From Trichoplax sp. H2 (lineage: Eukaryota), in contig NOWV01000135.1 of NCBI GenBank assembly GCA_003344405.1, forward strand, positions 62,001 through 126,000: a stretch of DNA of 64,000 nucleotides. The letters are read 5' to 3'. Below the pieces are notes generated by a model. The model made no database searches. It saw only the letters and a program-made list of their open reading frames with translations, and was not told the DNA's origin. Positions 1-64,000 of the stretch are shown here, one piece after another. The first letter of the stretch is position 1; every line of letters begins with the position of its first letter. The position numbers and the translations under genes were made by a program.

Positions 1-19
1 GCTATTAGCAATCTACTTA

Positions 20-169
20 CGAAGAGTATAATGGATCCACTGGTAACAATAGCGACACAAATGCTACAAATTTATCAGATTAGCAAGAGGCTAACGTTCC
101 TTACCTTAGTCTGATCATTAATCTTCTAAATTTATTTCCTAGGTGTATCCTATCTATTTCTACTATCCA
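20..169 (-). CDS. Possible internal exons of an unidentified membrane-protein gene running off the left end
   Basis: Two phase-compatible AG/GT-bounded exons (~169-105 and ~62-20) read WIVEIDRIHLGNKFRRLMIRLS-ICVAIVTSGSIILF. No family was recognised. Confidence 0.25.
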
Positions 170-1327
170 CTACACTATATGAAGAGTTCTTTCAATACTA
201 TTTATTATTTAACATCGCATGTATTAATATTGTTAATAAATACACAACACATAATATTTAAGGTAGTAATTTACAAGATGTCATAAGACAATGTATGTTC
301 TTAAACAATTTAAAGTTGCTAAATGCCATGTTGCTGTCAATAAGACATTAACTCAGTTGTAGTTAAGAAAGTCTTAACAATACTGTGCAACTGTGAGCTT
401 AAATCAATGTTAAAGGGCAGCAAAACTGATAAACACTCCTAACATAGCTTCAACTAATTAACGATCTCATTTCACTTACGAATTAATTTCAAGATAAACC
501 AGATCAATATTACAATGTTAGAAAAGTGCAGATACGGGATTACATGGCTATGCTTTACTAAAATGCGTATAGGAGAAATAGTTGATTCACAATCACAATA
601 GCTAATGTTGTGGAGAGGGGGTACTAATAGTCACATAAAAATACGTACAAGGGCTTTTTGTTGCGTAAAAAGTATATCAGACTGTAAATAAATAATAAAC
701 TATAAAGATTAGTGCACTCCCGTAAGTCCAAGGTTTCTACGGTGAGATCGTTATTGAAACTTAAACTTATCCGGCAATGCATTATTAACAATGTCATAAA
801 ACTTACCTTATTTGTGCTGAACTGTACATGTAACTTATCACATCAGCCTCGAAACACTAATCTAAGCTAATCATCAATTTTACTCCGATCAATATACGTA
901 TCGTCACTGGACGTTTCGAAATCTATCATCTTTGAAGCGTACTAACAAATAAATAAGAGACGTGCCACTATCAGAAACAAGGCTGGTGCATAATTATCCT
1001 AACTAAACAACTTTGTACAATTTCAAAATTGATGTTCTTAAAACAACTTCAGTAACTCGGTTAAATCAATTCGAAGTCCAAATAAACAGTATTTTAGATC
1101 AAATTTTATTTTGCATCAGGTATTTACTTTTACAATTTCATCTACACTTAAGAAAATACCATAATAGTAAAATGTTCGTGTACATTATGATTCATTTGAA
1201 GAAGTCAAAAAAAATTTGTCATTTTTACCTTTTATAATATTAATAAAGGAAATTGATATAATAATAATAAAGAAATTAAACAAGACTATCGACCACATTT
1301 ACGGTCAAACATCAAAAAAGAAATTGT

Positions 1328-4300
1328 TTATGCATAATTTTCTTCAATTACTCGAATATCATCGATCTTCAATATCATTCGTACCAGCTGAGTAGCCAAA
1401 CTAATTTGTTTCTTTTTTGCAAGCAATGTTTCTATAACATGTTGCTTTTTCATATCTATAAAAAGATATATAAGTTATGCTGCATTAGATGGCTGTAACG
1501 TTTTTGCAGGATAATCAATTAAAGGAACTAACATACAAGCGGACATGTAGACGTAAAGGGATTAGGTGATAAAGTTACAAGAATAGCTTGTCCGACTTAT
1601 GAAGAAAAGAAATGCTTTGTACAGTACTATACACCTAACGTACCGTTGGTGCTGTTTCGCATACAATCGATTCCAAGATAAGGATTTTTCTCAGACACCT
1701 GCCTCGATTTTACTTCAGCAAGATTCATAATCGGATGTAAACCGGAATTTTCAGCTAAAGCCATTGGAATGGCTTCTAAAGCATCGGCGAAACCTCTCAT
1801 AGCATACTGTTCTATCGTTGATATCTACAAGTGTGTAACAAAGATAAAGTACAAGTTAAGTCATAATGCACTACCGCAAGTAATCCTTTCTGTAATTTAT
1901 AATTATTATCACTAAAAGACTATAGCGCGAGTATATCTAATTGTAGCTCCTTCTTCAATATTACCTTTTCTGCTTCGTTACTAACGGCAATAGCACAAGA
2001 TATTTCTGCAGCACCTCCACCATACACAATGTGACTATCTCGAACCAGGTTACGAATAACACATAAAGCATCGTGGATACTTCTTTTAGCTTCTTCAATA
2101 ATCTAATAAGACATTTAAAAAGGTAGATAAATCTTGATTAGAATAATCAATTTCTTCAGAGAAATGGTTGAAATATTTTCATATACCATTTTATTGCCGC
2201 CTCGAATAAATATTGTCACAGCTTTACTGTTAAGACACTCTTCCACCACTAGCATTTTTTCCTTTGTGGTTCCAAACGATAGTTCCTTGATAACGCCTGC
2301 TTTTCCTAGTTTACTCTCGCTCAATTCGCTAAATCTTGGTACGATACGACCACCTGTAGCAATTGCAATCAGCTAGACAACAAGATTGAAGTCATTCTTT
2401 TAGGATAGCTATTCTTAACGGTATGAAATAGAATAGCGCAGTACGTTAATCAGGTTAGCTATTATCGCTACTATACCTCGATCTCAGGCCCACCAACCCA
2501 TCTGACCGCAGGTAAATTATTTTGTAACAACAAATGATTAGCTTCATCATCAAATCCCCACTGACAAATAGCTACGTTAGCACCGGCTTTTTTGACATCA
2601 GCTATCATTTCTTCAAACTTTTCCATTTCATACTTTCGAAGATCTTTATAATCTTGTACTGAAGTTACATCTAAATGATGTTTTGTTTTAGGTTTTGGAG
2701 GCTCAAAAGGACAGGTTAAGATTGCAATCTTGGCGTCTCTTACAATCTATTAATTATAGTGAATTGATGTGAATATGATGCAAATAGGATCACTTGTACG
2801 ATATACGAGGTTCATAATCATTACAATATTGAAAAGACGCTGGTAGTTATTACAATAGTTTATATTCATATATGACTGCATCAGTGCTGTAATCCGATAA
2901 ATATTACAGATAGCAATCGTTTTCAGTCATTTATTGATATTGCATGATGTCTGGCCTCGATGATACGACAAAAGTTATCATAAAGGAATCCTGTTTCATG
3001 CATCTTTACCCTACTGCTATAACAGTAAACAATTCAATCAACGTATTGACGATTTCCATGCTTACCTTGGGCATTTGTGGATGGCTAAAATCTTTGTCAA
3101 TTACGACGCCTTTCACAAGTCTACTATCGTCTAATTTACCACCAACTTTTCCGTCGACTTTGATCAATTCGAAATTGACATCTTTTGTTTTAAAATCTGC
3201 TACGTTCAGAACGGCATCAACTGCCATTTCAGCAAATTGGCGGAGACAACGATTGACTCTAAATAAAATGATTACAACATTGCCTGTCAGATGCTTTTAT
3301 AAGCGCATAAGATAAAGATTGACCAACTCGATCGCTTGTAAAATCAATGTATTGTAGTTTGAATACTGATATGTATACGAGCAATACAACACTTGACAGA
3401 GCAAGGTATTTGAAAACAAATAATAGGATTCAACTCACATTTTCGATCCTAAAGATGTCATTGCTGTTTCTATTAGACGTTCACGATTATTGGCAGTAAT
3501 GGGAAAGTCGTCACTGATTGCATCTAGATTCTTGAGTGCAATTTCAGATGCTATTTCAAAGCCATCAGCAACACGAATAGGATGAATTCCCTTCTCTAGT
3601 AATATTTCAGCTTGCTCTAACAATGCACCAGCTAAAACTGCAAAATCCGAATACAGAGAAGACAATTTAGGGATAGACTGGATGATACGAGTATTGCTTA
3701 GTTAGTAGTACACGTGTATTTCAATGGATCAAGACAAGACAGCGTTACCATGATGAAATAATCGATATCATCCATACCTACTACACCTGTGGTACCATCA
3801 CCAATCTCTTCATCTTGTGATTTCGATAAATCAACCATTAATTTAGCAATTTGATGCTCTATAGTCATCATGGACAAAATGGTTGCACCATCGTTGGTAA
3901 CCGTTACGTCACCATCAGGACTAACCATGATCTTGTCCATTCCTACAGATATCATACAACAGACCAAGATATTGACATGTGGAGTGATGATGACTTTAGA
4001 TGGCATGTAGAAACAATTATAAATGGATCATTTTTACCTTTAGGGCCTAAAGATGATTTCAACGTGTTGGCTATAGTTCGAGCAGCAAGGATATGTGTCT
4101 AAAAAGGAACGACATAAATTCCATTAGTAATCCATGATGATTGACGCTTGATTGACCTCGTTGTCAAGGTGCAAAACTTGAGGGTACTTGTAGACTTCTT
4201 ATTATACAGTAAGAATAAAACGTGAACTATGACATGAATCAAGATGTCAAGATGTTATTCCCTGACTGAAATAAAGCTCATTTTCTACTTGAATAACTCT

Positions 4301-4474
4301 AATCTGAGTTGATTGCTGGTGATTTACTTTGAATGATGGTACAAAAAGACAGTTTACTGCATTTACCTTTTGAGCAGCTAAACCACTCAATCTCTTACGC
4401 CGCTCTTGATCTTTCATAATAATGAAAGGTCGCCCATATTCATCAAATGCCAAGGAAGGCGCTGCCATAGACAT
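1328..4474 (-). CDS. CCT5: T-complex protein 1 subunit epsilon (cytosolic chaperonin CCT/TRiC), multi-exon
   Basis: Spliced translation: [23 protein letters not shown] (CCT5-type N-terminus), [33 protein letters not shown] (ATP-binding motif), [28 protein letters not shown], ending [16 protein letters not shown] (stop 1328-1330). Introns are GT-AG. Confidence 0.97.
2866..3004 (-). ncRNA. Box H/ACA snoRNA candidate in a CCT5 intron (SNORA15-like guide for 18S rRNA)
   Basis: About 139 nt, sense to the host gene. Hairpin 1 has a basal stem tgcatga/tcatgca and an upper stem tatgata/tatcat. The hinge H-box ATATCA fits ANANNA (plus 2935-2940). Hairpin 2 has atgactg/cagtcat and ctgtaat/attacag, followed by an ATA+3 nt tail. 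Pocket 1 (ggatt ... ccagaca) is complementary to conserved 18S UGUCUGG-UU-AAUUC, with 14 nt between pocket and H box. Confidence 0.75.
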
Positions 4475-5991
4475 GATTGATTAAATAGTGTTAATAATAT
4501 CAATAGTAAAGTAAAATAGAATGTCGGATGGCTACAGATTGCTTCCGATCTAGATGATGACTTCAAATCGGTTGGAGAAACGCTAAGCCCCTGTCGTGAC
4601 GATTCAATCTTGCCTGATACTACAGATTGAGGGCGCATCTACTGTACGCATACAGGACGTCAAGGCGTATGTGTGGACTAGTGTTACTCTGGTCGCGAGG
4701 ACTCTGTCGGTCTGTCCACTGTCCTGACGGAAGAGGGTTTCGTCCAGTACTCTACAGTGTACAGTACGTGAAGTCGTTGCTACAATACTCAGTACTGTAG
4801 TCGTCAGCACGGGAAGCACCGTTTTACTTGGTTTTGCAGTCCGACTGTCTAACTTCTACTGTACTGTACAGTAGAATAAGATCCGTCCACACGGCGAACT
4901 TTTTTCAGGACTACCATAAAGACTTCAGTCAAATCCTGTATTTTTGTCTTCGTCAAGGACACTGGAAGACAAGGGCTAAACGTGACGCTAAAGGTTACTA
5001 CAGTACTGTACAGTACAGTATGGTAGAGGACTGGACTTTGTGTACAGTACTGTACTGTACAGTACAGTACTTGAAGCCCTTGCTACAGTACTCAGTACTG
5101 TACTCTCCAGCCCGGGAAAGCCATCTAGCCGCGCACCGTTTTACCTGGTTTTGCACTCCGACTTGTCTAAAAGGTGTTCCAATGGAGCATTGGCAAAGTC
5201 GGGTCAGCGGCTTACGCCACCATTGCATGAAGTGTATTCATGCAGTATTGCATCAGTAAGAAGCCAGGGACTTTAAAAGAGTTTCCTCTTTCTTTGAAAA
5301 GTCCATGCCCTGGCCCTGACTCGTATCAACTCACTTGTACAGTTATGGAAAATCCGCATGGGCGGGCAGTCAGGCCTTGAAAATAGCGTCCAGTAGCATG
5401 CAACTGTGAGAGTCTGTACTGTACAGACAGTACTGTAGAGTCGGGTACAGTACATTGTACTGTACCATGGACCCTAGTACTACAGTACAGTACTGTAATG
5501 CCACAGTAGTAAGTACAGTAAACATGTACTGTAGCTCGCTTCTACTGTGTGGACAGTACAGTACAGTAGAGTACCGTATACTGAGTAGAGTACAGTAGAG
5601 TACTGTACAGTACAGTATAGTACACCACTTGTCCTTGGCAGCAGCGCTGTGTCTTGATAGAGCGTTCCAAACATTGCTTCACCTGTCAATGGTTCACTTC
5701 CCCACGATCGACACCCATCGTATCATACCAAAGCTTCTACTGTGTGCACAGTACAGTGCAGTTCAGTACTATACACTACACTAGTCCTTGGCAGCAGTGC
5801 AGTGTCTTGATAGAGCGCTCCAAACATTGCTTCACCTGTCAATGGTTTCACTTCCCCACGATCGACACCCATCGTATCATACCAAAGTGGTCATGCGCAA
5901 GAGTAGTGACCACAGCGAGCGACCCTATGGACTGTTAGCAGCCAACTGCACTGACGAAGGCTCTAACGGGGACGCTCGACAGAAAAGAAAA
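4475..5991. promoter_or_regulatory. Divergent (head-to-head) promoter region between CCT5 and RNPS1
   Basis: Lies between start codons at 4474 (-) and 5992 (+). It is more GC-rich than the flanks and contains CAGTA/TACTG arrays and internal duplications. Confidence 0.6.
5631..5887. repeat. Direct duplication of a ~100-bp segment (period ~153 bp)
   Basis: gtccttggcagcag...cttgatagagcg...acattgcttcacctgtcaatggtt..cacttccccacgatcgacacccatcgtatcataccaaag occurs at ~5631-5733 and ~5784-5887. A second, more diverged pair lies at ~4777-4851 and ~5081-5170. Confidence 0.9.
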
Positions 5992-7122
5992 ATGTCTACC
6001 CAACCTGAAAGGTAAGTTGACTATTGCCATCTGACGCTTATCGATAGTCATCGTATTGAATTTTATCCTCCTTGTGGATTGAATGCATTGATGGTGCTTT
6101 TGCACTTTCTTATGTCATCATTTTTTAAAGTCAACTTGCCATGACACTATCATAAATGCTATTATTATTTGTCAATTCAAGCGAAGACAAGGATTCCAAG
6201 AAGAAAGCTGACAAGGCAAAGAATTCGTCCAAAAGTAAACGTCGCAGTCATTCCACAGACAGTAGCAGCAGCAGTGGTAGCAGTAGCAGTGGTTCATACA
6301 GTACATCTGGCAGGTAACATCCTACTTTTACTACTTTTCCCTTCTTATTTTACCTCATTTTTTTGCCTAATTGGACGTGCTTGATCTTCATCTTGGTGCA
6401 GTTATTCATCTTCGTCTAGTCGTAGCAATTCCGCTAGCAGTAGCAGCTCCAGCTACTCAAGTAGTAGCGCTAGTCGGTCAAGCTATCGTCGGCGAAGAAA
6501 TCGCTCTCCGGCTGATCGATACCGTGATCAGAAAGAGAAATCTCCCAAACGTCGTAGTCGGTCACCAAGGAAACGTAGTCCATCTCCACAACCTGAACAA
6601 TGCAAAATTCACCTCGGTAGATTAACACGAAATGCAACCAAAGATCATGTACAAGAAATCTTTTCCAATTACGGTAAAGTTAAAAACGTCGACGTACCCA
6701 CGGATCGCGCCAATGGGTTACCAAGAGGTTTTGCTTATATAGAATTTGAAAATGGTAAATCTGCAGAAAATGCTATAAAGTACATGAATGGTGGACAAAT
6801 TGATGGACAGGCTGTCACTGTTGCTCTGGTATTACCAATGACTGTTAAAGAGCGAAAACCACGACGTTCTCCACCTCAACGTTTCCGCCCAGCAAGAAGG
6901 AATCACTCTCCACGTTATCGTAGAAGATCTAGGTCATATTCTCCTCGTCGGAGAGGATCACCTCGTCGATCTAGGTCCCGCTCTCCTCGGCGTCGAGCAT
7001 CACCTCGTAAATCCAGATCGCATTCACCTCGTAGGAGAAGTCCAGTTGGCCGATCTCGGCGTTCTCGTAGTCGTAGTCCGCGGTATCGTAGACGCAACCG
7101 TGATCGCTCTAGAAGTCGTTAA
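5992..7122 (+). CDS. RNPS1: RNA-binding protein with serine-rich domain 1 (EJC/ASAP component), 3 exons
   Basis: Exons ~5992-6011, 6182-6313 and 6402-7122. A Ser-rich N-terminus is followed by the RRM KIHLGRLTRNATKDHVQEIFSNYGKVKNVD...RGFAYIEFENGKSAENAIKYMNGGQIDGQ, matching RNPS1, and an RS/RP-rich tail. Confidence 0.95.
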
Positions 7123-8571
7123 TTTGTTCTACAAGATTGTTTAACTTATCTGCCGAGAAATCTACCTATGTACAGTATTGCCTCCGGCGCGATCATGCGA
7201 TTCATGTCTATGATAGCTTTATGAAAACATGAAAATGGAATGCTTTTTACTAGCTTTAGTATCACAACACTGTAGTCATCCCTGTCATCTGCTTCTTCAT
7301 GTTTTGATGCAGAATTGATGGCAAAAGTAACAATATTTCTGTTATGAATTCCACAATTCCAAATAGTACAGTGATGCGAGATACATTTGTACTTCTTGTT
7401 TGTATTGTCAAATTTTCAAGCAGTCGTTTTATGACTGTGCCACTGTAAAGTTGCGTTCTTCCTGATGTATTAAAGTTGCCCTTCATTTGATTCTACACAA
7501 TTTTTGTAGTCGTTTGATTGATTCTTATTAGCCTTGTCTGCTACAGTACAAGGTTACCTTTACTACTTTCATCCGCAAGATTTTAACTTTCAGCCAAACA
7601 TGCCATGTTATATGTGGTATGGCCAATTGAAAGCCACAGAAACTACATATGCATTAAGATGAGATATTGCGGAGTCAATCGAAATTTCTACATACTGTCC
7701 AAAGTAACGGAAACTAATCGTTTTCTACACTTCTTGTATTTACATCGATTTGTTTGAAACTCAACGCATTACAGCCAAAATTTTCAAAAAAGATACACTG
7801 TAATAGCCTTACAGTATCTTGCTTTTTATTATGACAACGAATGAAATAGCTACAATCATTCATTACAGGAAATGGCACCAAGCCACGACACCATCATATG
7901 CAAATTTAGAAGTGATCATTCATTCATTAATTGTACAACCCAACAATATTAGATCAGGCTATCACTTCAATCTTGTTGACCGTCTAGGTATAGCTATAGG
8001 AAGAGTGAATTATTATCTTAATGGCTTAGTAATGTATTTGTATCCTCCTAAAAATGCTACAGTATCTCTCTTTGCATTTTTGCTATTCGTAACACAGACC
8101 ACAGAAGTAAACCATTTTCGCCAAAAACAGATCAAATGGTGTGTATCAAAGTACCAAATAAAAAGTGAGAAAAGTTGATTTTTTTAATTTATAATACACC
8201 GCGTTGCGGATAGCCCTTCAATCCAAACGTACCAAAGGTGAATACAGTACAGTGATTCGCATTAGTCGAACACAGCATCATTACGTAAGATAATGTTTTA
8301 ATTACCGTAGTCAAATTGATCACGCTGGGAAAAAAATTTACTGCAAAGTATAGAGCACTACAAGTATTACTGCACTGTCAACTCGAGCGAAAGGAACTAG
8401 AAATAGATTTCCAATCATAAAATACAATTTTCTAATAACTAGAGTATTTTCTAACACTTTTAACATAGGTCTAGCTAGTTTGCTAAAAGTAGGATGGTTT
8501 TAATCACATTTTCGCAATAAGAAACATCGGATAAATACTAGTAGTTATTACAACAGAAGAAGCTCAATTTT

Positions 8572-10429
8572 TTAGTCCACTTCCATTTGTTCCTGCATTG
8601 TAATAAGATCAAGGAAAACAATCAATTGAGGAAATCGCATTTTAAAATAAATAAATATCGTATCACTTACTCCTGATTTATATGCATCCAATTGCGCATC
8701 CAGATCCGTCGCTGAGACAGGCTTTTGTCTGCTTCCTCCTCTTCCTCTACCGCGGCCTCGGCCTCCACCTCGACCACGTCTAAAGACGCCACCGCGTCCT
8801 CGTCGGCCGGCATTACCTCCTCTACTATTAATTATAGAGCATCGAGTTGGATTGATGATCAATATGTTTCAGTTGATACACATTAAAACAACTTGGACTA
8901 GTGTGGAGCACTATATTGTAACTGTCATTAAAAGCCATACAACTACGAACTGAAAGTGTTATCTGCAAGTGCGTAACACTATCATGATGGAATCACTCAA
9001 AAGGCACAATAGTATTTGGAAAGGTTTTTAGCTGAACAGATAAATTTACCTGTTAAAGTTGTTACTTCTGTTATTTCCCACGCGTCCAGTAGTTCCTCTA
9101 GTTGACACAGCCTCATTGACTAATTGAATTTTCATTGGCCTTCCTACATTGTTTTTCAATTGAAGCCCAGTTAGACGATATACGATACTTGATTCAAAGT
9201 ATTTTCTACGAAACAAGTTATGACCGACCGTCCAATGGTATGTTGTTGTATTTTTTCAAGGCAGCAACAGCCCCTTCTTTCCGATCAAAAATGACCTCAG
9301 CAGTTCCTAGTGATCTCCCCGAGCGGTCGTAGTGAACGGAACCTTTTTTCAAGTTACCAAATTCACTAAAGAGTTCCTAATAATGAAGTAGAAATATTGA
9401 ATTATACACCTAAGACCAGGGAAGAGCCGAACCATCCCTTCTAACGGCGAGCGGCGATAATGAGTAATCAGCCAGTGATTTGGCCAAAATATGATAAACG
9501 ACTTTGTGCCATCAGCTAGTTATTCCTCTAGATATGCCTTTGTCTTAAGGCTTAATTTAGTACAACATTGTACAGTAGTAGCGTACATACGTAGTAAGAA
9601 GCACACGTTTATGCTTTTGAGTACTTCTACCGGCGTGAAGTAGAGCATGATTGTAAAAAAAACAACCTGCCATTCAGAGCGAATGCTCGAATATCTACTA
9701 CGGAAATGCCGTATACAACATCATGTTTTGGTATACGGCAGACAGTGACGACGCTAGTTTTTTTTTGTTAAGTACGCATTGTACGAGTATCATGATTGCC
9801 TATTAAGAAATTGAGTTAGGAAACGCCACTATCGTCCTGTCTCATCCTAACCTTAATATCATTATCAGAAACACCGTAATCCAAATTTGAAATCAATAAC
9901 TTGCTGCTTGTGCTGATTCGATTTGGGCCAAGTCCACCGCCTTTATACATATCGTGGTCCCATTTATCGGGTAAAGTTCTTGACTACAGAGAATAACAGT
10001 TGTAGAAGAATTGCTTGCTCAGCGAAAAAAAGAAAAAAATGCTGCAAATTTGGTGTATGCGTTGTAAAAGCAAGTGGTGCTATAGAATGATTTTCATCGT
10101 GCCTAGTTGCATATGGATTGCCCGTCAATCATACAATTTGGGGCATATTTTTAGTTAGATTAGTTTTAATTTGAAAGATTAATATCTTCAGCAATGATGT
10201 ACTGAAGTAGTACGAAGATGTCTTTCTTTCCAATACGTACACGAGAGAACGGCGTCATTCGTTGTCGATTTCGCCCCGTCATGTTGCCACCACGTCCACG
10301 TCCTGACATGGTGCCTCGGCCTCTTCCGCCTCTGCCTCCTCTGCCTCTGCCTCGGCCACGTCCGCGACCACGGCCACCAGACTTCTTAATAATATCGTCT
10401 AAAGACATATCAATCTTCTCTGTTGCCAT
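8572..10429 (-). CDS. ALYREF: Aly/REF mRNA export adaptor (THOC4), multi-exon
   Basis: N-terminal [22 protein letters not shown] repeats, a KWDHDMY (WxHD) motif, [48 protein letters not shown], and C-terminal [14 protein letters not shown]. Confidence 0.96.
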
Positions 10430-11055
10430 ATTGAAATGATTTAATTTACTTTCGATGCGGTAATAAACGTTCAAGACAAGAAAGGGAGTCAAGGAAAAAA
10501 AAAGGTGCAAATGCGAAAAAATGGCGGTCAAAGCAATGTTTTTAACCGTCTGAACTTGACGACCCAATTGTATACACTTATTACTGAACTGCGGTAGTGG
10601 TACGGTACTGGTATGGCAGTTCAGCGGTCAAAAAAGGAAAAAAAAAAAGCCACTTTTCTATTTCAAACCACGCAAACATGAGTTTACTTTATATACTGTA
10701 CCCTATAGAGATGCCGTCATTCTTGGTATAGTACTGTACAGTACCACAAGGACAACCAGCCGCGTCAATGTGGACTACAGTGCAGACTGCTGTAAATTAC
10801 GGTACTATACTGTAGGCAGGACTAAAACATTGCACTGCACTGTACTGCACACTAGTGCACAGTATGGTAGTTTTTCTCTTATTACAAGTACTGTACAGTA
10901 TGTACTGTACTCTACAGTCAGTGTACAGTACTGTAGAGTACACTGACTGTACACTGTACACTGTACGATCCATGAACGTTTAATTAACGTCATACCGTCT
11001 GCTTGACGTTTACTGTTGTCACTCATTGTCACCAGGGACCAACTGCAGAGACTAA

Positions 11056-11322
11056 CAATACTGTACTAAGGCTTCGTCTTACAAGTCTTTAAAACAGAAC
11101 TGTACTACGGCTTCGTCTAAGTTTTTAAAACAGTACTGCACTAAGACTTCGTCTAACAAGTCTTTAAAATAGTACTGTACTACGGCTTCGTCTAACAAGT
11201 CTTTAAAACAGTAATGTACTACGGCTTCATCTTACAAGTCTTTAAAACAGTATTGTACTACGGCTTCGTCTTACAAGTCTTTAAAACAGTACTGTACTAC
11301 GGCTTCGTCTAAGAAGACTTTT
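11056..11322. repeat. Minisatellite, ~7 copies of a ~39-bp unit
   Basis: Unit cagtactgtactacggcttcgtct(a/t)acaagtctttaaaa repeated head-to-tail with few substitutions. There are no unique spacers. Confidence 0.95.
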
Positions 11323-11496
11323 TAACTGAAGTAAAGACTGCATTGTATATTTCTGCAGAATACAGACTCTTTCTTCAGGAATGGGCTTCCCAAAACTAAT
11401 ATTAGCGTGCTAATACAGTCTCGAAGGTAGAATGTAGTTATCAGATACATCACTGCACCCTTAAGAGCAAAGCTCATTCTACCCAGCATGGAACTT

Positions 11497-12420
11497 GAAT
11501 TCTACTGTAGAAAGAAATGACTATATTAATAGCTAGCGGTTGTTTCAGTATTTCAAGGAATAAGGATAATTGAATTGTAGTGTAGAAAGAAATGGCTACA
11601 GTATAGCTAGCCGTTGTTTCAGTATTTCAAAGAATAAGGATAATTGAATTCTACTGTAGAAAGAAATGACTATATTAATAGCTAGCGGTTGTTTCAGTAT
11701 TTCAAAGAGTAAGGATAATTTCTTATGGGGAATCCCTGCTGCAGCGAGGGGGAAATGAATAGGCTACACCGAACCCCAAACTTCATAGGAGATGCATGCA
11801 AATATTCAATTCTACAAAGATATTACCATAGCAATAGCTAGGGATTATTTCTGTAATACTGTCATGATTTTGTATACTCTACTAGAAGGGAAAGGAGAAT
11901 GTTTTTTTATTGGCGACCACTGCACGAGCTAGGGGAAATTAGTATTGAGGATACCGGATACCTGCAAGAGGTAGGAGAAGTTAAAAGGCCTACGCTATTA
12001 TAGCCGAGCCCAGAACTTTCAATGAGATACATGGACCCATTATTTCTACAAAGATATTACTATATTAATAGCTAGTTGCTGTTTCAATAATAATTATGCT
12101 GTATATTGTAAGGGAAAGGAGAATTTCTTATTAGGGATCTCTACCGGAGCTAGGAAAATAAAAGGCTATGCTAGTAGAAACGGAAGAAAAATTTCAAAAA
12201 TGAACATCATGTGCAAAGAGATCTCATTCTACAATATAGCCGAGCCCGGAACTTGAAGTGTGATACATCGACTCCTTGTAAAAATAAATTATCATCGTAA
12301 TAAAGGAAAGGATGATTTCTTACTTGGGGTTACTGCGGGAACCAGGCAAAATTAAAAGACTGCGCTATTAGAAACGCAATGAAATTTCCAAGAATTAGTA
12401 TCTACCATGTGGAAAGAATC
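11497..12420. repeat. 3 copies of a ~75-bp unit (11497-11720) followed by longer degenerate copies of a related unit
   Basis: gaattctactgtagaaagaaatgactatattaatagctagcggttgtttcagtatttcaa..ataaggataatt starts at ~11497, 11572 and 11646. Downstream, ccga(g/a)cc..aactt..gatacat, tctacaaagatattac and ggaaaggagaat blocks recur. Confidence 0.85.
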
Positions 12421-12849
12421 TTTATTGTTTCATAAAGTACATAGCCAAAAGAAGGCTATGCAGTTCATTTACAGTATTTTGAACAACAGATTTAATTCTA
12501 TAATAGGATACTCATTGAAGACTATAGCTATGTTAGCGATCGATATGTCATGACAGATACACAGCATAGTCACAAAGAAAAGTAATAACTTGATCAATTC
12601 TAAATTTAGACGGCGAAAGTTGCGGTCTAGGATACTTGAATCATAAACGTTGGTACGTTAGCGTCAGGCAACTAGGAATAGCTTTTGAATTGACATCATT
12701 TAAAACAAGCATCAAGCAATAATTTGCCTTGAGAGTAATAAATAAATCATCTGAAGTTTATAGAAGTATGAGTCAGAACATTCGATGAAATAGGTATGTG
12801 TCATGAACAATCGCCATAATAATAACTACAAATATTTGACTTAATCATC

Positions 12850-15800
12850 TTAAACAAATTTTAGGAATAAACTCTTCATATAGCGAGCTTCGAAAGCTAC
12901 GGTCCTCGTACCAGGTTGGATTACCGTACTTTGTAGTGGTTGTTCAATGATACTTGGTATAGTTTTACCATAGGCTAGAATAACGAATAATATAAGCAAA
13001 TTATATATCCATTCTGTCACTGAATAATTAGAAATACATTAGAGCTGGTAACTAGAAATACGAAAATCCCCTAACGTAGAAGACAGTGCAGCTTAATTAT
13101 CAGATCATACAGTATAGGTACACTCTACCACTCAAAAATTACTAAATTAATTGGTACTGATAACTAGAAATAACAAAATTTCTGAATTCATTCAATTAAA
13201 GCTGATAACTAGAAATGACGAGATTTCTTAATTTAATACGTACTGTAGTACGACTTGATTCATTATTAGTCAATATACTACAGTAAAGAATGATTCTAGA
13301 ATTAAATTTGAAAAAGAGAATCTTTTCCATGAATTTTTGTCACAAGTACCTTCACAATGTTCAAAAAACTGAATAATTTCTTGCAAGACACTATCTCTGA
13401 CGAGGATCATATGTTTCGCCTTTCAGAACAATCAAAATTAGTGCAAAGTACAGTATACGTAGAGTATAATTAAGTATGCTTGAGTACTCACCATATTTTC
13501 TAATAAAGAGCAAAAGCAGCGTTTAGCATAAAACCAAGTGTCGGTACCGAGCTACAAAAAGAATTCTATGTTAATATAAATTGTCCGAAGCTGCTATTGA
13601 ACGTGTCCTACTGTAGTATAGTATACGCTGCTTCTTAACACTTTGCACTACTTCCATGCAATGATGATAATAGCCTACCTTTTTATTATATGGCTCCAAA
13701 CTTTTCATAACGCGAGATATTCCAAATTCGTAATTCCCTTTTGCGCAGTATAATGTTCTAATGATCAATATATACATATGTACGTATTTAGTTAATAAGC
13801 CATAGCTAGAGTTGATTCAAGCTAGATATGGTGAAATAAGCTAGAAAGTAGCATTGCTACAAATTCTGATTGGTATTCAATTAGATTTACCCAATAACTA
13901 AATTAACAATACATAAGTGGAATATCTTCTTTTCTGGATCGGTGTAAGAAACTTGTTCCTATCATTTTGAACGATAATCATACAGTACGGACTGATTACA
14001 TCGAAGCGAAATACTTGTTATAAGTTAAAATAAGAAACACTAAAGGAATCTAAAGTATACCTCCTCTTTTTCAATTTTTCGCATTAATTCTTCAGCCTAA
14101 GAAATGCGAAGGAATGCTCAATACATAAATTGAATCAAATAGTATGCTATTGATCTATATTACTGCTCAAAATACCTCTTCATTTTGACTGGTCATAATA
14201 TAAGATACACAAAGATTTGCCAGAACTATGGCACTTATATTCAATATCTAGTATCAAAAGATAATACATGAAATTAACATACAATCATAAGTATCATCAG
14301 TACACTTCAAGTAGCTTATTATACGTTGTATATACGATTTTATTACGAATAATGTCTAAATTTTTTACAATATTCCCTCGTTTACTACTTACGTGTTGAT
14401 AATTTTTCTTCACTATGGGTTCATAAAAACTGATGCCTTCTTTGTATTTGCTTTCCTAAATTTTAACAAAATAATTTTAAAGAATTTCTATAAGTTCTCG
14501 ATTAAGGCTATAATAAAGATGACCATGGTTCTGATAAATAGATTATTTTGGCAATAGTATCCCACATAATAACTATACTTTCACTGCTAATACCTTATCC
14601 TTAACAAATCTTATTGGCACAACACTAACAGCTATTTACAACGGTTTCATGGTTTTGCTAAAACTACGATGGACAACTACATATATGAATAAATTCGATC
14701 TAAGAAATAGATCTATATTATCAACCTGCATGAATAAAACATGGGCAACATTTAACTTCCAAGTATCATGTTCATTGCAAAATTCCACTGATTTTCGAAA
14801 TATCTTTTCAACTTGAGCATAATTTTCTCTGTCCCAGTATATTTTGGCTTGCGCCATAAGCACTGGGATATACCTGTAAATCGAGAAGTAGATTATAACA
14901 TGACTAAAATTGCTCAGTTATAGACCGATACTTTATTACAACTCCGTTCATTAAAGACTTCAGGAAAAACAATTAATTATTTATCAAACCTCTCTAATGC
15001 TTCATCATATTCATTAACAGCTCTTTTAACAGCTTCATCATCGTGATTTTGTCTGGACTCCTGTACCTATAGTATTTATAAAGCGGTAATAAGCGTAAAT
15101 GTATACGTCTAAAGTATTTATACTTTATACTTTTTTCATTACCTGTTTTGTAAGCTTCCTTAACGCATCAGTATGCTTAGATGCCATATCATCAAATTTA
15201 CGATATGCCTGCAATGATCAATATTTTGTCAATTGAAGATAACAGAAAGTTTATATTATAACTACTGCAATAGATAACCTCTTCAGGAGATGTCTGTTGT
15301 GTAATAAGAGCATCCAGAAATCCATAGAGGTACTGTAGATTCGAAGAAATATTTAAAAGAAATCAGAGGTGGAATTAAAGAGATAGAAAATATAATAGAA
15401 GGAAAAACTATAAAAAGAACCTTCATGTTATATTTCACAGTTATAAAGGAGAATTTACTAACTTGTGAAAGATATTTAAAGGTTAGGTGGGCATTTTCAG
15501 CAAGCACATCAGCAGCTAAATCAAAGTACTATAACATGAAAAATTGGTAGATTAAAAACTCCTATTAATGCGCTATAACAACTTATAGTACCTTAGTATC
15601 ATGATAACAAAAGTGAACTTTTGTCAAAATGTTTAATCTGTGATATCAATTTACCTCATATTTGCAATATAGTAGTAGTAGGTTTCCAAATGTCTCTGTT
15701 ATTAATCAAGTATAATAGTAAATTTATTTGATAAAAAAGAATAATAGTAATAACAAGATACTGAATATTACCAGGTGGAAACGGATTTTGCTGGAGTAAA

Positions 15801-18595
15801 AATTGCAGTTTTTCGAATCCCTAATAACAGTTGATCAAGATTTATTAAATCATAAACAAGCAACAAGATGAGGAATCTGTGTCAGTTAAATATATCATTA
15901 GATTACGGTACATGCTAGCGTATAATTCGATCAATGCATAACTTAAGGTTTCTTTATCCTTTTACCGATGTTGGATTGGCATCAAAATTAATTAAGGCTT
16001 GATTATGTAAAGTTACAGGATCTAATTCCTAAATAAAAGATTCGAATGGGATCGTAAATTTTTACTCATTTTCCACAACAAAATTGGATGTACTGCTCAT
16101 GTTATAGAAAGCTTAAAACGTACCTCTTCAGATCTTGGAGGCATATCAGTTAAGGCATCCATAGCAGCATCATCTTACGTACAATAGACAGCATCAATTA
16201 CGTAATTATCACCTATCTAACATACACAAAGTAAAGTTATTATATACTTACAGTTCTTTAGTTGATGTTCAATTGCAGCCTTAAGATTAAAAGCTTCGAT
16301 TAAAGCAGTTTCATGTAATACCTGGATATTAGAAATGCAACGTTATCGCTTTAAATTTTTTCAATTTCAGGGTCATATATCAGATAATTTATAAGAATGA
16401 TCTTACCAGAGTATTTCCTACACTTCGTACTTCGATTCCTTCAGTTGTCATACCAACACTAAGTTCTGTAAAATTTTCACATACACGTATGTAAGTACAT
16501 TTACCCTTAAAGCAATACTTCGAATAGCAAATACTTGATGATTCTAATCTAACCTGGATGTTCTCTAATACCACGTTCAATAATATCGGCAATGTTCTTA
16601 AGAGATGGGGCAAATTGTTTCATGTGGTAATAGCACAAAGCGATATTGTACGATAATCCTAAAGTTAATACCAATAATATTAATAATTTTCTAAGAAAAA
16701 TGTTTTGCAGACATGTCATTTAAAAATTTACAAGATATAATAAGCTAAGACAAGACTATTAATCTATTTAATACTACATTACTATACGTTCTAACACATT
16801 TGTGACTTAAGCTACCTGCTTGGAAGCCAATCATTTGCTGCGCCGTTAGAAATCGCCGACAAGCTTCTTCGTAGCGGTCCTCCTAGTAAGTTAAAGAGTA
16901 TCAAGTGGTCTTGGTTAAGTTACTTTCGTACATTAGGCATATGTCATTTAGAAATCGCAAAACATACCATGAAAAGAAGACATCCATTGTTAATTTCAAC
17001 GTCTACATCATCGCTCGGACACTGATCTATTAATGCCTGCATATAATATAAACTATCATGTAAGCTACCGTACTAGTTTAAAAGACGATATTCAAAAATA
17101 TGTTTATGATGATCTCACTTTTGAACCAGAATAGTCTTGTTCACCGAATTTGATTGCAGATTGTAATTTCAAAATCTGTAGAAGCAATAAATACAACAAA
17201 AAATATATTATGATACACTAATTGCATGCTTTTATTGATTCATGTAAAATGATATCACATACAGCATGACAAAGTGAAGAAATGACTACAGCTCTGTGTA
17301 CTTATATCTCATACCTTTGATTGGGTTTCAGTATTCGTAGGAATACTAAAAGTTGCCTTTGTTGCTTCAGCAAACATATTGGCTTTATATAATGACTATG
17401 GTGATAATGTTATTACTCAGCATTACTTTAAGTGTATCAATTTTATATGCTAAATGCAAGTGAATATATTTAACTCTAACCTGTGCATAATTTACTCTGT
17501 ACTCCACGTTATCGGGTTGTATTTGCACCAATTGTTTATAACTATTATAATTAGACATGAATTAAACGAGAAATATTAGTGTTTATGGCTAGCGGAGTCT
17601 TGCATGAATCATTTGATTAGCCGATTAGATGATATTTTATTTGCAATTCTTACCATTCTGCTGCAGCAGCAAAATCTTGTAGGTAATAATGGCAGTATGC
17701 TAGAATTGAAAGTGCAGCACGAGATTTAGGATGATTTTCTAATTCACTTGATAGAATTTCGATCGCTTCATGATATTTTTGATCTCGTATCTAAGTTAGA
17801 TATGATTTTTAATTGATATCATAAGTACAAAATAATTTTAGAATTACTTAATTCACTTAGCGTCTTTAGACGCAATTTAATCCATGAATGTAACAATAAC
17901 TTTAAAGATTTCGTAATATATTATCATTAACCCTTATTTGTATTATGTTGGCGATATCGTTATAATTTCCTACAGAAATACATGCGAATAACAATCTGAT
18001 ATTTTATATGTTGACAGTAACGGTATCATTTTCATTTTAAGAGTTGGTCTCATCGCTCTTCATCTATGTATTTCATTAAATCTGCTTAATATTATAAGTC
18101 TATTGAATTATAGATAGTCGATAGGAAGGATAAGGTTTTTACTAAATTCTTTCCGTTAGGATCTAACAGTGGGCTGATTCAATTTGAAACATGAAAGTAA
18201 GTACTTCTCTTGTAAGGGCCTAATTGAGATACGCCTAATAAGGCATGGTTCATATAATAAATTATATCGAAAGGCGTAAGTTTCTATATCGTAGTTTAAG
18301 ATTATTTGTACTATCAAAAAATTCCGAGTGGAAATCCCTTCTATCATGGGTAAGTAAAGGATAAGATTGACATCTCTAGAATTTATTCATTCAAAATTAA
18401 ACCCTTTTTAGGGAAAATTTTTTATTAACTGAACTTTTGAATCGCTGATAAATTGGTAAATCACAATTACGGTCGTTAGTTCAAGAAATAACTTCTCATT
18501 AGCGTATATCTAATATGATTAATATATGATATACTTACCAAGCTATAGATTTTAACCGTGTATTCGCCTTCTTTAATTTGCGTTGGAGGATTCAT
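12850..18595 (-). CDS. TTC30: Tetratricopeptide repeat protein 30 / IFT70 (Fleer/DYF-1), IFT-B subunit, ~20+ short exons
   Basis: MNPPTQIKEGEYTVKIY..., ELSVGMTTEGIEVRSVGNTL, ELDPVTLHNQAL, VLMAQAKIYWDRENYAQVEKIFRKSVEFCNEHDTWKLNVAHVLFMQ, TLYCAKGNYEFGISRVMKSLEPYNKK, ending RTVAFEARYMKSLFLKFV* (stop 12850-12852). Confidence 0.96.
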
Positions 18596-18978
18596 ATTTT
18601 CTAGATACCAGCTGAAGTGGATGACTCAATCGTGTGTAAGCGTGTATTATATATTACAAAGTATAATATGGTGTAGCAAATAACCAACTAATAATAAGCG
18701 ACAAAGTACTCTACCAACTATTTTTGGAAGACTGCCAATTCCAAAATTTATGTTATATCGCTCGCCTTATTAAACTAGAGTAAAACAAGTATACAGTCAG
18801 TCGTAAATCTGCCAATATATAGTACTTGATTTGAGACACGAATTAATATGCACACGTTATGGCGCTATACTGTTATCTCATCAAGATCTTCGTTTAATTC
18901 CTGGCTATAACGATCAATCTTAGCTACTCATAGTAATGCCTATTACCAGAAATATTAAGAAACAAGAATGTGCATTCG

Positions 18979-18993
18979 GTTTCCAGGAGTAAC
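18979..18993 (-). promoter_or_regulatory. X-box (RFX binding site) upstream of TTC30/IFT70, with an adjacent NRF1-like TGCGCATGCG at 19020-19029
   Basis: The minus strand reads GTTACT-CCT-GGAAAC, a two-half-site X-box with a 3-nt spacer, ~385 bp upstream of the ATG of a ciliary gene. Confidence 0.6.
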
Positions 18994-19143
18994 GAAGGCA
19001 AGACTGCGCCGGCCTGTCACGCATGCGCAACCCGTCTTCGAGTTCAAATTCTATCCTTATTTACAATTTAGCTCTGACTTAAATATGATCGATTTCCAAC
19101 TAGTCTATTAGGACTTATATTATTCTAATAAATTTTCCAATGT

Positions 19144-19772
19144 AAAAATTGATATTGCAACCTATGTGGCTATAGCTGTCTAGATAAACCATTTTATCGT
19201 TACTGATCGCTTTTCGACTAGTCGATTTGGACTTGTTTCACTTCAGTTTTTACGTATAAAAATTGGCATTGCAACCTATTTGACTGTAGCTGCCTAGATG
19301 AATTATTTTGTCGCTATTGATTGTTTTTCGACTAGTAGATTTTGACTTATTTTAATTTCCGTTATAAAAATTGACATTGTAACCTATCTAGCTATAGCTG
19401 CCTACATAAATTATTTTATCGCTATTGATCGCTTTTCGACTAGTCCATTTTGACTTGCGTCATTTCAATTTTCCATTATGAAAGTTGACATTGCAACCTA
19501 TCTGGCTATAGCTGTCTAAATAAATCATGCTGCCGTTATTGATCGCTTTTCCACTACTAATTTTGGACTTATTTTAATATTCGGGTATGAAAATTGACAT
19601 TACAACCTATTTGGCTATAGCTGTCTAAATGAATCATTTTATCCTTCTTGATTGCTGTTCGACTAGTAGATTTTGATTGGCATCAAAATTTTAATTTTCA
19701 AGTACGAAAATTGACATTGTAACCTACAGTATTTGGCTATAGGGGTCTAGATAAATCATTATGTCGTTATTG
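19144..19772. repeat. Tandem repeat, ~6 copies of a ~110-117-bp unit
   Basis: aaaattgacattgcaacctat.tggctatagctgtcta.ataaatcatttt..cgttattgatcgcttttcgactagt..atttggactt recurs at ~19144, 19259, 19366, 19481, 19590 and 19707. Confidence 0.92.
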
Positions 19773-21779
19773 TACCACTACAGTATACTGTAGTACTATG
19801 GTTGCATTTGAATTTACGAAATAATGGAGATCGATAGAATTCATTAGCCACTCTATGTAGCGTCTAAATTTGATCATCGATTTGTACAGTATTTATGAAG
19901 ATGAAATGGGTAAGTAGCACCATATGCTAAAATGAGCACAGTACAGTATTTGTACACTGTTCGATATGGAGTTTATTCTAGTACACGATTTAAATCATTT
20001 CATTCAATATAGATGTAATGAATAGTATAGAACAGTAGTCGGAAGTCTAGGTATGGCCGTGGGACCTTACAGAAAATGATTACGGAAAGTTTTAATAAAG
20101 CCATTGTTAAAAAACCCTTCCTCAATTTTATGCGGACGAAGATCGATCGATACCGAATAAAATCAAAACAATTTTCGTTGAATCAAAGCTGTCGAGAGTC
20201 ATTTATTGATCGAACGTGTAGTGTACGGGTTATTAGCCCTAAAACTACTGCAATTAGCTGAAATCACTACAGAATGATTTTTTATCTCCCTTTAATTTAA
20301 AGAGTTAAGTTAAGAGGCCTAACGCCTAGGGGCATCTATATACAGCATGCGCACATTTTACTCATGAAGTCATCTGGATAGATACACGAGTATAAGAAAT
20401 CAATTCAATATTTGACCATATTTATTTTCATATCCGATTGCTACTAGACTATAAAAGATCTTTTATCTTTGTTTCAATGTAATTATTTATTATTTTTTAT
20501 TGAAAATCTATCCAAGATATTTTTATAATCACGTACAGTACTGCACGTAGGCATGGAGTAAATTTCCGATGCTTGTTGTATTTTCTAAGTTAAATCTATA
20601 TAATAGAAATTCAAGATAGAAACATTTTGATTACAGTAGACTGTAATGTGTTAAAATGTCTTTATGTGTCATCCATTGAGCTGTAGAAAAATCAACGTAC
20701 AAAATAAAGTTAGGGGTTAAACGATGGCCAGTGAAAACTAAGTTCACAGAGACTTACAAATTCTATTCCTAATCAATTTCAAGCACATCGTATACGTACG
20801 CTTCCAACCATACCATACAACTCATTATGCGCTGCCATGAGAAGGTTTGTATTTTATTATTTTTTACTCTTTTGGGGGAATTAAATAAGTAAATTAATCA
20901 GTTCTGTTGTATTCCGTTATTCAGTTCAAGTTTTATATTGGAAACCTATACTGAGCAGGCAAAACTAGCGATGCACCCATACGCATATCAAAACAGTGGA
21001 CAATAATAATTATTATAATTAAGGAGATTTTTACTTGTTGGCCCTACCTACGCAATATAGGTCGCTATTGCGTCACATAGCGAGGCAGAAGATTCGATTC
21101 CACTCTAGAATTTTCAAAGTTTTATATCCAGTCTAACCAATCCTAGTTGCAAGCATCAACCAGCACGTAGGCCATTGTCCGCCATGATGGAAAGGACAAT
21201 ACTGCAAAAGAGGAGCGTGCCCTTCTATCCAATCTATAACCTACAATCTAATTGTCTGATAGATCAGTACACGCCCTCAAAATCATACAATCAACGCTAA
21301 ATAAAAACATGCAAATCTGTCAATTGCTAGTTAATACATTAATACGCTTTGACCCCTGGAATATAAATATAAAACAACACTGGTCAGATGTTTACTCATT
21401 CTAATTACATTCATCGCACCGATCAGACAGTAGAATGTTCTAAGTTGTCATCATCACTCGAAACGATCAAATCAGATATTCCAATTTTCTCCATCGACCT
21501 TAGGCTAAGCAGCGTTCTAACTGTCGATGAGCGAAAGGTAATTGCCACCTGCGATCAACTCGATCATCAATATTATTTTATCATCATCATCTTTTAGCGA
21601 TCGTAAAAGAAAAGAAGAAAAATCAAAATTAACTGTAAAATGGGTGAAATAGACAAAAGTATCGAAATGCTACAACGCGAATACTTTTCCATGATTCCAC
21701 TACGATTTGTTTTTGGATCGATCAAGGTAGGAGACACATGATAGATTCTACTAAGACAGTATGACTGGATAACCTCTAA

Positions 21780-22370
21780 GTTTGCCCTTGATTGGCACAA
21801 TCAAGAATGCCTTAGTATCTATTTGATCTTGCTATGTATCAACGAGCATTCTGACATCCTTCCATTGTAACGGTTGAGATTGAATCTTTTGAGTTGTGAA
21901 TTGCTTTTTTCATGATTTTCTTACCATTTTTAGCTCTGTCAAGGTAGTCATGGAGGCCAAATGATAGATTGTACGATAATGTAGTATGATTGGATACCGG
22001 AATTTACAGTTGATCGGCGCAATCGAAAAATTGTATAATATCTATTTGTTCTTGGCCTGTATCTTTGAGCATCTTCACATCCCTCTGAAGGTCAAGATTG
22101 AATCAATCTTTGAGTAGTGAACAGCTTTTTCTACTTTCTTACTGCTATTTGATGTCTTACTGATGGGATTGTGTATACATAGACGCCGTAAAATGCAATG
22201 AGGATATCCAAAGTTCGAAGTTGATCGCATATCGATCGATACGATTCATTCAGGGTCTATTTTGTTCTACGTAGGCATGGATTATCCTTTCGTACTCATG
22301 CCCTTCGGTCATTACGGTAGAGATTGAATCAGCATCATAGAAAGAATCTTTGAATTGCAAATAATTCTTT
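21780..22370. repeat. Highly degenerate ~220-bp triplication (possible decayed coding repeat)
   Basis: An (g/a)agattgaatc...tttga(g/a)t.g anchor occurs at ~21876, ~22093 and ~22320, with similar flanks (tctatttg.tct, ggata.c). Minus-strand frames are broken by stops and frameshifts. Confidence 0.45.
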
Positions 22371-23607
22371 CAATACGGTAGACATTAAACCCACGTCACA
22401 GAAAATTCTTGGATTTGCCAACAGTTCTCGACTGTTATCTGACCATCATTTATATGTTCCAGAGAAATTGATGTATGTAGAAATAACGTAAAAAGAAACT
22501 AGATAGCGCTTGAACTTAGCATTTTGAACGAGATCAACGGTCATTTTTGACTATTACCCTATACACTGTATACAGTAGTATGGCTATTAACGTAAATACA
22601 TACGGATTGTCTCATATAGACAATATTGATATATAGTACAATATACCACTTGAAAAATGGTGACACAAGTGAATGGTCGCCGTTTTATTTCCTCAATTAA
22701 TTATCCAACGTAGTATCAATCGTCTTTCTAACTTAATCATAGTTCAATGTTCTATCATATACCTTACAATCTTTGAACATGTTTATTTATTAGCCGATAT
22801 GACCTGTGAGATGGCAATATTTACAAGTGCAGACATACAGTACTTTGACCCAATGACCTATTGCGAGCCTGCTCATTCTAACGCATGTGTAGGAGGGATC
22901 ATAGACTAAAATGGCAGCAATTTTTTTTCAAATTTTAATGATTATATGATATAATCACACGATGCTGACAGCAGTCAAAATAGTAGTTGTAGAGCATTGC
23001 GATCGATAAACATAGTTAAAACCCTAAAATCAACTTGTATTGTGTGTTGGTAGTTACATGGAGTACAAAATCACTACGATTGTCAACTAATCTGCAACGA
23101 GTTTATTTTACTCTGAACGGATTGTTGATCAAAGTGAATTACCAATAAATATCAATGTCAGCATACAAATACATAGAAAAAACCTACGGACAGTTAAGTT
23201 ACGACTGAAATAACAACATCTTCCAATATAGCTACAGACATTGCAAAATCTATGTTGTTGAAACGATCAAATTAAATAAGAGTAATCTTCAATCTCTGCT
23301 GTGATCGTTGATATCCGATTTTCACATGATGCTACAAATTGATTGATATAATGTTAAATTATACAATATCTGACTACTATATTTCGACACTGCCAAATTA
23401 AATTGCCGTAATCAATTTACGCACAAGATAATGATAATGTAAATTAATTACGTGAATAATTTTTATTACATAATCAAGTTGAGTGATTTATTCCATTCCG
23501 TATCCTATATTTTGTACAGATGACTAATCACAGTTCAAAACGAGGTGAAAATACTTTGTTTGATTTAACTCGATATTTTTTATTCCCTTACCATTTCTAT
23601 TCTTAGG

Positions 23608-26104
23608 ACATAACTCTGGATGTTGATATCCAAACAAAAATTCTATACAAGGTTAGTTTATCAATCAATTTGAATACAGTAAAACAATCCTAACCGATTG
23701 CATTGAGAATGACCGATAAATATACTTTAACACATGAGTATTATCCATAATGTTGACGTAAATGCCATCACATCCATTTATATATATGTATGTATCCATT
23801 TTAACAGACTATCAAATTCAAGCTTCACGACAATTATCCTGTTTCTAAGCGCTATACAATAGCATTTCTAAACGAGTTTATCAGTAAGGTAGGTCCTTTT
23901 TCTTCAGTAAGATTTTCATAAATTATTAGACAAAAAATATTGAGTGATACTATTTACTTTATACTCTGCAGCGGTAGATTCCTTGCTGTTTAGAACAAGA
24001 TAACTTATAACTTTTTAATGAATTTCTACCGTAATCTTTCTTTAAATTTGTTGATCAAAATTACAACGCTATACGTACGCTATCAGCGATATAGCGCAAT
24101 TGATAAATGATGATTTCCCTTAACGTAAACGATTACTTTGTTCTGATCATGCACTAATTGACGCTGATTGATTGGCACTAGTGTGAGAAGGCAGGATGTG
24201 AAATAATTGACGAATTATATGAAATCTATACTGGATACATCAGCGTGAAATTAAAACCAGAACAATACTTTTATAAGTCCTATCTACTGGTAAATAATGA
24301 GTTAAGCAAGAACTCAATATTAGTGTAATGTCAGATTGATGCACATATATCAATAGAACAACTAAATAGCCTATTACAATCTGCCAATTCTAATTTTTTT
24401 TTACCTCCAATAACTACAACTAACTTTCCTAAAAGCCGTCTGGAAAAACGATATCAATTTCTACCGCTCCGCAATTCGTTGCCCATGGTACGACTGGTCT
24501 TAACATTTGGCCCGTGAGTATAGCATCTACTTGAAGTCATAGTCAATCTTTTAAACAAATTTACCAGTAAATTAATAGGTAATATTTTATTATTATCACA
24601 TTAACGACAACTTAAAGTGATATTACTGTAATTTGCTAATATAGGCCTCATTTGCTCTCAACGAATGGATTTATCAAAACAAGAGCATTTTCGATAATCG
24701 GTAATGTTAATTGAAAATGAAGAACCACTGAATAAGTTTATACGATAATTAAGGATGGATAATTAAACGCATCATTTAGTAATTTATGATTAAAGAGTTT
24801 AGTGCGAAAATCATGAAAATCTTAGCTATATAAAGCAATATCATGTTTTTTGTAATGATTGATAGAAATCGCACAACTGATTATCTTGATTAACTATTAA
24901 TCTTTTAGATCAGTTTTAGAACTTGGATCTGGTGTTGGCTTAACCGGTATCTTTACTTGCTTAGAATGTAAACCTCGTCGTTATACTCTCTCCGATTGCC
25001 ATTGCATGGTTTTACAACGCTTGGAAAAAAATCTTACCATCAATTTGAAGGATTTGGATAACTATAACCTTGATATCAAGTATTCCTCTGATGATATTAT
25101 CCAAAATGGCATACATAAAACAGCTAAAAGCACCGTTGAATTGATCGGTTTGAACTGCGAAACTGCAAGCGAACACGATCTTTCTAAGCTTCAATCCGAC
25201 ATTATTTTAGCATCTGGTTAGATTCATTTATTAATCTAGCATAGTGAGATAGAAAGTACTATTTTTTTATATTACCAGCATTGTCAATTTTTAATTTCGT
25301 AAATTTACAGATTTAATCTTCGACATGAGGCTAATTAGCTCATTGGTAAGAACTTTGCAGTGCTTGCTAAGGTATGATTCATATGAAGTTTCATTAAAAA
25401 AGATTGTATAGTTAATACGCCTACTGCACCGCGTATCATCAGATCTTAAAACACTTCAGCATTACTAATGATAGACAAACTGCCAAATTATAATTTCCCT
25501 TAAAGAGTTACCTATTTTAAGTAAAGACGTATTAAGAGAAAATACATTAAATATCTTCATCAAATATATATGCATACCCCTATATATTGCGTTCTCTAGA
25601 TCTGTAATTATTGAAAATTATTTTGGATGCGCAAGTAGAATAAAGTAACCGATCAATAAATGATTAATTAATAACCTTCTTGTCTTATACCAATTGTATA
25701 TTTGTAGAAATACAGATACAAATAAATCGGAGACGAAGCCAGTTGCCTATATATGTTCCACCGTTAGGAGCGAAAATACATACAATTTCTTTATGTCAGA
25801 GCTGGGTATGTTACACATCATGTAAACGAAAGTAAAACTTAGTATTAGAAGTTTACTTTCCACTTGTGCTACTGCAACATTGCTATATAGTCTTGCCGAA
25901 TTTTGAAGTCTTCATTCCACATCTGTTTCTCATTAAATTACAGCAAAACACGAATTACATAACTGACTGTAGACTAATTTTTTATATTTTTTTATAGATG
26001 CTGCGGGTATTCATTATGAACACATAGATTTCAATCCTAAGAATGTATGTTTTATCAACTTAGAATCTGAAAGAACGAAACTACTCAAGCTATGGTCGTC
26101 ATAG
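23608..26104 (+). CDS. EEF2KMT: eEF2 lysine methyltransferase (FAM86A/Efm3 family); first coding exon not resolved
   Basis: FAM86-domain exons TIKFKLHDNYPVSKRYTIAFLNEFISK and CEKAGCEIIDELYEIY..FYKSYLL, then GTTGLNIWPASFALNEW, motif I VLELGSGVGLTG, post-I YTLSDCH, DIILASDLIFD and AYICSTVRSENTY. Stop at 26102-26104. Confidence 0.9.
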
Positions 26105-28020
26105 TTTCTATATAGCGAAAAATTTTTGTACTCCATTTTCTTCTATTTTATATATCCATTGTGATAACTGTTATACGTATTGTATACGTAAGATGTTCTT
26201 AACTATTCTGGAACGCAGTTTGAATGTAAATATGAAGCAGATGATGAATCGAATAATTTTATGCCAGCTTGACTGGTTTACAGTGTATAAGAGATCTCAG
26301 TGTAGCAACATAGCTCAAAGTATATGCTACGAACAGCGAAACTTCTTAAGATAGCATTAAAATCTATAAAAAAATTGCTATAATTAAGTTTATATATCGG
26401 TGTTCATAGTTATTTGCAACCGTATCAAATGGGGACTTTATGACAGTTATGATTCAATTATTTAATTAAATTTTTACGGATAAATTATATTTGACGATAG
26501 ATACTAAGCAAGTATCTGTTGATGCAACAAAAACAATTTAGTGAAAACTAATAAATTTTTCTTTGAAGCGATCTTAGATAGCATTTCGAAGTGGCTATAG
26601 CAGATATTGAAATAGCATCCAGTCGTTACTAGAGTTTTATATTTACTTTTATATCAATTATTAAGAAAAGGCAAAGAGGACTTTTAAAAAATTTTTTCCT
26701 TCAATATGATACATTTAATGTTTACGATATTTCATTGTACCTTAGCCCACATCACAAAGAATGTAAAAGATGATCTTTTTAGTATCAGTTAAGCCTAACT
26801 TACGGCATAAAGAGATAGAAGGAAACTGTGCAAACTATTTGCCTTACTACATATGCAAGATAATGACAACATCTGCAGTAGTAGATGAAAAATATTTTGG
26901 TTTTATTATCGCGCTTAAAATGAACTGAATATGGTATTAGTTAAACAGTACCCGTGTAAGTAAGACCCATGCAGTACAGTAATAACTCAATCCGATTTGT
27001 TTTAGTTTAACAATGATCATGTAAAATCTGTCATTAGCTTCAAGATTCTGCCACCCATACAGCCAGCATTCGTAGAAAAGAGTATATACGAAATTACAGA
27101 TTGTAGATTGCAAATTCCATCAAAACTGACGGTATCTATTAGCACTAAACAAAGGAAATATTTTCATCACAAATTATCAAAATTTACTGTATTTGAAACT
27201 TTGAACATAGCAACCGTACCGAAATCTTATTAAAAATAGAAAATTTACGACATCTGTAAAATTTACCTGAGAGCTGAAAGCCAATTAATTACAAAGTGAG
27301 TTAAACGTTTAAGTGACAGCATTTTTGTAGCTGTAGGAATATCACCAATATAAACAATAGCATGAGTACATGCATGTCTCCGATTTTATTAAAATTAAAC
27401 GATCTGCTCTGCATATGAGTGGACATTCTCAACGTAATTTGATGCTGAGTAGAAGGATACGATAAAAAATGGTAGTCGGTATCACAAAATTTATACAGGT
27501 TTTGTAAATAGTAAAAACGAGAATGACTACATACACAATGCTAAGCTGATATTACAGTCTTTACAACGTGCATACGGCAAGATCAATCTTCAGTAATAAC
27601 AGAAAGCCGCAGCATTATACGTACCGTATAAAATTAGTGCATGATAGCATAATCGAATTAGTATCAATTTATCTACTCTATATTTAGGCTATTTATTAAA
27701 ACCTTACTCCTAGCAAATCCTATGCCTGAGCTTCCATATTAGTCGATTACTTATTTTGTTACAAATAAGCAAATTGTTTTATTACTTGAGTACGACACCG
27801 TTTTATCGTACATCATCACACATGCTAATTAGAAAATATCATTAAACTATGATAATCCAGAGATCGTTATAATAAATAAAATATAGCAATTTTCATTTTC
27901 GTGGTTGAGATCGTAATGACAGATTAATATTTATAGGTATAATATTTCGCACAGAGTGGGTATCATAAAAAATTAAATTTACATAACTGTATACACAAAT
28001 TTAGTTCAAGAAAACTTGTG

Positions 28021-31000
28021 CTACCTTCCGTAATACTGCTTGAAGGTACTTTCATTGGATAAAATCGACATCGTAACAAAACAATGAATCAGCAAGCGTG
28101 GAAATTTAGATGTAAAATACTGTACAAAACTATCAGGTAGATCGCCAAGTTCTTCACGTAAAGGTATTGATAATTCGTAATAGTGATGTTTCTACATAAT
28201 AAAGTTTAGAACTTAGTTAAGCATTATTTTTACGTTACGCCGTCTATCCGCAGTAAGTGAATAAATTTTTACTTCAAAGTCGAAGCAGTCTTTCTTTAAT
28301 AAAATAAAACGCTAGCGCTACGGTATTACCTTGTTTCTTAAAGCTCGCAGAAGATCTTTAACGGAATCACCTTTGTAACTCCTGAATTTTCTAAGATCTA
28401 TCATTATGATTTTTTTATGATCGATCATGAAATGGTATTAGTAGTCTGTAATGCTTAAAGTAGTTAAGTTAATATATCTTATTCTATTGTAATATGTGAA
28501 GATGATACAAACCTTCTTCTAGGACGTTGCCTATGTATTTCTTCCAGTCACCACGAGTGACTGTTATGCTCTTTGACTCTAATAGTTCTACTAACTTACT
28601 ATTCGATGGTTCCTTCTCAATACGGTCACTAATATCCTATCATGATCGAAGTTTAAGTCAGTAATTGTTCGTATAAATCAAAAACAGTCACATATACGGT
28701 AGTAGCAATGACTAACTGTTATTCAGAGTACTCGCGTACAAACGATATTTTTACTAACCAAAAAGAAGGATAACTGCTTGCCATTACTCCAATACACAGG
28801 GTGTTGCATAGCAACTAATGCTGTTGGTCTTCAAAGAAATATTTGTCATTATTTTAGTTGAAATCCTACGATTGATAAGGTTATAGTACACAATGCTAAC
28901 ATTACCTTTGTTTTGGATTGGCAGTAATCATTTTTTTGATTAAATCTATTTCCGTATATGACCCTAAAGATAACATTTAAGAGGAATAAACGATTTTGTC
29001 AATGAAATGAAAACGACGCTAAAATTTAAATTATCAAAATATAGCATAATAAATGAGGGAGTTGTAAAGGTATATCTGATAATGCACCTTCAAGTTCGTC
29101 ATCAAACTTTATAGAATAGCCCATCCTGATATTGGATTGTCGATATGCAGCTTGACCAAATGGATGCTTTCCTTTCGAAAATGTATAATATATGACACAA
29201 CCAGCAGAAAATATGTCTGCTGAAAAAGCCTATAAAAAGTACACGAAAAGGTAATCAGAATTTTTGTCAAAATTGGTGTGCTAAATTGCTTTGTTTTGGT
29301 AGAATTTTGAACTATGATCTTTAAACGAAATAAAGCACCATACGAGTATGTCCATGAAAATGATGAAGTATACTCACATATTTAGCATCATCTTGGAATA
29401 ATTCTGGAGCCATCCATCCTTCGGTACCAACTACCAAGCCAGTAGACTTACTGGCATAGTAACCATATGATCCTTGAAGTGTTATTTGCTTACATAATCC
29501 AAAATCTGATAATATCACCTTTCCGCGTTTTGATGAATTTAGCATTTTTACTAATATATTCTGAGGTTTAACATCTCGATGGACTAAATAACGTTATAGT
29601 AAAAAAATAAATTAAGAGTAATATATATTTAACGGTGATAATTGGTTTGCAAAAATGTACTTATTTCTAAGGAATGCAAGTGCGACAATCCATCCAAAAA
29701 TTGATATAACGCTTCAACTGGCTGAAGATTGTACTCGGAGAATCGATCCTCTTTGATACACTAATAATTGCAAAAGTTCTTGTTATGTAGCAATATAAAA
29801 GACAAGGAAACACTAGTACCAGATGATAAATTTACCTCAGATAACGTTGTAGAACATAATTCCAAAGCAATATATTGAAATTGATCATCGTTTTCCTGAT
29901 AGTATAAGAAAGTTCTGTCACTCTCCGGCATTCATTTTAAGCAATATTTATTAACTTACCGTGCAATAATATCTAATAACATGATCGTGTTGATCCGATT
30001 TCCTTAATAGCGCCACCTATATATTCAAAATCTCCACCTTTAGATGTACCGTCAAATATAATACTATAATAATTTTTTATATATGCAGATATGATAAGAA
30101 CCTCTCGCTCAGCAAACCGTTGATAATCTAGCAGAACACGCTTTACAGCTACATCACGATTGTCAAATCTTCCCCTATTATGACAAGGACGTATTTAAAC
30201 ATGCTGCAATTAATAAGTAGTAAGGCATTTTCATAGTTTTACCTGTATACCGAAGTACCGAAGGATCCTTTGCCAATAACACTCGCTAGGTCAATAGTGA
30301 TTTTGCCAATAGTGAACAGCTTCGAATCTAGTGCATTAAATTGATTATAGTAAACGTTAATCCAACAAGAAAAAATCAGTAAAAGACTTAAAATCTTTAA
30401 ACCTGTCGAAGTAGACGAGGAATTGAGAATGCTGTTGCTTAAACCAGAATTACTAGTAGAACTTTCAGATAAATCTTGGACAGAGTCTGTTACACTTGTT
30501 ATCTTATTCTACGAAATTAATATCAGTATATTCAATTTAGAAACATCATATCCAAATTTGAATATACATTTACAAAACATGCAATATGGTGCATAATATA
30601 ATCGCAAAGACATAAAGCTGACCTTGCTTCGATTACGGTTATAAAAATACACTGCTACAGCAGTAACAATTCCAATTGAAATCGCGATCAAAACTTTTAA
30701 TGTCATATCTAACGTGCGGGCTAATGCCAGAATGTCTAATATATATTATTAAAGAGAAATTTATAAGCAACACAATAATATCCTCTCGTACCTAATACGC
30801 GAGCTAATGTCAGGACGTCTACACATTAATTATCAAAGAAACTAATTATAACCAACATATCAGTATCCGTTCTAATGTCAAAGTTATATAATTTCTATTA
30901 TGTTATCGCTAGCATAATCCGGTAAAGAAAACTTATATCAAGCTACGAGTATTATTTCATGACCCTTACCATCTCTAGAATAATCAAAGTTTTCTGATAA

Positions 31001-34000
31001 AATTCCAGAAGTGTCATTTTGCTTAGTAATCTCGTTGTGTAATGCATGAGGTCTCTTTGTCGGAGTATTTGGTAATCGATCTGGTTCTTCATGATATCCA
31101 ATCATATTAGTAATGATGTCATTACTGAAATCATAATTAGGATAGGGTGATAATTCATGACTATCACTTTTAGAGGCCGAAGGTGAATAGGACTGGACAG
31201 GATTCGGCATTAATCTATTTGGCTGAGAATGAAATACAGTGAACTGAGTTAATCATTACGATCATAATAACAAGCAATGACTTTCATAGCTAAAGTGTTA
31301 CCCTGAGAATCATAGAACCTTCTTCAACGAACGAAGGCATAGCGTATAATCCGTCGTCATTTTTTCCAATATAGAGAGTCCGGCTACGTCAATTAGCGTT
31401 GATAATATTCGTGCGCAATAACAACGATCACAACATAAATATAATTTAAATATAAATCAATAAACTTAATACTCAAAGTATTAAAATTACCGTAGCCTTA
31501 ATTCATTTAATCGATAGTTGGCCTTTTTATTTTCTCCTTTCATGATTTTTATTACAGTTTCCTCAGCAACAGAAATTACAGGTAATTTTCTTACTACACC
31601 TTTAATAGGTAAATAGACAGCAACTATTGGTGATCCAAAGTCCCTTTCGAAAACTACGTTGCCTGTAATTTGTTTTAGAAAATTATTTTCAGGAATTATT
31701 TCATATCGTTGAACACAATGTCTCGAAACATAACCAATACAGCGAAGATAGCTTTAACGTTTATCGAAAAATACTGTGTAAAAATCTTACCAGTGCTATC
31801 TAACGCTACCGTTAGTCCATTAGTAGTTGACGATATAAAATTAAGATCTATGAGTAAAAAAAAAATAGCATGATATAATTATTATGAGTATACGGAATAT
31901 ACCTGTATGTATTTAATAAATTTATTATGACTTTAATTAATTATCAAAGTAAGACAAACGATAGCACTATATTGGCAAACAGTAATCCAATGAATAGATA
32001 TTTGTGCATTATCATGTACCGTAATTGCCCAAGTAATTTCCGAAGGGGACATATTCATAGAAAGTAACGTTCCACCTGTAAAGTATTACGCATTTTAAAG
32101 AGTATGCTACATGATTAGAGGTACTAATAAAAAGTTACCATTAATGCTAACTTACTTTAAGATTCTTGATACCGTGTCATACATAGTCGCTAAGTATTCT
32201 TTATGATAAGATTATAAGTAACGTTTTAGTAAAGAAAAATACAACACGGTGACTTAATTATAGTAGCCTATAGTATATGCAACGTACTCGATACTCCAAT
32301 ATAAACAGGTTTCGCATATTTATCAATCACTGGACATATTGGTTGATATAGGGATAGCTCTTGTATCAATTTTCCCGTATTCTTATCAATGACATACCAT
32401 AAATCAACTTTTTTTCCTTTATTCATTAATTATAAAATAACGCATGATAATTTCAGTATATCATACGAAAAATATAATAGGAAAGTACTGTATACTAACT
32501 GGTGTACTGTCTTACCAGTATATAAAATGCCGTCTTTACTTTGGCTTGGAGATACCTGTACTAACTCTGGTATAGTAAATGGCATTTTCTAAAGAATGTT
32601 TTTACAAAAACGTCAATTATTAACAAATAGCATAGACTTGGAAGTCGATAAGAATATCAACACAGAATAAAAATTATAGCATCATATTAAATTTATTTAC
32701 AAGTCGTTATTACCTTTATCTCTTCTTCAATACTATTAGAGACACGATACAAGCTGCCATCCTTCGGGTCCGGGATAAACGTTGGTCTGAGGCGTACAGT
32801 ATTTCATGACAATAAAGGCACAAAAATTTTAATTTAGTAACCAGTATATTACTACGACATCAAGGTTATCATCTATCTGTTAGTACAGTATATAAGACAT
32901 TCATAAAGTATTAGTGATAATATTTTTCATTTATTTCCCATTAGAGATAAGCAATTATCATAGATATTTTGTATATAAAATGCTGCAGTACCCTTTGAAA
33001 GTATCGGATGGAACCTTGACGATATGATCTGAAGAAAAAGATCGTTTTAAGAGTACACTTTAGCATATCTACATAGTACAACATTTATAATACAGTGGAG
33101 CCTTACATATCACAACATCAATAGCTACAGCACACTTTCGTTATCACAAATAATAACTGATCGATTAATAACGCTGATGCAATCATCCCTCAAACTGTCC
33201 TGGTTCTGTTAAAGTTCTACATCATACTGTTTATAGTACCGCAGAGCATAAATGTTACTACATCTCTGAGCTAAGGCAAGTAGAGAAAATTTTTCAATCC
33301 TTATTGTATAGCATAAAGGACCTTAATTAAAATGAAGTTAATTCTCGCTATCCATATGAGAACACTTGACTAAAATTGCTGTTTACATGAGGTATCTCAG
33401 AAATGTCCTAACTTGTTTCAATTAATTCCTCAAGTAGCAGAATTGCTCAATTGATTGGATACAAGAGGCTTACCAATATCGTGATGGGAATTTAAACTGA
33501 ACCAAGAAATCGCTGTTTACGTAACGTATCTCAGAAATGTCCTAACTTATTTCAATTTCTAAAGTAGCAGAATTGCTCAATTGATTGGATACAAGAGGCT
33601 TACCAATATCGTGATGGGAATTTAAACTGAACCAAGAAATTACTGTTTACGTAACGTATCTCAGAAATGTCCTAACCTATTTTAATTCCTAAAGTAGCAG
33701 AATTGCTCAATTGATTGGATACAAGAGGCTTACCAATATTGTGATGGGAATTTAAACTAAACCAAGTGTTATGAATATGTACAGTAAGTTACGACATAGG
33801 GCTTATTAAAATGTCGTTAAACTACCAGAAAATAAAAATATTCTTCCGTTTTACTAAATTTAATAAAGTGGAAAATGCAAGAATTTTCTACTATAATTGC
33901 TGTATGCTAATACTGGGATAATGCTACTAATTTTAACATAGTATCATTTTCGTAATGCGGCTTAGTAACAATAGTTAATTAGCTACTATATTGTATTTGC

Positions 34001-35702
34001 CTATCCTGAAGATTAATAACAGAATGCAACACAAAAATGTGGCAAAACTGACTATTTATAACTTCACCGTTTCTGTACTATTCTGTTATTCACTGTAAAT
34101 TAATATAATATCAGCAATAAAACGTTACAAATTTGAAACATTCTTCATCATTCGATATGTCATACCATGAATATAGTATATATATATATAGTATATAAAA
34201 TAGATATGGATAAGAATGTAAAATATAGCACTATCTTACGTAGTGTATTACGAAAGGAATATGAATGGAAAATTAGCCCTATGGGTTCTGATGTGGCAGC
34301 AACGTAGTGCGTGTAGATTATATTAACTTAACCGAATATTGTGTATTTTGATATTCTATTCTGAGTAATACTTGAGTAAAAAAGATGTGATTTTTAAAAT
34401 TAGAGAAGTAGTACAGTGCCAACAGTACCGTAGTATATAACAGAACTACATCATGTTGTGCATTTTATCATTTTGGGCTGTTTAATATAGTTTAAGCAAG
34501 ACTTTGAAAATACTGGTCGATGAAATCGTACCTTGTTTACGCGTCCAAATTCGTTTTCCAGTCCTCCGAACTCCATGCAATGTACCATCCATGGATAGAA
34601 ATATCAGTACAGTGTCATCTTCTATTTGTGTATGCAGTATATCGGCCTATGAAGAGCGAAGCATGTTATACAGAATTAAGAAGAGAAAAGACAATCTTTC
34701 AAATGCTGAATATAGAATGTAGTTAAGCTTGAGTAGTAATGAATTTTGACAAGGCCAACATTAACGATGGTGGAAAGAATGGAAGTTATTGGTATATTCA
34801 TTATTCATTGATTGGGTTAGTGTAATGATGGCTAATACTAAGACTTGTAGCATTTTACTGTTTTAAGATATAAAAAGAGAATAAAAACAAAGCAATCGTT
34901 GCAAGACAGCACCGATAATGGAAAGGGACTAAAGTAATTTGGTGAGTGTAACAACGGCTGTTACTACTACGACTAAAAGCAAGGCTTGAAAGGTAAAAAA
35001 GGTTCAAAAAATCTTTCAAATACTGTACTGTACAGTAATGAATTGGGGGGAAGAGAAGGCATTCTTGCCAATGGCTGAAGGAATTGAAGTTTGAATCTTG
35101 CATTTGCCAAGTGTAATCATGATTATCACTGTTGTACTTTGCATTAAGCTTTCAACGTAGTTCTAGCAATAAGTCAAGATTTTGGCATCAACTCTTCTTG
35201 AAGACCTACCTTTAACTCGTGGTCAAGAGTGTTTGAGGATACAGTAATGAGAAGATTTTACTTGTGTGTTGAAAATGATTGCTAACAACAATAATGACTG
35301 ATATACCGTAATGAGCTAGTTAAATAAAGAGGATGGTAATTACAGTTTTCTATCATAATAACATTTGTATCAAGACTTGGAGTAAGAGAATCGTTGTACA
35401 ACTATGATCCGTTAGCCAATACCCGAATAACCATCATCCAATGAGCGCTACAACATGTATTTATGATATGGAGAATTAGAGAGAGAGAAGTAAACTGGAC
35501 TGATTATTCTACTATTGCTAGTTGTTGAATGAATAATGAAGCTATAGCAGGCAGAATTGAGACTGCAATTGCTGACTGAGTTGGTTGCTCTTCTACGCCG
35601 ATGTTGGCCATGGCGATTGGAAAACAGCCTAATTACCTTGTTTGCATGGCAGTTTTGGTAAAAGGTTAACACTAACACAAGCCAAACCAAGCACTTGAGC
35701 AT
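28021..35702 (-). CDS. ERN1: Inositol-requiring enzyme 1 (ER-stress sensor kinase/endoribonuclease), multi-exon
   Basis: Signal peptide [20 protein letters not shown]. Luminal motifs [30 protein letters not shown] and [39 protein letters not shown]. Kinase [24 protein letters not shown] and GTEGWMAPE. RNase [27 protein letters not shown]. Stop at 28021-28023. The second exon is uncertain. Confidence 0.95.
33375..33766. repeat. Intronic tandem repeat, 3 copies of ~131 bp, in IRE1
   Basis: tatctcagaaatgtcctaac...aagtagcagaattgctcaattgattggatacaagaggcttaccaatat.gtgatgggaatttaaact at ~33393, 33527 and 33657; copies are near-identical. Confidence 0.95.
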
Positions 35703-37384
35703 TTTGGACAGAGAAAGTTCAAGAAAATGAGGGTAGAAAAATGAAAAAAAATTGTTCAGCAATTGCTTGTCAACATCGTTGGCCAATCGGTTGGATAGAG
35801 AAAGTAGCTTGACATAGAGCGTCAAGAAGTTAATTGAATCGCACTTGTGCCGTCGCTTCAGATACGTTGTAGTGGATTACCAAGGTTAAATTTGTTTCCT
35901 CTTTTCCTTTTCGACATGCACAATGGAGTCGATTAAGAAGACATGAGTGGAAAGGAATAGTCTTGAAGAAGTTGTTGTTGTTGTCACAGCCACTGCAAGG
36001 GGTAGTTATAATGGCAGTCTCCGTGTCGCTGATTTTATCCAAAGTGGTGATGGAGAGCAAGCAGGATCAGCTACCATTGAGGTAACACGTCAACACACAC
36101 CGTACAGTACTGCAGCGCAAGACTGTAAACAGTATTATGTATACCGTAGTGTTGTACAGTACAGTAGTGGGCAAAGTAGTTGAGATTGTTCTTTTCCAGT
36201 GACTGCACCTTAGGGCTTGCAAGGCCAGTGATGTTGATGACGAAGGCAATAAAACCTGTATGGATGTATATCCATACAGTGAGATATCAAAAGAAGCACC
36301 GCAATGGCTAAAAATACGACCGTCTAGTGGATGGCATCATAAACAGCCATCGGACAAAAATATACTTCTTTGTTGCTGATTTGACCGCAACTGATCCATA
36401 TACTGTACAGCGCTGTATGGCATACGGTAGAGTTCAGTGTGTACAGTACTATATCAACCTTGTCAAGTACAGTACTGCCCAGTACTTTGTATGGCATACT
36501 GTACAGTACATTGTATTGTGCCTTGTACTGTCTGGACACATTTTTATACAAAGCCAAATAAAATGCGTCCAGAGTAGCTCTTTTTAAGAGTGCCTGATGA
36601 CTGATCCACAGCAGGCGGAAAGCTTTGGATCAGCCTAGTGTACTTTTGATTGAGGTTTTGCTCTCCCATTCTCAGTGAAGAATATCTCGAAAAAGCTGTA
36701 TAACATATAGTACAGTACGCTGTAGAGGACTGTTGTACAGTACAGTGGAAAGTCCTTCTCTATCTGTATTCGGTGTTGCTTTCGTAGCGAACAACATTAG
36801 CCAAAAACGGCCTACAGTACAGTGATGGTACTGTTATTATAGATGGTCCTTGTACATGCGCATACTTTCCAAAAAGGTATCACAGACTGCAGTGCAGTAC
36901 AGTAAAATGGAAGGTTCCTCTCATGTTAATCTTGGTAATGGCAAAATTTCAACAAGTTTGTAGAGTGAAGAAAATAGAGAAATAGACACTGCTGTCATTG
37001 ACTGTTCTGTCTACACACTCGACAGTCATCAACACCATATCTGTTATTATCGATCCAATTGGATTTTTCTTATGAACGTTTTGCTTTTGCTTCCGTTTCC
37101 CAGTGAAGAATAGCAAAAGGTCAAAAGCTGATCACTGGAACCATGGCAAGGTACTGACTACAATTGTATAGGACTGTATATCAAGCTCAAAGAGCCATAC
37201 GTATATAGTATTCTACTATGACTACGAAATCTGTAGATAGACCTGACTGTCTAGTACAGTACTATACAGTACAGTAGAGCTGAACTACGAGCAGTGGAGC
37301 ACAGTACCAACATTACAGTGTACAGTACCAGAAAATGCCTAGTACTGTACTGTATAAGCTACTTTTTACTGTACTCGATACTAC

Positions 37385-38710
37385 TAGAGGCTGTTGTATG
37401 GCTCCGTACAGTAGTTTCGTCTCTATACTGGCAGTCAAGTATTGAATGTATCCTTCATTGAGACACGCACCCAGTGAAAACGATGACAAACCACTTCAAA
37501 ATACTAGGAGCTTCAACCTTGCTCAACGCTTGACAGTGTACTGTACAGTACTGCATACTGTACTGTAAGTTACTTTCTACGGTACTGTACAGTACAGTAT
37601 GTAGCTGGCTGCTGGCCATGGTAAAATAGTCAAATCAATCCAATCAAAATACTGTACAGACTGCAATCACCTACTGTATAAAGAAGGCTGTTGTATGCTC
37701 CGTACAGTACAGCAGTTTCCTGTGTACAGTATAGCCCTACTCAACTATGGAATGGATCAGTCAGTGAGAAAGCAACACGTACCAAGAGAAAACGACGACA
37801 AACCACTTGAAATTACTTGGGAGCGTCAACCTTGTTCAACGCTTGACAGTGGCTAGTCTACAGTGTACAGTACAGTAAGTTACTTTCCACGGTACTGTAC
37901 TGTACACTGTGTACTGTACCGTAGCTGTCCACGGTAAAATAGTAAAATCCAATCCAATCAAAATACAGACTGCAACCACCTATACAGAAGGCTGTTGTAT
38001 GCTCCGTACAGTACAGCAGTTTCCTGTGTACAGTATAGGCGACCTCAACTATGGGATGGATCAGTCAGTGAGAAAGCAACACGTACCAAGTGAAAACGAC
38101 GACAAACCACTTCAAATTACTTGGGAGCGTCAACCTTGTACAACGCTTGACAGTGGCTAGTCTACAGTGTACAGTACAGTAAGTTACTTTCCACGGTACA
38201 GTACAGCTGTACCTTGTCCACGGTAAAATAGTAAAATCCAATCCAATCAAAATACAGACTGCAATCACCTATACAGAAGGCTGTTGTATGCTCTGTACAG
38301 TACAGCAGTTTCCTGTGTACAGTATAGCCCTACTCAACTATGGAATGGATCAGTCAGTGAGAAAGCAACACGTACCAAGTGAAAACGACGACAAACCACT
38401 TCAAATTACTTGGGAGCGTCAACCTTGTACAACGCTTGACAGTGGCTAGTCTACAGTGTACAGTACACTAAGTTACTTTCCACGGTACTGTACCGTAGCT
38501 GTCCACGGTAAAATAGTAAAATCCAATCCAATCAAAACACAGACTGCAATCACCTATACAGAAGGCTGTTGTATGCTCCGTACAGTACAGCAGTTTCCTG
38601 TGTACAGTATAGCCCTACTCAACTATGGAATGGATCAGTCAGTGAGAAAGCAACACGTACCAAGTGAAAACGACGACAAACCACTTCAAATTACTTGGGA
38701 GCGTCAACCA
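37385..38710. repeat. Tandem array of a ~290-bp unit (about 4.5 copies, first copy degenerate)
   Basis: gaaggctgttgtatgctccgtacagtacagcagtttcctgtgtacag...ggatcagtcagtgagaaagcaacacgtaccaag...ttacttgggagcgtcaacc starts at ~37683, 37987, 38276 and 38561. A diverged copy starts at ~37387. Confidence 0.95.
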
Positions 38711-41700
38711 ATGGTTCGAGGAAACAGAGGGGAGAAAAAAAAAAAAATGCCCAAAGAAGGCGCGGTTGGACTGCCTCACAATCCGACAGTCATCAAGATT
38801 TCTCCTAATAGTAATGATTCTCATGCTGAAAGTATGCCTTGAAAGCTTAATTTTGCAGAATGCTATTGCCGCTCACTTATTGACTCTTTTTATTCAAGTG
38901 ACTAGCGTGACTGGATGTTGGAGAGTAATTGAGTTTATATATATATATATACACATCACTTTTAAATACGATCACACACACTTTGTTAGACGGTTTAATA
39001 TAGGGATGCAATACAGTTACACAATGGCTAGGCAGCAAGATGATCACCAATATTGTATAGGCCAGTGATCGATCTCGTCCACAGTTTTAATGGCGAATAC
39101 AACATGGAGGGACATTTTCTTGTTACCGAAATCACACGCTATGACTACCACTACAGTAATCTCCTTTCGAACGCTCCATTGGATAAATGAAAGCTTCAAC
39201 TAGCGATCCCATAATCTACTTTCTAACCCCTCCATTCGATAAATCAAAGCTTGAGCGAACGATCCAATCGTTTTCATCTTGGACAGCGGTAGTTTGGGGA
39301 TCATGATAGAATACGATAGAAATCTCAATATTTGGACACTTGAAATACATGGAGGATAATCTCCACTTGAATGTCGATACCACCAACAAGAATGATACTA
39401 TCCCATCCATATCCCTAATATAGCAATGGAAAGGAGTTCATTTCTCGATCATAGTGCTATTGCATTCACTGAAGAAGCCATGCTTCCAATAGCATTTCAT
39501 ACAAATACAAAACAATCTTTAACGTAGTAGTACACAACATGTTAGAACACACGATGAGAGTAGTTGATCGAAGACCGGATGTCAAAATTGTTATCACTAT
39601 AACACCTTTGATTGCTTGCGACTGATCTTTCTTTCCATCCTTACTAACCTAAAATCATATCACGTAGGTCAATTTACCTCCCTGCAGTTCAAGAAGTACG
39701 AGATGCTTTTCTAAATGATGGCTTTATACCTACAATACACAATAACCTGTAGCTTAAAAGACAGATCATTGCTATAGTACTACAGCTAATAGATGTGACA
39801 ATTTTAAACGAAGATACAGCATCTTGTTTAGATAACCTAATATTCTGGCAATTTGGACATCACCGTGATTGATATCTTGACCGTAATAACTACTGCCATC
39901 TTGAAAACGATCGTCAGTGAATGATCAATAATCTTGCCTCCTTCTTCTATTCATATAGGAAATATCGCAGAAATACAGGCATGCTTACAAATGATACGGA
40001 TTGAACGAATGAGGGTAAGTCAATTATTCACAGAAATTTTTCTGAATTTTTTCCTCCCTTCTTCCGAACTTGAATGAAGCTCTCTACCTTACTGATTAAG
40101 TTGTAAAATGTCAAGCAATGATATAAAGAGTTTGCGTATAAACGACTCTTCCTACTCTAACCTATATTTAAAAGAAGCAATGGATTGTGAATCCAACGTG
40201 ATAAAATGATTCGCTGGAGCATCGTTGTCATCAAAACAACGTACTGTAATGACCGGGTATATTTCAATGCTTCATTTCATATCCATCAATGCAGTTTTAA
40301 CATATTATTAATCAAGATTTGGATAGCAATGTTGTTATTGTTATCATAATACTTGCCCTTCCTGCCATACTTTATTCTAATTTGTCCAAATCACACACGA
40401 CTTTCTTGACGCCTTCCATAGAAAAGTAAGTCGATGAAAAGGAACTTTTTTTATCTAGTCTCGCAGCCAGGCTACTTTACCTAAATGCCTAATGATCAAA
40501 CACATCCCAACTTAATCACTTCCTGCCACGGTCCATCAGCTCATTTAATCAGTTGTTATAGATAGCAAAGATAAAAAAGCGTGGAAGCCAAAATCCACTA
40601 TGCACTTATTTGTTGTCATCGTTTGGACATACTCCCTTCTTAATTAGAGTAAATAAACAAATGATTCAATATCTAGACTTGTATGTTAATTCGTCATTTT
40701 TTTGGATCGGTATTTTCATTCCCCTGGAATCGACACAATACTCACTTGACTGGCGATCATCTTCACTTCCAACTTACTCAAACTATTGCTTTGCTTGTTG
40801 GAGAAGCAAAATTGTAATGCTGCTAATAATAATACCAATAGCGAAAATGGTGGTACTTCTTCTACTCAAAACTTGGGCTTGCCTGATGAATACGCTAAAT
40901 TTTTTTCAAGTAAGCTGGCACTTGTAGTTGGTCATTTGGTATACTTGTAAAACAAATTACCAGGCATTTTTTTCCTGTTTCATCGATATAAAAACAAATT
41001 AGTGATTATTAATTATACTGTATATTTTATTCTTGCTTCCTCTGATATCTTAAAAATATCTTATCAGTTGAATAGGATACCATCTATTAATAAATAGAAT
41101 TAGCAAGACTTACACATTATCGAAGAAGAGTATCTTTTTGCAAACAGTTCATTTATCTATCCAGCTTAACGCCTAATAAACTACTGTAGTGAACGCGTAC
41201 AATTGTACAGTTTACACCATCGAGGAATGGCATCATTTTCATGCTGTTGTTCGTCCTGTACAGTAACTCTATAACTACTACTGTAAAATCTAAATCCAAT
41301 TCTCAACGGCATTTGCAACTTGATATAGTCATTGTGAATTCGCTTAAACAATTGCTAATAGAGTTTCTATCACAATTTTTAGCATTGACTTACGTAATTT
41401 CACGACTTAGACCAAAATTGATTTTATTTTACTCCTTGGTATGATAAAGCTAAGAAGGAATAGTACCATTATAAAAATAATCATTTCATGTTTTTTCTTG
41501 ATTAACTGAAGGAGACTGCGATGGGACCGGTTCGCCAATTTGTCAGGATCCCAAGGTAACTTCTAAATTCAGCCGTAACGACAAATATTAATTTCAATTC
41601 AATTCTTTCAAATGGATGCCATATCAGTACTTCGCATGGTATCGACAGTAGTGCGTGTAAATAAATATCCGACATCATGCAATCCTCCAATTAATTGATT

Positions 41701-42040
41701 CACCTTCTTTAGTCATTTATCATCAAATTAACTTCCATCACCCACCACCATATACTGTATTTATTATTCTTAATTAGTGCTAAAACCTGACCAAGATATG
41801 ATTAACCTTATCTTGATATAATATATGATTATACAGCATATAAACCTTTGTCATTTTTGTACTATTTTTATAGGGAATCTTGGAACTGTTAGGAGGTATG
41901 ACCGTTTACAACAATATTAACTTTCAAAGTGAATAATTTCTTTAGCAAAAATATCGTGTTATCAAAATACTTAATCAGCAAGTGATCACGATGATTACTT
42001 GCGAGTTTCTTACTGTTTATAACACTTGATTAAATCAGCA

Positions 42041-45000
42041 ATGAAAGATATTTCACAACATTTATCTGTTACAGCCACAAGCAGCAAAAGCTTTTCACAC
42101 TATGAAGATATCAAGGATATAGACAAAATTGAGATGTAAGAGTTGAAATTTTTAACTTTTTCACACCATCATAATTATAACCTGTGAAATCAACATCAAA
42201 CCCTAACAGCCTCAAAAAAGGGCATAATAGCACTAAATCTCTGCGGGATAGGGAGGTAAAGTCAGCTGGAAGAAAATGTTTACATGTTGAGCTGGTACTT
42301 AAGCTAATTATTATATATTGTATTATATTCCAAACGAACAGTATCAAAGAAAGACCACAAAAAAGGAAAGAATGGATGCAATTACTGTAAGATTTACGTT
42401 TTATCTCAACACGATCCTTTGAAAGTTTTGAAGATAATGTAAATATCATCTATTTCAATGCTATTGATTAGGATGCTAAACAACAAGCAGAACGGCAACT
42501 TAATATTAGAAGTGATACAGTGAAAAAAGTAAGAGATATTCTGTAGAGTTTAGCCTTACAGCTCATCAGGCATAGAATATTTAGTTACCTTACGATAGGC
42601 TACAGCTCCTTGGTTGTCGACTTTGTTAAACTTTGCAATTATAGAGCTATATGTATTGTCAATAGATATGATATCACCAAAAGATATGTTTTAGTATTGA
42701 CTTCAATGCCTGTTATAAGTATATCCTCGTATAATAAACTTTTAAATCATAGCAAGTCACCAAGAAAGCTAAACCTGTTGTCCCTGTTGCAAAAGTAAGA
42801 AAGATATTTGTAATTGAACATTTTATATTATATTTTTTTAATGCTTGTAAACAGTTTGGATTAAATGATGACAAAGGATTAATCCTATTTCCTTACGTTT
42901 ATTACATCCAAACTAGCCTAAACCGAAAACTAAGAAACAACTTAAAGCTGAACAAAAAAGGCGTGAAAAGGTAAAAATCCTATGACTGTTAATTTAGATA
43001 GGTTATGGACTTGCTAACGATATCTATTATTCTATATTTATACTTAGGAAATGGCTGAAATAGCCAATAAATTAGAGGAAAAACAAAAAATCGATGAAGA
43101 AAAGGCTAAAGTAAAAAAGCAGGTAATGATTTTTATCAATAATGTACATTTTAAATCTATCAATCAATGCAAATTTTGATTACGCTTGCTCCAATTTGCA
43201 TCTACGGCTATCAAATAGCGAGAAGAAGAAAAGCAAAAATTATTAATGGAACAAGAAAAGTTGCAAAAGAAAAAATCTACGACAGCAAAACGATCAGAAA
43301 TAGAAGAAAAGTCAAACATGTAACTGTCAAACCATGTGTTTTTGTCCACATTTAAAATAAGGACATTAATAACTAGATATTATTTTAGGTTGATAAATGG
43401 CATTCTTTATGCCAATAGAAGTAACATGTACTTTCTTAACTTTTATTAGGGAAGATGCAGAAGATACAACTATCAGGTTTCCGTCAATATTTAATTGCAT
43501 GCTGCTGTGTACATTGTTTTACATGCACTCAATTTGTCCTCTCGATGTGCATATGCTTACGTTATTCCTTTTAATAACAGTGAAAATAAAGCAGCAGCAG
43601 TATTAACTTTGGAACAAAATAGTAAAAGAAATACTAAATCAAATGATTACACTAAACCAAATAACGAAAGTAATACTGATAAGGAACCATGCAAAGAAGT
43701 ATGCATCAGTCATTTTATTTTTACTTAATTAGTTAATAAAAAATCGACTAAAACTTCTTTCAATTCTCTAGGAGGTTGATCAGTTACTAGCTAACGGAAA
43801 TGGTATGTCAAGTTTTACGATATCATATTTACCTGAAAAACTTGTGTTATCTATATTATATTTACGATTGTTGAATTTTACAGATATAAATGAAGATGAA
43901 AATAAACCTTCGGTAAAACAATGGCTAATATAAAATACCCATTTACATGTTTATTTATTAAGCCTATTTATATTTCTTTCTTAGACATCACATTTATATA
44001 AAGATCCGCGAAATAAAAAAATCCCCTCTCAACGATATCAAGCAAATAATTCCACCCAAACAAGTAAGAATCTCATAAATGTCTTTAATTAGATATTACG
44101 TATTACTATATATAGCATTACATACTGTAAATTTGAGTAACTTGATTTTTTTTAGTGCTCATAATTGAGCAATAACGTTGTATAATTTTCTTTGCCTTAG
44201 CTACGACGAAAAAGAAGACAAATTACAGAAATAATTATGATAACACAGCTTATAGAAATAATGAAGGCCGTAACGAAAGGTACTACTACAACGATGAAAC
44301 AGCTAATACGAATTGGAATGATGAAAGACAAGATAAAACTAAAAATTATAATACTAGCAATCTAAGAGATAAAGGGCATAACACGGTTATGACCTCAAAG
44401 AATAATAATGACCTTAGAGGAAGAAGGGTGACACAGGGCTTTAACAATTACTGTGGTAGCGAAGACAAAAGCGTTAATAAAGTAAAAGGTGACAGGAAGA
44501 GCAATCCTCAGTTAACACATTCGATAAGAAGTGGGGATAATTACCCTTCACCTACTGAAAATTATAACGATCGGGTTGGAAGTAGTGATAAAAATACGAA
44601 AACTATCTATAGTAACCATCCTGTGAATCCGTATGTGAAAGGGCATCCAGAAAGAACCACAAAAGTTGAATGTGATAACAATGAAACTGATGTTGACGGA
44701 TGGATGGTGGCTTCCTCAAAGAAAAAAGTGAGGCAACTATAAACTGTGTTGAGGATTTGGCTATTCTTTCCTAATATTTAATATTACGTTATTTTTAGGG
44801 CTATAAAACTTCTCAGCCAAGTCAATTAGCTAATGTTGATAGTCAACAGTTGAAAACATTAATTGATATGGGATTCAAGGTAGAATATCATTTTATTACT
44901 ATTTTTTACAAAAAAAATTTAAATTTATTACAAAATCACTCGCAAGCAGCTACATTATACATATGATCCCAACAAAATTGGTGTTTTAATGTTGATTAAG

Positions 45001-47894
45001 ATTTAATCTTTATATTTGTAGAGGGAGAATGCTAATGAGGCTTTAAAATTAAATCATATGGATGTAGAAGCATCAGTAGGTAAATGAGAATACTCCTAAT
45101 GACAATATTAAGTGATCCTATGTAGCTAACAAAATTTTACGTAGTAATTAATCTACTGCTTAATAATTTTTAGCCTATCTGCTATCAAGAAACTATAAGG
45201 ATGATAAGGAAACAGCCAGTAGCACACGTGAAGATCTTTCCTCATCTCCCACAGCCTTTGCTACGGAGATGCAGACAGAAGTAAATAATAAAGGACATGA
45301 GCCTGTCAACGTAATATCAACAGATGACGAATCGGGAATGATTACTGAGCGCCAAGAAAGCAGTGATGCAGCAGAAAATAGTAAATACGTTGGTGTTGAT
45401 CCTTTAGAAGAATTAAGTAGATCTTCTGTTGATAGTTCAGCAAACGACTATGCAAATATATCGAACACGTCATCGCCTCAAATTGCGACGATCGTATCTA
45501 AACAACCTTTGAGACAGGTGCCAGTACAACAACCACAAGGACTTGTTCCTCCAGAAATATTAGCTTTATCACAAGGAGTACTGCAATTACAAAATATGCG
45601 ACAGATTATATTACAACAGATCACCCAGCAGCAATCTGGAAAGGCAACATTAACTCAACAATCACAATTACATAATTTAGTTATTGAAATACAAAGACGG
45701 CAATATACAATTATGCAATGGCAAATATCAAATCAAATACCATCGCCAATAATTCCACAAGAAAATCAGACAGGAAGTTTATTGCCTAATACAACTATGG
45801 ATATGCATTTACATGAACCAGTAACGCGAGATGTATCATTAAATAACTACGCACCTAATACTAATTCTACCACTAGAAGAGATATTAGTATTAATAGTTC
45901 TGACAACGAACAATCGCAGCAATTCTATTCAAATTCAAAAACCGAATCTCGAAATTTTAGCCATGGTGTTGACGATTATCAAAACGTTCAAAAACTAAAA
46001 GATAATACTTCATCAACCTATCTCTCAAGTCATGATCCAAATTCTCAGGATACCAACGTATTTAACTTACCGAATATAAATAATTTATCAGGCTCAAGAC
46101 CAAACCATAGCAACACAATGAATAGACGAGAAGAAAAAAACGCGTTATATTCACCATTAAATAGTAATGCAAATAATAATAGTAGTAATAATAATAATAA
46201 TAATAATAATTATAATAATACAATACGTAGTCCAGCTATGGAAACTCGAATAGGAGGCTCTTCTCATCCAGAGAAATTGCCAACAAAATCGACTCGAACG
46301 TTGGATGTAAATGATATTCCAGATAATAATATTATGGACTCGTCAGAGGGATGGTATAAAGACTTATCGAACAATGTAAACTGGACACAAACGCCACCTT
46401 TCGATGATGACAATACCAATGCAACAACAGCAACGGCCCAAAAAATGGCATCCATATTGGCTAAAGGCGAAATCCGCCCATTTGAACCTGGTACTCCTTG
46501 GAAGCCTATTAATGAAGTTACGGAAGAATATTTTAACGCTGATATTCATACAATTAATGAAAGAACTTCAAATAATAATCTGGAATATTCTTTGAGTGAC
46601 CAACGAATGCCTATGCAAAGTATTCAAAATGATATTAAAACTTCAACAATTGATAATTTGCAGCCAGGGTTGCATTCATGGATTGAAAATACGCGAACTA
46701 CTGACAGTGACAACAACAACAACAAAATTGCTTCATTACCACCTGGTTTATCATCTGCCGCAAATCCGTTATCTTCCCATATGAGTTCAAATCAAATTGC
46801 TGCAACTACAAATACTTCTGTAAAAAGCAAGGCCCAAGAATGGTCGAGTTTTCCAGCTGTGTCTAATCTAATGTTTTCTCATAACTTGAATAACTTAAGT
46901 TCTAATGAGAAAGATTTAGAAAATATATGGTCAAATGCTGAAGAATCGATGTTCCCCAATGATTCTAATGTTAAATTCGGTATTACTAATAATGATAATA
47001 AAAGTAAAACACAATCAGGTTGGCCATCAAGTATCACGCAAGAGTCTAGTTTTACTAAAGAATCTGTAGTTAATATTGAAAATAATAATCTCTCAAGTTG
47101 GCCGTTAGATGCTTCGCAACCATCTAATTTCTCTAGTGATTTAAATATTAAACCTAACAAAAGTAGTAGCAATAGCATCAAAAGCCAATCTGGTTGGCCT
47201 TTAGAAAATGAAAATCTATCATCAGAATTCATTTCCAAACCGAATGTTATGCCATCGTTATCGATTCTTATAAAGGGATTTAGTTCACAGGTAAGCTGCT
47301 ATCTTTGTAAATTTGTAATATAATATATTATGGCTATCAAAATGTTAAGTTTGCTATACGATCATACTGTATAACTAATAATACACAAATAATCATCATG
47401 TACAGGTTGATGAGAACTTACTCCAAGCGCTCTGCTTACAACATGGTAGAATCACCGAATTCGTATTTGACCCTCGAAAGCGGGCAGTATTCGTTAGCTA
47501 CAGTAGCGTAGACGAGGCTGTAAGAGCTCAATCCAGATTGAACAATTGTAAGATTATGGATTCAACATTGGAAGCATCATTTCCACTAACTAAGATTCCA
47601 GCATCAAATGAACCAATAACGCCAACAGAAAGTGGGCATTCATTACAATGGAACCACTCATCAAGTGCGAATAATAATCCTCCTGAATTAAGTAGCTCTA
47701 CGAATTCAACTATGGCTATAAATAGCAATTATCGTGTTCTAAATCCTAATGGTAGCAGTCTTTTTCCCAATACAAGAAAGGAGGCGTGGTCGCATACGCA
47801 TAGTAAGCCAGTTAGGACAGTTGATGACACAAAGATATTTACTCCAAGCTCATTCTTGCAAGGCAGCCCATTTTATGATCAGCAACAATATTAA
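42041..47894 (+). CDS. TNRC6: GW182/TNRC6 (Gawky) family protein: K/E-rich N-terminus, UBA, Q-rich, PAM2, Trp motifs, RRM
   Basis: UBA: QLKTLIDMGFK|RENANEALKLNHMDVEASVAYLL (44799-45190). A Q-rich block follows. PAM2: EIRPFEPGTPWKP (46466-46507). GW182-type RRM: ILIKGFSSQ|VDENLLQALCLQHGRITEF..AVFVSYSSVDEAVRAQSRLNNCKIMDSTLEASF. About 14 phase-compatible exons link 42041 to the UBA. Small extra 5' exons (~41615-41638, 41874-41895) are possible. Confidence 0.88.
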
Positions 47895-50243
47895 AATTCG
47901 AAATCAGTCATCAATTAATAATTTTATTTGAAAGACTTTTCTAATAAACCAGCTATTTTCATTTTAATTGTGAGGATTTGTAAATTTTGTCTTTAAATAC
48001 AGCCGCATCAAACTGATTAATAGCGTATTTTTAAAATTTGACCCATTAAACTGTAGTATACTGTGTAAAATATCAGCTATCATAGTACGTAACCCACATT
48101 ATGTAACTGCATTGTATAGCAGTTTCTATGTCGTGTAGAATCACTGGACAACTTAAAATATTTCAGAATTGATGCATTTGAGTGCAACTCATTAGCTTTT
48201 TTTTCAGATAAATTCATCCCTACTGGGAATATCAATTTACATTTAGTGATTTTTAATTCTACAGTATATACTTTGCTTTATACCCAAATTTAGTTATAAG
48301 ATGGATGGTGAGACTGGCAACAATTTATATGGCAATGCAATTTGGGAAGTCATCACAGCTTTAAATTTGTAACAAAAGTAGAAACTAACTTCTCCTGATC
48401 TTATATACCTTCACCTAACTTAGTGAATATAATTCACTTTATATTTCTAAATTCTTCATAGTAAGTCTTCTTTAGCAAACAATAGTTATCGATGGTCATT
48501 TCTAGTCAACTATGTCCTATTATCTGTATATCGACCAATAATGAAAGACAATTGCAAATGTAAAATATCAAAAGAAAAGATTAAGTATATCAAACGTCGG
48601 GAATTAATCTATTAATTATAATTATAAAGTATCATGCAATCCGTTAATGGATGTTTCTTATTTACGTGGCCTGTACTGCTAGATAATTTTCCTTCGTAAT
48701 TTATGACAAACGGGGCAAACAGTAGTTACCTAATTTTATAAAACCATTTTATGTTGCAATGGCAAATGACGAATACCAAATAGCGACACTAGTCTAGACT
48801 TGATCATGTATTAAGTACTCAAGTCAAACAGTCTTAGCTTAACTTGTTAATTGTAGCCTGTACCTAACTATTCAATGATCTACTAACCTAACAATAGATA
48901 ATTTAATGCTCAATAGATGCACTAAGTATTCCATAATCATAGTACCTTTGATAACATACACCATTATATTTAGTGCCTAGAAATGATTGACCTGTCATTA
49001 AATGTTAATTCATACATTGAAACTTTAACGATAGACAAATATAATACGAGAAAGCCGAAATTTTTTAGATTCTGATCGGCCAATTCTAACAGAAATATAT
49101 TGATTACAGTAATAACAGAACATCAACGTGGAGTATAAACGAACCACCCTTGAAACAACACCGGTTACTTTTATTCAATGCTACCACAAAGGAGTTATAA
49201 AACTAATCAGCACACCAAACGTCAGAGAAAAAATTGCATTATGTTAATTTTGCATAGCAGCAATGAATATACTGTACATAAGTATGCTTTAATGAACACT
49301 TATAAGTGTTATAATAAAATAGTCGATACGTACAGATATGAAAATTAATTCTAAAATAGACATACGCGATATCAAGCGTGAAGATAATCAACAACAAATT
49401 TTTGTGTGAAACCCTGTCACATCTAGTGATCATAATTACAATTATTATAAATTCTTTCTTATACATTGTGCAGTAACTCTATCCTAGTAGGCAGATGATA
49501 ACTCCATAAGACAGTTCTGCATCTTGGAATTAATACAGCACTAGCTGCAAGTAATCAAACTTGTGATTAATAAATATCTTCTAAGGTGTATCAGATAACA
49601 TTGATATAATTGTCTCTATGTCAAAATAAAAATTATCTCTGGATGAATTTAGCATGCATAATTTAAATAAGAAATCATCCATATTATACTTTAATAGTAT
49701 AAGACCTGATGATTTTGTAGTCAAGTTGACTTCTTGACAAAACACTCTAGTGATCAAGTACTTATATTCAAATCGATGATACGGCTAACTAAAATGAGCG
49801 TTATAACACTATTTTCAGCTACTCTTTAAGCTAATTCATTATTATCTTCATAAATGTCAATAGAATATTTGCATATAATTGAAATTTTTCAACGAAATGG
49901 TAAGTTAATAAAATCGATACTGAATTATTTTTCTTTGCTTATGTATAGGAGCAAAACTATGGGCTAACAATCACTACGCATCGGCTAAATACTATTTTAG
50001 GCATTGGTGCTTATAAATGTGAATTTACCCAAATAGGACAATCTTCTTATGGATAGATAGTATAACAAGACAGATCATCATTATAAAATAAATTTTCGTT
50101 TATGTCAATGATAATCATATACGACTATACCAGATCCCTATGAAAAAGTTATAAAAATTGTGCTACAATCTGAGTAGTCGTAATGTGCTATATCGCCGTA
50201 TTACCCCATAAATTTGAAAGCGTTTAATTCTTGGAATTGTGAG

Positions 50244-53200
50244 TTAAGATATTGCTATTTCTGTCATTGTATTGCCCATCAATGCAATCTTATAATCTAT
50301 CATGTGAGGTAAAACGATAGTTTCCTATAAAGACATGATATCATAACAATAATTAATGTTAGACACGATACAAAATCGTTATTAGCGTAAATATTTATCG
50401 TCGTTGCTTTAAACTAACCTTAATTTCATGGCGCAATTTTTTCTCGATCCAATCTGTAATATTTGTCAATCTAACTTTACGTTCACCAAGTTTCGGTCTA
50501 ACTGACATCAATACAGTCGGATTGCCACGAAAACCGTACCTACAACAAGGTCAAATTTATTATTATCCATCGTTTAGCTTTATATCATTTTCCATAAAAT
50601 TTTTAATATCTATTTCATATTACTGTACAATTTAAAATATAAACTTGTATTGAACAACATACCGGTTATATAATAATGCATAGAGAGAGAGAGTGAGAGA
50701 GATTAAAGTAATGAAGTAATTTAATATGCAAGTATTCTACTAATACTTTTACAATCTGATCTTACATATACTTTTCAATTTTACTTCAACAAAACTAATG
50801 ACTACGTCGAACTTTAAATCAATTTTACATACCATAAACGATCCGATGGTGGAGGAGGGATATTAAGGGCTAAAATGCCAGTTACTGATTGGATCTCGAC
50901 AGCAAGAATTATTGGAATATTGGATACCCTTTCGGCAGCTTTCTGAGCTAGTCTTGAATTTGTTGCTTTTTGAACTATCTTGGATTTTCCTACTTTTTTA
51001 ATAAAGCGAGACCACCGACTATTTCCGTTGTGTTGTGAACTACCACTACTTGAGGAGCTAGATTGTTTCTCTAGAGTTGGATCATCCGCTTCATCATCAG
51101 ACGATTCAGAATCAGATTTATCTAGCCCTTGCAGTGTAAAAATTAAATCATTTTTGGATGGATCAGTTTCTTTCTTCGGATCGGTTACCTCCATTTCACC
51201 ATCTGGTTTTTGCCGTGTTATATTAAGACTAGTTTCTAGAGCTATAGTAAATGATCCATGATAGGAAACATCTAAATCGATCCATAATCCCCTTTCGTCC
51301 AGCGTAGGAGAAGAAGCACCACGAATAGCTGGTAATGAGCCACCAAGATCTAAATCAGTCACTATTAATTCTTTAATATAATTAGGTCGATTTAATTTGC
51401 TAATACGGCGCTGGATTATATTCACCATTTTATCCGACCAATACTTTTCACGCCAAAAATCAAAGAACGCCCTTCCAAGTAACGCATTTAACCACGATAC
51501 TACTGACGTTTCTACCGGATTCTTACCAGCTGCGGGTTGCTGTTGCTTACTTTTAGGCTTGTTATCCACTTGTAAAATTAATTTGGCCATATAACGCGAA
51601 TAATAAATTGCTTGCATCTCGGCGAAAGTTTTTGATCGGTTGGGTTGCACATTAGGATGGCTTGGGGGATATACTTTTGGTTCTTTATCGATTGGTAGTG
51701 TCTCTTCCTTTTTACTTTCTGTACCATATTGCAGTCGATAAAACCAATATTCCTTATCATGGCTTGTGGTTGCAAATAAATAGAAAGACCTATCCTTTTC
51801 GCTGTCGATATTTGGTGAAGGATCAACAGTAGGTAGTTGGACTTTACCACTAGCCGGTTGATATTCTAAAGGACTTTTATCAACAGCCGCAGTCGGTGCT
51901 CCTGAAAAGCTTTTCCCCTCAGCTAAAGTTATACAAATTGGGTATTTTTTACTCCATAATTTATTTTTACTTAATGTTTTTGGTATTAATTGTATCTTTG
52001 CATTGGTTATATCTAGTAATTTTTGATTCACAAAAGAGACATTCCACTTTTCAGGTTTAAAAGGTATTGTTAGATCATCACTTTGTGGCTTTGATAATCT
52101 TAGTACACTACCATCTAAACGAGCATAAATACAACGTAAATCAGTCTTGTAATGTTGATCTTGATCATATTTTCGTTTTCCGTACATCCATCCCTAAAGT
52201 TGAAAAAAAATACAGTAATTTATGTCGTCAGATAAGGCTCGTACTATTCCATGCAATGAAGTTAAAATGAACTTTTCACTTTAATAATTTATTAATATTT
52301 TCTCCTTTGAAATCATGTCGTCATTGCATATGGATGACTTAACACTATCATGATTGCTTGTCTTTTTAAAGCGAAATACTAAGCATTAAAATTTTTTTTA
52401 CGATATTAGAATATTAATACAACAACGAAAATTATGATTTCACGCGTATGGTATTTAACTCACGTTAAGCAATCAAATCTACTATCGACTAGATTTAGTT
52501 TTGCTAATTCTACTAGAAATGATTCATTTTGGATGTATTTTGAAAAATAAATTAAACGTATTACGGTACCCATTACTACTTTAATAGAACTACTGACACT
52601 GTAATTATTTCCGAAATAAGTATAGTCTATCCAGTCATATGAAAATTAATATTCAATAACGGATTATGATTGTTAATCATTCGATTGCAACTTTGTAAAT
52701 TTTTTTTTTTTTTCAATTTCTCCCTTCCTATTCTCTACACAAGTTGGTATATCGATAGATGTATGCGTATAGCCAGTCAGGCGTAGACGATGAAATATAC
52801 AGAAAAAAAAGAAAAATTAACTTACCTTAACTGTGGTTAACTGTTGTAATCGTGAAATGTAACTGTAATGAAATGGTGGTGGTCGCGGTGGAGGCCGACT
52901 TGTATCTTCAGGTGAAAATGATGGTAATGATAACCAGACAAAAAAGGATAGTAAAAAGTACATGACAAAAGCTCCTGTTAATAATCCGTGCCAAAAGGGT
53001 GATATTGGCAAAGCATAAATGCTATAGATACAAAATGATATTGCAAAGATCACTGTCGCCGATATATTGGAATGGTCGGTATTCGATATTGCCTTTGAAC
53101 GTGATTTATCCAGTAAAGTTGGTTTTTTGAATTGACCACCAAGGGATGGTGGTAAATTGGCTAGAAAGCCTGCATGGCTGGATGTAGGTAACTCAGCTTT

Positions 53201-54526
53201 ATTGATAGAAGAAGTAGGATCATTTTTTTGTAAATGGAAAGGCATATCTTTGCTATTGGAATCCATTGTAGGTAAAGAATCTTTCATTTCTTTTTGCGAT
53301 TCCAATAAAGACGATAATGATACACCAACAGGGCCACTACTACGTCGTGTCGGTGGTGGCGATATACCCGATTGGCTTGATGTAGTCGTGGATAATTGAC
53401 TAGTTTTATAGTTACGAAGTCGATCGGGCGATTTTTGATATCTTAAATGATCATGATGTTGATCTTCGTTGACTCTATTTAAATTGCTACCTTCTGAAGC
53501 GGATAATGCTTTGGTTAAAGGTGGATGAATTGCTCTTGCGGTCGTTTTACGCGAATTCTTTTCAGCTTCTTGGTGGAAATACGATTCGACAAAATTTAAT
53601 TGATTGGTTTTATTCTCCACTTGATTATTATTAGGATGATTGTTGGTATTGGCTGGCGAATGATCCGCATTTGCAGTTGTAGTAGTATGAGTAGTAGTAA
53701 TAGTGGTAGTGGTAGTCGTTGTTCCATTAGAATCATCAATTGCTTTTAGCGGTGGCGATTGTTGTGATGGCTCATCGCAATTTAATGGACGCGTATGCTG
53801 CTGCTGCTGGCGATTACTATTGTCATGGACTATATCGTCTGCTGACTTTGTAAAATGTAAAACAGGTACATAATTATTACTTTGTTCACGCTTTAAATAG
53901 CGAAAAAAAGGTTCTCGTTCATCTTTTCGACCAGTAGTTGTCGTCTGTTGATGATGATCATTAGCGCTAGTATTGGTCAATCCTTGCGATGTTGAAATTA
54001 TTTTACTGGGTAAATCAGGATAACTGATTGATGATGATTGTTGTTGCATGGGATGACTGGTTAACTTGTTATCGATTTGATCTTCTCCTACAATCGTTTT
54101 CAATTCTCCTTTGATTTGTGTTGATGTGGGCAATTGAAAAATTAATTCATCCTCTTCGGATTCAGAAAATGAAGCCAACGGTGTTGCTTCAATAGAAATA
54201 GCATCACGTTTAACCGATGATGTATCATGATTGGATAGTGATTTAGGTCGATTGCGTTTCTGTTGATCGCTTGTGGAAGACATTACTTTGTCGCTTTGTT
54301 GTTGTTGTTGAGGAAGAGAGGTATCGGAGAATAGATTTGGATGACTTTTCTCCAATTGATTTTGATTCTCTTGGTTGATTCCATCCAATTTATAATGATC
54401 GATGATTGTTTTCTTCTCGTCTGTGTTAAGATCGCTTTTCTGCAAGGATAAATGGCGATTAGATGAAGGTGATCGAAAAGCCGGTGGTGGAGGACGCGGT
54501 GGTTTGGCACTATTTTGAAGTGACAT
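50244..54526 (-). CDS. TEX2: Testis-expressed protein 2 / Nvj2-like SMP-domain ER contact-site lipid transfer protein, 4 coding exons
   Basis: Exons 54526-52826, 52193-50833, 50539-50420 and 50324-50244. A disordered N-terminus and TM hairpin precede a PH-like region (YARLDGSVLRLSKP, LWSKKYPICI, FYLFATTSHDKEYWF) and an SMP domain (WLNALLGRAFFDF, GLWIDLDVSYHGSFTIALET, LNIPPPPSDRLWYGFR, DWIEKKL, VLPHM). Confidence 0.95.
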
Positions 54527-55774
54527 TTTCTCCCCTTGGTGTATTGTTGTACAGGAAGATTAACGTTTGAAAGGAATTTTTTTGTTGTTGTCTGATCCTT
54601 TCCCTTCTTTCTTTCTCTCTTCCTCTCTCTCTCCAATTTTAAAATGATACTCTCTACACCTAATCCAAGCAGCAGTGATAATCGTCTCTATTTCTTAAGT
54701 AAAAGGAGCAATGAGCAGTCGTCCACCAAACAAGGCCTGACAAAATATTGTTTTTCTTTCCGTCAATGGACTCTGTCCTCCAATCTTATTATGTCACAAC
54801 CATCTTGAAAGCAGGAAATTCACTCCCATCATACCCTAGCCCTACTCATATGGCGTTCTTCATCTTGCTCACTAGGAAAGCGATTATAACAGCGTTGAAT
54901 TGCAAAGGAACAAGAAGCAATTTGCTATTTGCACAGCCAATCTGGCAGATTACTAGGTTAAAAGTGTTGTGTGAATTAGTTAAAAGGTGGTGGCCAGCTT
55001 GCCAACCAATGCCTTCAATATGGCCCAATCGAGTGAACTTACTCAGTCAGTACTGATTATATCAGTCTAAAGCTGTAAGGATAGAATACGATTGTCGAAA
55101 TGACTGAGAGGATGGGATAGCTTGGCTCAACGCCAGCCATCCAATTCAAGCTATTTGACTCGTGTCGTAGGTGGGTTATGAGACAGTAAACTCTCCTACG
55201 ATAAGACTATCAACGGTATCTAATACCAGTCCACAACCCATAGTAGAATATACTTTCAACGCGTCACAACACGATCCAGTATGAGCTCGCGTCGCTTGTA
55301 GTCAAAATGGCGAAGCTAGACAAGCTGCAGACAAATCTCATATAAACTCTCTACACGATGTCGTTTAAATTGCTGGTGTATGGGCCGTAGAGAAAATAGG
55401 AAAAGAAGCCATCTAGACTTTTACCACATGGGTCTATTGGCCACGCTAACAAAGCTAAAATGGCAGCATATGGACATCGCGCAAATCCGATAGCAACGGC
55501 TGGATGAATCATCGTTGAAAGCAAGCGCTTTATCGACTATGGCAAGCAAGACAACCGACGGAGATCCACATGTTTTCCAGTTGTTTTTCGTCCATTAACC
55601 TTTCAAAATAAGCCTACTGCTATACCATACAGTTCCTTGAGCTCAGTGACATATTCTATCCTAGTGGATAGCTTGGTTGATGAGTTTGCAGCACCTCATC
55701 TTAGATCCTCTTTTAGGAAGGCCAGCCAACAGACGAATCGACTACATCGTCTTCTACCATGACAGGAGCAACAG

Positions 55775-56900
55775 CGACTACCTCCTGACAGAAAACTGCT
55801 CATTTTTACAGCAAAGACGACTACCTAAACTATCGCTCATGTCAGATTATAAGATTATCCTGGAAGAATTTACAACAATCAATCGTTACCACAAGAAAAT
55901 GCTCCATGAATATACAGAATATGGCATCAATACAGCATTTTCAAAATGCTGTACACGAGCACCAGCCCTGAATCAGGGGCTACCTCCTGCATAAAACGGC
56001 TCGCTTTTACAGCAAAAACTGCTCCATAAACTATCACTTACTCATGTCAGATTAGAAGATTGCCCAGGAATAATTTACAACAATCGTTACGAGAAGAAAA
56101 ATCCTGCATAGATATACAAAATATTCCATCGATACTGTACGCTGCCCAGTATACAGAATATTGCATTAGTGTAATGCATTTTCATGCATTTTCATGAAAA
56201 TGCATTATTCTAGCACCAGCCCTGAATCAGGGGCTACCTCCTCACGGAAAACTGCTCACTTTTACAGCAAAGACTGCTACATAAACTATCGCTCATGTCA
56301 GATTATAAGATTGTCCAGCAACAATCAATCGTTGCGAGAACAAATTGCTGCATAGATATACAGAATATTGCATTAATACAGTATTTTCAAAATGTATCAC
56401 AGTAGCACCAGCCTTGAATCAGGGAATACAGAGAGCAAAGACTGCTAACTAAACTATTGCTCATGTCAGATTATAAGATTATCCTGAAAGAATTTGCAAC
56501 AATCAATCGTTGCGAGAACAAATTGCTCCATATATATACAGAATATTGCATTAATACAGCATTTTCAAAATGCATCACAGTAGCACCAACCCTGAATCAG
56601 GGAATACAGAGAGCAAAGACTGCTAACTAAACTATTGCTCATGTCAGATTATAAGATTATCCTGAAAGAATTTGCAACAATCAATTGTTGCGAGAACAAA
56701 ATGCTGCATATATATACAGAATATTGCATTAATACAGCATTTTCAAAATGCATCACAGTAGCACCAACCCTGAATCAGGGACTACCTCCTCACAGAAAAC
56801 TACTTGTTTTTACAGCAAAGACTGCTACCTAAACTATCGCTCATGTCAGGTTATAAGGTTATCCAGGAAGGATTTGCAACAATCCATCGTTACGAGAGGA
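55775..56900. repeat. Tandem array, ~6 copies of a ~170-250-bp unit
   Basis: ctcatgtcagattataagatt anchors at ~55836, 56041, 56292, 56460, 56638 and 56840. Most units carry agcacca.ccctgaatcaggg. Confidence 0.93.
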
Positions 56901-57696
56901 AAATACTCCAAAGTAGAAGGAAGAGTTCATTCTGTAGACTTGCAACACAACAGCTTATGCAGAATCGATTTGGACTTGCATGATTGAACTTTCACACAAA
57001 CATTTTTTGCCATGACAAAGAATCAAGCTAGCCCTACCAGATAGCATAGGTAGTGGCCCTAACTATTGAAAAATAGTATTAGAATAAATGGATACTATTT
57101 TTCATCCATGATTGCAAGGAATACTAGAGACACCATCGACAATTCTACCTAGAGTAGTCCATGTATAATATCTAACTACGTTGCAAAACGAAGTGGATGG
57201 CATCTATAGTAAATAGACTCATACTACCCAAAGTGTACTTTGTGTCCGTTACTTTTCTATGGAGAACTGCAATACAAAACCATCGGAAAGTTCAGGATTT
57301 CAGCTTGAAGTCAGTAGCTGATGACAGCCTCTCTAGCCCATAGTAATCCAATACTCAATCCAATCTGTACAGTAGTGTATGAATTGATCATGCTCCACCG
57401 AGTTAAATCGCTCAACTCGATCCGCCATTACCATGTCCAATCTTGGCCTGTTAAAAGATCGAATTGTGTATGGCAAAGATAGTGTAACCTATCAGAATTT
57501 ACGCCAAATTAAAACTCTGTAAGTAGATGGTAGAATTTCCCCTTCAAAATCTCTTCCATACTGTACAAATGATGACTGAGTCCAGGCTAAATTGATGAAA
57601 GTGAGGCAAGAGGAACGAACGGTCTGCGTTCAAGGCTAACCACCTTGCAAGCTAAACTTTTCATTCAAGTTGTCATCCATTCTTGTTCTAGACTAC

Positions 57697-59370
57697 CATA
57701 GCCATCACCATACTAATGTACCTATCCAAGCCAACATCAACATAAGCATATATACTTCATCTTATTCCATCCATCATCGTTCTAGTTGTCCAGCTGCTTT
57801 GGATTGATTCATACCGTTGTACACAGTATGCTGTACAGCTAAAAATAGNNNNNNNNNNNNNNNNNNNNTTCTTGCTTGTGCTGTGGAGTGCAACTGTACG
57901 CCTACAAATGTTTCCAACCATGGCTATCCACTCGTGAATTCGGTCTGCTGTCCAACATCCATTCGTCCACCTACCCCAATCAAATGATGATAGTTTAAAA
58001 GTATACCTGGAGAGCCCTTTCAGCAAAGGATATTCATTCTTTCTGCCCGCTACTGCTATTGCTAATCCTCCATCCATAAATGCTTACTGCTATCTCGGCC
58101 ATGTGTCCTAACTACACTTTATTCGTACTGTTGATCATTGACTAGTCAATGCTCCAATATCCTACCTATGCTGTACTGCTAGTTATAAAGTATACCTGTA
58201 GAGCGTTTCAGCAAAGGATATAAATTCTTTCTGCTCGCTGAGTACTGTTAATCGTTTACTCGTCAAGGTTCCTGTATCTTACGATGCAGCACTACTAGTT
58301 CTAATCGTCCACCTACAGTATCAATCCTTTCTGCTACTGCTTAGCTAGAATGACCATGTAAACGCTTCTTCTACCCTTACTGTGAATCGGTCAATGCTCC
58401 CCTATCTGTGATACNNNNNNNNNNNNNNNNNNNNCCATAGCCATCACCATACTAATGTACCTATCCAAGCCAACATCAACATAAGCATATATACTTCATC
58501 TTATTCCATCCATCATCGTTCTAGTTGTCCAGCTGCTTTGGATTGATTCATACCGTTGTACACAGTATGCTGTACAGCTAAAAATAGGGACACGATCAAG
58601 TTACTTGTATATGTTTCGTGTACATATTAAAATGAAGGTGCAAGACTATCCACAAAGTATCCCTGATAACTCTGTGATAACGAGAGATGAACAAATTTTA
58701 ACCATCCACTTTTAAATGCACATCAATTTGTTTCATACTCTTGTAAAATGTTTCTTGCTTGTGCTGTGGAGTGCAACTGTACGCCTACAAATGTTTCCAA
58801 CCATGGCTATCCACTCGTGAATTCGGTCTGCTGTCCAACATCCATTCGTCCACCTGCCCCAATCAAATGATGATAGTTTAAAAGTATACCTGGAGAGCCC
58901 TTTCAGCAAAGGATATTCATTCTTTCTGCCCGCTACTGCTATTGCTAATCCTCCATCCATAAATGCTTACTGCTATCTCGGCCATGTGTCCTAACTACAC
59001 TTTATTCGTACTGTTGATCATTGACTAGTCAATGCTCCAATATCCTACCGATGCTGTACTGCTAGTTATAAAGTATACCTGTAAAGCGTTTTCAGCAAAG
59101 GATATCAATTCTTTCTGCCCGCTACTGCTATTGCTAATCCTCCATCTGTAAATGCTTGCTGCTATCTCGGCCATGTATCCTAAGTACACCTCATGAGTAC
59201 TGCTAATCGTTTACTCGTCAAGGTTCCTGTATCTTACGATGCAGCACTACTAGTTCTAATCGTCCACCTACAGTATCAATCCTTTCTGCTACTGCTTAGC
59301 TAGAATGACCATGTAAACGCTTCTTCTACCCTTACTGTGAATCGGTCAATGCTCCCCTATCTGTGATACA
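57697..59370. repeat. Near-identical ~0.9-kb direct duplication spanning two 20-N assembly gaps
   Basis: 57697-58414 matches 58435-59370. N runs are at 57849-57868 and 58415-58434. The duplicated ORF MDGGLAIAVAGRKNEYP appears twice in the ORF track. Confidence 0.9.
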
Positions 59371-59742
59371 AGTCTTCAAAATAATAAACAAGAAATACAA
59401 TTTCTTGCAAACTTCACTTTATCACCTAAATTAGCTTCATCTTACTACTACCAAAGACTAACTACAGTCCAAGCTGCAATCAGACTAACTCAATTTACGA
59501 CAGTAAAATTCATCATTTCTATTACACGAACTATCACTTACAGATTAATTCTTTATTCTTACAATCAAACGTCCAATTCATCTATTTTTCGTACAATCCT
59601 ATCATTTTAATCTCAAGCTAATTTAGGGGGCTACACTACACTGTCCTATATTGCTCAATGTACACCTATTTTATACAATCCTTCCTACTATTGCCATCCA
59701 TTGCATCAATTTATCATTGTAAAAATTCCATTCTCGCCTGAC

Positions 59743-60180
59743 ATGGATTATACGCGTAGACTGATCGTGCTTGATGTTTTTCTTAGTGCACGTATTGCTT
59801 GCGCCGATGAAGATATAAAATTACGCAATTGTATCAAAAATTCCTGGTTCGGTCGATGCTCGGAGGAAAGCGAAGAATTTCAAACTTGCTACCAATCCTA
59901 CATGGTAAGTTGTTTAATGAAAAGTATTGATAGTAAAATTGAGATAGATGCGCTACCACAATATTGATGAATATCATGTATTGAATTGCAATGATATTCG
60001 ATATCTCGACAATGTGCAGAGCAGTTATACTACTGGATACCCCTCAAGGTACCCACTGCCTGTATTTCAATTACTACATAGCAGTGAACAATCTGTATTG
60101 CATATCTATATTTTTACTAGGAAAAGCTGAAATTAGTTTTGGAGAAGAACGAAAAGTTAAAAATCCAAGATATACAATAA
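59743..60180 (+). CDS. Small twin-CX9C (CHCH / CMC-like) mitochondrial intermembrane-space protein, 2 exons, ~73 aa
   Basis: Exon 59743-59904 reads MDYTRRLIVLDVFLSARIA-C-ADEDIKLRN-C-IKNSWFGR-C-SEESEEFQT-C-YQSYM with a gtaagt donor. Exon 60121-60180 reads EKLKLVLEKNEKLKIQDIQ*. There are two exact CX9C motifs. Confidence 0.7.
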
Positions 60181-61414
60181 ATGACGTACGCTCAAATCAT
60201 CATCAATCCTTTTTTTAACCTCTGCGCCCAGAAATATCCAAACGCTACAAGATCATGCCAGAGATTCTGTAAGATACTCATCCATTTTAAATCACTCTGT
60301 CAATATTGTATTATTTAAATTCAAGATACACTTCAATACATAACCTATATAAACTGTAGCTAAAAAAATTGATGATTGGAACTCAAAAAGAGAATACCAA
60401 ATAACTCTTTTATTTTCAACTTTATAGTCTTGTTAAGCAGTTAGTATTAACCGAATGACCGCCCCTGTAATGGTAGCAATTTGTTACCTACGGCTACATC
60501 TGTTACTATTTAATACTCTATTGGATTACATGTAAATGATAAAGAAAGGCATCTAGATTACTAATGAATAAACTAAGCACCCTACAAGTGTTTTCGCAAA
60601 ATCAACTTTAATAATCATGATATTCTTTCAATTATCTATTTGGTAATACTTTAACGATACAGATATTGAATATAAATCATTTTTTAATGGGTCAATGCTC
60701 TGTAATGTTACCCTTTAGTTATACTATTATGCCTAATTTATCGGCTAATTAGTTATACACTTTGTCAATTAAACTTGGACATAATAAGACATTAAAAGAC
60801 AAGTTACTGACATTGGCTATATTGCATAAATCAAAGTAGAACTACACACCAAGATAATTGTTGATATAGAACAACAAGTCGTTCACACCATACATGAATG
60901 GCAACGGCTTTAATATAAATATCTACCTACAGTTATAGTACTGTATGGTCAATCGTAGTCTAAAAAATTGATCAAATGAATGCATGGTAAAGATGAATCA
61001 AGCTAATAAGAAAATAATCATCGACAATTACTTAGTTACGAATAACTTTTTTCAGTGTAATATAATACAATTACGAGTACTTTAATTATCAATAGTGAAG
61101 CGATAACACCCCAATATATGCTCGTAGCTTTTATATGTGCACTCTCCAGAATTGCAATCAATATCACATATCCATTTTACACAATCTAAAAACAGATATC
61201 GTACTTAAAGCTGATCAATATCATGGTTAACTGTGATTAATTTCGATAGATGTTGAAGAAATGAAGCAGCTCTCGCACTCGAAAGCGTTAATTTTTATGA
61301 ACATGTTAGTATCACAACGGTCAATTAATGAACAATACTTTTTAATATTAGCTGGCTATGCTGAAATATGGAAATACGCCTATGTACATAATTAGGATAC
61401 TCATATACAGTAAT

Positions 61415-63923
61415 TTACACGTATCCGTCATCTTGTGATACTAAACTAACATCTTCTAGGACATTTTCGTTCTCGTCGTATACATCGTCATCTTCCTCGT
61501 CCATTTCTGTATCTTCTGCAGCATTTTGTAAAAAGTCAAGTAGGAATCGTTTATCCGTTCGTTCCTAAACAAATTTCAAAATTAAATTCGTATACCTTCT
61601 ATACCAGCTGATGAATGCATATAATCCTATCTGCTTAAAATACTTTAACGTCATTATCACTGCCAGATCGATGGCTTACAAAAGCTAATGGCAAATTATA
61701 TCATCTGGCATTGGCAGTATTATGTTATTATCAATATTATTACCGTTTCCAATTGCCTATTTAGAACTCGAATCATTCCTTTACGAGCTCTTGCAGTCGT
61801 TCGGAAATAGTAGATAAACAACCTAAACATGACAAAATATCCAATTTGAAAATGATACTCAATGGTAGTTTCGTTCATTAAAAAAGACGGCACTTAAAAT
61901 ATTTTTCAGTACTTTTAACAGCTTAATTAACATAATAAAATCATAGACTATCTAGGGGGATTTAATTTCATTTTGGGTATATTCTTATTCCGTGTCGATA
62001 ACTTACGCTAGCAACGCTATTATACCAAGTATTAGCCATGTCGAGGTCAAATAAGAAAGTATCTCTTTACTTGCAGGTGGTGCTTTAGCAACAAGCTCAG
62101 ATACTATTGTATACATACGGACTTTTCCTCTATAAAAATACAAACGCTATTTAGCTAATTACTTCATAATATTACTATCTATCATGATTACAGTATTATA
62201 AATTAAAATCGCCAGATATAGCACTATTTTAAAGTAGCTGCAATCACTGATTACTCCAGCTGCAGCCCTGCAATATTGTACAAATTAATGGACTGAATCA
62301 ATTCTCGATATCTACAGTATATGTGTATATCTTCTTTACATCTTGCTCAGTGCTCAATATTACTATTATACAGTACTAAACGAAGTTCTATATACAAGCA
62401 TGAGTAAGTATGTACCTGAATGGCCCACATTCTATCGATGGTCGAACCCTAACGCAGTAAATTAATAACTTTAATCGCAAAGCGGTAGAAAAATATTCCC
62501 AAAATACTGCATAACTAGCTCAACTTACATGATTACGCACACCACGATAAATGACAATGAAATCATGTACGTTACAAAAAGTAGAAAACTAAATAAGACA
62601 TTATTCTTGGCTGTTCGGTAAGGTCTAATTGATGGGCGGCAGTTATTGATTAAGCTTATCTATAATAGCAAATTTTAATTCAATCAACCAGTAAAATGAT
62701 AACATCAGCAAAAAAAGCTTATTACGAAGTTAAAACAGTTTGCAAAAATTTCTGATTATGTTGTGGTTATGCTATGACAAAAGTTATCATGCTTGAAACA
62801 ATAATATCGTAAATAATTATAATTGATGTTATTCTTTAAAATTTAAAAGATCCATAAATAATCCAATTAATTAATATCATACCTTTCTGATGTAAAATAG
62901 TAAGATTAATTTAACCACAGCATACACAGCTAACATAGGAGCGTAAAATGTTCCAATCCTATAGAACGCAATAAATGTATCATATAAATATAGAGAGCTG
63001 GTATAAATTTTTGCAAGAAATACTCACCAACACAACGCCTGAGAGTAAACTAATTCAAGAACATTATAAGCAACGTTAAACTCTGGTTTGCCAAGAATTT
63101 GGCAACATGGTAGATATTGACCTATAATTCTAATTAAAAAATTGCATGTAAAATATTAATTCTGGATAAAAACAAAGAAAATTATAATAATTCACCAAAA
63201 ATTAGCTTTAAAATCGTTTATTCTTCAGGTTATATTCAATTACGTTTAATCAAAATGTTGACGGTTCAAATTTAATTTAAATTTTATCCATATACGTGTA
63301 TACTAGTTGGTAGGATGATAAAAGTGTTGTATTAAATTGTACTGACTAAACTAATTTATCTAAAATTCGCATATACTGTAGTATTCTACAAGCTACATTC
63401 GATTATATTCATCCGAGTGTTCAGAGTTTAAATTTTAATCTAATTTTGAAGTTTATAAGCATAAAATTAGTATAAAACTAGTACGGTATTAAATTCTGTT
63501 AATTAGAGTAATTTGACTAAAATTTATCAGAAATTGCTTATTCAAAAGGTTATGTTCCTTCACGCTCTAATTTAATTTTAGATTATATCCATACAAGATT
63601 GCTAGTGGGATGATAATTATTGTACTAAATTACATTGATGATACATTTTGTCAGTAATGATCAATATGTAGAGTTATTTTCTACAATTCAATTAAATTGA
63701 TCCTATAATATATCCTAATTCATATTTATATATATGTTCTTTTCTACCGTATAAATGAGATTGTAAAGGAACTACCGGAACATACAATTGCATAAATTAA
63801 TATTTTTAATTAACCTAGTATTTACCTTCTTAAGAATTCTTTGAAGAAAGGATTTAGCATTAAAAAGACGAAATCGATTAATATTAATCTGTAGAATTCC
63901 TGGCCTAATACAGTCTCCCAACA
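61415..63923 (-). CDS. Transmembrane channel-like (TMC) protein, 3' exons; 5' part lies beyond the window
   Basis: TMC signature CWETVLGQEFYRL (63923-63826), then KPEFNVAYNVLELVYSQALCWIGTFYAPML, NCRPSIRPYRT, VRPSIECGPFRG and ERTDKRFLL. An acidic tail ends at the stop at 61415-61417. Confidence 0.93.
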
Positions 63924-64000
63924 CTACATAAAGAGAGAATCAGAAATAATTTAGTTTCACATATTGTAACGGCTTCTCTATTTAGAAGTAATATCCATCT

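Follow-up and report, generated by a model that had tools for sequence, protein, structure and literature searches.

Trichoplax GW182/TNRC6 keeps its effector modules and a conserved K/E-rich module but is depleted of tryptophan before the UBA

GW182 proteins are the adaptors through which Argonaute switches off messenger RNAs, and those of bilaterians contain three Argonaute-binding sites. For one such site, a pair of Trp separated by 10 residues or more is enough, according to the excerpted text of PMC9262622. The cnidarian GW182 found in the literature is Nematostella nvGW182 (excerpts of PMC5314787 and PMC3840309), which binds Nematostella Argonautes via several N-terminal regions (excerpt of PMC5314787). 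C. elegans AIN-1 and AIN-2, described in the excerpted part of PMC4615383 not as orthologues of GW182 but as proteins that do an analogous job with a divergent set of domains, show that the function of this family tolerates large changes in architecture. Placozoans are reported to lack miRNAs, as the first-pass annotation of the locus studied here stated: excerpts of PMC3563456 and PMC3840309 describe Trichoplax as lacking Pasha and recognisable miRNAs, and in those of PMC4793324 it is listed with one Argonaute gene. A GW182/TNRC6 orthologue of Trichoplax was listed earlier (Zielezinski & Karlowski 2015).

We analysed a window of 64,000 nucleotides (64 kb) from Trichoplax sp. H2. A single gene at 39991..47894 on the forward strand is, judged by its sequence, an orthologue of GW182/TNRC6, as originally proposed. 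The encoded protein is 99% identical to TRIADDRAFT_53746, the already known single orthologue in Trichoplax; five of its modules are collinear with the family, and a Pfam scan of 14 phmmer hits identified the GW182-specific families M_domain, TNRC6-PABC_bdg or Ago_hook in nine. The N-terminal GW/WG repeats of a typical member are missing, and we therefore assign the protein to GW182 by descent. The full-length orthologues compared were bilaterian apart from a single cnidarian one, from the jellyfish Rhopilema esculentum (P0056, named 'titin homolog' in its source). A 112-aa fragment (P0003, 47% identity) was the sole trace found of a second, placozoan-like relative. The features of the locus are as follows.

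38803..38831, + strand: possible short 5' leader exon (inferred only)
39959..40014, + strand: first coding exon, ATG at 39991 (MIRIERMR...); joint 40013/14 > 40806/07 in 4/4 runs
40807..42135, + strand: four N-tip coding exons (40807-40909, 41512-41555, 41874-41895, 42075-42135); GT..AG joints in 4/4 runs, match to P0001
42210..42794, + strand: four small exons before the K/E module (42210-42255, 42342-42386, 42472-42528, 42753-42794), from joints
42917..43319, + strand: K/E module exons (42917-42970, 43048-43122, 43219-43319), from homology to jellyfish and amphioxus
43581..44063, + strand: N/K/T-rich linker exons (43581-43698, 43772-43802, 43884-43912, 43985-44063), from joints in 4/4 runs and composition
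44201..44727, + strand: exon 17, N/R/Y-rich, with the sole two N-terminal Trp, from sequence
44841..45190, + strand: UBA, across exons 44799-44879, 45022-45079 and the start of 45174-47290 (Pfam, 2dkl)
45497..45751, + strand: Q-rich stretch, 22 Q in 85 aa
46352..47789, + strand: nine W-motifs of the silencing region ([GST]W or W[GST])
46475..46507, + strand: GW182-type PAM2, RPFEPGTPWKP (family pattern F.PG..W)
46736..46750, + strand: PPGL (P-GL) motif LPPGL, at family spacing after PAM2
47261..47585, + strand: GW182-type RRM, split by intron 47291-47405 (2wbr; joint listed as 47286 > 47402, 4/4 runs)
47892..47894, + strand: stop codon; RNA contigs extend to 47967

Spliced RNA contigs from four runs of four studies backed a reading frame of 21 exons and 1400 aa, uninterrupted across 4203 nt. 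In a listing of 20 of the 22 joints, 15 of the 20 introns had GT..AG joints in all four runs; the remaining five were placed by contig arithmetic, one loose end and alignment to P0001. The loose contig end, at 42387, continues with the beginning of the 42472 exon, and the UBA exons are bridged by X13, X9 and X4 contigs with 136 nt between the pieces. A single 2160-nt X13 contig spans from the 39959-40014 exon to 45680, which places the K/E-rich tiny exons and the UBA on the same transcript, as first proposed, and rules out a separate gene for the K/E exons. The RNA contigs did not uphold the start of the first-pass model. Its ATG at 42042 falls within intron 41896-42074, and in contigs of all four runs 42075 is joined back through 41874-41895, 41512-41555 and 40807-40909 to 40014. 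Four further coding exons therefore lie upstream of that start, including the first three of the four N-tip exons, with the ATG in the intron before the fourth; no Trp is encoded in these four N-tip exons. The RNA-supported model gives 502 aa upstream of the UBA, in place of the ~440 residues claimed.

The first in-frame ATG within an RNA-supported exon is at 39991 and is taken as a putative start, since RNA contigs cannot show the start and the 5' end is not fixed. A strong pyrimidine tract and an AG ending at 39958 mark the acceptor before this exon, beyond which the 2160-nt X13 contig carries 27 nt of extra 5' sequence. X4 and X9 contigs start at 38803, with a GT directly after 38831, and the ATG of the JGI model at 38747 is upstream of these contig starts. 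A 289-bp tandem repeat occupies 37463-38709, just upstream of the gene. Between the window and the runs, 12 coding differences were listed (7 synonymous, 5 non-synonymous), a weak hint of constraint.

The silencing modules that the first-pass annotation had described are retained, the Q-rich region as a candidate, together with a PPGL motif. The UBA scored 24.4 bits in Pfam (cut-off 22.4; E 2.6e-5 on the whole protein), and its best solved-structure match was the UBA of human TNRC6C (2dkl, E 5.7e-6). The Q-rich stretch, a candidate for the region that corresponds to Pfam M_domain in arthropod-type members, holds its 22 Q in residues 641-725. The PAM2 pattern occurs once per protein in 11 of 11 GW182-family proteins, and PPG[LIV] is found 86-130 aa downstream of it in 10 of the 11, with the Trichoplax LPPGL at 86 aa. 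For the RRM, the best solved-structure match was that of Drosophila GW182 (2wbr, E 7e-7) and the hhalign probability against the GW182 alignment was 97.2%; the Pfam RRM_1 score of 20.4 bits was just below the 20.7 cut-off. Pfam M_domain and TNRC6-PABC_bdg were unmatched by the protein even at E 10. Past the UBA there are 12 Trp; the jellyfish orthologue has 9 there, and the four full-length bilaterian orthologues have 13-17. Nine of them (W926, 936, 1035, 1089, 1118, 1149, 1175, 1207, 1366) fit the W-motif definition taken from excerpts of PMC5314787, in keeping with the 'about ten' first noted. By analogy, the C-terminal two thirds would retain all known effector modules, arranged as is usual for the family: PPGL would serve the GIGYF GYF domain, which the human TNRC6 motif binds (excerpt of PMC10187677), the nine Trp motifs would serve CCR4-NOT and PAN2-PAN3, and the RRM would be non-RNA-binding.

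The 502 residues before the UBA contain 2 Trp (TNWND, DGWMV; 0.4% Trp) and a single GW, so that the count of two first made on a shorter region holds throughout. In the four full-length orthologues from bilaterians this region has 23-31 Trp and 14-25 GW/WG (2.9-5.0% Trp), and in the jellyfish orthologue it has 11 Trp. Pfam Ago_hook was likewise unmatched by the Trichoplax protein even at E 10. The absence of a GW/WG-rich ORF, initially noted for 6 kb upstream, extends to the whole 64-kb window: among 1065 six-frame ORFs of at least 30 aa, more than one GW/WG was found only in the big exon, and tblastn searches that used the orthologues of jellyfish and amphioxus as queries gave matches confined to known exons. 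Neither search revealed an unrecognised GW-rich 5' exon in the window. A separate GW-rich partner gene may still lie elsewhere in the genome. It is very improbable that the depletion is an annotation artefact, with Argonaute-binding exons far upstream or in a split gene, or that the protein is a drifting relic without function. Such a reading would draw on the unfixed 5' end, on a GW-rich search that covers the 64-kb window, and on the fast evolution of disordered regions, with P0003 as the only placozoan-like relative found. Against it stand the intact frame of 21 exons spliced correctly in four studies, the ORF and orthologue searches, the tandem repeat that fills 37463-38709, the 7 synonymous versus 5 non-synonymous differences, and the C-terminal tail, of which both Trp and the end motif are also present in P0003.

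Both N-terminal Trp are in exon 17. W478 (DGWMVASSKKK, 44701-44703) lies next to the UBA in a column that is Trp in 8 of 8 GW182 sequences aligned with MAFFT, and is within the BLAST matches to both jellyfish and amphioxus GW182. In P0007 and P0011 the same column is covered by a Pfam match to Ago_hook, which for P0011 reaches 20.5 bits, below the 25-bit cut-off. This invariance is suggestive only, because MAFFT tends to pair Trp in low-complexity sequence. W349 (TNWND, 44314-44316) fits neither [GST]W nor W[GST] and aligned to a jellyfish Trp without significance (E 6.3; the alignment score of the pre-UBA region was no higher than that of shuffled sequence). The claim that the Argonaute-binding region is lacking thus stands for the GW repeats but not for binding itself, as the W478 column is kept and two Trp may suffice; the remaining Trp may provide residual one-site binding. 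Alternatively, Argonaute binding could be fully kept but shifted to middle or C-terminal Trp pairs that also serve deadenylases, with W926/W936, at a spacing of 10 residues, and the series SGWP/SSWP/SGWP as candidates. The successive Trp there stand 10 to 60 residues apart in S/N/T-rich sequence, and the two-Trp rule of the PMC9262622 excerpt would accommodate them. However, Argonaute- and CCR4-NOT-binding Trp motifs are functionally distinct according to the excerpt of PMC5314787, and the 12 C-terminal Trp resemble the 9-17 of orthologues with a full N-terminal domain, so nothing looks added. We consider such a shift improbable.

The N-terminus had been described as new or rewired, a view that the K/E module contradicts. 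Its sequence by exon is PKPKTKKQLKAEQKRREK / EMAEIANKLEEKQKIDEEKAKVKKQ / REEEKQK..., and its core (PKPKtKKQLKAEQkRREKEMaEIA...) is 63% identical over 62 aa to residues 193-254 of jellyfish P0056 (E 3e-14) and 64% identical over 58 aa to residues 82-139 of the amphioxus GW182 (Branchiostoma floridae C3ZJT1, P0011; E 2e-16). A three-way alignment showed the module at collinear positions in all three proteins. The match was 15-19 z units above composition-matched shuffles, its score was reached by 0 of 1000 composition-preserving shuffles, and database-wide it was the only match apart from the sequence itself (E 3.9e-5). No other stretch is as well conserved between Trichoplax and these two species, and because 63-64% identity exceeds the 27-38% of the RRM and UBA matches, the module is under strong constraint. 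It was not found in tick, mosquito or TNRC6B sequences; Pfam gave no family or partner for it, ESM Atlas gave no usable match, and our search found no published description. Aligned with the N-tips of jellyfish and amphioxus, the Trichoplax N-tip did not outscore shuffled sequence, Pfam DnaJ had no match in the Trichoplax protein at E 10, and tblastn detected no J-domain exon in the 64-kb window. Since both K/E-bearing orthologues have Trp clusters between the K/E module and the UBA, we read the Trp-poor state as a loss. The alternative of an ancestral form is unlikely, and the Argonaute-binding region looks secondarily eroded in Trichoplax.

The core idea of the first-pass annotation, taken without its new N-terminus, is that the protein is an Argonaute-independent adaptor. 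The half that recruits PABP, CCR4-NOT and GIGYF would be brought to mRNAs by another partner, perhaps via the K/E module; the module might in that case represent a long-standing GW182 function, so far uncharacterised, which outlived miRNA loss. The two Trp before the UBA, the unmatched Ago_hook, the reported absence of miRNAs and Pasha, and the conservation of the module above that of the RRM and UBA all favour it. Yet in jellyfish and amphioxus the module occurs alongside large Trp clusters, and is therefore no substitute for Argonaute binding there; moreover, the invariant pre-UBA Trp is retained and neither ESM Atlas nor Pfam pointed to a partner. We regard this adaptor as possible but doubtful. 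It is unlikely that GW182 has an old miRNA-independent job, with the K/E module, at ~63% identity among placozoans, cnidarians and a chordate, as another interface for recruitment or assembly, which alone brings the effector half to mRNAs in Trichoplax, where miRNAs and nearly all Argonaute-binding Trp have gone; if so, Trichoplax would be a natural separation-of-function mutant revealing a role of GW182 apart from miRNA silencing.

Taken together, the reading we prefer, with a probability of roughly 45%, is that of a single placozoan GW182 with its effector modules kept, an ancestral but Trp-eroded N-terminus and reduced Argonaute coupling. The N-terminal third would descend from the ancestral GW182 N-terminus, with the K/E module and the invariant pre-UBA Trp kept, whereas two elements that flank the module in the cnidarian and amphioxus relatives, a J domain and a cluster of Trp/GW, would have been lost. 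The protein would still be a scaffold for mRNA repression and deadenylation. We infer its binding partners by analogy, and Argonaute coupling would be down to at most one low-valency site, formed by W478, as an Ago hook remnant, and W349. This reduction would have come after Placozoa lost the miRNA pathway, and loss of nearly all Argonaute-gripping Trp repeats fits an animal reported without microRNAs. The first-pass observation was thus partly confirmed, and its interpretation partly supported.

Compared with bilaterian GW182/TNRC6 (human TNRC6A-C, Drosophila Gawky), the Trichoplax protein has its UBA, PAM2, PPGL, Trp motifs and RRM in an unchanged order, with a candidate Q-rich region after the UBA, a PAM2 of the shared F-x-P-G-x-P-W-K type and the invariant pre-UBA Trp. 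It differs in its 2 Trp and 1 GW before the UBA, in the unmatched Ago_hook, M_domain and TNRC6-PABC_bdg, and in the K/E module, which was not found in the tick, mosquito and TNRC6B sequences. With Rhopilema P0056 it shares a collinear K/E module, GW..ASSKK element, UBA, PAM2, PPGL and RRM, and about as many C-terminal Trp (12 and 9), but not the J domain, the YPREVPPRF motif or the Trp cluster, of which six Trp are inside residues 427-494. With amphioxus P0011 the K/E module, a GW..KKK element, UBA, PAM2 and RRM are collinear; unlike Trichoplax, P0011 carries 23 Trp and 20 GW/WG in the stretch from the K/E module to the UBA, and has YPREVPPRF and a J-domain-like start with HPD. AIN-1/AIN-2, set apart here by description only, differ in another way, as the Trichoplax protein is an orthologue with UBA, PAM2 and RRM.

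The 705-aa product of the large exon (45173-47287) had no match among proteins of similar length. Among longer proteins it matched one, at 99% identity: the 1438-aa JGI-model Trichoplax GW182 TRIADDRAFT_53746 (P0001), named 'UBA domain-containing protein' by its source. The gene is real and already catalogued. Pfam called a UBA and a borderline RRM in the whole protein, and no other family even at E 10. The best solved-structure matches were the Drosophila GW182 RRM (2wbr, E 7e-7) and the human TNRC6C UBA (2dkl, E 5.7e-6), and hhalign of the RRM against a GW182 alignment gave a probability of 97%. The C-terminal 912 residues, used as query in an exhaustive phmmer search, returned 47 matches at E up to 0.001; their source names include TNRC6B, Gawky and a UBA protein of amphioxus. 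Fourteen of these 47 were scanned with Pfam: nine carried M_domain, TNRC6-PABC_bdg or Ago_hook, the relative P0045 had family motifs, and four were generic multi-RRM or SPOC proteins. Furthermore, F.PG..W occurs once per protein in all 11 family members, including Trichoplax (RPFEPGTPWKP), and is followed after 86-130 residues by PPG[LIV] in 10 of 11 (LPPGL in Trichoplax). On sequence grounds, GW182 orthology is solid. The orthologue's existence is already published, since the Results of Zielezinski & Karlowski (2015, PMC4615383) report that Trichoplax adhaerens has a GW182 orthologue and count a single gene for Placozoa.

The gene model was built from contigs of four sequencing runs (4 studies) placed on window 38740-48700. 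RNA is on record for one run; for the other three the RNA type was guessed, and their contigs lack the introns. Each of the 15 GT..AG joints listed, out of 22, was present in 4/4 runs. Five additional introns came from contig arithmetic, a loose end at 42387 and alignment to P0001, and the 136 nt that three runs show between the piece 44201-44727 and the piece 45171.. correspond to the two small UBA exons. The gene thus defined has 21 coding exons and 20 GT..AG introns; its 4203-nt frame opens with the ATG at 39991, closes with the stop codon 47892-47894 and encodes 1400 aa. The start codon of the first-pass annotation, ATG 42042, falls within intron 41896-42074, and the contig joints lead farther upstream: exon 42075-42135 is joined to 41874-41895, 41512-41555, 40807-40909 and the exon ending at 40014. 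A single 2160-nt contig connects the first exon with 45680; therefore the K/E-rich micro-exons and the UBA lie in one transcript, and the K/E-rich exons are not a separate gene. At the tandem acceptor AG AAG (40801-40806), contigs of 4 runs used the distal AG (40806) and the JGI model uses the proximal one, so that the product has one Lys fewer than P0001.

The JGI model has an extra first exon (38747-38831) that adds 38 residues, none of them Trp. One run's contig (38803-39141) runs unspliced across its donor; depth in run X13 is low there, and missing coverage at this exon is not evidence of absence. Three observations suggest a short, 29-nt 5' leader exon (38803-38831): one contig carries a 27-nt surplus, contigs of two runs begin at 38803, and there is a strong acceptor at 39958. 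None of the alternative 5' ends considered adds a Trp. If the leader is real, the spliced 5' UTR (38803-38831 plus 39959-39993), read from sequence only, would hold a 17-codon uORF whose TGA overlaps the main ATG (..AATGA..). Unspliced RNA contigs from three runs (38803-39141 and 39211-40014) cover most of the 1.2 kb before the first coding exon and could stem from retention of the first intron, from an extended 5' UTR or from another transcript, whether separate or antisense. Minus-strand ORFs at 38877-39924, a candidate upstream neighbour, matched no Pfam family. Directly 5' of the gene lies a 289-bp tandem repeat (37463-38709, 4.2 copies, 89% matches), which belongs to a dispersed repeat family because its 'CTVQYS'-type reading recurs in numerous short ORFs near 34-38 kb and 5.5 kb. 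Two neighbouring genes were noted in the window:

2474-2746, minus strand, exon of a TCP-1/cpn60 chaperonin subunit (Pfam E 3.7e-19)
50817-52193, minus strand, 459-aa ORF with an SMP/MMM1-type lipid-transfer domain (E 5.9e-8)

The assembly has two gaps of 20 N each (57849-57868 and 58415-58434), which flank near-identical minus-strand ORFs (57760-58083 and 58736-58966).

Near-complete loss of the GW repeats was confirmed. The RNA-supported protein has 14 Trp: 12 follow the UBA, and the 502 residues that precede it contain 2 (W349 in TNWND and W478 in DGWMV; 1 GW, 0 WG). In four full-length orthologues from bilaterians, the region before the UBA holds 23-31 Trp and 14-25 GW/WG, and the region after it 13-17 Trp. 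Nine of the 12 C-terminal Trp match [GST]W or W[GST], the motif as defined by Mauri et al. (PMC5314787). Six-frame ORFs of the 64-kb window included none with more than one GW/WG besides the large exon, and tblastn with two orthologues hit known exons only. Because the Trp counts, the ORF scan and tblastn agree, the central observation of the first-pass annotation, that GW repeats are nearly absent, stands. Literature searches combining GW182 with Trichoplax or placozoa returned no text in which GW repeats are said to be missing from the placozoan protein, and a search by locus tag returned nothing; Fig. 5 and Table S1 of PMC4615383 may give a low predicted Argonaute-binding score for it. As far as these searches show, the loss is not described in the text of the literature found.

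The N-terminus itself proved to be old. A database search with P0001 residues 39-526 found a single protein besides the query, at a database-wide E of 3.9e-5: P0056 of Rhopilema esculentum, a jellyfish, labelled 'titin homolog' by its source. It contains a DnaJ domain, UBA, PAM2-like motif, PPPGL and RRM, the cnidarian GW182 architecture described in passages of Moran et al. 2013 (PMC3840309) and Mauri et al. 2017 (PMC5314787). BLASTP matches between the two proteins were collinear, comprising the K/E core (63% over 62 aa, E 3e-14), a GW..ASSKK element with the UBA (E 1e-10), the RRM (E 2e-5) and PAM2 (E 0.04). The K/E core also matched the amphioxus Branchiostoma floridae GW182 (P0011) at residues 82-139 (64% over 58 aa, E 2e-16), and composition-preserving shuffles reached the K/E scores in 0/1000 cases (z 15-19). 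This module, PKPK[TS]KKQ..AEQ.RREKEM..IA.., lies at 42917-43122 in the window, 193-254 in P0056 and 82-139 in P0011. It is the best-conserved stretch among the three, the RRM and UBA matches having 27-38% identity. Since its 63-64% identity with jellyfish and amphioxus was never reached by shuffles, the K/E module is, by these alignments, an old part of GW182, and the first-pass description of a new N-terminus has to be given up. The module was sought in tick, mosquito, TNRC6B and two further sequences, where nothing was found; ESM Atlas gave no usable match for the N-terminal part, and no description of the module was found in the GW182 literature searched. A charged and Q-rich extension is likewise present at the N-terminus of the long TNRC6A isoform of vertebrates.

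By analogy with the GW182 family, PAM2 would bind PABP, and the Trp motifs would bind CCR4-NOT and PAN2-PAN3, as reported for Nematostella and bilaterians (PMC5314787). PPGL would likewise engage the GYF domain of GIGYF and, through it, 4EHP, a link described in PMC10187677. With these predicted contacts, the protein would still deadenylate and repress the mRNAs to which it is brought. For its coupling to Argonaute we favour residual binding at one site, with a probability of about 0.45. W478, which is followed by a conserved basic patch, occupies a Trp column located 25-45 residues ahead of the UBA and invariant in 8/8 GW182 sequences; the column lies within the Pfam Ago_hook matches of the relative P0007 and of P0011, the latter under the Pfam cut-off. 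According to a review (PMC9262622), a minimum of two Trp spaced by ten residues or more is needed for each Argonaute-binding site; the Trichoplax N-terminus has exactly two, and pairs such as W926/W936 occur as well. A published table lists one Argonaute and two Dicers for Trichoplax (PMC4793324). Against residual binding, Ago_hook does not match the Trichoplax protein, W349 sits outside the usual context and has no significant homologue, and Trichoplax miRNAs and Pasha are reported absent (PMC3563456, PMC3840309). Recruitment of the protein to mRNA independently of Argonaute is an unlikely but credible alternative to the one-site reading. Relocation of Argonaute binding within the protein appears improbable.

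An annotation artefact or a decaying relic is the remaining alternative, and a very improbable one. Among the 40 of 50 differences listed between the window and the runs, 12 were coding (7 synonymous, 5 non-synonymous), which hints weakly at purifying selection on the gene. Only 2 of these 12 fall in the N-terminal third. P0003, a 112-aa fragment from a second placozoan-like relative (47% identity), retains both Trp of the C-terminal tail. GW182 is regarded as an obligate effector of animal miRNA silencing. A miRNA-less animal that keeps an intact, spliced and apparently constrained GW182, with the silencing half retained and the repeats for Argonaute binding nearly lost, offers a natural experiment on how much Argonaute coupling GW182 needs and on whether an Argonaute-independent role exists.

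Several candidate remnants in Trichoplax were rejected. The N-terminal tip (ILELLGA..GHN) scored 29 as a J-domain remnant against a shuffle mean of 33, and 21 against 23.5 with amphioxus; it gave no DnaJ match at E 10, and tblastn found no J-domain exon in the window. A YPREVPPRF-like motif was not significant. W349 as homologue of the last Trp in the jellyfish cluster reached E 6.3, the pre-UBA region scoring 49 against a shuffle mean of 49.

Residues 1-30 of P0011 are J-domain-like, including HPD, and align to the P0056 J domain (13-66) with a score reached by 4/500 shuffles; a Pfam scan of P0011 at E 0.01 gave no DnaJ domain. YPREVPPRF is common to P0011 (215-230) and P0056 (368-380; 0/500 shuffles). 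Passages in two papers confine the DnaJ domain to cnidarian GW182, whereas the architecture of J domain, K/E module, YPREVPPRF and GW repeats may be wider than cnidarians. Two points of family history differ from the published accounts consulted: the K/E module conserved in placozoan, cnidarian and amphioxus, and a J-domain architecture perhaps extending beyond cnidarians. The first-pass annotation had proposed a rewired or ancestral form of the effector; instead, the N-terminus appears ancestral and the gene eroded. On the simplest reading, from one cnidarian and one early chordate sequence, the Trp-poor N-terminus would be a loss in the placozoan line, because jellyfish and amphioxus GW182 both carry Trp clusters between the K/E module and the UBA (11 Trp precede the jellyfish UBA, with six falling in 427-494, and 23 the amphioxus one) and both have a J-domain(-like) start and YPREVPPRF, whereas Trichoplax has no J domain, no YPREVPPRF and no Trp cluster.
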